This document shows positions 1-64,000 of a stretch of DNA of 64,000 nucleotides, one piece after another. The stretch comes from Eledone cirrhosa. Lineage: Eukaryota. Position 1 is the first letter of the stretch. Every line of letters begins with the position of its first letter. Under the pieces are notes generated by a model. That model was not told the DNA's origin. It saw only the letters and a list, made by a program, of their open reading frames with translations, and made no database searches. The DNA is taken from assembly GCA_964016885.1 (NCBI GenBank), contig OZ024742.1:37820001-37884000 (forward strand), written 5' to 3'. Position numbers and translations under genes: made by a program.

Positions 1-1058
1 TAACAGCAACACTAATAGGAAGCCTTCAGACAGAAATCCCCCGCTTCTCAATGGGGAGATGGGGGATAGAGAAGCAACAGTATTTGCTCAAAAACAGTAA
101 CAGTCACTCTGATGGGCTTCCACTTAATTTTTACCTACCAAATTTCACTCAAAAGGCCTAGTTGACTTTCATGTTATGGTAGAAGACACTTGCCCAAGTG
201 GCTGCACAGTGTTATTGGATTCAGAACCATGCAGTTGTAAAGTAAACTTCTTAACAACTACACCAATGCCTGAGCCCAGATATTAACTTGCTAATGTTCT
301 AGTTGGTCATTGGCCGCAGTTTAGAAGTGACTTACAAATGTCATAGGTATTGTCTCTCCTTTGACTAATTTGTTTTAAAGCAAAAATCCAAATTTTGCTT
401 AACTCTTTCATTGCTATATTTCTACTAAAAGATATTTTATTTTGAAAATAAAATGTTGACAATAATCAAGAATTTGGAGAGATTTTGTAATATAACTAAT
501 TTTCTCATTATCAAGTTCGAAGATGACTTAACAGGAAATTACAATAGAAAGGTTTTAGATAATGTTTTGTATTGTAGAATTAAGGGTTGTTTCAGGCATG
601 TTTGTACCAAATGGTTAGTAATAGATATTCTTTGTAAGATCAAAACTGATTCTATAATCAAACAAAATCTAGCATTATTTAAAATAAGGACAGCTGTACA
701 TTGTTAATCTTTTCAATAAGTACATACATGTGTATAAAAGGTAGTAATAAAAAAAAGATGTATAAAATTTAGTGTATATTTGTGTGTCTCTTGCATTTAA
801 ACCTGGCAGAGCCCATCCCTCTCCACAGTTGATTTGAGAGTGGGAGTAGACCCAAGTAATGGTGTGGTACACTATTGACCACCATCCCCACCACGAATAT
901 ATATATATATAAAAAAAAAAAGGATGGAAGTCAAAGTTGACCTTAGCAGAGAATTGGAATGAATACAGAGGAACATTTTATCCTATGTTCTAATGACTCT
1001 GCTAATTCACCAGCTAATGAAATAAATAGTTAAATTAAATAAAGATAAGAAATATATT

Positions 1059-1238
1059 TGTTTCTACTTTAGGCACAAGGCCAGCAATTACCCAGTTCAT
1101 TACTGGTACTTTATTTTATCGACTTCGTAAGAATGAAAGGCAAAGTCAACCTCGGCGGGATTTGAACTCAGATCGTAAAGGGACGTAACTATGCTGGAAA
1201 GCATGGCGTCCGACCCTCTACCGATACTGCCAATCCAC
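1059..1238 (-). mobile_element. tRNA-derived SINE with a GCCTTTCATCCTT..GGTCGATAAAAT..GTACCAG-type central domain (Meta-domain-like)
   Basis: B-box GAGTTCAAATCC and a 13-bp TSD taagaaatatatt (1046-1058, 1239-1251). Related copies at about 13492-13652, 39880-39990, 44134-44350, 45635-45830, 57478-57610 and 62862-63044. Confidence 0.85.
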
Positions 1239-1351
1239 TAAGAAATATATTGAGGAAAAAAAAGTTTATTTGTAATCAATATTTATGAGTGAATTCCTCT
1301 GTACTTATACATTTTGGTGATTCTCGGACGTAAAACGGTGATGATGATGAT

Positions 1352-1858
1352 GATCATCATCATCATCATCACCGTTTTACGTCCGTTCTTCCACGCTAGC
1401 ATGGGTTAGATGGGTTGTCCTGTTGTGGGCAGTGTCTGGTCGGCTGACCATGCCTTGCTATACAGGAACTGATTTGGCTTGATTTCTACATCTGGATGCC
1501 CTTCCTAACACCAACCTCATTTACAGTGAGTGCTGGGTGCTTTTTCGTGGCGCCTACACGGCCACTTTACAGTGTGGGCTGGGTGCTTTTTTGCCGTGGC
1601 ACCTCCACGACCACCTTGCAGTGGGAGGGTGTGGGGGCATATTGTCTATATGCTTCAGTTTGTACCCATGGGAGGTCGGGTACTCTGTATTACTGCGTGA
1701 CGCCAGAGGTCCCGGTCGTGTATCATCGCCTTTGAGAGGTGTAATTGGGTAAGGTCGGCTTTTATCATCTCATCCCAGGTCATCTTAGGTCTCCCCACTC
1801 CGCGGTTTCCATCGACTTCTAGTGCTCTGCACCTTTCATCCTTCATACGCATCACATG
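1352..1858 (-). mobile_element. RTE-clade LINE family A, 3' fragment (ORF end, 3'UTR and (ATG)n tail)
   Basis: Near-identical to the 3' part of the 15615-18709 copy, with an internal deletion. ORF 1655..1855 encodes GNRGVGRPKMTW. Confidence 0.9.
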
Positions 1859-2004
1859 ATGATACAGGTATTAATTATATAATGAGCACATTATACCACA
1901 TAATTTTCTCAAGATGTTTGTAATCTATATATTCTAGTATTTTCTATACAATTAAACTGATATTACAGAAATTAGGTCACATTCATAAATATATTTAATT
2001 GACA

Positions 2005-3165
2005 AAGAAAGCCTTCGACAGAGTCCCCCGCTCCATTATCTGGTGGGCTCTTAGAAAACTAGGCGTTGACGAATGGCTTGTGAGAGCTATACAAGCCATG
2101 TATAAAGAAACAGTCAGCAAGGTTAGAATTAACAACGAATATAGTGAAGAGTTTAGCGTAAAAGTTGGCGTCCATCAGGGCTCTGTTCTCAGCCCCCTAC
2201 TATTTATTATTGCCCTTCAGGCTATAACAGAGGAGTTCAAGACCGGCTGCCCATGGGAACTCCTATACGCAGACGACCTGACACTCATAGCGGAATCAAT
2301 GGCCGAGCTAGAGAAGAAATTCCAAACATGGAAGCACGGCCTAGAATCAAAAGGACTTAAAATTAACCTGGCTAAGATTAAAGTTCTAGTTTGTAGGAAA
2401 GAAAATAAGGCGGCGGTCCCTTCTGGGAAATGGTCGTGCTCGGTGTGTAGGAAAGGCGTAGGTAGAAACTCCATTTTATGTCCTAAATGCAAAGTATGGG
2501 TGCATAAAAGATGTAGTGGGATCACAGGTAAGCTAACTAAGAACATAGATTTTACATGTAGCCGGTGCTCTGGTGCAATAAGTAGCAGCAAGTGCCCACA
2601 AAATACTAGCTCTTTCAATTGCGCAGAGGGTTCTATAGAAATAGTGGAAAGCTTCCGTTACCTGGGCGATAAAATCAGCAGTGGGGGAGGGTGCTCTGAA
2701 AGTACAGTAGCTAGAGTCAGAACCGGTTGGAAAAAGTTCAGAGAGCTTATACCACTATTAGCTGCTAAAGGGTTCTCCCTAAAAATGAAAGGCAGGTTGT
2801 ACGATGCCTGCATACGAACAGCAATGTTGCATGGCAGTGAGACCTGGGCATTGTGTGCAGAGGATATACGCAGACTAGAGAGGAACGAAGCTTGCATGCT
2901 CCGCTGGATGTGTAACAGTAATATACGTGAACGGCAAAGCATAAACGAACTAAGAAAAAAATTAGAAATAAGAGGGATCAGATGTTGTTTACTCGAGAGA
3001 AGGCTACGTTGGTATGGACACGTGATGCGCATGAAAGTCGATAGCTGTATAACAAAGTGCAGGGCAATAAAGATAGACGGTAGCCACGGAATAGGCAGAC
3101 CTAGAAAAACCTGGGACGAGCTGATAGAACAAACGCAGAAGCATTTAATCTGACATTCCAATGAC
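2005..3165 (+). mobile_element. RTE-clade LINE family C fragment (RT, PHD-like finger, C-terminus), truncated at both ends
   Basis: The 384-aa ORF has KAFDRVPR, GVHQGSVLSPLLF, LYADD, FRYLG and RLRWYGHVMR. No tail is seen. Confidence 0.92.
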
Positions 3166-3325
3166 TCTGCCTATATATTTTACTAAATCCTTCAAATTTT
3201 GGATTGTTTTCAAAATTATTTGAAAATCACAGGCAATGTCTTTCATTAGAAATACAGTAATGAAATGGTTAAACATATCTTCCTCCTGGCCAATGTTACG
3301 AATGTAGTAACAACCATTTACTTAC

Positions 3326-3457
3326 ATGTGCTGACTTTAACTGTTCTTCTAAATCATGCCGCTCTCTTTCAGCAGTTGTTAGCTTGATTTTCAGGCTGGT
3401 AACCTCTGCCATCAAGTCCTGCTTATCTGTTTCCAGTGATGCTCTTGTCAGTAATTC
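3326..3457 (-). CDS. PPFIBP: Internal coding exon of a liprin-beta (PPFIBP1/2-like) gene, N-terminal coiled-coil region
   Basis: Minus strand reads tattttttttcttccttctctag|GAATTA...GCACAT|gtaagt: 132 nt, phase 0/0, open. It translates to ELLTRASLETDKQDLMAEVTSLKIKLTTAERERHDLEEQLKSAH, closely resembling the liprin-beta1 segment ELLSRTSLETQKLDLMAEISNLKLKLTAVEKDR (recalled from memory). Not in the ORF track. Confidence 0.88.
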
Positions 3458-5113
3458 CTAGAGAAGGAAGAAAAAAAATAGAAATAATCTTATCGCATTC
3501 ATATGTGAAAATATGAGAGACAGGTAGATAGAAACAATACAAATAATGAGATTAAAAGTGCAATAGCCCATTATGTTCAAATAAAACAAAAATAATGAAA
3601 GAAAAAACACTAATTAGGAAGTAAAACAAGAAAAAAGAAATGATAGCAATCACTATCAGAATCAAACAATTAACCTAGATCAAAACTCAATAGTTTTCAT
3701 AGACAAGGTCATTCAATTGTATATATGTACATGTGTAAGTATTCACATACACACAAACAAGACAAATGGTTCCAAGCAAACACAATTACACATAGAATAT
3801 GTCCTCTCTCATGTTACACTACTGATAGATATAAAGAAAGAACTAAAGTGGCATCTGAGCAATGGATATTGGTCACTGGTGCATTTCTTAAGAAAATATA
3901 GAGAAGTGTATGAAGAAGAATTAAAATTTCCCATACTGCAGTTGAAAATGATCTGTATCTTGTGCAAATCTATATTACAATAAGAATGTTGTCTGTCTGT
4001 TCGTCCCACCATCCATCACGCTCACTTTATATAGAGAGGGGGAGCGGCAAGCAAGAGATATGTACATAGATAGAAAGAGGAAAGGGGATGCCGTGTGTTT
4101 TTGAAGGGACAGAAATAAGTAGAAATTTATGACCTTGCCCTCATCTATATAGAGAGGGGGGAAGCACCAAATGAAAGAGATGTACATAAATAGAGAGATA
4201 TAGTGAGTGTGTGTGTGTATGACAGAAAGATGGAGAAGACATCACCCTCATCTAGTATATTATGAAATTTACAGCTCACACCTATGCATGTTTAGCTGGA
4301 CGCCAATGAGGTTGCATTAGAAAGAAGGTTTCTTCAGTGTTTTAATGATAATGATTTCAGTCCTATCATGAAAAGCAATGTAAAATGAAGTGTTTTACTC
4401 AAGAACACAGTGTTCCATCCAGTCCAGAAAACAAACCCACAATCTAATAATTAGCAACCCATCAACTTAACTACTTGACCATATGCCTTCACTAAAATGT
4501 TATGGTTGTGGGCAACTTAATTGTAGGTTTTTTTCAAAAATCCTCCCACCCCCATATTTTTTACAGGAATTTTTATTGTTTCTATTTCTATTGAAATAAA
4601 GTTGTCTTGATACTGGTGGCATGCCCTAGAGAGAGTTCTATTTTGCTGCTTTAATTAGAGTTATGTAAGACCAGTCAAGTCTATTGCATATAGGTAGTAA
4701 GTTTAATAACTAGAAGTAATCACTGGGTCTATAAGTACCAAATATACTATGCTTCTGCCTAGTTATAGATGACCCAGTACACTCTTACATGCAATTATTT
4801 ATTGTATGGGATACAGTGTAGAAGTCTAGGCTTGTTACATTTTCTCAATTATCAAGTCTGTTCCCATGTTTGTTATTGACTAAAATAGAAGCTGACAACA
4901 AGGATCCTGTTAGAAAATGGTTGTTGTTCCTCTGCACTTATCATAGATGATGTGCATATCACTGCAGTGATTAGGATTAAGGAAGTTACTGTCACTCTCA
5001 CTGCATGTGTTTTTTTAAATGTTTATCTGGTCTGAGTGAGAAGGATAATGTAGTCTCATGTTCTGAAATGTCAGTGTAAATAGGTGTGTGTGTGTGTGTG
5101 TGGGGGGGGGGGG

Positions 5114-5385
5114 TCATGTAATGACATGTTGGGTGTTTGAGGAGGTGGTTACTCATGTAATGACAGGGACTATGTTGGGTGTTTGTGGGGTGGTTACCCA
5201 TGTAACAGGGATTATGTTGGGTGTTTGGAGGGTGGTTATCCATGTGAGGGTAGGGACAATGTTGGGTGTTTGAGGTGGTGGTTATTCATGTAATGACAGG
5301 GACTATGTTGGGTGTTTGGTGGTGGGGTTTACCCATGCAATGATAGGGATTATGTTGGGTGTTTGGGGGGTAGTTACCCATGTAA
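5114..5385. repeat. G-rich minisatellite, about 45-bp unit, about 6 copies
   Basis: Unit is approximately CATGTAATGACAGGGACTATGTTGGGTGTTTGGNGGTGGTTACC. Confidence 0.9.
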
Positions 5386-6739
5386 TATTTGTATAAGATA
5401 TGAAAATACATAAAATGATACAATAAAATACAACTTGCTTATAAAAGTGTCTATATAATTAATCTTTATTATCTATTTATTTTATATGTACATAACTGGT
5501 TTGATGGAGGATCAAAGATTCCATGAAGGGTGGGGTCAATGGTCTAAAAAAATTAGTGATCCCTAGCAGAGGTTCTAATTTAATTGCGACGGAAACTGTT
5601 TGTATTTGATGTACTTAATGTTCTTGGTATTAAGAGAAATTATGGTTTTAGTAGGTGCAACTTGTAGTCTATTTGTTTGAAGTTAAGTTTCTAGGTCATG
5701 GTGTAAGGTAGGAGCAGTTGTGCAACAAGGCTGGATCAGGAGACCATGAGTAAAAATAACCATGGTGTGATAGGTGTGTGAGGCTCTGTGTATGCTTCAT
5801 GGCAATCCTAGGAAAATCATGTAGATAATATGGAAAGGGAAGATTGTTGTGGTACTCTGTTTAGGAAATGATAGATTCTAAGAGTGGCAACTTGTAGTAG
5901 ATTAAATTAGATAACATTTTGTGTTGTTCATTAAGATGTTTTAATATTATGCTTATATGTAAATTTTTGTTTAGGACCAAGTCAGCTCTCATCAAGTAGA
6001 TTTATGGTCAAAGTTACTCTAGCAGTAGCCATCAGGCCTTTTATTAAGATATATTGTATCTAGGACCACATTGTATAATGTGTTCTTTTTGATACCAAAC
6101 TGCCTGAAACTGCCCTTGGGTCTATGATATAATGCTGTTTATTTTAACCTTTTTGTTACCAGATTTCTAATGAAAAACACTGCCTATGATTTCCAAATAA
6201 TTTTGAAAATCCACAATTTGGAGGAATTTAGTAATATAACTAATTTTCACAGAATTAAGCAGGTGTTTGAAACAACTAAAAACAAATTTACGTAGATAAA
6301 ATTATGATAACAGGTTTTTAGATATAAACATTTTAAAATAAACAGTTTTGTATTGTAAAATGAGGGGAGGTTTCAGGAGGTTTAGTATCGAAAGCGTTAG
6401 TGTTTATCATCATCATCATAGTTTAATGTTTATTTTTCATGCTTGCATGGGTTAGACGGGTTGTTATGTTACAAGATATGTCAAGTCAGGTGACCAGGTC
6501 TTATTCATACAGATGTTTTTGTTCAGTTTCTATGACTGGATGCATTTCCTAATGCCAATCCCTTTACAGTACGGACTGGGTGCTTTTTATTGTGGAACCA
6601 AAACGATAAAATAATAGAGTGGGCTGGGTCTTTTTTGTCATGGTAACAGTATAATTTTATGTAGGAACTTTTAAGTTATGTTCCAAATGTCAGCTTAATA
6701 TTGAGAAAGTTATATTACTAAATACAAGATGGAACAAGA

Positions 6740-7150
6740 TACACATCAAAATATGTAGAATGCAATGTTTGGAAGCTAAAAGACCTTTTGGTCAAATATA
6801 TGTTTAGAAAAACCCTATGAGAAGGGAGACAGGGGTTAGATACATGACATAGAAAACAACTGGAAATTCTTGTGTGACAACCTATTGTGAACTACTGATG
6901 AGCTTGTGGCTGGAGCAAGACAGAAGGTGACCAGGTGTTGGAATAGCACAGTGGATAGAGCCATAAAAGCCAAGAGACAGGCATAGAAAGACTGGAAAGA
7001 ATTGAGGTAACAGAAACCAGTACCAGATAGCTAAGAGAGAAACTAAAAAACAGGTATACATGGTTCAGAAAGAGGCTGAAAAAAGAAAGTTTGTCTGATG
7101 CACTTAGTATCATTGATGTTCAAAAGAAAGAGGCCTGGAAATGTTACTAT
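6740..7150 (+). mobile_element. Decayed RTE family B internal fragment
   Basis: Aligns by eye to about 25945-26500 (tggaagctaaaagacctt, ctactgatgagcttgtggctggagc, gaggcctggaaatg). Confidence 0.7.
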
Positions 7151-9256
7151 GGATTACTTTCTAATAAAATTACCATAAATTATGCAGTTGGAATGAAATC
7201 AAAATGAAACATAGTCAATGCACCTACTTTTCACCACTCCTTATAGTTTAGGTAGGAAATAAATGTAGTCTTCCACCTGACCAAACAGTATTAAAATCAA
7301 ACATCCAAAGGTAACCATTAAGCAGTTACTCGACCTGCTAGAAATAGCAGCCAAATCTTACTAAAAGCTCACTTCACTATCTTAAAAGAAAGTGAGGACG
7401 CAGTTCATGATTTAGTCCTAGATACCAACGAATGGGATGGGATGACCGCATTTGATTTCATTCAATTAGGACCAATGTAAGTCTAAACAACTACATCAAC
7501 CCACTTGTTAATTTACTCTCAACAATAACTGTCAAATTTCACCAATTTAAATAAAAATACAACTGCAAAAAAACATATATTCATACTATATCTCAAGTAC
7601 AACAAATCTAAAAAAAAACTGACGAGAAAACCTAGGAGAAAAAAGGAATTCAAGCTATTCCAAGAAATGCCTGAATAAATGGGAATTATCAGTGAGCAAA
7701 TATCACTTCAAAATGAGACCTTGCCACTTGAAAGTGAGATTAACGTTTTCAAAATGACTTTGCCACTTGATTTTATTATTTGACACACTTTTTAAAAATA
7801 AAACTTTTCATGACATGTTAATTAGGTTTTGTTAGTAGCATGAAATTAATAAGTAAACAATTAAACATATCAAGTCACTCGTTACATGACTAATTGTATG
7901 TAGAGTTGTTAGATCTCAAAAGTATACTTCGCAACAAATTATTCATAAACACTGATTAGATATGAATTTCACAATACACCTAGAGATTATTGGTGATACA
8001 CTAAAATGTCATGACACAGTTTAGAAACCTCTAGTTTAAAGCTGCATTTACTCCATTTATCGCTAACAAAACAAACAACTCTAATTCAGAATTTGAAATC
8101 ACTATAATCAAATAAACTCTTCTAAATTAATAACACATATGTCAATTGAATATTGTTATCTTAGTTGAAATACTTCTCCCATACTTCAGATGCTTTAACA
8201 AATCTAATTTAATCTAGCTAGTCTTAAACATCTTGCATGACTATTTTTATGTCTGCAAAACAAAATTGTTTTGTTTGCTCTGTTGTTGATGCAATTTGAA
8301 TTATCATGTTTCTCTTGCTGGTTAGTATACAAAAATGAGTATATTCATTAAACACATCAGTTTATATAGACTGAAAAAGAAAAAGAAATTTAAGCCATTA
8401 CAAATATATTTTCACTTTTGTCATCATGCAATATTATCTCACCAAAACAGTTGTATAAGAATCAGTAAATAAGCTAAATTAATAAATGAAATGTGTTTAA
8501 AAAAACTGAAATCTGTAGTTTTGTTAAAAGCCATTAGTTGTTAATTAACATGCATATCATATAGGGAGATTTAGAATTATATATAACTCTTTATTCTCAT
8601 GCTTCTTTGCTATGAACACAAAACATTAAAACAGAATTAGGAAAAATATAGGAAGTGTGTGAATGTGAGCATAAATAAGTGTGTGTGTGTGTAAGCATAA
8701 ATCTATATGTTTATGTGTGTGTAAGCATAAATGTGTGCATGAAAGAGAGCATAAATATGTGCATATGAGAGAGGGGGAGAAATGTGTGTTAAGTGCAGGC
8801 ATACGGAGGAGATGCAGAGTGTGTTACAACAGAGTTGTTTTCATTAATAACAGGATAACAAACTAAATGGCAAAATATAATTTCTATTGAACTTTGTGAT
8901 GTCCAATTGATTCAGCAATAAACAGTGTGTTCCTTATTTGCCATTTGAACAACAAATATTTCGAAATAAATTGATGTCAGCTGGAGAGGATAATAAAAAT
9001 AATCCAGATATCAAGTTTCATACCTAAAGTTGGTCTCATTCAAATTGGAGTGGGGGGAGGCAGAAATTTGACAGTGAGCCAATTTGAGAAACCCAATTCA
9101 TGTATTCCATTTTCTAGAAATTATTTGATAAGTTGACTGACATAATAAACACTATTTCATTGGAAACAAAATTAATAAAAAATAATTTAGAAAATAAGTC
9201 AGAATTGTTTTAAAAAGACAGTACTGAATATTTTTATTTTTTGCTTGGACAAAATA

Positions 9257-9843
9257 TCTATATATATAAAACTGAGGATGTCTGTCTGTGTGTGTGAATT
9301 TGAATCCCTAAAACTAGAGAAGCACCCAATCGACTGTTTTCAAACTTTACACATGTACTACTTATGTTTCAGGGAGTGTTCTGAGCAAAAAAAAATTTCA
9401 AATTTTCAATGCCCTAGGGACTGCATTAGCCGATTTAGCAATCTCTCTCTATAGTTCTTAGTCTTTCTCTTTTTAGATAGATACATACATATAACGTCGC
9501 GCCCTTATAATATTTGTTTGTATGTCTGTCTGCATTATGTCACTTCCTACAATTCGCTCTGCATCCAGAACGCGCCCTTATAATATCTGTCTGTATATCT
9601 GGCTGTCTGCTGCCTCCAGTTATTCTGCTACCCTTGCTCAAGACAAATCTCACACTCATTCCCCAAACAGTTGGTAAGTGCACAGAACTTCTTCCTCACG
9701 TTTTAAGCCACAGTGTTGCTTACTTACGTACCACCAGACCCTTACTTCTTTGCCAGCCGTGATTGTGGCAATACTAAGCTTAGCTAAGGCGGTTATATAT
9801 TTCACAATACCTTATCCCATGCAACGCCGGGTACCACTGTTAG
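9257..9843 (+). mobile_element. Non-autonomous Helitron-like element
   Basis: Begins A|TCTATATATATAAAA followed by a TGTC microsatellite. Ends with the subterminal GC hairpin cccatgcaacgccggg and TTAG|T (CTAG variant). No TSD. Confidence 0.65.
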
Positions 9844-12192
9844 TAAATGATAAATTTAAAAAATGTAATCATTGAGAATTCATAGAAAATGGCAATGTGT
9901 CTAGTTCTCAAATAACATTTTAACTACTGTGAACCTGCATATTATGCAATCAATTGAGTCCCCAGCCACTCATGTTATTTAACTCATGTCCAGCATGAGA
10001 TTGCATTAGCAAGGCATTGAAAAGTTCAAAACAGTATTATGATTACATCACATGAAAAATTTATTTCTTTACTGCAATTTTTCACAACAATCTGTCCACT
10101 AATAAAGATACTTTGAATCTGAATTAACAAACCTGTTTTTAAACTGTTTTTAAGATGTTAAAAGTAAAAATCATGTATGTTCAAAACCCTTATATAAAAG
10201 TGCCTATGTACATTGATGTTTTTGGAAGAGACATAAAAACAAGCTTTCAATAAGTTGAGAAAACTCAAGAAAAGAAGAATGACAGTTGTAGGGGTTAATG
10301 TTTTCTTCCTTTCATTAGGTGATATGATTTTCATGTAGAATAGAACAGTCAGAGTTTTACGTTTCTGAATTTAAAAAGATATGTTAAAAACTGCACTATT
10401 TAATACTAGCATATGATGTAGGCTCACTATAATTAAATTATGAATATTATTATAAAGCCAAAAAGTATTTGGCAACTTTTGCATTTGATAACTCTTCAGT
10501 GTTTGTATGTTAGACCTTGAGTCAAATTCCAAAGTTCGTTGTTATTGTTAGATTGATTCTCTTTCACAAATTATACTGAAAAGGCACCTCTGTTGGTTTC
10601 ACTCCATTGACTTTGAAGTGAACTTCAATACCATGATGTATTTATCCCTGAGTGTTGTAAATTGCAAGGTAGAGAGTTGAAAATGTAGATTAGTAAGATC
10701 AAATCAGATCTTGCATTTATAGTACACCATTGGAGTTATAACTGGTTGCAGTGTATGGCTGACTTCTGTTCACGATGCTGTGAATTCACAAGTTGGAACT
10801 GAGTGAATGCTTACACAAGCAAGTAAAAGTGCTATCAAGCACAGTACATGACACTAACCTTCTAATAAACCAAAAAAACAATCTTATATTAATTTCCCAT
10901 TTGAAGCATTTTATTTACATATACTTAAGTAGGCTTTTGAAGCTAGACAGCCTATGCTTCATGTTTTCAAATTTCCTCTGAAATACACGTTTTTTGCTTT
11001 AACCATGGTAAATTTCTTTGCCCAGATGCCCTCCCTGATGCCAACCCATAATTTTCAGTATGATAGAGATTTAATTATGTTTTGACAGCAAAGCATAAAC
11101 ACATATAAACGACAGGCTTTCATAGTTGACATCTACCAAGTTCACTAATAAGTCATTTGTCAGTTCAAGGATATAACAGAAGAGACTTGTTCAAGATACC
11201 ATGCAGCACGACCAAACCTAGAACCACATGCTTTAGAAGTATACTTCTAAACCACACAGCATCATCATCTCATCATCACTGCTTTACATCAGCTTTTCCA
11301 TGCTTGGATAGGTTGAATATTTCACAACTTGTTACACTCAAATCCTTCTAATTTTGAGACTTTATACCTATGTATGAAATTTTGTCATGCCTCCATTAAA
11401 TAATTCATTAAATGTTACTAAGAACATCATTTCATTTCATTTTTAAATATTTTTTAAATGTATGGAAACCACAATGCCTAACAATAACAAAACTTCATCC
11501 TCATCAATGTTGCAGGATCCACCCAAGAAAATATATATTTATTCTAATGGGCAGGTTATTTCTGGAAAAAGCAAAGAACTTTATTTATATGACTTTTACA
11601 TTCCCCATGACCACCAACATCACAAACAAATTAAAACACTGAGAAAGCATTTGGCACTTTATCAATGTTTTTCTTTTGAGTAAACTTTAAATAAACAGAA
11701 AATGTTAACATTCTGAGTCAAACCTGGCACAAACGAAGAATAAAACTATAGCAGTGAGAGACTAATAAACTATACAAATGTGTAAAGATATATGTGTATT
11801 TATACATGAGTACACAGACAAATGTGTGTAGACAATTTGAAAAATGAAGTTTGTGTTATCTGAGTGCTAAATCTTATAAAGCCAATGAGTCATGTGTATA
11901 AGTCACTGCTTTGAGCAAGGTGCACTGCTCTGTTTACCTGAGCTACCCTATTGAAAACAGATGGCTCTACTTCATAATAAAGGAAATAATGGTCAAACAT
12001 ACAAAAGATCTGGTTAAGTATGGGATGTGGAATATTGTAAGTGATATCAAACTTCTGTAAATTAGTTATAATATATAAAATCACAGTAGCATCCTTGGCT
12101 AAATGTTGAGACAGAATGTCATTAACCCTTAATATTTATATTACTCTATATTTACAATTATATTTTCAAGGTAAAGGCTTTACCTCACATAA

Positions 12193-13251
12193 AGGACAGC
12201 ATTCCTCACCATATGAGATGTCATCTGGTGTACCACAAGGATCTGTTCTTGGCCCCCTTTTGTTTGTGGCATATATTAATGACATAGATGCCAACTTAAG
12301 GAATGCCACAGTACTAAAGTACGCAGACGACATCAAGCTGTACCTTGAGATAAAAAGGATAGATCCTGAACACTATAGATCTTGCTTGCAGTCTGACCTG
12401 GACACAATGCAACAATGGATCTCAGACTGGCAACTCAAGCTAGCTGTGGACAAGTGCACCACCATGCATTTTGGGAGTAAAAACCCAGCGTCCACATACT
12501 CCCTCCACAGCACTAATATCAAGAAGTCTTCCTGTGAACGTGACCTTGGCATTACGGTCAGCAGCGATTTGCGTTGGACGAGGCACGTCTCTAAAATTGT
12601 CAAGAGGGCCGAGGGTGTCTTAGCATCACTCAGCAAGACCTTTGTCAGCCGCTCTCCAGATATCTATTTAAGGCTGTATACAGCTATGGTGCGACCACAC
12701 TTAGAATTTGCATCACCAGTCTGGAACCCCGATCTTGCTCAGAACATTGACCGCCTGGAAACTGTTCAGAGACGTGCAACCAAGCGAATACCCTCCATCA
12801 GGCATCTACCATACTCTGAGCGCCTTGCTTCCCTGGGCATGGATTCATTGAAGCTCCGACGCCTGGCAACTGACTTGGTAAACACCCACAAAATTGTTAA
12901 CCATGTTGCCAACAACAACCCTGAGTACCTTTTTGATTTCCATGTGTCTAACACACGTGGACATGCCCACAAAGTAAGAAAACAGCACAGTTCCCATGAC
13001 TTTCGGAAACATTTTTTCACGCTCAGAGTTGCTGAAGCATGGAACAAACTACCTGCATCAGTTGTTAGGTGTCGAGACACTGCATCCTTTAAGGCCTCCA
13101 TGCTTCCCGAGATCCACCAACACTACAGCTAACACATATCACACATGTACTTCCCTGACATTTGTGTATTATTCTATGTACTATACATACACCTTTGACG
13201 AGTTGTAGTGCACCTGAGCACTTTACACAATAATTTCATTATTATAATTAT
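12193..13251 (+). mobile_element. 5'-truncated CR1-type LINE (RT and 3'UTR) with 9-bp target-site duplication
   Basis: ORF has SGVPQGSVLGPLLF, YADD, ERDLG, VRPHLEF, LETVQRRATK, TRGH and WNKLP. (ATT)-rich tail. TSD ctcacataa at 12184-12192 and 13252-13260. Inserted in a TTAA MITE. Confidence 0.92.
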
Positions 13252-14094
13252 CTCACATAATATCGAATCTATGAGATTTTGATATTATATATTTTGAGAA
13301 CAATACCTCAATATTAGTATGAGTGGCCAGTTATGGCTGGTTTGAACAGAAAAAGGTGAGAGAATTCTGGCCGGATACGGTCAGTTTAAATGCTAAAGGA
13401 TTAAACCTTTTACTATATTTCTAATGAAAGATATTGCCTGTGATTTTCAAATTATTTAAAAAATAATCAAGAATTTGGAGTGATTTAATAATTGTTTCTA
13501 CTTTTGGCACAAGGCCATCAATTACCCCAGTGCATCACTGGTACTTTATTTCATCGACCCCCATAAGGATGAAAGGCAAAGTTAACCTTGGTGTAAAAGG
13601 CCATTACTCTATGCTTCAAAGCATGGCGTCTGACGCTCTACCGATATTGCCATAAGCTGGTGTTTATAGCATAACATACCTTAAAGGTTCTTACTTAACA
13701 TTTATGATGGAAGGTTATTAAAGAAATATATACACTTTAAAACAATTTCATATTGTAGAACCAGGTGTGGTTTCCAACAGGTTGCTATCAAAAGGTTTAA
13801 AACTATCTTGTATTGATATAAGCATGTCTATAGCTAAATGTCCACACTTCTCTTTGAATTTTGCACAATAATTCAACATCTCCTTTAATAACCAGGGTTT
13901 AAATTTCCAATGCAAGAGTAGAAGCTCTTTTTCAATCCATGAATTTCAGATAAAATTACAATTGCCAGGCACCATAACATTGTACTATAACCATTAAATC
14001 AAACCAATGAGTAAGTTTCTGTACAGTCACTTGGTTTACAAGAAATAGCAGCTAAATCGTCTTCAAATAACACTCTAAAATTTTTTTTTAAGGA

Positions 14095-15614
14095 TCATCA
14101 TCATCATCACCACCGTTTAATGTCTATTTTTCCATGTTTACATGGATTAGAAGGGTTGTAGCATTACAAGATAATTCAGGTCAAGTGACCATGTCTTGCT
14201 CAAATAGATCTGCATTTTAGCTTAGTTTCTATGGCTGGATCCCCTTCCTAACGCCAACAATGTTACAGTGTGGACTGGGTGCTTTTTATCATGGCACAAA
14301 AACGACCCTGGATGCTTTTTTGTCGTGTCACCAGTACAACCACTTTACAGGGTGGACTGGGTGCTTTTGCCTGTCCCCAACATAGCAGACATACAGGCAT
14401 GATGGACTGGGTGCTTTGTTGTTGTAGCACCCAATCACCATACAGGGTGAACTTTATGGGAGTTCCTCCCCACCCCCCTGGTTTGGCAGGAGGTGTATCA
14501 TGGCAAGTGATGGACACACACACGGGTAGCATGGATGAGGTGCATGGATTATTTAGCTGGTGAGGGGAGGAGGTACTAAGATTGGGGAGGGGTAAAGAGC
14601 AGAAGATTGGTATAGACTAGTGGCTTTTACATGCTTGTTTAATCCCATGCACATGGGAAGGCAAAACTTCTGCAGCACAACGTAATGCCAGAGATCTCGA
14701 TCCTGTGTCCTCATCTTTGTGAAGTGTAATTGGACAAGGGCAGCTTTTATCATTTCATCCCAAACTTCCTTAGATTTCCCTTTTTCATAGTTTCTGCCAA
14801 ATTTGAGTGCCCTGCATCTTTTTATGCAGCTGTATCCTCCATATGCACCACATGTCTATATCACCATAATCTCCTCTCCTGTGCACTGCATCTGACCCCT
14901 CTAATGCCTAGTTTCTACCTAGTTCATTGAGTAAAGAAGTGCCAAGAAATCGCAGTAGAGGAAGACCATGAAAATCATGGGCAGAGGTGGTGAGAGCTGA
15001 CCTCAGATCGCTGAAGCTCATGTAGGAGATGACAAAGGACCATGATGAATGGAGAGATGCTGTGCTGAATAGGACCCATCCCACCCTTGCAAGCAGGGAA
15101 AAGCAGATGTAAAATGATGATGATGATGATGATGAAGCATGTAAGCTTCATTTCTTTCCAATTTTCTTAGGTCCTCTGCACACAGTGCCCAAGTTTCACT
15201 TCCATTCAGCATTGCTGTTCATAGACAAGTTTCATGCAATCTGCCTTTCATTTTCAGGGAAAAATCTTTTGTAGCTAGCAGCAGTAGTAGTTCCCTGAAC
15301 CTTTTCCATCTGTTCCCACTCTGGCTACTATACTTTCAGAACACCCACCTCCACTGCTAATTTAGTAACCCAGGCAACAGAAACTATCAACTATTTCTAT
15401 GGAGTCTTTTGAGCATTTAAAGGAGCTTGTTTCCTGTGAGCTCTTGACCCTTACTGCTCCTGTGCATCGACCAGATACAAAGCCTACGTTCTTTGCTAGC
15501 TTGCCTAATATCCTACAATATCTCTTGTGTACCCATAGTTTGCATTTGGGACATAAGATGAAATTTTTACCCATTCCATTCCTGAACGTTGAGCAAGACC
15601 ATTTCCTTGAGGAG
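14095..15614 (-). mobile_element. Older degenerate RTE copy (family A-like) with a tandemly expanded 3'UTR unit
   Basis: Broken frames give MLNGSETWALCAEDLRKLERNE and ILCPKCKLWVHKR. (CAT)n tail near 14095. ACAG..TGGACTGGGTGCTTT units repeat at about 14265-14460. Confidence 0.8.
14930..15134 (+). mobile_element. RTE family B 3' fragment nested in the opposite orientation in the older RTE
   Basis: Matches the 3' end of the 25687-28289 copy (cccacccttgcaagcagggaaaagc...aaaatgatgatg). Confidence 0.85.
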
Positions 15615-18600
15615 ATCATCATCATCATCATCACTGTTTTACATCCGTTCTTCCACGCTAGCATGGGTTAGACGGGTTGTCCTGTTGTGGGCAGTGTCTG
15701 GTCGGCTGACCATGCCTTGCTCATACAGGAACTGATTTGGCTTGATTTCTACAGCTGGATGCCCTTCCTAACACCAACCTCATTTACAGTGAGTGCTGGG
15801 TGCTTTTTCGTGGCGCCTACACATCCACTTTACAGTGTGGGCTGGGTGCTTTTTTGCCGTGGCACCTCCACGACCACCTTGCGGTGGGGGGGTGGGGGGG
15901 CATATTGTCTATATGCTTCAGCTTGTACCCATGGGAGGTCGGGTACTCTGTATTACTGCGTGACGCCAGAGGTCACGGTCATGTGTCATTGCCTTTGAGA
16001 GGTGTAATTGGGTAAGGTCGGCTTTTATCACCTCATCTCAGGTCATCTTGGGTCTCCCCACTCCACGGTTTCCATCAACCTCTAGTGCTCTGCACCTTTT
16101 TATGCAGCTGTCATCCTTCATACGCATCACATGTCCATACCAGTGCAACCGCCTCTCCTGCACACAGCATTTGATTCCTCTTATGCTCAGTCTCTCTCTC
16201 AATTCATTTATGCTTTGTCGGTCACGTATATTACTATTACACATCCATCGGAGCATGCAGGCTTCGTTTCTCTCTAATCTACGTAAGTCTTCCACCTTCA
16301 GCGCCCAGGTCTCACTACCATGCAACATTGCTGTTCGGATACATGCATCAAACAGTCTGCCTTTCATTCTGAGGGAGAAGCCTTTTGCAGCTAGCAGTGG
16401 TAGTAGTTCCCTAAACTTCTTCCATCCCGTTCTTACCCTAGTTATTGTACTTTCTGAACACCCACCTCCGCTGCTAATTCGGTCACCTAGGTAGCAGAAG
16501 CTGTCTACTGTTTCTACAGAGCCCTCCCAGAGATTGGTGGTACTTGTTTCCTGTGGCTGTTTGTTGTCTCAGCACAGCTGCTGCATGTGAAGCCTATATT
16601 CTTAATTAAGCTTCCTGAGATCCCGCTACATCTCTTGTGTACCCATTGTTTGCATTTGGGGCAGAGAATGGAGTTCCTACCTACACCTTTCCTACATACT
16701 GAGCAAGGCCATTTCCCTGAGGGGATCTGGGTTCTGTTTTCTCGTCTACTTACAAGGACCTTAGTCTTTGTCAGGTTGACTTTGAGACCCTTTCTTTCTA
16801 GTCCCTGCTTCCAAGTTTGGAATTTCTTATCTAGTTCTACCATAGATTCAGCTATGAGTGCGAGGTCATCAGCATACAGGAGTTCCCATGGGCATCCGGT
16901 CTTAAACTCCTCCGTTATTGCCTGCAGGACTATGATGAATAGGAGGGGGCTAAGAACAGAGCCCTGGTGGAGCCCAACCTGTACGCTAAATTCCTCGCTA
17001 TACTCATTGCTAATCCTAACTTTGCTGACTGCTCCCCTATACATGGCTTGTACCGCTTTCACAAGCCATTCATCTACTCCTAGTTTTCTAAGAGCCCACC
17101 AGATTACAGCACGTGGAACTCTGTCAAAGGCTTTCTCAAGGTCGACAAATGCCAAGTAGAGTGGCTTACTTTTAGCTAGGTACTTTTCCTGTAACTGCCT
17201 CACAAGGAAGAGGGCATCAGTGGTGCCTCTTCCTGGTACAAACCCAAATTGTATCTCATCTAGTTTCACCCGGTCCCTAATCAACTGTACTATAACTCTT
17301 TCTGTTACTTTCATGACCTGGTCCATCAACTGTATACCTCTATAGTTTCCTCTATCTAGTGCATCGCCTTTACCTTTGTAGCAGTTGACAATGATGCTAC
17401 TGCACCAATCTTTTGGTATGACACCTTCTAGTATTACCTGGTTAACAATACGTGTGGTTATAGTGTGACCTACAGACCAGATGCCTTCAGCATCTCGGCA
17501 GCTATACCCGATTGACCGGTTGCCTTCCCCATCTTCATATCTTTGATTGCCTTACTTACTACGTTGCTGCTGACTTGTACTGCTGGCTCCTCTATAGGGT
17601 CTACTTGGGGTAGGGTCTCTTCTTCCCATGCATTCTCCTCATTTAGTAATCTATCATAATGACTCTTCCATGCATCTTTCTTCTCAGCACTTGTGAGGGC
17701 AAGCTCACCTTTATCATTCCGGATACACTTCTCTCCAATGACATCACAACTATCTCTGACACACTGCCTCGCAATCTTGAATACCTCCCGTTTCTGGTCC
17801 TCACGTTGCAAAACATGCTTGAATTTTCTATCCTCTGCTTCCCTCCTAGCTAAGTATACTTGTCGCCTAGCTTCCCTCTTGGTCTCTATGTAATGTACCC
17901 TGCTCCCCCCATTCTTCCATTCTTTCCATGCCTGTCTCTTGGCCTTAACTGCTTCATCTACCTTATTGTTCCACCACCAAGTCACTCTCCTCCTGCTTGA
18001 GGTTTTACTCCAGGCACAGACCTCATCCGTCGCCTCTAGTAAATTATTTTTTAGGAACTCCCAGTTCTCTTCTACATTAAATGTATCTATCTGTTCTTCT
18101 TTACTGTCGTAGGCGTTGAGTAAAATATCTTTAAATCTGTTACTGGTTGAGGGGACTTTCAGCTTCTAGATCTTTCTTCTCCAGGTTGGCCTCTGTTTCC
18201 AGGTTCGTTTAGTTCTGACCAAGAGGTCGCTGACAACTAAGCTATGTTGGGATGTACATTCCTCACTAGGGAAGGCTTTTGTGTTTACGACCGTCCATCT
18301 GTCATGTCCTCTGATGAGGATAAAATCTATCTGACTGGACTGCTCCCCTGATCTATAGATGATCAGGTGGTTGTTGGGTTTTTTAAAGTTTGTGTTACAT
18401 ATCGACATGTCATTGGCGTCGCAGAATTCTAGAAGTCTGAATCCTTCCTCATTTCTTGTGCCAACCCCATGGCCTCCATGTACTCTATTGAAGCCGTCGC
18501 AGTGTTTACCTACGTGTCCGTTAAAATCTCCTGCGAAGATTAGGAAGTCATTGTCGTCTGTTAGAGCAGTAGTGTGCATTAGGGACTCGTAAAACCTATC

Positions 18601-18709
18601 CTTAAGTTCGTCTGGCAGCCCCGATTGGGGTGCGTAAGCTGATATTATTGTGGTAATTGTTTTATTCAGGACTAGTCTGAGTTTAATGATTCTTGCATTT
18701 ACCCTGATC
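15615..18709 (-). mobile_element. RTE-clade LINE family A, about 3.1 kb, 5'-truncated in the AP endonuclease, ORF disrupted
   Basis: ORF pieces cover the endonuclease (AYAPQ, GDFNGHVG, QIDFIL), TWWWN, the RT (QFGFVPG, DLEKAFD, YADD), a PHD-like finger and the C-terminus, followed by the 3'UTR and (ATG)n tail. Confidence 0.95.
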
Positions 18710-18832
18710 TGGACTGTTTTCCTTCAATATATATATATATATATATTTGGTGATATATCGACCAGAAGGTTTACCATGTTGATTCTTCACTACCTGGTTG
18801 ATATATTATATATATCAACCAGTTGATATATA

Positions 18833-19792
18833 TCATCATCATCATTTTACGTCCGCTTTTCCCTGCTTGCAAGGGTGGGACGGGTCTTATTCAGCACAGC
18901 ATCTCTCCACTTGTCACGGTCCCTCGTCATCTCCACCGTGAGCTTCAATGATCTGAGGTCTGTTCTCACCACCTCCGCCCATGTTTTTCGTGGTCTACCT
19001 CTACCACGTCTTCCTTCAACTGGCATTTCCTGGCACTTCTTCACCCATCGGTTATCCTCCATGCGCATCACATGTCCATACCACCTCAGTCTCCTCTCCC
19101 GTACACTACATTCTATCCCTCTCAGACACAGTTTCTCTCTCAACCCATTTATGCTGGGTCGTTCACGCACATTTACACTGCACATCCAACGGAGCATGCT
19201 TGCCTCATTTCTCTCCAGCCGTCGCATATCCTCTGCAGTTGCTGCCCATGTCTCACTACCATGCAGCATCGCGCTCCTCACACAGGCATCATACAACCGG
19301 CCTTTCGTATGCATGGAGAAACCCTTCTTCGTCAACAGAGGAAGCAGCTCCCTAAACTTCTTCCAACCCGTCCTTATTCTAGATACTATGGCCTCGGAAC
19401 ACCCTCCTCCCATGCTAATCTGATCTCCTAGGTACCGGAAGCTATCCACCACTTCTATAGCGCCCTCTCGCATTTGAAAAATGTGTCTTTCAGTGCGACT
19501 TCTACTGTCTAATTTCCCTGTACATCTACTGCATACATATTTCTCCCTACCTGTTAGTTTGTCTGCTATCCCGCTACATCTCTTGTGTACCCAGGACCTG
19601 CATTGTGTGCATTTTATAGAATTTATGCCAGTTCCTTTTCTGCATATCGAACATGGCCATTTCCCTGATGGAATCAGGGTTTTGTCCTCTTTTCTACTCA
19701 TCAACACTTTTGTCTTAGCTAGATTTACTCTCAGTCCTCTTGCTTCCAACTGCTGTTTCCATAGCCGGAATTTATTCTCTAGCTCCTCTACT
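18833..19792 (-). mobile_element. RTE family B, 5'-truncated young copy inserted in a (TA)n tract
   Basis: Uninterrupted 300-aa ORF, near-identical to 27315-28265. The ORF stop lies immediately before the (ATG)n tail. Confidence 0.95.
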
Positions 19793-20935
19793 ATATATAT
19801 CTATATATATATCAACCAGGTAGTGAAGAATCAACATGGTAAACCTTCTGGTCGATATATCACCAAATTACATCACTAAAATTTATACAGATCAGAGCTA
19901 TCTGATGAAATCATATCTGAAGGTTTAGAATTATGTAAAAGATACCATGAAAATATGTGTAGCAGCTATTACAAAATAAATAAAATGTGATGAAGTATAA
20001 CCTTATTGCCTTCTACCTCATATATGTGTTTGTGTGTGCATTACAAGTTTACTGTTTCATCATTAAGCCATCCTCTATATTATAGTATTTTCATTTGCAC
20101 TCTATGTAGCTAAAATAAAGGATGAGAGAAGTTCAATGCCCTGCAAAAGGCATACTGCCAATAATAGGATGGATATCAACTCTGTAACTCTTTAGTCTAG
20201 ATACTGATATCACCAGTCATCTATAGAAACTCCTCTTAAAACTGTCATATATGAAGCCTGTTTTGTTTAATTTTCTAAATAGTAATATGAGCTTCAACAA
20301 CATCCTACAATAAGTGTGTTAAGGCTATTTTCCTTGTTAAAGCTGGGGTTAGCCTGCAGGGGAGGGGAACATGACAAGCATCTCCATTTTGCTTCTGCAC
20401 GTCCACCTCCACAACCCTTGGTTAATTTCCTCCTCCATTTTTAGCCACGCTTTTATTGGTGTGCGCCCCCCCCCCCCCCCCCGTTCCTATACTTCCTTCA
20501 ATATTCATTTTCGTCACTTCTCTCACCTAGTCACCATCCAGCCATCTTATACCATTTCTCTTCACAACATTCATCATTAGCTCTAAAAAACTGAATAGAT
20601 TTAATAAAGTGTATAAATTGATAAATAATATAATTAAATTTTGTATTTCTAAAAAAATAAAAAAAATAAAAAACCTTGACTTAAAAGACCAACAAAAAAG
20701 GAAGTGGGGTATAGAACTCCTCAATAACAAAAATTATTGAGGGCAACTTTTGTAAATAGATGAATGTATATATTGAAACAGTTAATAAGTGAAAACTGAA
20801 TAGATAGATAAATATAATAGCAGTGTTATAAATCAACAGATGGAATAACAGAGTAACACAAGTGATATCCATTAAAAGATAAAACTTCTTCCTTCTCAAG
20901 AACAATTACTATTAATAATCTGTATATCAACTCAC

Positions 20936-20998
20936 ATAAGTATTACAATCAGTGACCTCTTTTCTTAGTACAACAGGATTTGACATGTTCATTTTTTT
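20936..20998 (-). CDS. Possible alternative or cassette exon (KKMNMSNPVVLRKEVTDCNTY)
   Basis: cttctccttattcatcatccttag|63 nt open|gtgagt. The phase 0 donor is compatible with the phase 0 liprin-beta exon. No homology recognised. Confidence 0.25.
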
Positions 20999-23224
20999 CT
21001 AAGGATGATGAATAAGGAGAAGTCTGTATTCCCTTGAGCATTTATTTGGCAATATGCCAAAAAATATTCCAAAGGGATGTCAGTTTATCCATGCTGATGA
21101 AACAGCACCACAATTTTTGTAAATTGAATAACCAGTCATGTTTACACAGTCTTACTCAATATGATATCAAAGATGTTTTGATAAGTTTTAGATAGCATAC
21201 CTGGGGATTGTACACACAAATCAAATGTTCTGAAAAGCATATAGAGACAAGACATACTTTGTGTCATGTCTGAATTCACTGTTGTGAAAACATTGAATGA
21301 AATATGCCCAACACCCTTATACTCTTGTTATCATGTATGATGTTCTTGTGCAGATTTAACCTTTTTGATAACAAACCACCTGAAGCTGGTCATGGTTCTA
21401 AAATGCAAAACTGTTTATCTTAAAATATTTATAAACAGTTTGGAGGGATTTAGTAATATAATTAACTTTATCATAATTTGTCTGATGTTTAAAGCACAAA
21501 TTAACAAAGGTTCCTACAAATTATTATAGAAAGCTTTTTGATAAATATAATACAAATAGTTTTAGAACTAGGAGCAGTTTTGGGCAGTTTGGTATCAAGA
21601 GATGAATAATTTTTGCCATTCATACCTACTCAACTCTCTTTCTTTTATACTCCTTTTGTTTTTACAAAACCATTCAAGAGACAATTCTAGCAGAAATCAT
21701 TTGAAAACTAGCCAAGAAAGTAGGAGTTTCTGAGATAAAACTAATTCATCCAATTCTAAAATTATGTTGCATTAACAACAATTTTTGCTATTTATTTTTC
21801 CTCATTCAGCAGCTAAATTATTTGATTTAGTTATAAAACTACATGCATATATTATTCTGTAAAAGGTGACTGTGTTGTGATAATATGCAGGAGATTCCAG
21901 GAAGACTGCAAACACACAATAACCAGTTGGACAGGTGCTGAGAGAACTGTGGTGAATCAACTATGTTAGTCAACTATGTTGGTAGAAGCTTGCTGCTGCC
22001 TTGTACATGGTAAAATATGGGGAGATTTAAGTCTAAGTAAGTAAAAGATGAAGAACTGAGGTAGATATCCTATAAACTGAATATTGTGTATGTGGAGCCA
22101 GAGACAGAATCAGACTATCTATTTCATGAGATAAGAATTCATTGCTAACAGTTCTAAAAATGATCCCAAATTCTATTTCATATATATATATATATCAAGT
22201 ATTTAATCTTTTTGATACCAAACTTCCCCTAGTTCTATGATACTAAGCTGTTTATTTTAAAGTGTTTAATATTTATCTCAAAACCTTCCATCATAATTCT
22301 ATGTAAGAACCTTTGTTAATATATGTTCCAAATACCAGTGAGAAAGTTAGTTATATTACTAAATCCTTGATTATTTTCAATATTATTTGAAAACCATAGG
22401 CAGTGTCTTTTGTTAGAAATATGATAATGAGAGGGTTAAAAAGGAAAGAACTGTTCTGGAGAAATATTTTGATAGAATAAATCTGTATATCAGCTATAAC
22501 TATCTACCCCCACATCTCTCTCTCTTACACACTTTCATACATTCTCTTTCACTCAATCACAGACAAGCACTCATCTAAATATATGAACATGACACAGTTC
22601 ATACTTCTAGTTTGATAGGCGAGTTAAAAAAAGATAATTGAATTAGAATGAATGACATTTGTAATATTATAAGCATATATGAGTCAGTCATTTTACCTTT
22701 GTATAGCAAACAAGTGTGATTTGTAACAAAAATAAATTAAGTCCTTAACCTAAAGCAAATTTATAATTTGTCATACAAAATAAATTTGGTTTGTAAATTT
22801 TCTTCATACTTTTATCTATATTTTTTCTCATAAAATCTCGAATGAAATAAATGTTTTAATATAATTAGAATTAAATCCATTAATTACAGTTGATGATATG
22901 ATTTTTTTTTTTTTTAAAGAAACAATTTGTTTTATTTCATTACCTATGTGATCAGGATAAACCATTTACACAAGAAATCATCATCATCATCATCATAATG
23001 AACACTGTTGCTCACTCTCTGGTCACACTGTATCATGCACATCAATCTCCTTCGCCTACACTCTACAGAAAACATGACCACATCACTACCAAGTGCGATA
23101 ATCGGCTGAACATCATAAGGATCAATGGAACACTTTAAGGCAAACCAACACACTCACAACATTACCATGAGTAGTGGCGAGGCTAAGGCGCTAAAACAAC
23201 CAGGCACCCTCATGATAATCACCT

Positions 23225-24235
23225 GACACCTCAGTAAAGCGAGCTGCCAGCGATGACAAGAACTTTGCTGTCAGTGGCCCAACTCCACACCACAGGCTGG
23301 AAAAAAAAATTATTAGATAAATCTAGGTATTTCCGAATTTTATTCCATTCAGCAACGGAAGCAGTGACCCCCAGATTTACCGTGGCATCCATGATGTGGG
23401 TGGGAGCAAAAGAGTCCTTGACTGTTGCGTCCCAGAAGAGACACCTACCTCTAACACAAGGACCAAGAGTCTGGTCTCTTCCCATGACTTTAGGGCAAAC
23501 AAACCGGCTCCAGAACTAAGAGGATATTTGTCCAAGCCAGGGCCTGTATGATGATCATGTTTAGCTTGGTGTGGTGGGTGAAACTACCAGCATTCAGGCG
23601 ACAGGACAAACCATGTAGGCCCGTGGAGTCGACAGATCTAACACAGTGACATCTCAGACCCCCACAGACATCAGAACCCACTCAAAATGCAATGGATATG
23701 CAGAGCTTGTCCTGTCTGAGAAAACCGCCAATGTTGGCCACAGGCAGGCTATCAATCCTTCAAAATTGATCGGAATGATTAAAGAGATAGTTAAAAGTTT
23801 CCCTCAAACGCAGATTGTCCAATACTCTCTGCTTCCGTCTATCCTCATCAGTAATAGGAACTGACAAACCCAGCTCTCTCCACTGTAGTAAAACTTCATC
23901 CATCTCCTTGGTGGAACTATCCCATGTTGGACAGGAGAGGATGTCACCAAGCATGGATGGAGGAAAAAAGCAATGTAGAGACAAAGATGTGCATTTGCGC
24001 AGACCAAGACCTCCAAACTGTTTGGCAAGGCAGCTTGGTTGCAAGACTCTGGAGAGACTTGGACAATGACCAGACTCTTGAGTTCACTGAATATTTGGTT
24101 GTCAAAGAGTTGGAGAGACAACGAGAATTTGTAAGAGGGAAGAGCTCTGAGGAAATACAACAACTTAGGGATTGTATAAAGAAAAACCTTGGTAAATTCA
24201 TGAATTCCAGTAATTCAAACCATGAAAGAAAGCCT
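23225..24235 (-). mobile_element. Decayed CRE-like non-LTR retrotransposon fragment (RT thumb, zinc knuckle, restriction-like endonuclease)
   Basis: Frame pieces give FGGLGLR, CHC..VDSTGLHGLSC, HTKLNMII and GRCLFWDATVKDSFAP...AEWNKIRKY. Confidence 0.7.
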
Positions 24236-25686
24236 ACATAAAGAGAAATGAAGACAAAATAAACAACTCATCATTTAACCATTTCTAATTATAAAAACAC
24301 TGCCTATGATATTCAAATAATTTTTTAAATAATTAAGAAATTGGAGGTATTTAGTAATATAATTAACTTTCTCTTTTAGTTATTGTTTGGAACATAACTT
24401 AGCAAATTCTTATACATTCATTTCATTTCACATACATTAACAACATTTGAAAACAAAGAATTTTGCACTGTAGAACTAGGGGCAGTTTTGAGTGGGTTAT
24501 GGTTAAATTTTCATGTTTCAAAGCATTTAAATTTTACTCAGAGGATTTGCAACTTTTCTAAAATGGGCTTTTTCCCTTTCATTACCATATTTCCAGTGGA
24601 GGACATGGCCTATGATTTTCCTCATTTTGAAAAAAAATCAGAAATTTGAAGACATTAAGTTGATGTTTGGAAAATATTTCAACAAATGTTCTTCCATAAA
24701 ATTATGATGGGAAATTTTTGAATACTTTAAAATATTTATATTTATCTTAAAATATGTCATCATAATTTTATGTAGAAGCCTTTGTTAAGTCATATTTAAT
24801 ATTAAGGAAGTTAGTTATATTACTAAATCACTTAAAATTCTTGATTATTTAAAAAATCATTTGAAAACCCAAGTGCTGATTTGAATAACTTTAAAAGTAG
24901 AAAGTTAAATTCATATTCTATCACCAGCTCATTGTGAAGATATATGAGTCTATGGTAATGTGTGTATGAGAGAGAGAGTAGGGTGCTGAAGAGCTTTGCA
25001 ATTAAGATAGAATCTTTGAAAAAAAGAAACAGAACAAATAAAAAGGCATTTAAAATACCCAAACAGTTAAATTATAAATAAAAGTTTAACTACATTTTGT
25101 TTTGCTTAAGAACCATTTATATTTTATGATGAACAAAAATATTTGGCAAAAATACAACTTAATAAATGAAAGTAATGATACTGCAATTCTAAAAGTTTAA
25201 ATATTATTAGATACTCAAAGGAGATTTAACACTTAACATCCTGTAATGATCTAGCAGAAAATATTTAAAATTAGTTTGTTGATTCAAATGCTTATAAATA
25301 TCTTTGCCATGGAAAAACTGTAGCGAACATTTGCAATATTAAACTTGGGTTCAAATCCTGCCATGGTTAACTTTACCTCTTATCCTTCTGTGGTTGATAC
25401 AATAAAATACCAGTTAAGTATCAAGGATGATAGCTAGCCTTGTGCCTAAATTAGAGATCAATTTTAGACTTCAAATTTTTGTGATGTAGAATGTCTTGTG
25501 GTTTTGTGTAGTACATGACAAGAAGAATTAAGAGAAAATAATTAATCAAAAAAAAATAAATCTAATCAATAAATAAATGAATAACCCATAGACATGCATG
25601 AATTCCTCACAAATTGCTGACATGCAAACAGCAAGCCAGAGTGGCATAAATAACATAAATTCAAAAATTCACAGTATTGTGAACCG

Positions 25687-28289
25687 GTTACGGTTCAAGA
25701 AATGAAGAAGGAGTGAGACTTCTTGAATTTTGTGATGCGAGTACATTGACTATTTGCAACACAAACTTCCAGAAACCTGCCAATCACCTAATAACCTACA
25801 AATCTGGTGAGCACATAAGCCAGATTGACTTCCTGCTAGTTAGGCAGCGGGACAGGCAGATAGTGTCTAATACCAAGGCATACCCTGGGGAAGAATGTAC
25901 CCCACAGCATAGGTTAGTTGTTAGTGATATCTCAGTAAGCAAGAGATGGAATGAGACATATAGGAAGGTGTGGAGAAGAAAGGTCTGGAAGCTAAAAGAC
26001 CTTTCACTAAAATACAAATTTAGGAAAGCCCTTCAAGATGTATATGACGAAAAAAAAGAAGACGATTTAGAGACGTATGACATAGATAATAACAGGAAGT
26101 TCTTACGTGACAACTTGCTGCAGGCTACTGATGAAACCTGTGGCTGGAGCAGATCTCCAACCAGACAGAGAGTGACCTGGTGGTGGAACAGCACAGTAGA
26201 TAAGGCTATTAGAGACAAAAGACTAGCATGGAAGGCTTGGAAAAAGGGTGGGAGTAGGGAAGAATATACAGCCACTAAGAGAGAAGCTAGATGTCAGATG
26301 TACTTAGCACGCAGGGAGGCAGAGAGTAGAAGGTTTGCCAATGTTCTGCGACGGGAAGATCGGAGGCGTGTGGTGTTCCACATTGCAAGGCAGTGTGTCA
26401 ATGCAAATCAGGATGTTGTTGGAGATAAATGTGTCCGGGATGATGCCGGTGTACTTAGTGTCACGAATGATCAGAAAAAGGAGGCCTGGAAATGTCATTA
26501 TGAGAGACTGATGAATGTGGAGAACGAATGGGAGAGAGAGAAATTACCCTTGGTAGATCCGACAGAGGGACCAGCTATTGAGATTGACGAATATAGGGTC
26601 CAAGAGGCGATTAGGGAAATGAAAAATAGTAAGGCGGCCGGACCATCGGGAATAGTTGCTGAGATGCTGAAGGCATCAGGGGACCTAGGCACTAAACTGG
26701 TTGCACGCATCATCAATCAGGCTATATATGGTGGTGTCATACCCAAAGACTGGTGCAGCAGTATTCTCATAAATTGCTACAAAGGTAAAGGGGATGCTTT
26801 GGAGAGGAGCAATTATAGGGGTATAAAACTGATAGATCAGGTTATGAAAGTGGCAGAAAGGATTTTAGCACAACTAATTAGAGAAAGGGTCAAACTAGAT
26901 GAAATGCAGTTTGGTTTTGTGCCTGGGAAGAGTACAACAGATGCCCTCTTCTTGGTGAGACAAATGCAAGAGAGGTTCTTAGAGAAGAATAAGTCACTAT
27001 ACTTAGCCTTTGTTGACCTAGAGAAGGCCTTTGATAGGGTACCCCGATCTGTCATCTGGTGGTCCCTAAGGAAGCTAGGTGTTGAGGAATGGCTTGTGAG
27101 GACAGTGCAAACTTTGTACAGAGGTACTCTCAGTAAAGTCAGGGTAGGAATGGAGTTTAGTGAGGAATTCCAGATAAAAGTAGGAGTACATCAGGGTTCG
27201 GTCCTCAGCCCGCTCTTGTTCATTATAGTCCTCCAAGCCATAACAGAGGAGTTTAAGACTGGCTGTCCATGGGAACTTCTCTATGCTGATGATCTGGTTC
27301 TTATAGCAGAATCAGTAGAGGAGATGGAGAATAAATTCTGGCTATGGAAACAGCAGTTGGAAGCAAGAGGACTGAGAGTGAATCTAGCTAAGACAAAAGT
27401 GTTGATGAGTAGAAAAGAGGACAAAACCCTGATTCCGTCAGGGAAATGGCCATGTTCGATATGCAGAAAAGGAACTGGCATAAATTCTATAAAATGCACA
27501 CAATGCAGATCCTGGGTATACAAGAGATGTAGCGGGATAGCAGACAAACTAACAGGTAGGGAGAAATATGTATGCAGTAGATGTACAGGGAAATTAGACA
27601 GTAGAAGTCGCACTGATAGACACATTTTTCAAATGCAAGAGGGCGCCATAGAAGTGGTGGATAGCTTCCGGTACTTAGGAGATCAGATTAGCATGGGAGG
27701 AGGGTGTTCTGGGGCCATACTATCTAGAATAAGGACGGGTTGGAAGAAGTTTAGGGAGCTGCTTCCTCTGTTGACGAAGAAGGGTTTCTCCCTGCGTACG
27801 AAAGGCCGGTTGTATGATGCCTGTGTGAGGAGCGCGATGCTGCATGGTAGCGAGACATGGGCAGCAACTGCAGAGGATATGCGACGGCTGGAGAGAAATG
27901 AGGCAAGCATGCTCCGTTGGATGTGCAGTGTAAATGTGCGTGAACGACTCAGCATAAATGTGTTGAGAGAGAAACTGTGTCTGAGAGGGATAGAATGTAG
28001 TGTACGGGAGAGGAGACTGAGGTGGTATGGACATGTGATGCGCATGGAGGATGACCGATGGGTGAAGAAGTGCCAGGAAATGCCAGTTGAAGGAAGACGT
28101 GGTAGAAGTAGACCACGAAAAACATGGGCGAGGTGGTGAGAACAGACCTCAGATCATTGAAGCTCACGGTGGAGATGACGAGGGACCGTGACGAGTGGAG
28201 AGATGCTGTGCTGAATAAGACCCGTCCCACCCTTGCAAGCAGGGAAAAGCGGACGTAAAATGATGATGATGATGATGATGATGATGATG
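25687..28289 (+). mobile_element. RTE-clade LINE family B, 2.6 kb, 5'-truncated, with an 808-aa ORF (end of endonuclease, RT, PHD-like finger)
   Basis: ORF 25713..28139 has SQIDFLL, QHRLVV, NYRGIKL, QFGF, DLEKAFD, QGSVLSP, YADD and YLG. A 1-bp deletion near the C-terminus is seen relative to the 18833-19792 copy. (ATG)n tail at 28260-28289. Confidence 0.96.
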
Positions 28290-30806
28290 TGCTGATAGAA
28301 GTGACACACAGAGGAGATATAACATGAAGTAGCTGTTATACTAGTAGAAAGCTAGTGAGTGTTAGCATATCTACTGGGCAAACAACTTACCCAATTTTTC
28401 CCCAAAAGAGTAGAGAGCACTCTTTAGCTGTATAAAAGATAATGACAATCTCTAATATTGGTGTTACAATAAAATGTACCAATTACACTCTATAAAGTGG
28501 TTGGTGTCAGGAAGAACATCCAGCTATCAAACAATGTAAAAACTGAGATGCATGTAAGAGAGATATGACCTATGGTCCACCTAGGAGGACAGTAACTCCA
28601 ATTAAGTACTGACTTTGTCTGTAATCAGCATGAAAAAAATGGATGTAAAATGATGATCTTTGTGTCTGTATGTATGTTATCAGTCATAGTATATGGGATG
28701 TACATACAATATGCAAATGGCTTTCAGTTTAGTCTTGAAATATTTTTGGTTCTAAGGAGACCAGTTTTTGATGCAACATTCATCATCATCTTGACTGCTC
28801 TCCATGGTGACAGTGTTGAGTGGATTGTCATGGTCAAAGACTAGATAAATTAGAGAGACCTCATCTTACTCATATGTTCCATATAAGGCAAGGATTTTAC
28901 AACAGGATGCTCTTCCTATTGCCCAATTGCTAACCATTCCAACCAGCATTGAACATGAAAAATAGATGAGGGGCACTATACAAAATTACTTTTTGACATT
29001 ACTGATTCCCTCAGGTTAACCAATGTCTTCCAAGTGAAATTTGGTAGGCAGAATCTGTGTAGAAGTCTGTCATATATATATGTGTGAGATATGTCTGTGT
29101 TTATGTTTACTGTTTATGTCCCATAACGTAGTGGTTCAACAAAGATATCTATAAAATAACTACCAAAATTAAAAGAAAAAAAAGCAGAGGTCAATATGAG
29201 TGACTAAATCCCTTTAAGGCACCAGCATGGCCACATCACTGAAACTAGTAGAAGAGTATATGCCAATCCAATCCAGGCCTCCTTACTCCTATTGGAGGAG
29301 CTCCTCCCTGGTTCACCTCCACCACTTTCTTTGGTTTTGGTCATGTGCGGGGTGTAGCCGTCTCACCACAATTGGCCAATTTCAGGTTAGTGAGGCTATT
29401 TAACCCATAGTTGGGGTGAATGGCAGTTGACTCTGAGGAGTTCATCTGTCTTTTTAACAGCTCTTTATAGGATAAATTAGTTTTATTATCCAGTTTTCAG
29501 ATTTTCTCAGCCCACCCCTATTAACTGTCACAATGATGATATGGAGTTTTAACATATACCTTGTCCTATCTAACTTTCAATTTTTGAGTCTTACAGTTTT
29601 ACACTTAAATTTCCAGTCTGTCTGACAAAGGTGTTCACCTTTATCACTATCTGTCATTCATAACCCTTTTGATTTCCAATCTGATTGAGATGGACTCTAG
29701 CTCTATGATATTTAGGTTTAAATTAAAACATTCCATCATAAGTATTTTGAGGATTTCGGTTAGAAGACGTATAACCATGTGATTAAGACTCAGAATTATA
29801 AATTCATGGGTTTGATTGTTCTTGAGCAAGATTCTTCCTTTCAAGTTGCTCCAGTTCACTCAGCTGAAATAGTATGAGCACCAATAGCTGCTGGGGGTTA
29901 ACTAGTGTCTGATATGAGAGAGACTTTTTACAATAGGGCTGGGTCTCCTATTATTAAGACTCTCAAGAAACCTATATGATGCAACCTTGTAGGAAGTCAG
30001 CTGAAACTACATAGGAGTAGGTTTGGGTTGTGGTGGTGTACCCTTTTAAAGAGAAATAATTTACAGCACATCTGGTATGCAATATTCAAAAAGAAGAAAA
30101 AATCAGTACCTTTGACTTAATAGGTACAGAACTACTCAGCAAGAGGCCATAAATGCAAACCCTGTCAAAAGCAATATATTTTACTTCTAGCTCATGTGCA
30201 TTGTTTCTTATTGTTAGTACTAAAGTTAATGTATCATACAAATATTTGTTTGTAATATAGTTTGATGCTGAAGGCACAGTTGTATATGTAACCTTTACAC
30301 AAAAGAAATATTACATATAATGAGAAATGTTTGTGAATTGTGAAGTATGTCTCTTGCTAGTGTTTTTGTTTTATATTGCACTAACACTTAGAAACAGTGC
30401 ATGCATATATATATATATATTATAATGCATATGGATTGGTGAGAGAGTGTGTAACCACGCATATATGTGCGTGAAACTTTATACCTGTATGTGGTGGGAA
30501 TTTCATAGTCAGATGCTTAAGTCTTCAGCAATGTAAATGTTTATAAAGTTACAAAAATATGTCTGTGACTGATTATGTATTGAATCACTATTGTTTGTTT
30601 TTTTAATTGTTTAAGAGAAATATTGCTGAAATATTAGAGCTTCATATAATGGCTACAAAATGAAATGAGAGAATTTCAAAAATATTAATAATAATAATAA
30701 AAATATTAATATTGTTTTTAACTAATGAACTGATCTATTTGTTTTTTGTTCCTTACAGTTAATATCCTAATTTCTTTTGTCGCATTTAATAGTAGTAACA
30801 AATCAA

Positions 30807-31035
30807 ACTGGATATATAACTGTTTTATGGAGTAGCCACTGGTTAAACTATTTTACTGTGCAGTCATTGGATATAACTGTTTTTCAGGGTAGTCACAGGT
30901 TATAACTGTTTTACAGGGTAGTTGCTAGATATAACTGTTTTACAGAGTAGTCACTGAGTATAATTGCTATACTGTGTAGCCACTGGATATAACTGTTTTA
31001 CAAGGCAGTCACTGAATATAACTGTTTTACAGGGT
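30807..31035. repeat. Minisatellite, about 29-bp unit, about 8 copies
   Basis: Unit is approximately CACTGGATATAACTGTTTTACAGGGTAGT. Confidence 0.9.
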
Positions 31036-33766
31036 GTGTACAGTTCGCAAAGAAAAATGGTATTCTGCAGTGATGAAAGAAAACATAGAATACTGTTTAT
31101 TTTTCTTTTGTGAGAAAACAGCATCTTTTTTAGCATCTGTATGAACACCTGTTGTCTTTAACTTCATTGTTAATAGTGATAGATATAGGTGAGAGTATGC
31201 AGCGTTATCCTACTTACACTTTTCAGTTTTTCTTGGAAGCACAGCAGGGGAGTGGGAAGAGGAAAGTGTTTTATAGCGTTTACTCCCTCCCATGCTCAAC
31301 CCACCACTAGTTCCTAAAACCCATTTTCATAACAAAATCTGTTGAAATGGTGAGAGAGGGGGCAAGAGCAAGAAGAGCGAGAAAATGGGAGCAAGAAGAG
31401 CGAGAAAATGAGAGCAATAAAACAAGTCAGAAGATTTCAATCTTACATAAGATTGAAAGAAAAAGTATTATTAAGTCAGAGAAAAACAGTTGGCATGTGC
31501 GTGTGTATTTGTAGGGAAAATTTAAAATTAAAATGTTCAAATTATAAGAATTAGTTGGAAATATTTTCAAGGGAATGCATAAATAACACTAATGACAATG
31601 TAATAAGAAAAAAATAAAAATAAAAACTACTGTTTCAATGTAAAATATTCACTCCAGATATTTTACATAGAATTTGAAGTTAGTGAAAATCAGCAAAATA
31701 TTGAATTCGAATATAAGCTGACCCTTATCACCAATTTTTTTTTTGTCACGTATTTCTCGGCTTATATACAAATATATCTCCAAATATAGTTGATCTTGTG
31801 CCGAAAGTCTTATGTACTCATAGGGTGCTAATGATCCGGTTCAAAATGGAAGAGAAAAGCACAATCAATGGGGAAATGGAAGTGCTTTGTAACCAGCAGT
31901 GTATGGGGACATATGATAGTCTGGTTGATCCAAGTATAATATTGTCTAATGTTGTCATGAATGCAATAGAGACAATATAAAAATATCTCAGATACAGATG
32001 TGTGTGAGAGAGAGTCAGACAGAGAGAGAATTATCACATGCCCACTCCTTAGTCTGTCCCCCTCTTTATTTATTTCTGTGTCATTCACTCAAGAGAACAC
32101 AATTATACCAGTGCTATTTTTATAACTATCCTACTAGAAGAAATCACACACACACAAACACAAACACAAACAACACACTTTATCTTTTGAAATAAGAAAT
32201 TCTAGAAATAACCAATTCTAGAAACATTTCTGGAGGTCATACAGAGTTCACATTGAGCAAAGAAAAAGATGAAAATTTATTTTCTTATTGCTTTGCAATA
32301 TTTTTGATATTCTATGTTGCCTATCCCTCCTTAATGTATAAAAACAAAAATAACTGAGTAACAAATACAACAAATATAGAGAGAAGGAGTAGGGAACTGT
32401 TAATGCTCTCCAAATTAAACTCCATCTTGCTTTCCACAATGATATTCAAATTTGTGTGTCATGTTTCCATCTTGATCTTGATCTTTTAATCTCTTTCTTT
32501 AAAAAGGTTTCTTTTCTTATCTTTTTTTCACATTTATATCTATACGACCTGTCCCCCCCCCCACCACCACCACCATCTTAAATAAGGAAAGGACACACTG
32601 GATAATCTACTGTCCTATACACATAGGCCTGCTTTGTAAAGCAACAAGATAGTTAAAATCTATATAATCTATTTTCCCTAAATCAATATTTCCCCTTTGT
32701 ATAAAGGTGGTAAATTAGCAGTCATTAAAGCATTGGATTAAAATGCCTTGTGGTATTTGTTGCAGCCCTCTGCACTTTGAATTCAAATCTTGCTGAGGTC
32801 AGCTTCCCCTTTCATCATATCAAGATTTCTATTATCAATCTTAGGTGGTGGATTTTCATGGAATTGCTAGAATGTTGAACATGATGTTTTGTAATATCTG
32901 TTCTGGTTTTGTAGATTACAGTTCAAATCTCACATCCTGTTACAAGAAAAAAAGTGAGATGATAGGACTAAGGCCCCTATCATTAAAATACCCAAGAAAG
33001 TTCCAATGAAACAGCATTTCATAGATTTATTACAATTTTATAGGAGGCTAGAGTAATATATATAGGTGTGAGCCATAACAGCAATAGAAACAAAGAAAAG
33101 AAAAAGAGCTGATTGTCAGATCAGATCAAGGAAACACTGTTTATATTGTTTTTTTCATGGCTATGTCTGCCTGTAGGTTGGAATTCCTGGTAGATAGAAG
33201 CAGAATGTTAACAAAAATAAATCTTATACATTTTTATCTTAGATTTTCTCTTTAATTGTACACCTTGCACTGCATATAAATACAGTAAAACATATATAAT
33301 ATCTTCTATGTCATGGTATAAACATTTTTCTTTTTATATTAGTCATTTTTTCTTCAGTAGTTATTGTAACCCAGTTAACTAACCTAGAAACTTAGCTTCA
33401 CTTATATGTGTCTCATTGTTGTTTGTTTATTTTTTCTTGACATCTTGCCAAAATCCGTGACATACTAAATTAAACCAAAAAGTACTTTGGTGTGTGTGTG
33501 TGTGTGCACACATGCGTGCTCATCATTTACATCCTCTTTTCCATGCTGATGTGGGTTAGACAGATCATTGCAGACCCAGTCAGAATTTATCAGAACTAAT
33601 GTCCTTTTTGCTCAATACATTCCATTTTAGAGAAAAAAAGAAAAAAAAGAACAAGTGAAAAACTAGAAACACCAGAGACTGCTATATAAACGAGGAAGTT
33701 AGGAAGACACAACTTGGACAACCTGGATATGTAAGAGGCCCAAAGAGAATTAGATTAAGCAGCTAC

Positions 33767-33823
33767 TCAATAGTATCTCAAGAAATGCTAGAAGTGTTCT
33801 AGCATTTCTTGAGATACTATTGA
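33767..33823. repeat. Perfect 27-bp inverted repeat with a 3-nt loop
   Basis: tcaatagtatctcaagaaatgctagaa-gtg-ttctagcatttcttgagatactattga. Confidence 0.95.
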
Positions 33824-34399
33824 AAACAGCTAAAGAAAAATTGATTTTTAAAGATAATGAAAGAAATAAGCAATGTTTGAACATGTAAACATAGTAAACC
33901 CTCAATTAGGCTTTGGACCAGTACTTCCATCATAACTAAAATAATAGTGGCTTAATATTGACCCCTAATGCACCCTGACCATGTCATTATTATGCCTTTC
34001 AGCCTTACAGCTGTGTGCATTCTCTTATATATTATCCTCACTATTTAAACCAACCTTTTCTAAACTCCTCTTTCCATGTTCATGTCACTACTTTATGTGG
34101 AAATATATTCAAATCCTTCTTAAGATCAATAAATTCCAAAAACAAATTCTTCGTAGTCTTTGTAATTCTCCTGTAACTGTCTCACAATAAAAATTGCACC
34201 AGTTGTTCCTTTTCCACCCCGGCACGAATCAAAACTACATTTCATCAATCTTTCCTTTTTACCTTTTTCAATATCTTCATTCCATGCTCCAATCATTTAA
34301 TGGAGGCAGGAGGATCGGCAAACTGAGGATAAGGACCTCTTCCTGATGGAGTGATGATTGCATGTCTGAGATGGAGGCCACAAACCCCTCTGACCCTCC

Positions 34400-35190
34400 C
34401 ACCTGCTATTCTCTCGACCTACAGATCCAGACTATGTCAGCTAGAATCGATGATGAGTAGACGGAGTCTGATTGATGCCCACACAGCACTCTTTCTGTTG
34501 AGAAACTGCTTCTCCCTGCTGAAGCCCTTATCCACCTACCGCAGTACCCCCAGCTACAGCCAAGCGTCTCTTCTCACAAATCTTCACATCTGCATCCAAT
34601 TGACTGCTGAGGAGTTATGCAAAGTCCAATTTGACAACACTGGATGACAGCAGTCCACCTTACCTGTCAAATATCGTTGCCTTGGTCTCCTGTCTCACTG
34701 GCCCTGCCTGCTTTCCTTTCGTTGGTGACCTTTGCCATGTCCTCATCAACAGCATTCTCCTCAATGCAACTGAATCTTCTGTGATCAAAGAGTGTGAGGT
34801 AGCCTACGCAACGTGGAACCAGCTCAGCCTCTGCCCTGTGAACGTCTATCTCCTTCCCCTCTGTAAATGTCCAGTCCTCCCAAAACAAATAAGACGCCAT
34901 CCTTTGCATCATAATTTTAGACGGGCTGGTGTGCCGGCCTGATTAGCACTGTCTGACATGTTTCTGCTTGGCCTCCCAACCCCATGGTTTCATCATTTGC
35001 AACTGCTTGCACATTGGTGTTTACCTGAGGTTCAGCCTCCACATCTGTGAGCCTCACAAATGTTGCTGAAGTACCATTGTGGATATTTTCGGTCTTCACC
35101 CACTGTCATGCTCTTACAGTGCTGGCTGCCTCCCACGCCATGCTGCTCTCAACAAGACCATACAGCATGGCCTGGACTCCCAATCCAGTG
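34400..35190 (+). mobile_element. Second, more decayed CRE-like fragment
   Basis: AHTALFLLRNCFSL..LSTYRSTP and DIFGLHPLSCSYSAGCLPRHAALNKTI match motifs in the 23-24 kb copy. Confidence 0.55.
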
Positions 35191-35519
35191 GAACACAGAC
35201 TTCTTTTACCACCAACATATACATCTCTGTCATTTTCTTCATATCCCAACTTCCTTGCTACCTTTAACATTATCTCCTACAACTCCTGTTATCTCATTCT
35301 TCATTTTTCTTAACCCTTCCATGACCTTATTTCTCATAAAATACAATTGAATCTTTGAAATAATTTTTTAAATAATTAAGAACTTGGAAGGATTTAGTAA
35401 AATACTCTTTTCAAAAGACTTACATAAAATTATGATGGAAGGTTTTAATTAAAATGGACTGTTTCATCACAGACCCAGAGGCAGTTTCAGGCAAGCTGGT
35501 ATTGAAAAGGTTAATGCTT

Positions 35520-36070
35520 CCTTAACTTCTTATTCAGTTATCTCCTCTTCCAGTTCTTCAAGCAGCTTTCTTTTGCTAACTGCTTTGCAATCTTAAATAT
35601 CTCTTGCCATATATTCTCCAAACATTTGCCTCTTGTGCTTTTGCCACTTCTTTCTTTGCAGTCTTTTAGGCTTCCTTTTAATTCTCATGAGCTGCCTCTT
35701 CTGCTACCATACTTCTTACTCTCTGCCATTCTCTGAGGCCTTTTCCTCTTCTTGTCTATCTTCTTTCCAACTCTATCATCTGACCACCATGTTTACAAAT
35801 GTTTTAGTGATCCTCTTGTCCATCCAAAAATATCACCAATGGTTCCTAACAAACTATCTTTCAGTGACTTCCAACCACTCTCAAGTTTATTCATGTCATT
35901 TTCCATTATAGCTTCCATCACTGTCAACTCTTTTAACCTTCAACCGTTGTTGGTATTTTCTCCACTGAGCTATCTTTTCAGCTTCCACCTTCAGGTCACA
36001 GAAAATAGATTGTGCTGTGTAACAACCTCCTCCGAGATAACCTTTCTAGTATCAAGGTTCCTCCTATCTT
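35520..36070 (-). mobile_element. Highly decayed RTE fragment (region between endonuclease and RT)
   Basis: Minus-strand remnants resemble the WW, KEVAKA and IFKIAKQ motifs of the RTE linker. Confidence 0.45.
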
Positions 36071-39000
36071 GTATACATAGTCTTGAAAATGTATTTAATA
36101 AAAACATTTTTTGAGTTCACTAAATTACATAGCTTAAAGATAAAAGTTTACTAAATTACTCCTGCAATTCCTTGGGGTTATTCATTTTATTTTTCATGCA
36201 TTTTTTTTTAAAGACTAAAATTACAAGTTGAAGAAGTAAGAGTGTTTTAAGAAAACTGCTTGCTGACACATGTTATGTTATTGTATTATATAAGTTGAAG
36301 TTTACATTGGAAGTTTTATTTTTTAAGTAGCCATGGAAACAGCTAGCTCTGATAGATCATGTGTCAAAAAGTAAGAGGTTGGGAGAAGTTTTAAATTATA
36401 ACAAACTACAGGACTGGTGGATAAATTGTAATATTTATCTAAATCCAGAAACTAATTAAATATTTTAACTGCCCAAGACCACCTTTGGTTTTATGTCATA
36501 AAACACCTCATGTTAAAAAGTCTATGTTTAAATTAAAACCTTCCATTACAGTTTTGTGTAAGAACCTTTTGTTAATACATGTTCTAAAAACCAACTTAAA
36601 AATGAAAGTTCTTTTTACTAAATCCCTCCAAATTCTTGATTATTTCCAAAACCAATTCATAACAGAGTATGATAAGGTTAAAATGCATATTCTAAAAAAT
36701 GTTTTAATTATTCTGAGAAAGTACACTATTATTCTTTTTTCTTTTCTTTTTTCATTTTATAGCATGATTTTACTCCAGTTACTGCTGTTGTTACATATTA
36801 AGTACTAGAACTATTTATCCCTGAAATTAGATTTTGATGTAGTAAATAAAATAGTTTTGATAACTATTATTGGGTATTATGGCAAAGGTTATGCTCTAAA
36901 TAGTAAAGAATAGAAGCCAATCATCAAATCAAACCAAGGAAAATATGTATCTATCGCTCCTTCTATTGCTGATACTATCTGCCACTCTCAACTCCTGGCA
37001 AAAGGAAACAGGATTTGAACACAGAACACACAGAGCCAAATCAGATCCTCCAAAGCATACTGTCTAACGATAACAATTTTACCAATTCATCGCCCATGAA
37101 CTGGTACTCTACGAACCACAAAAGTTGTGAAAAGTAATGTTGACCTCAGTGGGATTTGAACTCAGAGTGTAAAGAGCTGAAGCAAGACATTTACTCTAAA
37201 TAATGCTGACAAAAAGTGACATTGTCCTGTCATTAATTTCCTAAGACATTCAAATATATGGCAAACTATACAACACCAGTGTATATGACATTAATTGGAG
37301 TTGACAAAGGCACTAGCTTTTTAAATTGATTCTCAATATAACAATTATATATTTATTGAAAAATCACATTGTTACACAATAAAAAGTAATTTAAAACTGA
37401 AAGTGATTAAATTGACTTTACAACATAAGTACATGACTACAAATAGATAAACAGGAAAACAGATTTGTGTACAAAAATAAAAAAAGGATATAGAAACTGA
37501 AGTTAAGTGAAATAATTAGAGTGCAAAAATAGAATAGATAAACTGAGATCAAAAGTAGTAGTGTTTCTAGAACTATCAAAAGCTTTATTTTAGCTTATGG
37601 TTGAATTTTAGAAATGAGATAAACATGTGAGTCTGGTTTATAAATACGGAATATCAGACAATAAAGAAAAGTTCAGTCAAGAGGTCGGTAAAAAAGAAAC
37701 TTATTGTAAAGCTAATGCTATAAACCTTTTAGGATAAGGTTGGGGAAATGTCTGTACACAATGGTGACAGGTCCTAGAACATATACCATTTATATTCTTA
37801 GTTTCTGCTGAGGAGGTGATATTTACCGACAACTGACACTTTGAACATTAACCACATAATATGGCAATTGTAATTAATCAATTGCTTCATTAGTTCATCA
37901 TACAATGTTACTGATTGGCTGAAAACATAACCTCAACATACAAATACACAAAATTTATAAACAAAGAAATAATACAAATTTTAATTGTTATTTTTATAGA
38001 TTAATGAGCAATTTTTATTGATGAGGATAATGAATTTCTTTATCATCATCATCATCATTTTCATCATTTAACACTAGTTTTCCCTGCTAGCAAGGGTTGG
38101 AGGTGTATGCATGTGCATGTGCAATATTCATAATATATTTCATATAGAAACAACTTCTCCAGGATTATAACTACAACATTTGAAATCATCAGGAAAATCC
38201 ATAGTCTAATAACTAACATGTATGAATTAAGTTTTCCCTAGCTTTGTTGTACAAAACAGCTTACAATTTGATGCATAGTGGCTAACAAGTGAACATTAAG
38301 TTATAAATATCAAAGTGATACTCAAAGCTGCAGCTAAATGAAGAACATGTTAAATCTTCACAACAGAGAATGTTTCTTTATTATAGCAATCACTATAAAA
38401 CTAAAAGCATTGACTACGAGAAGCAAGTTACAATGAAGTTAGAAATCGGCATTAACTGACTATTTCATAGGTCATAAGAATATAGGTTACGATAAGTAGT
38501 TTATATAAGTGAAGGAACAGGAGAGACCATTTTTAAGTCTCTTGCTACTTTTTCCTATAAAAATTAATGTAATTTCCTCCAATCTGATTTAGATATAAAT
38601 GTCACTGAAATCGGTTATGAATAGAAGTTGGTCTAATGACCAGATTAATAGAAAAATAAAGTTAGTGATCAAGATATAAGGTTCTGCATTAATATTGAGA
38701 ATAGACAATAAAAAATTAAATATTTAAGTATTAAAATTTAGTGATTCTAATGTAGATATATATTATCAACATATTTTTCTTTTGAAAGTGATTAAAAAAT
38801 GTAAATATTTACAAAGGGTTATTTCCGCCTAATAAATACAATTTCATCCTCATATGAATGACCTATAACAGATATATCTATGAAATATGATTTGTAGTAC
38901 AATACAAACAGAAAACACCTTTATTTAATAGTCTAGTTAACAGCAGGAACCATATTTAAAGTACAGAATCAGAAAAGTATATCAAAAGAGAGCAATGTGT

Positions 39001-39602
39001 CAACTACACAAAAAAAAAAAAAAAAAAACATTGTAGAAACTAAATTTATGCAAACAAAATTTTAATTTTTAAACAAGTTATCAGTTTAACTCATTTAGTG
39101 ATGTTGATGATTCGCACCACAAATAGAAAAAAAAAAAAAATAAATAAATAAAATACATTAGCTGCATCTAATTTTAAAATTAAAAAAAAATATTAATTGA
39201 TGAATATTAATTTTGCTAATAAATCATTTTTAGGTCACTTGTGCTTTATTTGTATACAATAATTTAAAAAACACTAAAAAAATCCAAAATTATTATCTGT
39301 TGTTTAAACGTTTTGATATCAACTCACTCGAAGGCATTCATTTTAAAAGTTTCCTATTTAAGTTAAAATCTTCCTTCATAATTTGATATAGGAATATTTT
39401 GCAAGTCATATTTCAAATACCATCATAATAATGAAATAATTAAAACTGTTTGTAAATCCCTCCAAATTCTTAATTAATTAATTGAAATGGTAATGAAAGG
39501 ATTAATCCCATGTTACCTCTGACTCAACAACTCTATAGCCAAAACTTTTCTAACTATGACCATTCCATTTTCAGATAAATTATCTAATGTGTATTTCCCT
39601 TT

Positions 39603-39833
39603 TTAACTCTTTCCTTTTCACATTTTTAACTAACTGCCTATGAATTTAAAATAATTTTGAAAATAATCAAGAATTTGGAAAGATTTGGTAATATGAAGCT
39701 ATTGTTTGGAGCACAACAAATGGTTTTACATAAATTATGATAGGTTTTGAAATATATATAATAAATTAAAAATAAACAGTTTTGTATTGTAGAACCAATG
39801 TGGTTTCAGGCAGCTTGGTACCAGAAGGGTTAA
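39603..39833. mobile_element. TTAA-flanked MITE family 1 (piggyBac-like ends), representative copy
   Basis: About 230-260 bp with ends TTAAC(C/T)CTTT...AAGGGTTAA. Further copies at about 398-620, 6145-6399, 13401-13800, 21357-21605, 22203-22440, 35311-35514, 36520-36681, 50790-51028, 58019-58278, 62703-63145 and 63460-63644. Confidence 0.75.
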
Positions 39834-40683
39834 AACTGCTATTTCTAGCATGTTTAGCAGCTGCATAGAGGCTCCATCATTAGCGGTGAATTGGCAGCAT
39901 TAGTAGAGAGTCGGACACCATGCTTTGACAGATAGAGTTACGGCCCTTACCATTCTGAGTTCAAATCCCGCCGAGGTTAACTTTGCCTTTCTTTTGTGTT
40001 CAAATCTTGCTATGGTTGACTTTAAGGGAAGTCAATATATTAAATACACATAAAATTATCCTTATTTGATACCAACTTAACTGAAAATGGCTCTGTTTCT
40101 ATGAAACAAAACCACTCGTTTTAAAAGATTCCCATTTGAATTAATTTCTTTCAACATAATTTAAAACTATATTTAGTTACTATCTTAATAATGAAATATT
40201 TAATATTTTAGTAAATCTTTAAAAATTCTTCATTAATAGGGTGCACTGTATTTGAAACAGTCATGAAAGGGTTATGAGGTCAACCCACTCAACTATCCCC
40301 ACACCAAGAAATTCTGTTCTTATACCTTTCAATATCAAAGGCTAGAATTTAGAGAAAGTTATGTATATTATCTCAAGGTAAATATTAAGATTACTGAATG
40401 ATATCATTATAAATATAGAATACACAGTAGTATAATCTTAAGTAAAAGAAAGTAGGATGCTAAAACAGCTAGATAGATATTATCAAAGACGCAAAAAAGA
40501 AAAAAAAAATAGAAGGAAAGAAAGAAAATAAACCAGCAGTAGGAGAGATCACTTTCAAAAGAAAAACAAGATATTTTTGATGATACATATCTATATTAGA
40601 ACCATCAAATTTACCTACCCTTTTCCAAAACTCCCCAAAATGCTTACAGAACTATTTCATATAAAGAAATCATCATCATTACG

Positions 40684-40720
<37 letters not shown>
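40684..40720. repeat. (ACT)n microsatellite
   Basis: Read directly. Confidence 0.95.
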
Positions 40721-41817
40721 TCATTAGATAATGAAACTTCATAAAATAATAAACAAATAAATATATAAAGTTTACTCATGTGTCTTAAAGTATTTTATTT
40801 AATATTATCCTTTTCATTTTTATAACAGCAGTAAAATCATTTATGAGAGTATCTATGGCAAAGTTGGCTTATATCGTTATTGAAACAAATATCAATCATT
40901 CTATATCATGAAAAAAAATATTGTACTAAGAATGTATAGGTTTTTGTAATAGAACTATTATGATAAGATCCATTTCATATAGAGAAACATTTAGGTTGTC
41001 AGAGACTGGCTTTAGTCAAATGTTTATCTTTTAAACATTTTAAAAATAAGACCTTCAGTTCTATTTCTCAAAATCAAACAAGTCCCTTATGTTAAAGCTA
41101 AATTGTATAACAAACTGAATAGCTACTTTTATAAACAGTTAAAGTGGCAATATTGTGTATGTGTTTATTTTATGTTCAACACTTTGACAAATGCCTGATA
41201 TAAAATTTACTCCTCCAAATGTTTTCAGGCCATTTACTTTATGATGAAGAAAGATTTAACCTTGCAAGCATCCATGAGGTTCTTTATGAGGCAATATTTT
41301 AGTGTCAGATGCCCTGCATTTGGTTACATCCCTTTACATTCTAAATTTAAATGCCACCCAGGTCAACTTTGTCTTTCATAATTCTGAGGTCAATACAATC
41401 ACCTTTATTCTTGAAGGTGATGGCCCACTATAACCACAGTTCTGTGATTGAAACGGGCAAAAGTATAAACACCATTCCTGAAAGCTAGAGATTGCTAACT
41501 AAAATACAAATATAAAACAAGCAATGGTGCAAATTGAATCTAGGCTTTTATCATTAATACACTCACATACAAAAATATGATAAAAATATAATAACAATAT
41601 ATATTTTGAAACATAGAACCTAGTCGTACTAACAACACTGTTCTGCAGAAGAATTTTAATGTTAAGGTATTGTTCCCAAAATAAATAATATCAAAATATC
41701 ATAGATTTGATATTATGTGAGGTAAATCTTTTACCATGAAAATACAATAGTAAATATAGAGTAATGTAAATGCTAAAGGGTTAATAAAGATCCTTATGTG
41801 AAATTATGAAATTATGA

Positions 41818-42149
41818 TAGCTTAGTGGTTAGAGCATTGGCCTTGCAATCGAAAGGTTGTGAGTTCAATTCTAAGACCGGGTGATGTGTTGTTTCCTTGA
41901 GCAAGACACTTTATTTCACATTGCTCCAGTTTACTCAGCTGTAGAAATGAGATGATAGGGACTGAGGTCCCTATCATTCCACTGCAAGTGGTCGTGGAGG
42001 TGCCACGGCAAAAAAGCACCCAGCACTCACTGTAAATGAGGTTGGTGTTAGGAAGGGCATCCAGCTGTAGAAATCAAGCCAGAATCAGTTCCCGTCCCAC
42101 CCTTGCAAGCAGGGAAAAAGTGGACGTAAAATGAAATGATGATGATGAT
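41818..42149 (+). mobile_element. tRNA-head SINE with an RTE-derived 3' tail and (ATG)n end
   Basis: A/B boxes TAGCTTAGTGG and GAGTTCAATTC, then CCTTGAGCAAGACACTT. The body matches the RTE-A 3'UTR and the terminus matches the RTE-B 3' end. Confidence 0.85.
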
Positions 42150-44632
42150 ATAAACTGTTAAAAATACAATAAACAGCTTAGTAGTACAGGGACAGGTTAA
42201 GTACAAAGATGAATATTTTCAACTGAGAATCTAAGCTTCATCGTGCATCTTGTATATTTAATTTTTTAATTAACATCCAAATTCTAGTCAAATAAATACA
42301 ACTCAGAAATTAACAATAGGATAATTGAAAAGCTTAATTAATCTATTAACTTCACCATATCTTCAGATTAATTTCCAATTGATATTACTTTCATTTAAGA
42401 TGTAATGAGGATTTTAAAATATTTAACCTTTTTATTACCATAATTATAATGAAAAACACTGCCTATGGTTTTCAATTAATTTTGATAATAACCAAGAATT
42501 TGACAAGATTGTGACGTGTGGAGAGATGCCGTGTTGAGAAGAATCCGTCCAACCCATGCAAGCATGGAAAAGCAGATGTAAAAATAATGATGATGATAAT
42601 TATGATGGTTTAAGAAGCCATTTTCATATCAAAAGAATTATTACAAATATGATTTCTAACATAGGTAAATGTTCACAAATTTGGGGTGACGAGTGGAGTC
42701 AATTATATTTACCCTGGAAGGATAAAATATAAAGTTGACCTCAGCTGGAGTTGAACACAAAACATAAAAATGTGTAACTAGATTATCTACAACTAAAAAC
42801 AAAAAAGTAGCTGAATAACCATTTAATAAAATCAAAAGTAACTCAAGATATATCCCATGGGTAAAATAAAATATATTCTATGCATTTATCACTAAATAAG
42901 AAATCAAAAATGATAAAAACGAGAAGAAAGAAAATCAATCACCTTACATGTTTAAAGTTAGGGTGTTTAAAACAACACATATCCATTGTTTTAGATTCTT
43001 AATAAATGTAATTCTCCAGTCTTGTATTCAATAAGGACACTCATAACATTAATGGAGAGATGGTAAATGTAATACTAACAATAAATCAAATGTCAGATGA
43101 GCTTATATTGTAATTAGGAGCAGTCAAGCAGTCTATAAGAAAAATACCTCTGGCTTTATGATCAACATCATTCACATATTTTCACTATTTCCTCATACTG
43201 TTATTTATTATTGGACAGATCAGAAAAATAACTGTCTACCTGTCAGACCCCTAACACAGTTATGTTATTGCCTAAATATTTCAGGTCAGTACAAGCTACC
43301 TACTGATCTATCCCCATTTTCTATATGCCTGTTTATGTTGAAGCTACTATCTACTTGGTTACTAACTTATTATTATTTGTGCATAAATAGAGCAGTTAAA
43401 TTAACAACAAAATTGAGTTTAAGAATAAAAATTATCACACATATATGACAGTCACTTGTCCTGAATTAGTCATAAGAAAATTTTGTTTTGTCTTTTTAAT
43501 GCAAAATAAAAGAAAATACAAGAAAATAAAAGAAAATAAAAGAAAATACAATTTTAGCATACGATATAACATTCTTATCCCTAATTTACTTGAATAAATA
43601 AATATCAATTTCTATTTCACCTGACTACTAACATGACAAAGTGACTACAACAAACACTGTATGTGTGTGTTTCACCTCTGTTGCTTTTGACAATGTGTTT
43701 CAGTTGTTCAAAATGACACAGCCTGCTCATGAAATTAACATGGTTGAGTATTCCCCAGACATGTGCACCCTTAAAATAATTCACATGGAGATTTAGTATG
43801 ACACCGTGTGTGACTTGGCTGGCTCTTTGAATTCAAGGTACAACTAATTTTTGCCAGTGGAGAGGAATTGACTCACAGCCTCACAATTGTGAGCCAAAAA
43901 CCCTAACTACGAGCCACACATCTTTACATAACAGAGAAAAGGAGGTAAACTATTAGTAAATTGAGTTACAGTTTTGGTTCCTCACTTGTAGCCACTTGAG
44001 ATATACCCCTGATTAAAGCATGAAAACTACCATATTCATTTCCTCATCTTCTGGAAAAAGCAATAAGAAGCTGCTCCAGTTAAGCTTCAACAACATGACA
44101 TGTCCACAAACATGTGCATTTCAAATAATAATTGTTTCTAACATAGACAGAAAGCCAGTAATATTTGGTGGGAGGAGGAAGTTGATTAAATTGACTCCAG
44201 TACATCACTGGTATTTTATTTAATCAACTCCGGAAGAATGAAAGGTGAAGTTGATCTCAGCTGAATTTGAATTTAGAACTTAAAGAGCTGGAATAAATAC
44301 TGCAAAGTATTCTTTCGGCACTCTAATCATTCTGCCAATCCACTACCTTAATAACAACAACAACAACAATGATGATGAATAATAATAGAGATACAGAAAA
44401 TAGTGCTAACTGCCATTGCCTGATAAAGGCATTATCAATCTAAATAGCTTGCAAAGACATTTGCTCTTGTGTTTATGTATTTATAGTATCATTTATTAGC
44501 CAATTGATTTTTAAATACGTGTCTAACCAAATGTTGCGTTATGCATCAGGTTGGCACTTGGTAGAATATGAGAAAAAAAACAGAATTGAAAGGAAGTTTT
44601 TAAAAATAATAATAATACATCACAATAAACAC

Positions 44633-44842
44633 TTTAACCCATTTGCAGCCATATCCATCCAGAAGTCTCTCATCTCTTTCTGTTCAAACCGGCTGTAACC
44701 AGCCACTCATACTGATGTTAAGGTATTGTTTTCAAAATAAATAATATCAAAAGTCTTGTAGATTCGATATTATGTGAGATAAAGCCTTTTCTGTGAAAAT
44801 GCTATAGTAAATATAGAGTAATGTAAAAGCTAAAGGGTTAAA
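44633..44842. mobile_element. TTAA-flanked MITE family 2
   Basis: TTAACCCATTTGC...GCTAAAGGGTTAA. A partial copy lies at about 41650-41785, and an inverted copy at 12122-13404 is split by the CR1 insertion. Confidence 0.7.
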
Positions 44843-47800
44843 GCCATTTTCCCTGCTAAAGTTGGAGTTAGTCTGGCAGATCCCATGACAGACTTCATAA
44901 TCATCATGAAGCAATGTTTCACAGCTGGATGCCCTTCCTGGCAACAACTCTATTAGTTGCCTCTTACAACATGCAACGTCATTGTGTACCTATTCTAAGC
45001 TGAATACATATAAAATAGTAATAATTGTTTCTACTTTAGGCACAAAGTCAGTAATTTTGAGAGGGGGAGGGATTAAATCAACCCCAGTGCATAACTGGTA
45101 CTTTATTTTATCAACCCTGTAAAGTCCAAGGCCTTATTTTATTCAGTGTTCTACTGGTTCTGTCATCCATGCATTTCTCATCTGCATCTACCACTCTTCA
45201 CAAATAGACATAAGTTAGCTTTTGCTACAATCACCATCATTTTTAGTCGCTTCACATGCTTGCATAGAGTGGATGGGTTTTTTCCAGCACAGCTCCCCCT
45301 CTACTTATGTTTCTTTGTTATCTCCCCTGTGAGGTTCAACATTGAGATGAGCTCTCACCACTTCTGTCCATGTCTTTCTCAGGTTACTTCTACCATGTTT
45401 TCCTTCTACTTGGAACTCCTGACATTTCTTCACCCAACAATCGTCACCTATATGTGTCCATACTGACCTTCGCTCTTGCACACTGTATTTCTCAGTTTTT
45501 CGATCAACTCATCTGTGTTTATTGTTCATATATATTAATCTTACATATAGAATGAAGCATGCATGATTCCTTTCTAGCTTTCACATATCCTCTACATATA
45601 CTGTCCATGTCTCACTATTATACAACAAATAATAATTATTTCTAATTTAGACACAAGGAAAGTAGAAAAGTTGATTACATCGACCCCAGTTCTTTACTGG
45701 TTCATTATTTTATCGACCTCAAGAGGATGAAAGGCAAAGTTGATGGTGGGATTTGAACTCAGAACATAAAGAACAGAAAAAATACTGCTAAGCATTTGTT
45801 CAACACTCTAACTCAGCCAATCCACTGCCTTGTAACAAATTTGATTTATTCCAGACATCAAATCTTGTTTAGTATTCAGAGCTACGTAATAAAAACAATA
45901 TATATAATATATATATATATACAGAGAGAGAGAGAGAGAGAGAAGGGGGGGGGGACAAAAAATTAACATAAATGTATTTTTCCACTTCAATTAATTATAT
46001 TTTTTCCATTTCAATTTGGATGAAGTGAAAAGAAAAAAAATATTAGAATTATATTCATGTCGGCCCCCATGCTCCACCACTCAAGAGAGTATCAAACTAC
46101 CAGTATGATATACTGTAAACTTACTATATTAAACCTTACAACTTCTCTATCTGACCCAGCATTACAACAACAACAATAAAAATGTCCAATTCACTTCTTA
46201 CACTCTTTTAGACTTATACAAAAATTAATATTTTATTTCAACAGAGTATCAAATAGAATTTACTTTATTATTTACAAAAACAACTTACTGGATTTAATAG
46301 AAAAAAATAATTCAAGTTGATACAGTTGCACATGAAAGCAACAAACTAACACATCTTAAATGCAAATTTGTGACTGGATGTGACTGGGAAGTTGCTAAGC
46401 CAGAAAGAAACAAGTTAAAAAGATTTTTTTAAAAGATTGTAGATCCCTAAACGTTTTCAATCATCCCTTCATTAAATCCTTGATCACTCATCAACCCTTG
46501 GTATGTCCAAAAATAAGTAAATGAATAATTCAGTAAACAGAATATAAAATAAATAGAAAATAAAGAGTAATAATATATAAATCAGAAACCTGTATAAACA
46601 AATTATATTTTATTGTATTACTAGTGGAACTGTGCCATCACTAATGATGGCAATAGCATTAAATATATTTAATACTTGTGTGTGTGAATGTATGTTAGTG
46701 TGAATTTATATATAAACCATTCTCACCATTATTGTACCCATCCCACTCTATCCAAGATCATCCACACTAGTCATAGCTCCTTTAGCATCTGTTCTCACCA
46801 TCACTGTACCCTCCACTCTATCTGAGGCCACCACCTCAATTTCTTTCTCTTATATCACTTTGCCAAATCCACCATATTTTTCTCAGTCCTATTCTCTCTT
46901 ACATCACCCCAAAATCCCACCATACTTTCCCACCTACAGTCATTCACCCACGGCATTATATTTATCATCGTCTAAACATGTCTTACTTGAGACAGGCCAT
47001 CATCCTTCCACCACATACAGAGAGGGCTCTTAAGCTGAATCAATAACCCACAACCTCTTTAATACTGGCGCCATAAAAAGTGCATGCAGTACACTCTGCA
47101 AAGTGGTAGGTGATTGAACAGATACAATATAGGGTAGAGAGGACTCTTCAGTCTAGTACTAATGCTATGATAAAATGCATATGTAAAGTGATAGTGTTAG
47201 TGCAACAATAAAAAGCATCTGGTATACTTCATAAAAAGTGGTTGGCATTGGGAAGGGTATTTAGCCATAGAATCCATGGGACATATGAGCATGGATGACA
47301 GACATGAAATGATGATGATGATTATAATGTTTATCACCAATCATCTCACCAAGGTTACTAACCACAACTGCAATACCCTAACACTCTCACAAACATATCA
47401 CACACAGAAAAATAAAAGAGGTATCATAAGAGTATCACAACTAAAATAATCCTAGAAACATAGAAACATACAACACAAGGTAACCTAAAAAATACAACTC
47501 CAATTATGCACCAGAAAAAACAAAGTTCATTAAGTGTTGATCGACGACCTCAAGGCTGTGCTTCACATGAGATGCATGTGCTAGTATGGCCATGTCGAGC
47601 GCAGTGAGGGCTGGATCAGCAAAGTGATGAATGTCGATCCAGGAGGCAGTAGAGGTCCAGGAAGACCAAAAAGGAATTAAGCTAAGCTTGGACTGGCCCA
47701 AGTGAGACCAGCGGACAGAAACACATGGAGTGGGACTCTAAGGTGTGCTGTCAGGCAGGACCCACCCCTACTTAGAGATTAATTGTGTCCTGCATAATCA

Positions 47801-47959
47801 AAAACTGGATGATGATTAAAATTAGAAATAAGCTCAAATATAATACACCAAAACAAAACGCATCATCAAATAACTAAAAAAAGAAATACTAAAAAGGTGA
47901 AAATGCTGGCCAGCAAACTAGTTGTCAGGTCACCGAGCCAATGCAGTGTACAAGAACAA

Positions 47960-48510
47960 CACTTTCAAAACATGAAATTTCCTAAAAGGGGTACCACAAG
48001 CAACTGTCTAATCCAACACTCTTTTTAATCTATACTGATATGGACATCTCATATCACCACATAATATACAGATAGCCTCATAGGTAGATGACACCACACT
48101 CATGTCTTCCTAAAATCCATTAGACACTGCTGCACAACTACTCCAACTCTACATAAATCATCTTGACACTTGGTTCCATAACAGGAAATCTTGTTTCTCT
48201 TCTTACTAGCAACAACATAATCGAGAGAGATAGAGGAGGGGGGAGACAATACTAGGAGTTAAATGTGAATCCTCCACAATATTCAAAACACATAGAAGAC
48301 ATAGTAAAGAAAGTAAGACAATGCATAAACATACTAGGATCAATCATAGGTACCACATTTGATCAACAGAAAGACACCAAGTCTCTCCACAAATTACAAT
48401 AAACTACAAAGAACACAAACCAGCGAACTACACATTATAACAGGTTTTACACATGTACCTATACAATGTACAAAAGTACTAAAATTAAAAGATTATAAGG
48501 ATATGCAAGG
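47960..48510 (+). mobile_element. Very decayed non-LTR RT remnant
   Basis: ggggtaccacaag (GVPQ), ccaacactctttttaatctatac (PTLF.LY-like) and gtagatgacaccacactc (DDTTL) occur in RT order, with broken frames. Confidence 0.45.
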
Positions 48511-49140
48511 GGCACAGTTTGTTGCTACAGCAAGTTTCAGTTCCAGTAGAAATACTATTGCCTTTTGTGTAAATTCTTCGTCCACACTTACTCTAGAAAT
48601 ATAACTGTTTCAACACAAAATTTTACATCAAGAATATTGCAAAACAAATACAAAAATGAAGCACTGTAGAGTAGATGTATTAAACAACTAACTTTCAGAT
48701 AAATCAAAAGGGAAGGGAATTATAAGATATAAAAAGGCATATATAATAACAGCAGTATCAAGTTTAATCAACAACTTAAATGTAATTGGAACCATAAATT
48801 AAAGATAATGAATTCATTACAAGGATATTATTTAGCTCACAAAAGTATTTTATTTCATAAACTATCAGATGTGAATGTAGTAATTTTCAGTTATTTTCCT
48901 AGTTCATTCTGATGGTATGTTCCAGAATATTAAATTAAAGGAGTTTGAAACTATATTTCGAAGACCAATCCTCTATCATGTAAAATCTGAACACCATATA
49001 GTATAATGATTCAAATTTGGCTGCTAGAAATACAGAAGATATTGATAAATTTAACTACAAAATAAGCAAAACTCATGCTATTTCAGTTGTTTTTTATTCA
49101 ATTTGGATTGCCTCGGAAACATAACCTTATTATGTAACAA

Positions 49141-49214
49141 GCTGTCTGACAATGTCGCGACACTGGCACACAGAACAGTGTGGCCACTGGCGTCATTGAA
49201 ATATATATCACAGC
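49141..49214 (+). ncRNA. Type I hammerhead ribozyme motif with G8-to-A core mutation (CTGACAA), probably inactive
   Basis: Copy of 50417-50490 in the upstream direct repeat, with CTGACAA in place of CTGACGA. Confidence 0.55.
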
Positions 49215-50416
49215 ATTATTATTAAAAGACTTGAACATCGGAAACTACTTCGCTTTTCCTTATTCGATATTTACTCCGTCACTCCTATGTGGAATAAGTA
49301 TGTTGAGTGCTTGAATTGAATTGCATCAATGTTTACCCTAAGAATTTAGCTCCAATTAGTTGAGCGCTCTATAATGTAATCGATATGGTGGAGAAGAGAG
49401 GAACCAACCACGAGCTACACCCGGAAATTCCCGCTACCATGGGGATGGAAACCCCTGACACTGGACGGACATAATAATAATTTTCGGCAGGATAAATACG
49501 CGGAAACAAAAACAAAGATAAACCCCTATTTTCCTGCACCAAATCGCATTTGAACAGAAGCCCCCTCAATTAAATCTATACATGGACAAATTGACAATCA
49601 TATGGATCATTTTGCATATATGTACTCTATGTGTTTTTGCATTTATTCATTATTGGTTCTTTTATTTTGTGTACTTTATATCATTTTTTGGGGGGTTTGT
49701 TCCATGTGATGGAAATTATGACTATGTACCCAATTGACTATTGCCTTTCATACTGTAGTTTACCCTCCGTTCTACTGTACAGTACTATCGTTCAGTATGT
49801 GGATAGTGTAACTGTGACATTAGTGCCCCTTTCAGAACTTCTTACTTAAACATCTCTCTGCATATTATTTACTCATTTCAATCTATATATTTTTTTACTC
49901 ACCTCACTTGAACATTTTTTTAATTTCTAATTGTTAAATTTTTTGTATTTTTTAATTTTTTAATTTATAATTTCTGATATTTGATTTAGGATTTTCGATT
50001 TTAAATTTTTATTTCTAACTCTCACTCATAACTTACAATGTGAAACCATGATACCTAGAATTAAGTATATTTTCTCTTAGGGGTTGATGGTCAGTTGTAC
50101 TGTCCATGCTTGGTGAGAGGTAGTATTGGGACCTGGCTTTCGGCTGACTGCCACAGACGGGATGGGTAGCAGTAAACTATGGTACAGGCCTGAATGGGTC
50201 ATTGTTTGGCTGAGAGGGGGAACTGACTAAGCGAATTTCGTTGAAATCTGCGGTAGCTAATGGTCAACTTCCTCCGGTCCTGCGCCTGCGCAGACCGGTG
50301 GGGGTGAATTGGTACTCACAGGGGAACGGATGAAGAACCCTAAAGCACACACTTCGTCCGTTCCCATGTCAATTCAATTTGGATTGCCTCGGAAACATAA
50401 CCTTATTATGTAACAA

Positions 50417-50490
50417 GCTGTCTGACGATGTCGCGACACTGTCACACAGAACAGTGTGGCCACTGTCGTCATTGAAATATATATCACAGC
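50417..50490 (+). ncRNA. Type I hammerhead ribozyme motif, core intact
   Basis: GCTGT-CTGACGA-[long stem II]-GAAA-TATATA-TC^ACAGC. Helix I is GCTGT/ACAGC, the CUGANGA and GAAA boxes are present, the cleavage triplet is AUC, and stem III is minimal and palindromic. The base of stem II pairs irregularly. Confidence 0.68.
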
Positions 50491-50544
50491 ATTATTATTA
50501 AAAAACTTGAACATCGGAAACTACTTCGCTTTTCCTTATTCTAT

Positions 50545-50647
<103 letters not shown>

Positions 50648-53472
50648 GGGGGGGGAGTAGATAGAAGGTTTATACAATTACATTACTATTTTCATCATCT
50701 GATGTCACTTTCCATTATTTCCAATAAATAAATAAAGTCTATGGTATTTATCTCAAAATAGAAAACAATATTTGAGAGAGATAGTTTTGCCCCTGGAACC
50801 ACTTCGATTTTATGATACAAATCCGTTTATTTTGAAGTGTTTATATTTATCTTAAAATCTTCTATCATAATTTTATGTAAGAATCTCCATTAAGTTATGC
50901 CCCAAATATCAGCCTAATAATGAGAAAGTCATTTTACTAAATCCTTCAAAATTCTTGATTATTTTCAAAATTATTTGAAGATTCTTAGCAATATCTTTCA
51001 TTAGAAATATGGTAGTGTAAAGGTTAACTAAATATGACAGCGATCCCCACCACTGTCTTTCTTTTATTATTATTATTTTTTTTTTTTTTTTTAAATTGAT
51101 AGTAACTGACGATTTTTTTTCATTTGAATAGCAATTGAAGGATTTTTTCACTTGGATAGCATTTTGGGCAAAGTTTACAAAGAAGAAGCCAATAAGAGAG
51201 TTCATCATTAAAAAAGTTAATGAAATATTGAAAGGAGTTGAATGAGCCTCACAAACTCTGAATTCAAGGAAAATCTTACAGTCAAGGTTGAACCTCATTG
51301 AGCAGGAAAAAAATATTTTTTTTGTTTTAAAGATTTCAAATCAACTGGAGACATTTGATGTTAAAAAATAAGACTTAGTGACAAGAATATTACAGTGGAT
51401 TCACAGAAATCATTAAAACATTTAAATGACTGTTTTTCTTTTATTTTAACTTAAAATTAATGTTGTTAAAGACATTCGTGCCCAAGAAGGCCTTAGAAAA
51501 AGCACATTACTTTCTAAGTCTCTTTGTTGTCAATAATTATATTTCGAAAAAATAAAAATGAAGTGCAGCTGTCTTTTGCTAGAATGAGACAAAGCTATTT
51601 TATTTTGTTACATAATTTTATGGTGAACAAAAAGATGACATTAAAATCAATTACATTTATAATTTTAAAAAATCTCTTAGAATTTCAATGTTGTGAAAGA
51701 AGTTTCAATGACACTAAAGAAAGTTATAGCATCCATTTTATGTTAGGATAAAATCCTTGAAGTAACAGAAAATTGCTCATTTTATTTTTGTCTCTCACTA
51801 TAAATATCTAATCTATATAATAGCTGTTGTGTGATGGTCCTTTGGTTGGTCCATTTGTCACAATTCACAAGACAGAGTAAGAGAGAAAGTGAGGAGAAGG
51901 ATTAAAACATGGGATGGAGAAGGAGTTGTGCTGAGCAACAGAGAAAGGGCAAGAGAGAAGGGCATGTCACTAGAGAAATGAGTTAATGTTCACAGAGAAG
52001 AAAAGAAAAAAAGATGTTATACAGATGCATGATCAAACGCTAAAATACACAAGTCATTTGCTAAGACAAGCTAAAAATAAACACATTTTTGTAAATTTCA
52101 ACATACCTATGTACATAATGCTCTAACTATGGAGCAAAGTCAAAAACAATATTTTATACACAAAACATTTATATTATCGGTAAGATAATATTTGACTGAT
52201 AAACTATGGAACAAAATTGGATACATAATCTATAACAGATATAATATTATTCATTTTATTTGTAAAATATTGACTGTGAAATAAACATTCTAAAATTAAG
52301 TGTGATACACATAAACACTTACACACATTAATGATATATTTTTTTATAATTCATAACTCAGTGGGGCAGTTATTGAACTTCATTCACAGGAATTGTGGAG
52401 TTCAGTTCTGTTATATGCATTATTCTCTGATATGAAAATATCACAATTTTTAGAATAGGTACCCTATATCCCTGCATGTTGTAAGAGGAGACTAAAAAGG
52501 TTAGCATCAGAAAGTGCATCTGGCTGTAAAACATTGTCTCAAAACAACCCTTCCAACCCATGCCAGCATGGAAACGTAGATGTAAAAATGATGACACTGA
52601 TGATGTAGTACAGGGTAGTAAGATTTGTTAGGGTAGTAATATTTGTTAAGGCACTACCAACATAATCCTACAAGTAGCAGAATAATATAGAGGAATTATA
52701 TCTTCAATTTCATTCCATAAGTAAGATAGTTTAAAACATTTGCCATATACATAATATCTTCAACATATTTTCAATGATTTTAATAACATAGTCACAATAA
52801 AAAAAAAATTAAAAATGAACAAGTATTTTTTTCATGGACTATTGTTTGTAACGCTTTGTAGAGCACGTTTACTTATTGATGTAAAGATAAAAATAGATTA
52901 TAATCCTTGAGGTAGAAGAGTCCACAAAGAATATATTTTTCAAAAATGTTCTCTCAAGATTGTACATTCTGAGTACTACCTATGTAGATTCACACCATCT
53001 GAAGATCTAAACAATTCAGAAAAAATACAATTTACAATGAAATTATGTATTTTATGGTTCTCGATAAACTTCCAACAATCTTATTTTCAAAATAACTATG
53101 GACATTGCTAGTATAAGAGTATTTTATTACATATGCTGAGTATAGAAATGTCTACATTTTTACCATTATCCATATGAATAATATTTATTTACAAAAATTA
53201 ATTTCTTACACAGACAATGTTATAGATTCTATAAAAATTCTATCAGGGCTGAAGTTGTTTCATTAACACAAGAGAGGTGAAAGACAAAGCCAACCTCAAC
53301 AAGATTTGAACATATAATTAAAAGCAAACAAAATAAATATTGTAATGTATTTCATTTGTCAGTCATTTACACTACTCTGTTTAACTAAATTATCTTCAAT
53401 TTATTTGACAACTGAATAGTTAAGATTTGATTATAATGGTCTTTATAGGACAACAGATCAGATGTTACTATA

Positions 53473-53582
<110 letters not shown>

Positions 53583-53742
53583 AAATCATATAGTAAAGTG
53601 ATAGGAAAACAGAAATTTTTAAATGTATAAACATTTTTGCTGAGTAAAAGACATTGCAATAAATGCAGTAAACTACAGAAAATACTTACAATATTGGGTT
53701 ACAATATCAATAATGTTCAATACATTATGAAAATGGTTGATA

Positions 53743-53775
53743 ACTTACCTGAAAAGAAAAGAGAAAAAGAGAATA
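53743..53775 (-). promoter_or_regulatory. Candidate recursive splice site (ratchet point, zero-length exon) in the long liprin-beta intron
   Basis: Minus strand reads attctctttttctcttttcttttcAG|GTAAGT: a long polypyrimidine tract and CAG directly followed by a perfect donor, on the same strand as the liprin-beta exon. Confidence 0.6.
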
Positions 53776-56139
53776 TAGAATTTAAATTATACATATATAT
53801 ATGAAGCTAATTAAAATAAAAAGTAACAGTGTTATGTAATTTGATCTTATTCTTGCTACAGGTAGGTGTTATTTCACCATTTTTCTATCTCTTTTAAATT
53901 ATTTTTAAATTATTATGCTAGGGTTAGAGATAATGAATGTTTATCTAATGTGAGATGAAGAAGCTACCTGATACAGCCCCTGGTTCTGAAATACAGATAC
54001 TTTTATTGACATTAGTAAAACATTCTTAGGAAATACAAAACAGCACTATGATTGTATCAATTAAAAAATAAAGGCCTTTATTTTAGTTTATTGCAAATTT
54101 TCACAACAATCTGTCAGCCAGAACATTTGAAATAACAAACCCGCTTTTAAATATTTTCTGTTAAAACTCTCTCTCATAATTCTAACTTTTTGTTAAGTTA
54201 TGCTGTAACTAAAGCCATTTTACTAAATTCCTCGAAATTCTCGATTATTTTCAGAATTAATTGAAACACACTTGCAGTACAAGCAGGCGCAAAAAGTTGC
54301 AGCAGAGATAAAGAGCTCTAAAATATTGTCATGATTTTGATTTCCGATATAGGAAATACACTCACAAATAGCAGACTATTAGTAAATGCCTGAAGTAGAT
54401 AGAGTACATTAAAGAGGTTCAGCTGCAGTTTTATAGATGAGATTTTATATCAACCAACTATCATACTGCATTAAGATGGCACACTTTTATGTATTGGTTC
54501 TAAATAACATAAGTTGATTTAAGACTTATAATAATAATACTGATAAATAAATTAAACAGCATGCTGATTCACAAAACTGAAGGCTAGGTTAAATCACTTT
54601 TCAGTTACAACTATCAAATGTAGCATCTCATATTGCTTCTTACACTAGCAAAGAAAATGTATCATCATCACCATGGTTATGAAAATGCATTTCTATGATT
54701 TATTCGCAACTTCTTTCTATACAAAAGCAAACGTGGCAACAACAGTAATGCTATTTAAAGTTAGGCTACACACAAACATATCATCATCATTTTTCCTTGC
54801 AATAAGCATTTTAAGGCTATTTCCCCTGCTAAAATATATATATATATATATATTTTTTGGGGGGGGTTCTCCATTTTGACCTATCATCTGCATCCCCTCT
54901 TACCAACACCTTTCATTTCCTCCTTCATTATCTTTAGCCATATATTGCCACTACTACCTTCTAAATTTATTTCCATCACTCCTTTCACCTAGACACTGTC
55001 ATCCTTCCTCAACACATGACCCAACCATCTCATTCCATTTCTCTTCACAACATTCATCATTGATTCTAAAGGTTTATACTTTTAGTGAATATGGCTTAAA
55101 TTACCCTGCAGTGACTGACTTCAAACTACATAATTAATTGTCCAGCTAACACAGGGTGATATAACCCACTGGTGGATGATTTCAGCTGTTGGGTGGGCAA
55201 TGAGCAACTGAACAGAAAATGGTGGGGAATTGGAAATTTTGGTGGACAATATAGGATTTTCAGTATTAAAGAAGGTATTTCAACATATGCAACCCAAAAA
55301 GAAAAAATATTCAAAGAAGATATGCAAAGCACCTGTATAATAAAAAAATTAGGTTAATGGGAATATATGTGTCTGTGTTTTTGTCTAATAATTTATTGGT
55401 TCAACAAAAAAAAAAGATATCTATAAAATAAGTACTGAAGTTGATATGATTGACTAAGTCAATGTAGTGCCCCAGCATGGCCACAGTTTAAGAACTAAAA
55501 CAAAGTTAATTATATCAAACCCAGTATTTGATTGGTAAATTATGTTATCAACCCCAGAATCATGAGGCAAAATTGATCTTGGCAGTATTTGAATTCAAAA
55601 CATAAAGTGTCAGAACAAAATACAGCAATACATTTTATCCAACTCTCTACTCTTTCTGGCCATATTAACAAAAATTTGTCATAGTTATTTAAATAAGTCA
55701 GATGACAATATAGCCAATGTAGGTTTTGTATAAATAGAATACCAGGTAAGTGAGTCATCTAGCTGGCTTGACATGCATGAACATTTTTTTTTTTTACAAC
55801 AGGTACACTAGACATAATTGTTATCTATATAATCCTACAATTTAACAAAACAGATAACTAACCGTCTAACCAATGCTAGCGTGGAAGATGGACGTTAAAC
55901 GAAGATGATGATGATGCTGATGAAGTGGGTGGTAACTGTTTTATTTTTTAATCAGAAATTGAATTATAAGTATTTTTGTTATATCAAACATTTAGTAAGA
56001 AAAAAATCTTAATTACTCAGTAAATAAAAACAAATTAAATAAAGAGATGACTAATTATTAAAATTTAGCTTGCTAAATCAAGAACACTTGTATTAACTAA
56101 GGCACTCAACTATGTCTGGTATAAGAACCTCCAGTGGAT

Positions 56140-56465
56140 ACAGCATGGCCGAATGGTTAAGGAGCTCACTTCACAATTATTATGTCTTGAGTTTGATCCC
56201 ACTATGCAGCATCTTGAACAAGTGTCATTTATCATAGCCTCAGATTGATCCATGCCTTGTGAGTAAAATTGAGTAGGAAAAAAATTGTTTTGGATGCTCA
56301 TCAGATAGACTGTATCTGTAATTCAAAGGGCCAGCTTTGCCATACACTATGTCATGCTGAATCTCCCTGGGAATTAAAGGTACAGGTATCTCTGGAGTGC
56401 TCAGCCACTTACATATTAATTCCATAAGCAGGCTGCATCATTGATCAAATAACTGGAACACTTAT
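56140..56465 (+). mobile_element. tRNA-derived CORE-like SINE
   Basis: A-box TGGCCGAATGG, B-box GAGTTTGATCCC, then CTTGAACAAGTG and GCCTTGTGAGT. Related copies at about 110-265 (-), 11110-11260 (-), 58570-58850 (+) and 62150-62465 (-). Confidence 0.75.
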
Positions 56466-59400
56466 CTATTAGTGATGTTGCTCATTTTGGGGTGACATTT
56501 TCATTTCATTTAGAAGTTTTCATTTTCATTTCATTGAATTAGAAGTTTTCTGTTAAATTGTTCTATGGCACATTCTATCAATTTTGGTGAACCTCAAGTT
56601 TTGATTTGTCTCCTTAACCACAGATACAAAAAAATATTTCAGCTCTGATAAGTTGGCAACTCAAATACTGGGTTGATACTGCAGTCAAAGACACAAAAAC
56701 ATCTTAGACTATGTCTTAAAATTTTTGGGAAAATATGGGTAAAAAGAGATTTTCAGTAGGCTACATCAATTCTGGGAAAAATTTTGTGTGTGTGTGGCAA
56801 GGGGTGGGGGTAAGAATATGAGAAAGTAAAAAGGAGTGAATAGAATGGCTGAGACCAAGTTAGGCAATGAAGTAAATTGAATTGAAAGGATATACATATA
56901 GCTTTTGACCATCTTGGTCCTCTCTCTAAAGCTTTCTCTATTCAATATAAAATAATTATGAATAAACACATTGTGAAAATATAGGAAAACTGAGATGACG
57001 TGTCCACAAAAAAATGTTTGTAAAATGTAACCAATCTGAAGGTATGACATTTCAATTGTTTATAATTTTAACTAGTTTTCAATTATATAAGGAGGTTATT
57101 CAAAGAGATCCTATTTTTAACTCACCATCTTCCATAGAGATTTATTATAGCCAGTCTTAAACAGGTACGAATGAGCAACTTTCTTCGACATAGAAATGAA
57201 AATATGTTAGCCATTATTGAATTTTCAAGATTTTGAACCTCATAAAAGAAATGACAAAGGACCACAACAAATTGTGGGCTGCTGTACTAGAGAAGACCCA
57301 TACAGCCCATGCAAATATGGAAAAAACAAATTGATACCATAACTTCTAATGGAATCATAGGGACACCTTTGTGACAGTGTGTTTTGGCCATTTAAAACCT
57401 GGTGGTTCCCATTCCTCTCCACATTTAACCACAGTCAATTTTTTTCCAGAGATTGAGAACACAAAAGAAGAATAATTGCCCCAGTACTTAATTGGTACTT
57501 TGTTTATCAAACCTGAAAAGATGAAAGGCAAAGATGACCTCAGCAGGATTTGAACTCAGAGCACAGAGATTTGGAATGAATACTGCAAAGCATTCATTTG
57601 ACACCCTAATGATGAAACAATGATATGGAAATAAATTGTTAATGAAAAAAATAAAAATAAATAAAGTAGAATCTGTCAGAAAATAAATATATTAACTTAA
57701 TGTCAAATGCAATGTAAATAAACATTTTTAAAAATTAGATCTCAAAACCAGTAATAAATTTTACAGAACATCACAGGCACTTTTTAAAAACAAGATTAAT
57801 AAGATATTTATCTAACTTATCAAAAAGCAAATTTTGATCCAACTCTAGTAGGTCAACAACCCTTTTTCCCTCTTCAAGTGGCTGGAAATAGTGTTTTATT
57901 CTATACAAACCACTGCATTTCTTTCATGATCCAAGTTTAATAGATGTGAACATCTGAACACGAAATAGCACATAATAAATGGATTAAATTAAACTTTGGT
58001 TTCTAGAACCAAGAATAGTCAACCTTTTGATTTGATACCTGAAACTACCATTGGTTGTATGAAATAAAACTGCCAGTTTTAAAGAGTTTATATGTATCCA
58101 ATAAAAACCTTCCAACATAATTTTATGTGAAACTTTTTGTTAAGCTATGCTCCAAACACCAGATTAATAATAAAAAAAGCTATATTTTACTAAATCTTCC
58201 CAAATTCTTGATTATTTTCAGTTATTTGAACATCATAGGCAATGTTTTTCACTAGAAATATAGCAACACACAGGTTAATTTAGAAGTGGTGAAGTTAAAT
58301 ATTTCTGTTATTTATGTGTATTCTGAAAAATTATGCAGGCCTAAAAACTCCACTGAACAATGATACAATTAAAAAAAGGTTGTATATATCTGTGTGCACA
58401 TGTACACATATATGTATATATGCATGTATGTCTGTAACCATGAAAAAGGAAGTTTGGTTAAATAGTAAGGATACTGAAATAAATCTTCTGGATATGGAAT
58501 GAAGCAGTTTAGATAGGGAGAAGGAAGATTTTTTGCTTGTTCAATTTAGTGATATTTTTGTTACTTTGTACACAGCTTGACTGAAGGGTAAAAAAGTTTG
58601 CTTCACAATCATAAGGTCCTAGATTGATCACACAAACTGGCATCTTGGGAAAGTGTATTTTACCATAGCCTCATGTTGACCCATGCCTTGTAAGTAAAAT
58701 TAGATAGATAGAAAATGTTTGGAAGCATGTCAGCTGGTGTGTACCTGTAATTCTAAGGGCCAACCTTGTCACATGCTATGTCACACTGAATCTCCCAGAG
58801 AATTATGTCAAGGGTACACATGTCAGTGGAATGCTCAACAAATTGGCACTACTAAGCTATTTAGATGCTTATATAATTCTATGTAAGAACCTCTGTCAAG
58901 TTATGCTCCAAATACTAAATTAATAAAGAAATCAAAATGATTTAAAAATCATAAGCAGCATATTTTGTTAGAAATATGATAAAAAAAAGGGTTAATGATA
59001 TATAAATGGAATCAGGTGGGGAAAGCAGAACTAAAGAAATATGTTGGTTCTTCGATACTATCATTTTTCCGCCTTACATTCCTTAATCTGACAACTAACC
59101 TATCGACACAATAGCTTGTGAAGTCAATCAAAAGAAATTAGTTTTTCTCTGCCAAGTTACAATAGCAGCTTACTCTGCACTCCATCAGTTATCAAAATTA
59201 AATCATTCACAGAGTATAATTCAGACATTTGGGAAACTTTCCTATCTTTTTCAATGAGAATATTGGACAAAATCCAAATAAAACCTGCCCACTTCAGGAC
59301 CTTACTCTTGGTAAAAATATCAACATACATATTTTCAACAACTACCAAGAGGAACTTGCCTTTGGCATTCTATTTTTATACAATGTAGTTTTTAAAAATG

Positions 59401-61726
59401 GAGCTATCATGTTAACTATAGAAATATATTTATCAACAATACAATCTTACAAAACAATTTTTTTTTCTTTAAATCTTCCATGTAGAACATGATTCCTGCA
59501 AAAATTATTAATTGGCAATATGCTCAGATTTGATATAACATTTTCATCATCATCCTTTTACATCTGTTTTTCCATGCTAAAAGTTAGTAATTAATCAGGG
59601 TTACTGTCCTCCTAGATGGGCCATAGGTTACAAATTGCTTACATACATCCCAGTAACTGGATGCCCTTTTTATTACCAACCACTTTATAGTGTAGTTGGT
59701 GCATTTTATTGTGCCACTAACACTAGGAGGGCTGTTGTGGTTTCTCCAGTTGGATGCCCCTCCTAATGTTGACCCCTTTGCAAAGTGTACTGGGTACATT
59801 ATTCCTTATCAGAGTAAAATAAATGTCACTTTTTAAGCCATCATGACTAACAGATTCATTCACACTGTTTATCTCTTTGCTCTATTGTTTAAGAGAAAAG
59901 AGGGATAAATCTGAAGAGAAAGTTGGCCTACTATAATTGAACTTTCCAGAATAACTGGTGATTATTTTCCAATAACAAAAAAAATTAACCAGTCAACACA
60001 ACAATATTTGTAGTGCAACGTGCATGCACAATGAACAATGTAACATTTCATATCAACACCTCATCCATTTGGTAATAGGATTTCTCAACTATTGTTCACA
60101 GTAAGCAACTATATTATAATAATTTTTGCATTGGGACACTCACAGTTTACATTCTGTAAAGTCAGTAGCCCAGAGTTCTACTATTTATGCCAATTCTTTT
60201 TACAGTAACAGTTTCTAACATAGGTATAAAGTTAGAAATCTATAGTCCATTAACCACCCACGTACATGAAAAATAATTATTTTACTGACTCAAGAGGAAT
60301 GAAAGATAAAATCTATTCTGGTGGGATTTGAACTCTACATATATAAGGATGAATCTAAGTGAAGTCTACTATTTCTGTTACTTCACTCTTAATAATAATA
60401 TAGTTTTCTAATATAGGCATTTTGAAGGAAAGGGAAAGTTGATTATCTCTTATGTACCACATGAAACTGATTAAGCAAGACAGTTTTAAAAAGTATAAAA
60501 CAATACTATGATTGCATCACATTAAAAATTAGTCTTTAATCTAATAGTACAATTTTTCTCAACAATCTGTCTACTAGTAAATATCATGCTAACAAACATG
60601 AATTAACAAACCCATTTTTGGATATTTTCTGCTAAAAATTAAATCAAGACCAATACTTGACAGGTACTTATTTTACTGACAGTACAAGGATGAAAGGCAA
60701 ACTCAGACCATAAATGGATATCTATTTCTGCCATCTACCACCTTAATAATAATATAGAGTTTTTCAAGCTATCTGTATTCTATCACAAATGTTATATCCT
60801 GTTGTAAAACCAAGAGTGGAATTAAATTATAATGAAAAATGTCTGTTAAAGACAAGGGAATCTGATGAATGAACCATATCTAGGTTAGATGAAGGAAAAA
60901 TAAAATATATCACTCTTCCACCCAAGTTCCAGCTAGGAAATACTTCTACCAAAACAGAAAAACCATAAGAGAATTATCATTACACAAAGCTAACATATTT
61001 ACACAGCTCTGCTTCATTCTGTTATTTTAACTAATCCATCACCTCCCACTAATCAAGATACCAAACTTTGAAGATTTTTATTTGGTGGAATGCAGACATT
61101 TAAACAGAAATAGCTTTCTTCTTTTTTGTGTGTTAATAGCAACAACCTGGCTAGCTGAAGATCACAATCTGATAAAGTACTGGTCACTCTCAAATAGGTT
61201 TATTGTAGAATCCATCTGATAGTGGAAATATCTGACATCTTGGGTTTTCAAACCACATCCCTGCTTACTGTGATCAGAATAGAGATGGCCATCCACAAGA
61301 ATGAACACTACAAGTATATTTCCTTCAGTGTATCTCCTTCACTATCCATTGCCATTCCATTGATCGGGACTATGAAGCAACATTTATCTGATGTTTTGTA
61401 GAAGACATGAGAGTGAGGACAGAGTGAATAACTAACTACTAGGTGTTTTATGACTCATAATGTATGTTCATTAGCTGTTTTAAATCTCAGATGTAATTTT
61501 GTAATGTTAATAATTAGTTTTTAGTTGATCAAACTATTGTGGTGCTGGCCTTGGAAAAGTTTTGGAGTTTGGAGGGTTACCATAAGCAGGATTAGCAATA
61601 ATTGTTCTAATAAAATAAAAATGAAATACATCAGCTAATTCTAGTAAGTTCATTTATTGAAGAGACATTGTAAACATTTAACACTGTTAGCTTCACCCAA
61701 CTGAATCATTAGCACATGACAATGAT

Positions 61727-61945
61727 TTAACTCTTAACATCCTGTGATGATTTTGTAGAAACTGTCTTAAAAAACAGGTTTGTTAATTCAAATTTTTATA
61801 GTATCATTGACAGAATGTTGTGAAAATCAGTGATATTAGAATAAAGATTTTAATTTCTAATGTGATGCAGACATAGTGATATTTTGTACTGTTAAAGAAT
61901 GTCTTGCTAACACGGTTTTATGAAGTATAGGACATTAAGGGTTAA
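61727..61945. mobile_element. TTAA-flanked MITE family 3
   Basis: TTAACTCTTAACATCC...GGACATTAAGGGTTAA terminal inverted repeats. Partial copies at about 9979-10162, 25227-25340, 54000-54160 and 60470-60630. Confidence 0.65.
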
Positions 61946-62861
61946 TACTTATGTATATGCAAATATAAATCTTGAAATATGTTATATAAGATTGAGCATT
62001 AAGTGCTATATGTTAAATAGACTAAGCAGAAAATAAATGCACTGTTGGGGGGCAAACAACTAAATTTATAAAGTATTTTCCAAATAAAATAACAGAGCCT
62101 TTCTAACAGCAAAACATCAAAGGAATGTGATAACAACATAGAATAATGATAAATATAATTATCAAGGTGAAGTTATATGAGTGTGACAATGTGTTCCAGT
62201 TGTTTGGTGAACAGATATGCATGTCGTTAACACAATTCACGGGGAAATTTAGCATGACACCCTGTGTGACAAGGTTAGTCATTTGGATTACAGCTACAGA
62301 CCATCTGATAGACTTCCAAACAATTTCTATGAACCCAATTTCATTCATAAGCCTTTAGTCCTATCAAGAATATGATAAATAACACTTGCCCAAGATGACA
62401 CCCATTGAGATCAAACCTGGAATCTTATGATAGCAAAGCAAACTTTTTCAACCATTTGGCTGCACTGCATCCACTATATAAGTGTATTTAATTAATTAGG
62501 GTCTACAAAAGTTTACATATATGTATGAAGTTTAAATGCCCCCCCCCCCCCCCCCTCCTCCACAGAAATCTTCTTTTACAATAATGATCTGTCTGCCTGA
62601 AACATCATCATTGTAAATATTTCTAGTTAACTATTTTATACTCCAGGCATTAGATATGTTAACACTAGTTTAAAACTATAGTTGTTCATGCTGGTGGTAT
62701 CTTTAATACTTTCAGTACTAAACTAACTGAAATTACCCCCTTGTTCAACTGTACTAGGCTGTTAATTTGAAATAAAGTGTTTATATTTATCTAAAAATAA
62801 AAAAAGCCTCCATCATAGTTTTATTTAAGAATGTGTATGCTCCAAACACCAGTTTAATAAT

Positions 62862-63044
62862 TGTTTCTATTTTTGGCACAAGGCCAGCAATTACCCAGTG
62901 TATTACTGGTACTTTATTTTATCGACCCCGTAAGGATGAAAGACAAAGTTAACCTCGGCAGAATTTGAACTCAGAATGGCAAGGGCCATAACTCTATGTG
63001 TCAAAGCATGGCGTCCGACCCTCTACCGATACTGCCAATCCACC
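62862..63044 (-). mobile_element. Same SINE family, nested in a TTAA MITE
   Basis: Near-identical to 1059-1238 and flanked by taataat on both sides. Confidence 0.85.
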
Positions 63045-64000
63045 TAATAATCATAATGTTACACTACTAAAAGATCATTTTTCAGAATTATTTGAAAATC
63101 ATAAGGAAAATACTTTCATTAGAAATATGATAATGAAAGGGTTACATTATTTAGTTATAAAAGAAGCAGTTACATTTTGGTCTTTAAGAGAAATGAAAAT
63201 AAATTAGGGGAGAGAGATCAATGTTTGTGTATGAGAGAGAGTATGAAGAACTTTTTTTTAAAATCACATTACTTCTAAGTAATAATGTAATCAACAGAAA
63301 ACCAAATAGTTTTGCCATATTACATAAATGCTATAAGGATTGGACAAACTTTTTTTTAAGGTAGAGTCTATAAATATTCACACAGCATTAAGTATGCAGT
63401 TACTGATTACCCAATTACAGTCTATTAATCCTTTTAATAACTGCTTGTTTTAAATTGTTCATACTTATCTATAAACCTTGCATCATAATTCAATATAAGA
63501 ACCTTTGTTATACTCTAAACACCAACATAATAATGAGAAAGTTAGTTATATAATCAAATTCTTTCAAATTTTTCATTATTTTCAAAATCATTTGAACATT
63601 ATAAGCATTGTCTTTCACTAGAAATATGGTAACAAAATGGTTAAATCAATGGAATGAAAGAAATATAATTCATATATTTCCTATTTCTCATATCATGAAT
63701 GAGTGTGCATGTCTGTGTCTAAAATAAAATACTACAACCAAATCATTACAAAATGATTTTCAATTGAAATAGGTTGTAAAAGAATTGAGAATATTTTAAA
63801 GTATTTCAAGTATAGTGTATTAAGAGATTGAAAATACCACCTATTAAATCAATTCATTTGTAACAAAGTGAGCACACAATGGAATTTATTTTTATTTTAA
63901 TAAAACATTTCTGAATATATGCAACTTAATATCTATTATAAAAGTCAACAGCTTTTTTAAAATATTCAATATGTTGAAAAGACTTATGAGAAAGATAAGC

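Follow-up and report, generated by a model that had tools for sequence, protein, structure and literature searches.

A non-coding family of 1.3-kb repeats with a type I hammerhead motif and Penelope-like insertion anatomy in Eledone cirrhosa

The window analysed here, a 64,000-nt stretch of the Eledone cirrhosa genome (assembly GCA_964016885.1, contig OZ024742.1, positions 37,820,001 to 37,884,000 of the forward strand), contains an insertion at 49096..50541 on the plus strand that begins and ends with a 170-bp direct repeat (49096..49265 and 50372..50541, both +). The repeats align on a 1276-nt diagonal with exactly four differences (49151 A/G, 49166 G/T, 49190 G/T and 49228 G/A), at the same coordinates as in the preliminary description made from the letters of the window, and identity between them ceases at both edges. 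Measured from cut site to cut site of the hammerhead motifs that they carry, a single repeat unit covers 49210..50485 (+; 1276 nt here) and is non-coding, with a longest stop-free frame of 84 aa and a longest ATG ORF of 51 aa, in line with the earlier remark that the interior has no sizeable ORF. The interior was also said to be richer in GC and CpG than its flanks, which is correct overall (GC 0.38 vs 0.32/0.29; CpG observed/expected 0.64 vs 0.19/0.22) but unevenly so, as GC is 0.28 in 49561-50060 and 0.51 in 50061-50371. Within the unit, the signal of structure is most significant in GC-rich hairpins directly upstream of the downstream hammerhead (50260..50409, +; local z -4.0). The insertion lies in a target microsatellite, TATA leading into (GA)n (50542..50645, +), and no target-site duplication was discernible around 49096..50541. 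An acceptor-like site near 50080, which might hint at an intron, sits within a stretch that varies in the family. The repeats surrounding the insertion appear to be similar to those of cephalopods.

Each repeat includes a type I hammerhead motif laid out as a 5-bp stem I, CUGANGA, a 45-nt stem II, GAAA, a palindromic stem III and, ahead of the predicted cut, UC. In the upstream motif (49141..49214, +) stem I is at 49141-45, the core box at 49146-52, the GAAA box at 49198 and C17 at 49209, after which the cut is predicted; in the downstream motif (50417..50490, +) the corresponding positions are 50417-21, 50422-28, 50474 (50474-77) and 50485. The core, GAAA box and C17 were thus located in both repeats, as had been described. 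CUGANGA, GAAA, UH and stems I-III in type I order are all present, with the downstream core intact and the upstream one carrying a G8 to A change at 49151. This G, which lies within a CpG, is kept in 133/138 family copies, and its loss here would represent CpG decay. The mutation had been taken as a sign that the locus may now cleave only once. The substitution itself was confirmed; however, in a double-hammerhead fold, where the topology in PMC4209133 implies that each core cuts its partner's site, it is cleavage at 50485 that the upstream G8A would abolish, with 49209 still open to cleavage, unless the motif works as a monomer. An Rfam scan returned no hammerhead match at E<=5, which may be due to the 45-nt stem II.

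The insertion belongs to a repeat family. A search of the 3.0-Gb genome with the interior gave 2,820 candidates, of which 40 were scored and 30 loci taken (87-91% by BLAST, self-match excluded). A pattern with stems I and III and both core boxes fixed and stem II left free (the exact-core pattern) found 1,556 matches genome-wide and 0 for the reversed control, so that the motif is not due to chance and the element is not single-copy. Mean pairwise identity among 27 long copies was 94%, and the family unit measures 1297-1321 nt, the 1276 nt of the studied copy being explained by two private deletions of 13 nt and 29 nt. Contigs from one sequencing sample also cover the flank and the family, an observation that has no bearing on expression or copy number. 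This family, with its unusually long unit, is real, well-supported, apparently undescribed and of a known kind. A literature search found no description of it, within a scope that stopped short of Repbase, Dfam and the family-listing supplements of a preprint (bioRxiv 10.64898/2026.07.22.740005) and of PMC8557442, which may bear on novelty; the part of an octopus repeat annotation that was consulted (PMC13282606) contains no occurrence of 'ribozyme' or 'non-autonomous'.

In copies of the family the 3' end is fixed at one of two points, 56 or ~132 nt beyond the predicted cut (equivalent to 49265 and 49341/2 in the window). Between these ends lies an optional 'tail' of 76-77 nt (49266..49342, +) with an ACTCCG motif at 49273-49278, 7 nt after end 1, a feature common to the element and autonomous Hydra-type elements of the same genome. 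Of 142 tail sites, 23 run on into the next unit and 119 are terminal, the latter comprising end 2 with (TA)n (56 sites), end 1 with (TA)n (40), end 1 with (TC)n (6) and other or unclear cases (17); (TA)n therefore directly follows the 3' end in 96/119 terminal sites. Telomere priming, raised by a single CCCTAA at end 2, was rejected as relatives differ there and the targets are (TA)n. The 5' ends are scattered along the whole unit, indicating variable 5' truncation, inverted 5' pieces are frequent, and three long copies (L023, L030, L051) start at an inversion junction one base beyond end 2. Outside tandems, none of the 5' starts falls exactly at the cut site, and 4/38 unit-length segments start at +6 to +13. 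Head-to-tail tandems reach five full units, and in the tandem loci L158, L026/L027, L159 and L167 each unit has a type I hammerhead. Direct units within one locus differ by 3.4%, compared with 7.1% to the median other copy, and share few rare variants.

Given this Penelope-like element (PLE) anatomy, the locus reads as a 5'-truncated partial tandem of 1.13 units that ends at end 1 in a TA/GA microsatellite. Its left edge, 49096, is a truncation point and no family boundary, and its right edge is the first family 3' end, at which the downstream repeat terminates 56 nt beyond its cut site; a repeat length of 170 bp is for this reason peculiar to the copy. The upstream repeat is a truncated partial tandem, the 3' part of a 5'-truncated upstream unit (pseudo-LTR), and no LTR; other copies extend further upstream or stop elsewhere. 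The picture of an element bracketed by direct repeats thus gives way to that of a partial tandem.

Three further groups of older relatives occur in the genome at loci L171-L200, L301-L320 and L211-L230, namely family B, families with a 48-51-nt stem II and family C. Family B is 75-80% identical to the studied family (family A). An older sister family has patches of interior sequence in common with it and showed no upstream ORF in 30 loci, and the copies of family C examined are ~220-330 nt long, often starting at one 5' position beside (TA)n. The tail of the studied family matched that of B strongly (z 26) and that of C weakly (z 2.9). A longer C-like hammerhead element is present on G000:C2:231646858-231728031 (L201-L210) in about ten dispersed-tandem copies that have flanks in common and lie within ~80 kb, suggesting local segmental amplification.

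Coding PLEs with (TA)n at their ends are also numerous in the genome; each has a hammerhead of its own, and in the autonomous PLEs the hammerhead is surrounded by 0.6-1.4 kb of non-coding sequence. One of them, H1, is an intact autonomous Hydra-type PLE with an ORF of 785 aa (782-786 aa across copies) in a ~3.2-kb unit (L261, with the ORF on the minus strand; L263:2512-4866; L264). Its endonuclease part has at least 150 scored copies at >=92% identity, and its ORF was not recognised by Pfam. H1 has a hammerhead with an 85-nt stem II, a first 3' end ~54-55 nt past the cut and ACTCCG 7 nt later; a pattern of this layout gave 3,070 matches genome-wide, those listed being of the type of a second family, D. 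In family D the ORF lies between tandem hammerheads in a ~4.1-kb unit that ends in (TA)n (e.g. L295:3530-7627; loci L265-L300), and the ORFs of the copies examined are broken by frameshifts and stops. Both D and H1 contain the Hydra motifs RWK, DKT, a CxCx5C linker, CxxC and CxH, those of D being read from separate broken copies, and both show the features given for Hydra-clade PLEs in the part of PMC8557442 used for matching, including a C-terminal GIY-YIG, (TA)n targets and a hammerhead. Other abundant coding PLE families (L091, L092, L096, L100, L102; L061-L088) carry the U3-A8 variant of the hammerhead core that parts of PMC4209133 describe for Schistosoma, and several of these have long intact ORFs (844-938 aa).

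The family hammerhead is homologous to that of D (z 6.9, partly by search design, as a similar core and stem III were demanded). Its tail was not significantly similar to that of D (z -0.7; 312/400 shuffles) or H1 (z 0.3). H1 shares its layout and the ACTCCG motif with the family and shows no sequence similarity to it, and an origin as a deletion derivative of D or H1 was rejected, the interior being without similarity to full D or H1. No PLE protein remnant was found in the unit by tblastn with 37 PLE frames, the only matches under E 0.1 being a 12-aa overlap of a query frame with a family copy. A contiguous upstream ORF was seen in 0/192 hammerhead instances; in 3/192 an ORF was present within 1.7 kb, separated by a TA run. 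The preliminary description had suggested a search for an autonomous partner encoding RT plus GIY-YIG and bearing the same repeat; no autonomous element with the family's termini was found among the 50 loci inspected of 150 scored Pfam GIY-YIG loci, and those inspected carry other hammerheads. Patterns with a shorter or longer stem II recovered relatives and variants with deletions; among their loci, those that were read had no upstream ORF. As judged from these comparisons, D is the nearest coding relative sampled and no proven partner.

Conservation of the hammerhead was assessed on 104 unique sequences out of 138 (80/110 from the family and 24/28 from the older sister family). The structure paired 83.2% of cells, compared with 10-59% in slid registers, and two-sided changes occurred in 43 cells vs 17.2+/-9.8 in shuffles (0/500), a control that ignores relatedness. 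This agrees with the covariation in stem II that had been proposed as a check, and the CUGANGA and GAAA boxes are likewise conserved among copies, so that neither a single-copy element nor a non-conserved motif, both named earlier as grounds for refutation, was encountered. Across families A-D, of which the C and D hammerhead sets include a few false matches, stem II pairs 2 and 5-10 vary between G-C, A-U and G·U, and pair 4 is a C·C mismatch in 122/122 sequences of A, 25/27 of B, 29/33 of C and 48/50 of D. Stem III forms a palindrome in families A, C and D, and in B it remains self-complementary via G·U; in the coding family D, two positions of stem I show covariation, these changes being outside the demands of the search pattern. 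Older relatives carry a stem II of 46-51 nt, from which it follows that the lineage kept the ribozyme fold through several waves. Judged by these patterns of substitution, the hammerhead motif is real, of type I and structurally conserved.

Weak activity, or activity conditional on help from a dimer or a protein, is predicted for it. The first pair of stem II, normally G10.1-C11.1, is U·U in 122/122 copies of A and G·U or G-C in the related families. The minimum-energy fold sequesters the core in 54/60 sequences of family A as against 1/26 in the coding family D, and the predicted cost of opening the core has a median of 3.8 kcal/mol in A and reaches 7.2 in the downstream motif of the studied copy. 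The ribozyme is probably not required for each insertion. According to PMC11167929 on another PLE, hammerhead mutants insert normally in vitro, cleavage being dispensable, and the ribozyme cuts only with the PLE protein.

The locus is probably one copy of a 1.3-kb non-coding hammerhead-motif family with PLE insertion anatomy, and a Hydra-clade Penelope RT/GIY-YIG protein would likely do the copying in trans. The features of a non-autonomous PLE that are present comprise 5' truncation, partial tandems forming pseudo-LTRs, inverted 5' copies, two 3' ends, an AT-rich or microsatellite target and no coding capacity, and much the same layout (truncated 5' ends, pseudo-LTRs made up of partial tandems, copies in inverted form, an optional tail and insertion into (TA)n) is given for PLEs in sections of PMC8557442. 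A tandem locus would be read through in transcription, and a Hydra-type PLE protein would bind the RNA near the tail and nick (TA)n DNA. Reverse transcription would then have one of two internal starts, lying 56 and ~132 nt downstream from the ribozyme site, much as the PLE tail arises from two internal RT start sites according to PMC11167929 (in part). Copying would cross the intact ribozyme site before a random stop or inversion, yielding partial tandems such as that at 49096..50541. Since copies end beyond the cut at these two positions and not at the cut itself, the usual template is not a linear monomer released by cleavage; the observed 3' ends are compatible with uncleaved tandem RNA as well as with a ligated circle. 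Some templates may be cleaved, in view of the four segments beginning 6-13 nt past the cut.

The choice of template is what separates this explanation from a true large retrozyme, for which the PLE enzyme would be the same and efficient cuts at successive hammerheads would release a ~1.3-kb monomer, ligated to a circle that would be the main template, with the PLE RT rolling round it. Such a model has been proposed (PMC4209133 and PMC7229834, each in part) and would fit the perfect head-to-tail junctions with the ribozyme site intact, the multi-unit arrays and the retention of ribozyme structure through several successive families. The units of locus L026, which differ at 2/1297 nt compared with 47 to the nearest other unit compared, also speak for it; however, in the five-unit array (L158:1202-7762) units 1-3 differ by 5.7-6.6%, and units 4-5 are near-copies of units 2-3 (2 and 13 differences), which suggests a three-unit insertion that was enlarged later by duplication at the DNA level. 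The circular monomer fold is 62% paired (z -2.9 on 22 shuffles), but its signal is local to the 3' 220 nt and comes mostly from the hairpins beside the hammerhead. The predicted sequestration of the core, the invariant U·U pair and the predominance of dispersed sub-unit fragments argue further against efficient excision, as do 8/9 Xenopus retrozyme dimers that were without cleavage in vitro (bioRxiv 10.64898/2026.07.22.740005, in part), and a large retrozyme in this strict sense is considered unlikely.

It is far less probable that the unit is merely the UTR or pseudo-LTR of an autonomous PLE missed so far, with ORF-less tandems as a minor by-product. The lengths of non-coding sequence around the hammerheads of the autonomous PLEs in this genome would accommodate this, and inspection covered no more than a small part of the 1,556 sites, but complete ORF-less unit-to-unit junctions exist at many independent loci, a contiguous ORF is missing from every instance surveyed, and the older sister family, with its patches of common interior, is equally without an upstream ORF in 30 loci. 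A non-autonomous LTR element (TRIM/LARD or a plant-type LTR retrozyme) with 170-bp LTRs is the most improbable reading. In the studied copy alone, two 170-bp repeats do flank an interior; across copies the repeat length differs, 5' ends are ragged and inversions are present, no TG..CA ends or short target duplication were seen, and the hammerhead is of type I and not type III. The absence of fixed LTRs in the copy anatomy already contradicts an LTR element or plant LTR retrozyme.

The preferred reading, a non-autonomous PLE with a hammerhead that represents a large variant of animal retrozymes, accords in part with the earlier proposal of a candidate large retrozyme or non-autonomous PLE. Animal retrozymes are ~170-400 nt in the part of PMC7229834 consulted and 51-972 bp in that of bioRxiv 10.64898/2026.07.22.740005, where the tandem search ended at period 1000. 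Like animal non-LTR retrozymes, the element is non-coding, with one type I hammerhead per unit, head-to-tail arrays and a GC content under 45%; both are related to PLE pseudo-LTRs, and PLE mobilisation has been proposed. It differs in its 1.3-kb unit, above the 150-450 bp range and the 972 bp maximum, as had been anticipated, in copies that are mostly dispersed, truncated or inverted, and in a long stem II with a U·U base and a C·C mismatch, and it is known here from DNA alone. In sum of these structural features, the element appears to work like a retrozyme and has the structure of a non-autonomous PLE, with a unit beyond the size of described retrozymes.

Non-autonomous PLEs with pseudo-LTRs, e.g. 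MRC1, are already known (PMC8557442, in part). According to the same portion of that source, MRC1 and other non-autonomous Chlamys PLEs resemble the element in being ORF-less, with pseudo-LTRs, insertions of multiple copies head to tail, and microsatellite targets, and they too can be mistaken for LTR elements. Most of them, however, are without hammerheads and target (CA)n or (C)n, whereas the element has a hammerhead and (TA)n; their 3' end also resembles that of an autonomous family, whereas the element's matches to the nearest coding family are confined to the hammerhead and short motifs. Hydra-clade PLEs (PMC8557442, in part; here D and H1) share (TA)n targets and a hammerhead in the pseudo-LTR with the element. 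In H1, ACTCCG follows 7 nt after a first 3' end that lies ~55 nt past the cut, and D has a homologous hammerhead, but these PLEs encode RT and GIY-YIG, which the element does not, and the tails are not significantly similar. The 76-77-nt tail is longer than the 30-40 nt described for PLEs in PMC8557442. In Poseidon PAc of Anolis (PMC11167929, in part), two RT start sites downstream of the hammerhead likewise produce an optional tail, targets are AT-rich and the ribozyme site is retained in copies, but PAc is autonomous, belongs to the Poseidon clade, has a hammerhead overlapping the ORF start and was tested biochemically, whereas the element is known from sequence alone.

While the kind of element itself is already known, and retrozymes have already been argued to be non-autonomous PLE derivatives (bioRxiv 10.64898/2026.07.22.740005, in part), PLE mobilisation of animal retrozymes and the need for a circle have so far been argued mainly from co-occurrence and pseudo-LTR similarity. 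The family shows a PLE footprint directly on an ORF-less hammerhead repeat with >1,500 motif copies. As the genome also contains a graded series of relatives of greater age, together with coding elements of Hydra type, of which one has its ORF intact, the questions of trans-mobilisation and of the circle become testable with the existing in vitro PLE assay. Surveys restricted to periods <=1 kb miss larger units of this type.

The family is also a hot spot for insertion of a ~187-nt SINE-like repeat, presumably of tRNA origin, which occurs in sense orientation 5 nt beyond the predicted cut at 17/117 unselected family sites, compared with 0/27 sister-family sites that are without the ATTAT target; ARAGORN found no tRNA gene in 4 loci. 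The target is an ATT-repeat site, empty in the studied copy (49215..49223, +; second site 50491-50499). The exact junction had 360 matches genome-wide (examples at L005, L010, L012, L018, L112-L140 and L321-L360), so that the site was hit at least 360 times; elsewhere the SINE was found at ~49 places vs 6,354 ATTAT sites in all sequence examined, a far lower rate. Varied 5' junctions, the stacked SINEs carried by some sites and ordinary target duplications indicate that the insertions are independent. A chimeric SINE mobilised by a PLE was rejected on the basis of the varied 5' junctions and of 38/40 unselected junctions with element or stacked-SINE sequence upstream (30 and 2, respectively, by script, and 6 more by eye), and an RNA-level template switch because the target duplications are like those of SINEs at other places (median 14 vs 13 nt; absent in 13/55 vs 12/49).

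A bolder proposal, which is rather unlikely, would make the unit the largest animal retrozyme yet described. The 1.3-kb non-coding circular RNA would be cut out by a protein-switched hammerhead, the conserved C·C mismatch serving as the site of its recognition or activation by a Hydra-clade Penelope protein that would then roll round the circle from an internal start, and a nick by the same protein just past the ribozyme site would prime hundreds of SINE insertions.

The window also includes LINE-type reverse transcriptase fragments at 25683-28139, 1999-3153, 16514-17551, 18847-19800 and 12110-13132, most of them with a C-terminal PHD-like finger, and LINE-type elements of this sort are a possible driver of the SINE. 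Short tandem arrays with periods of 29 nt and ~45 nt are located at 30817-31048 and 5136-5385, respectively.
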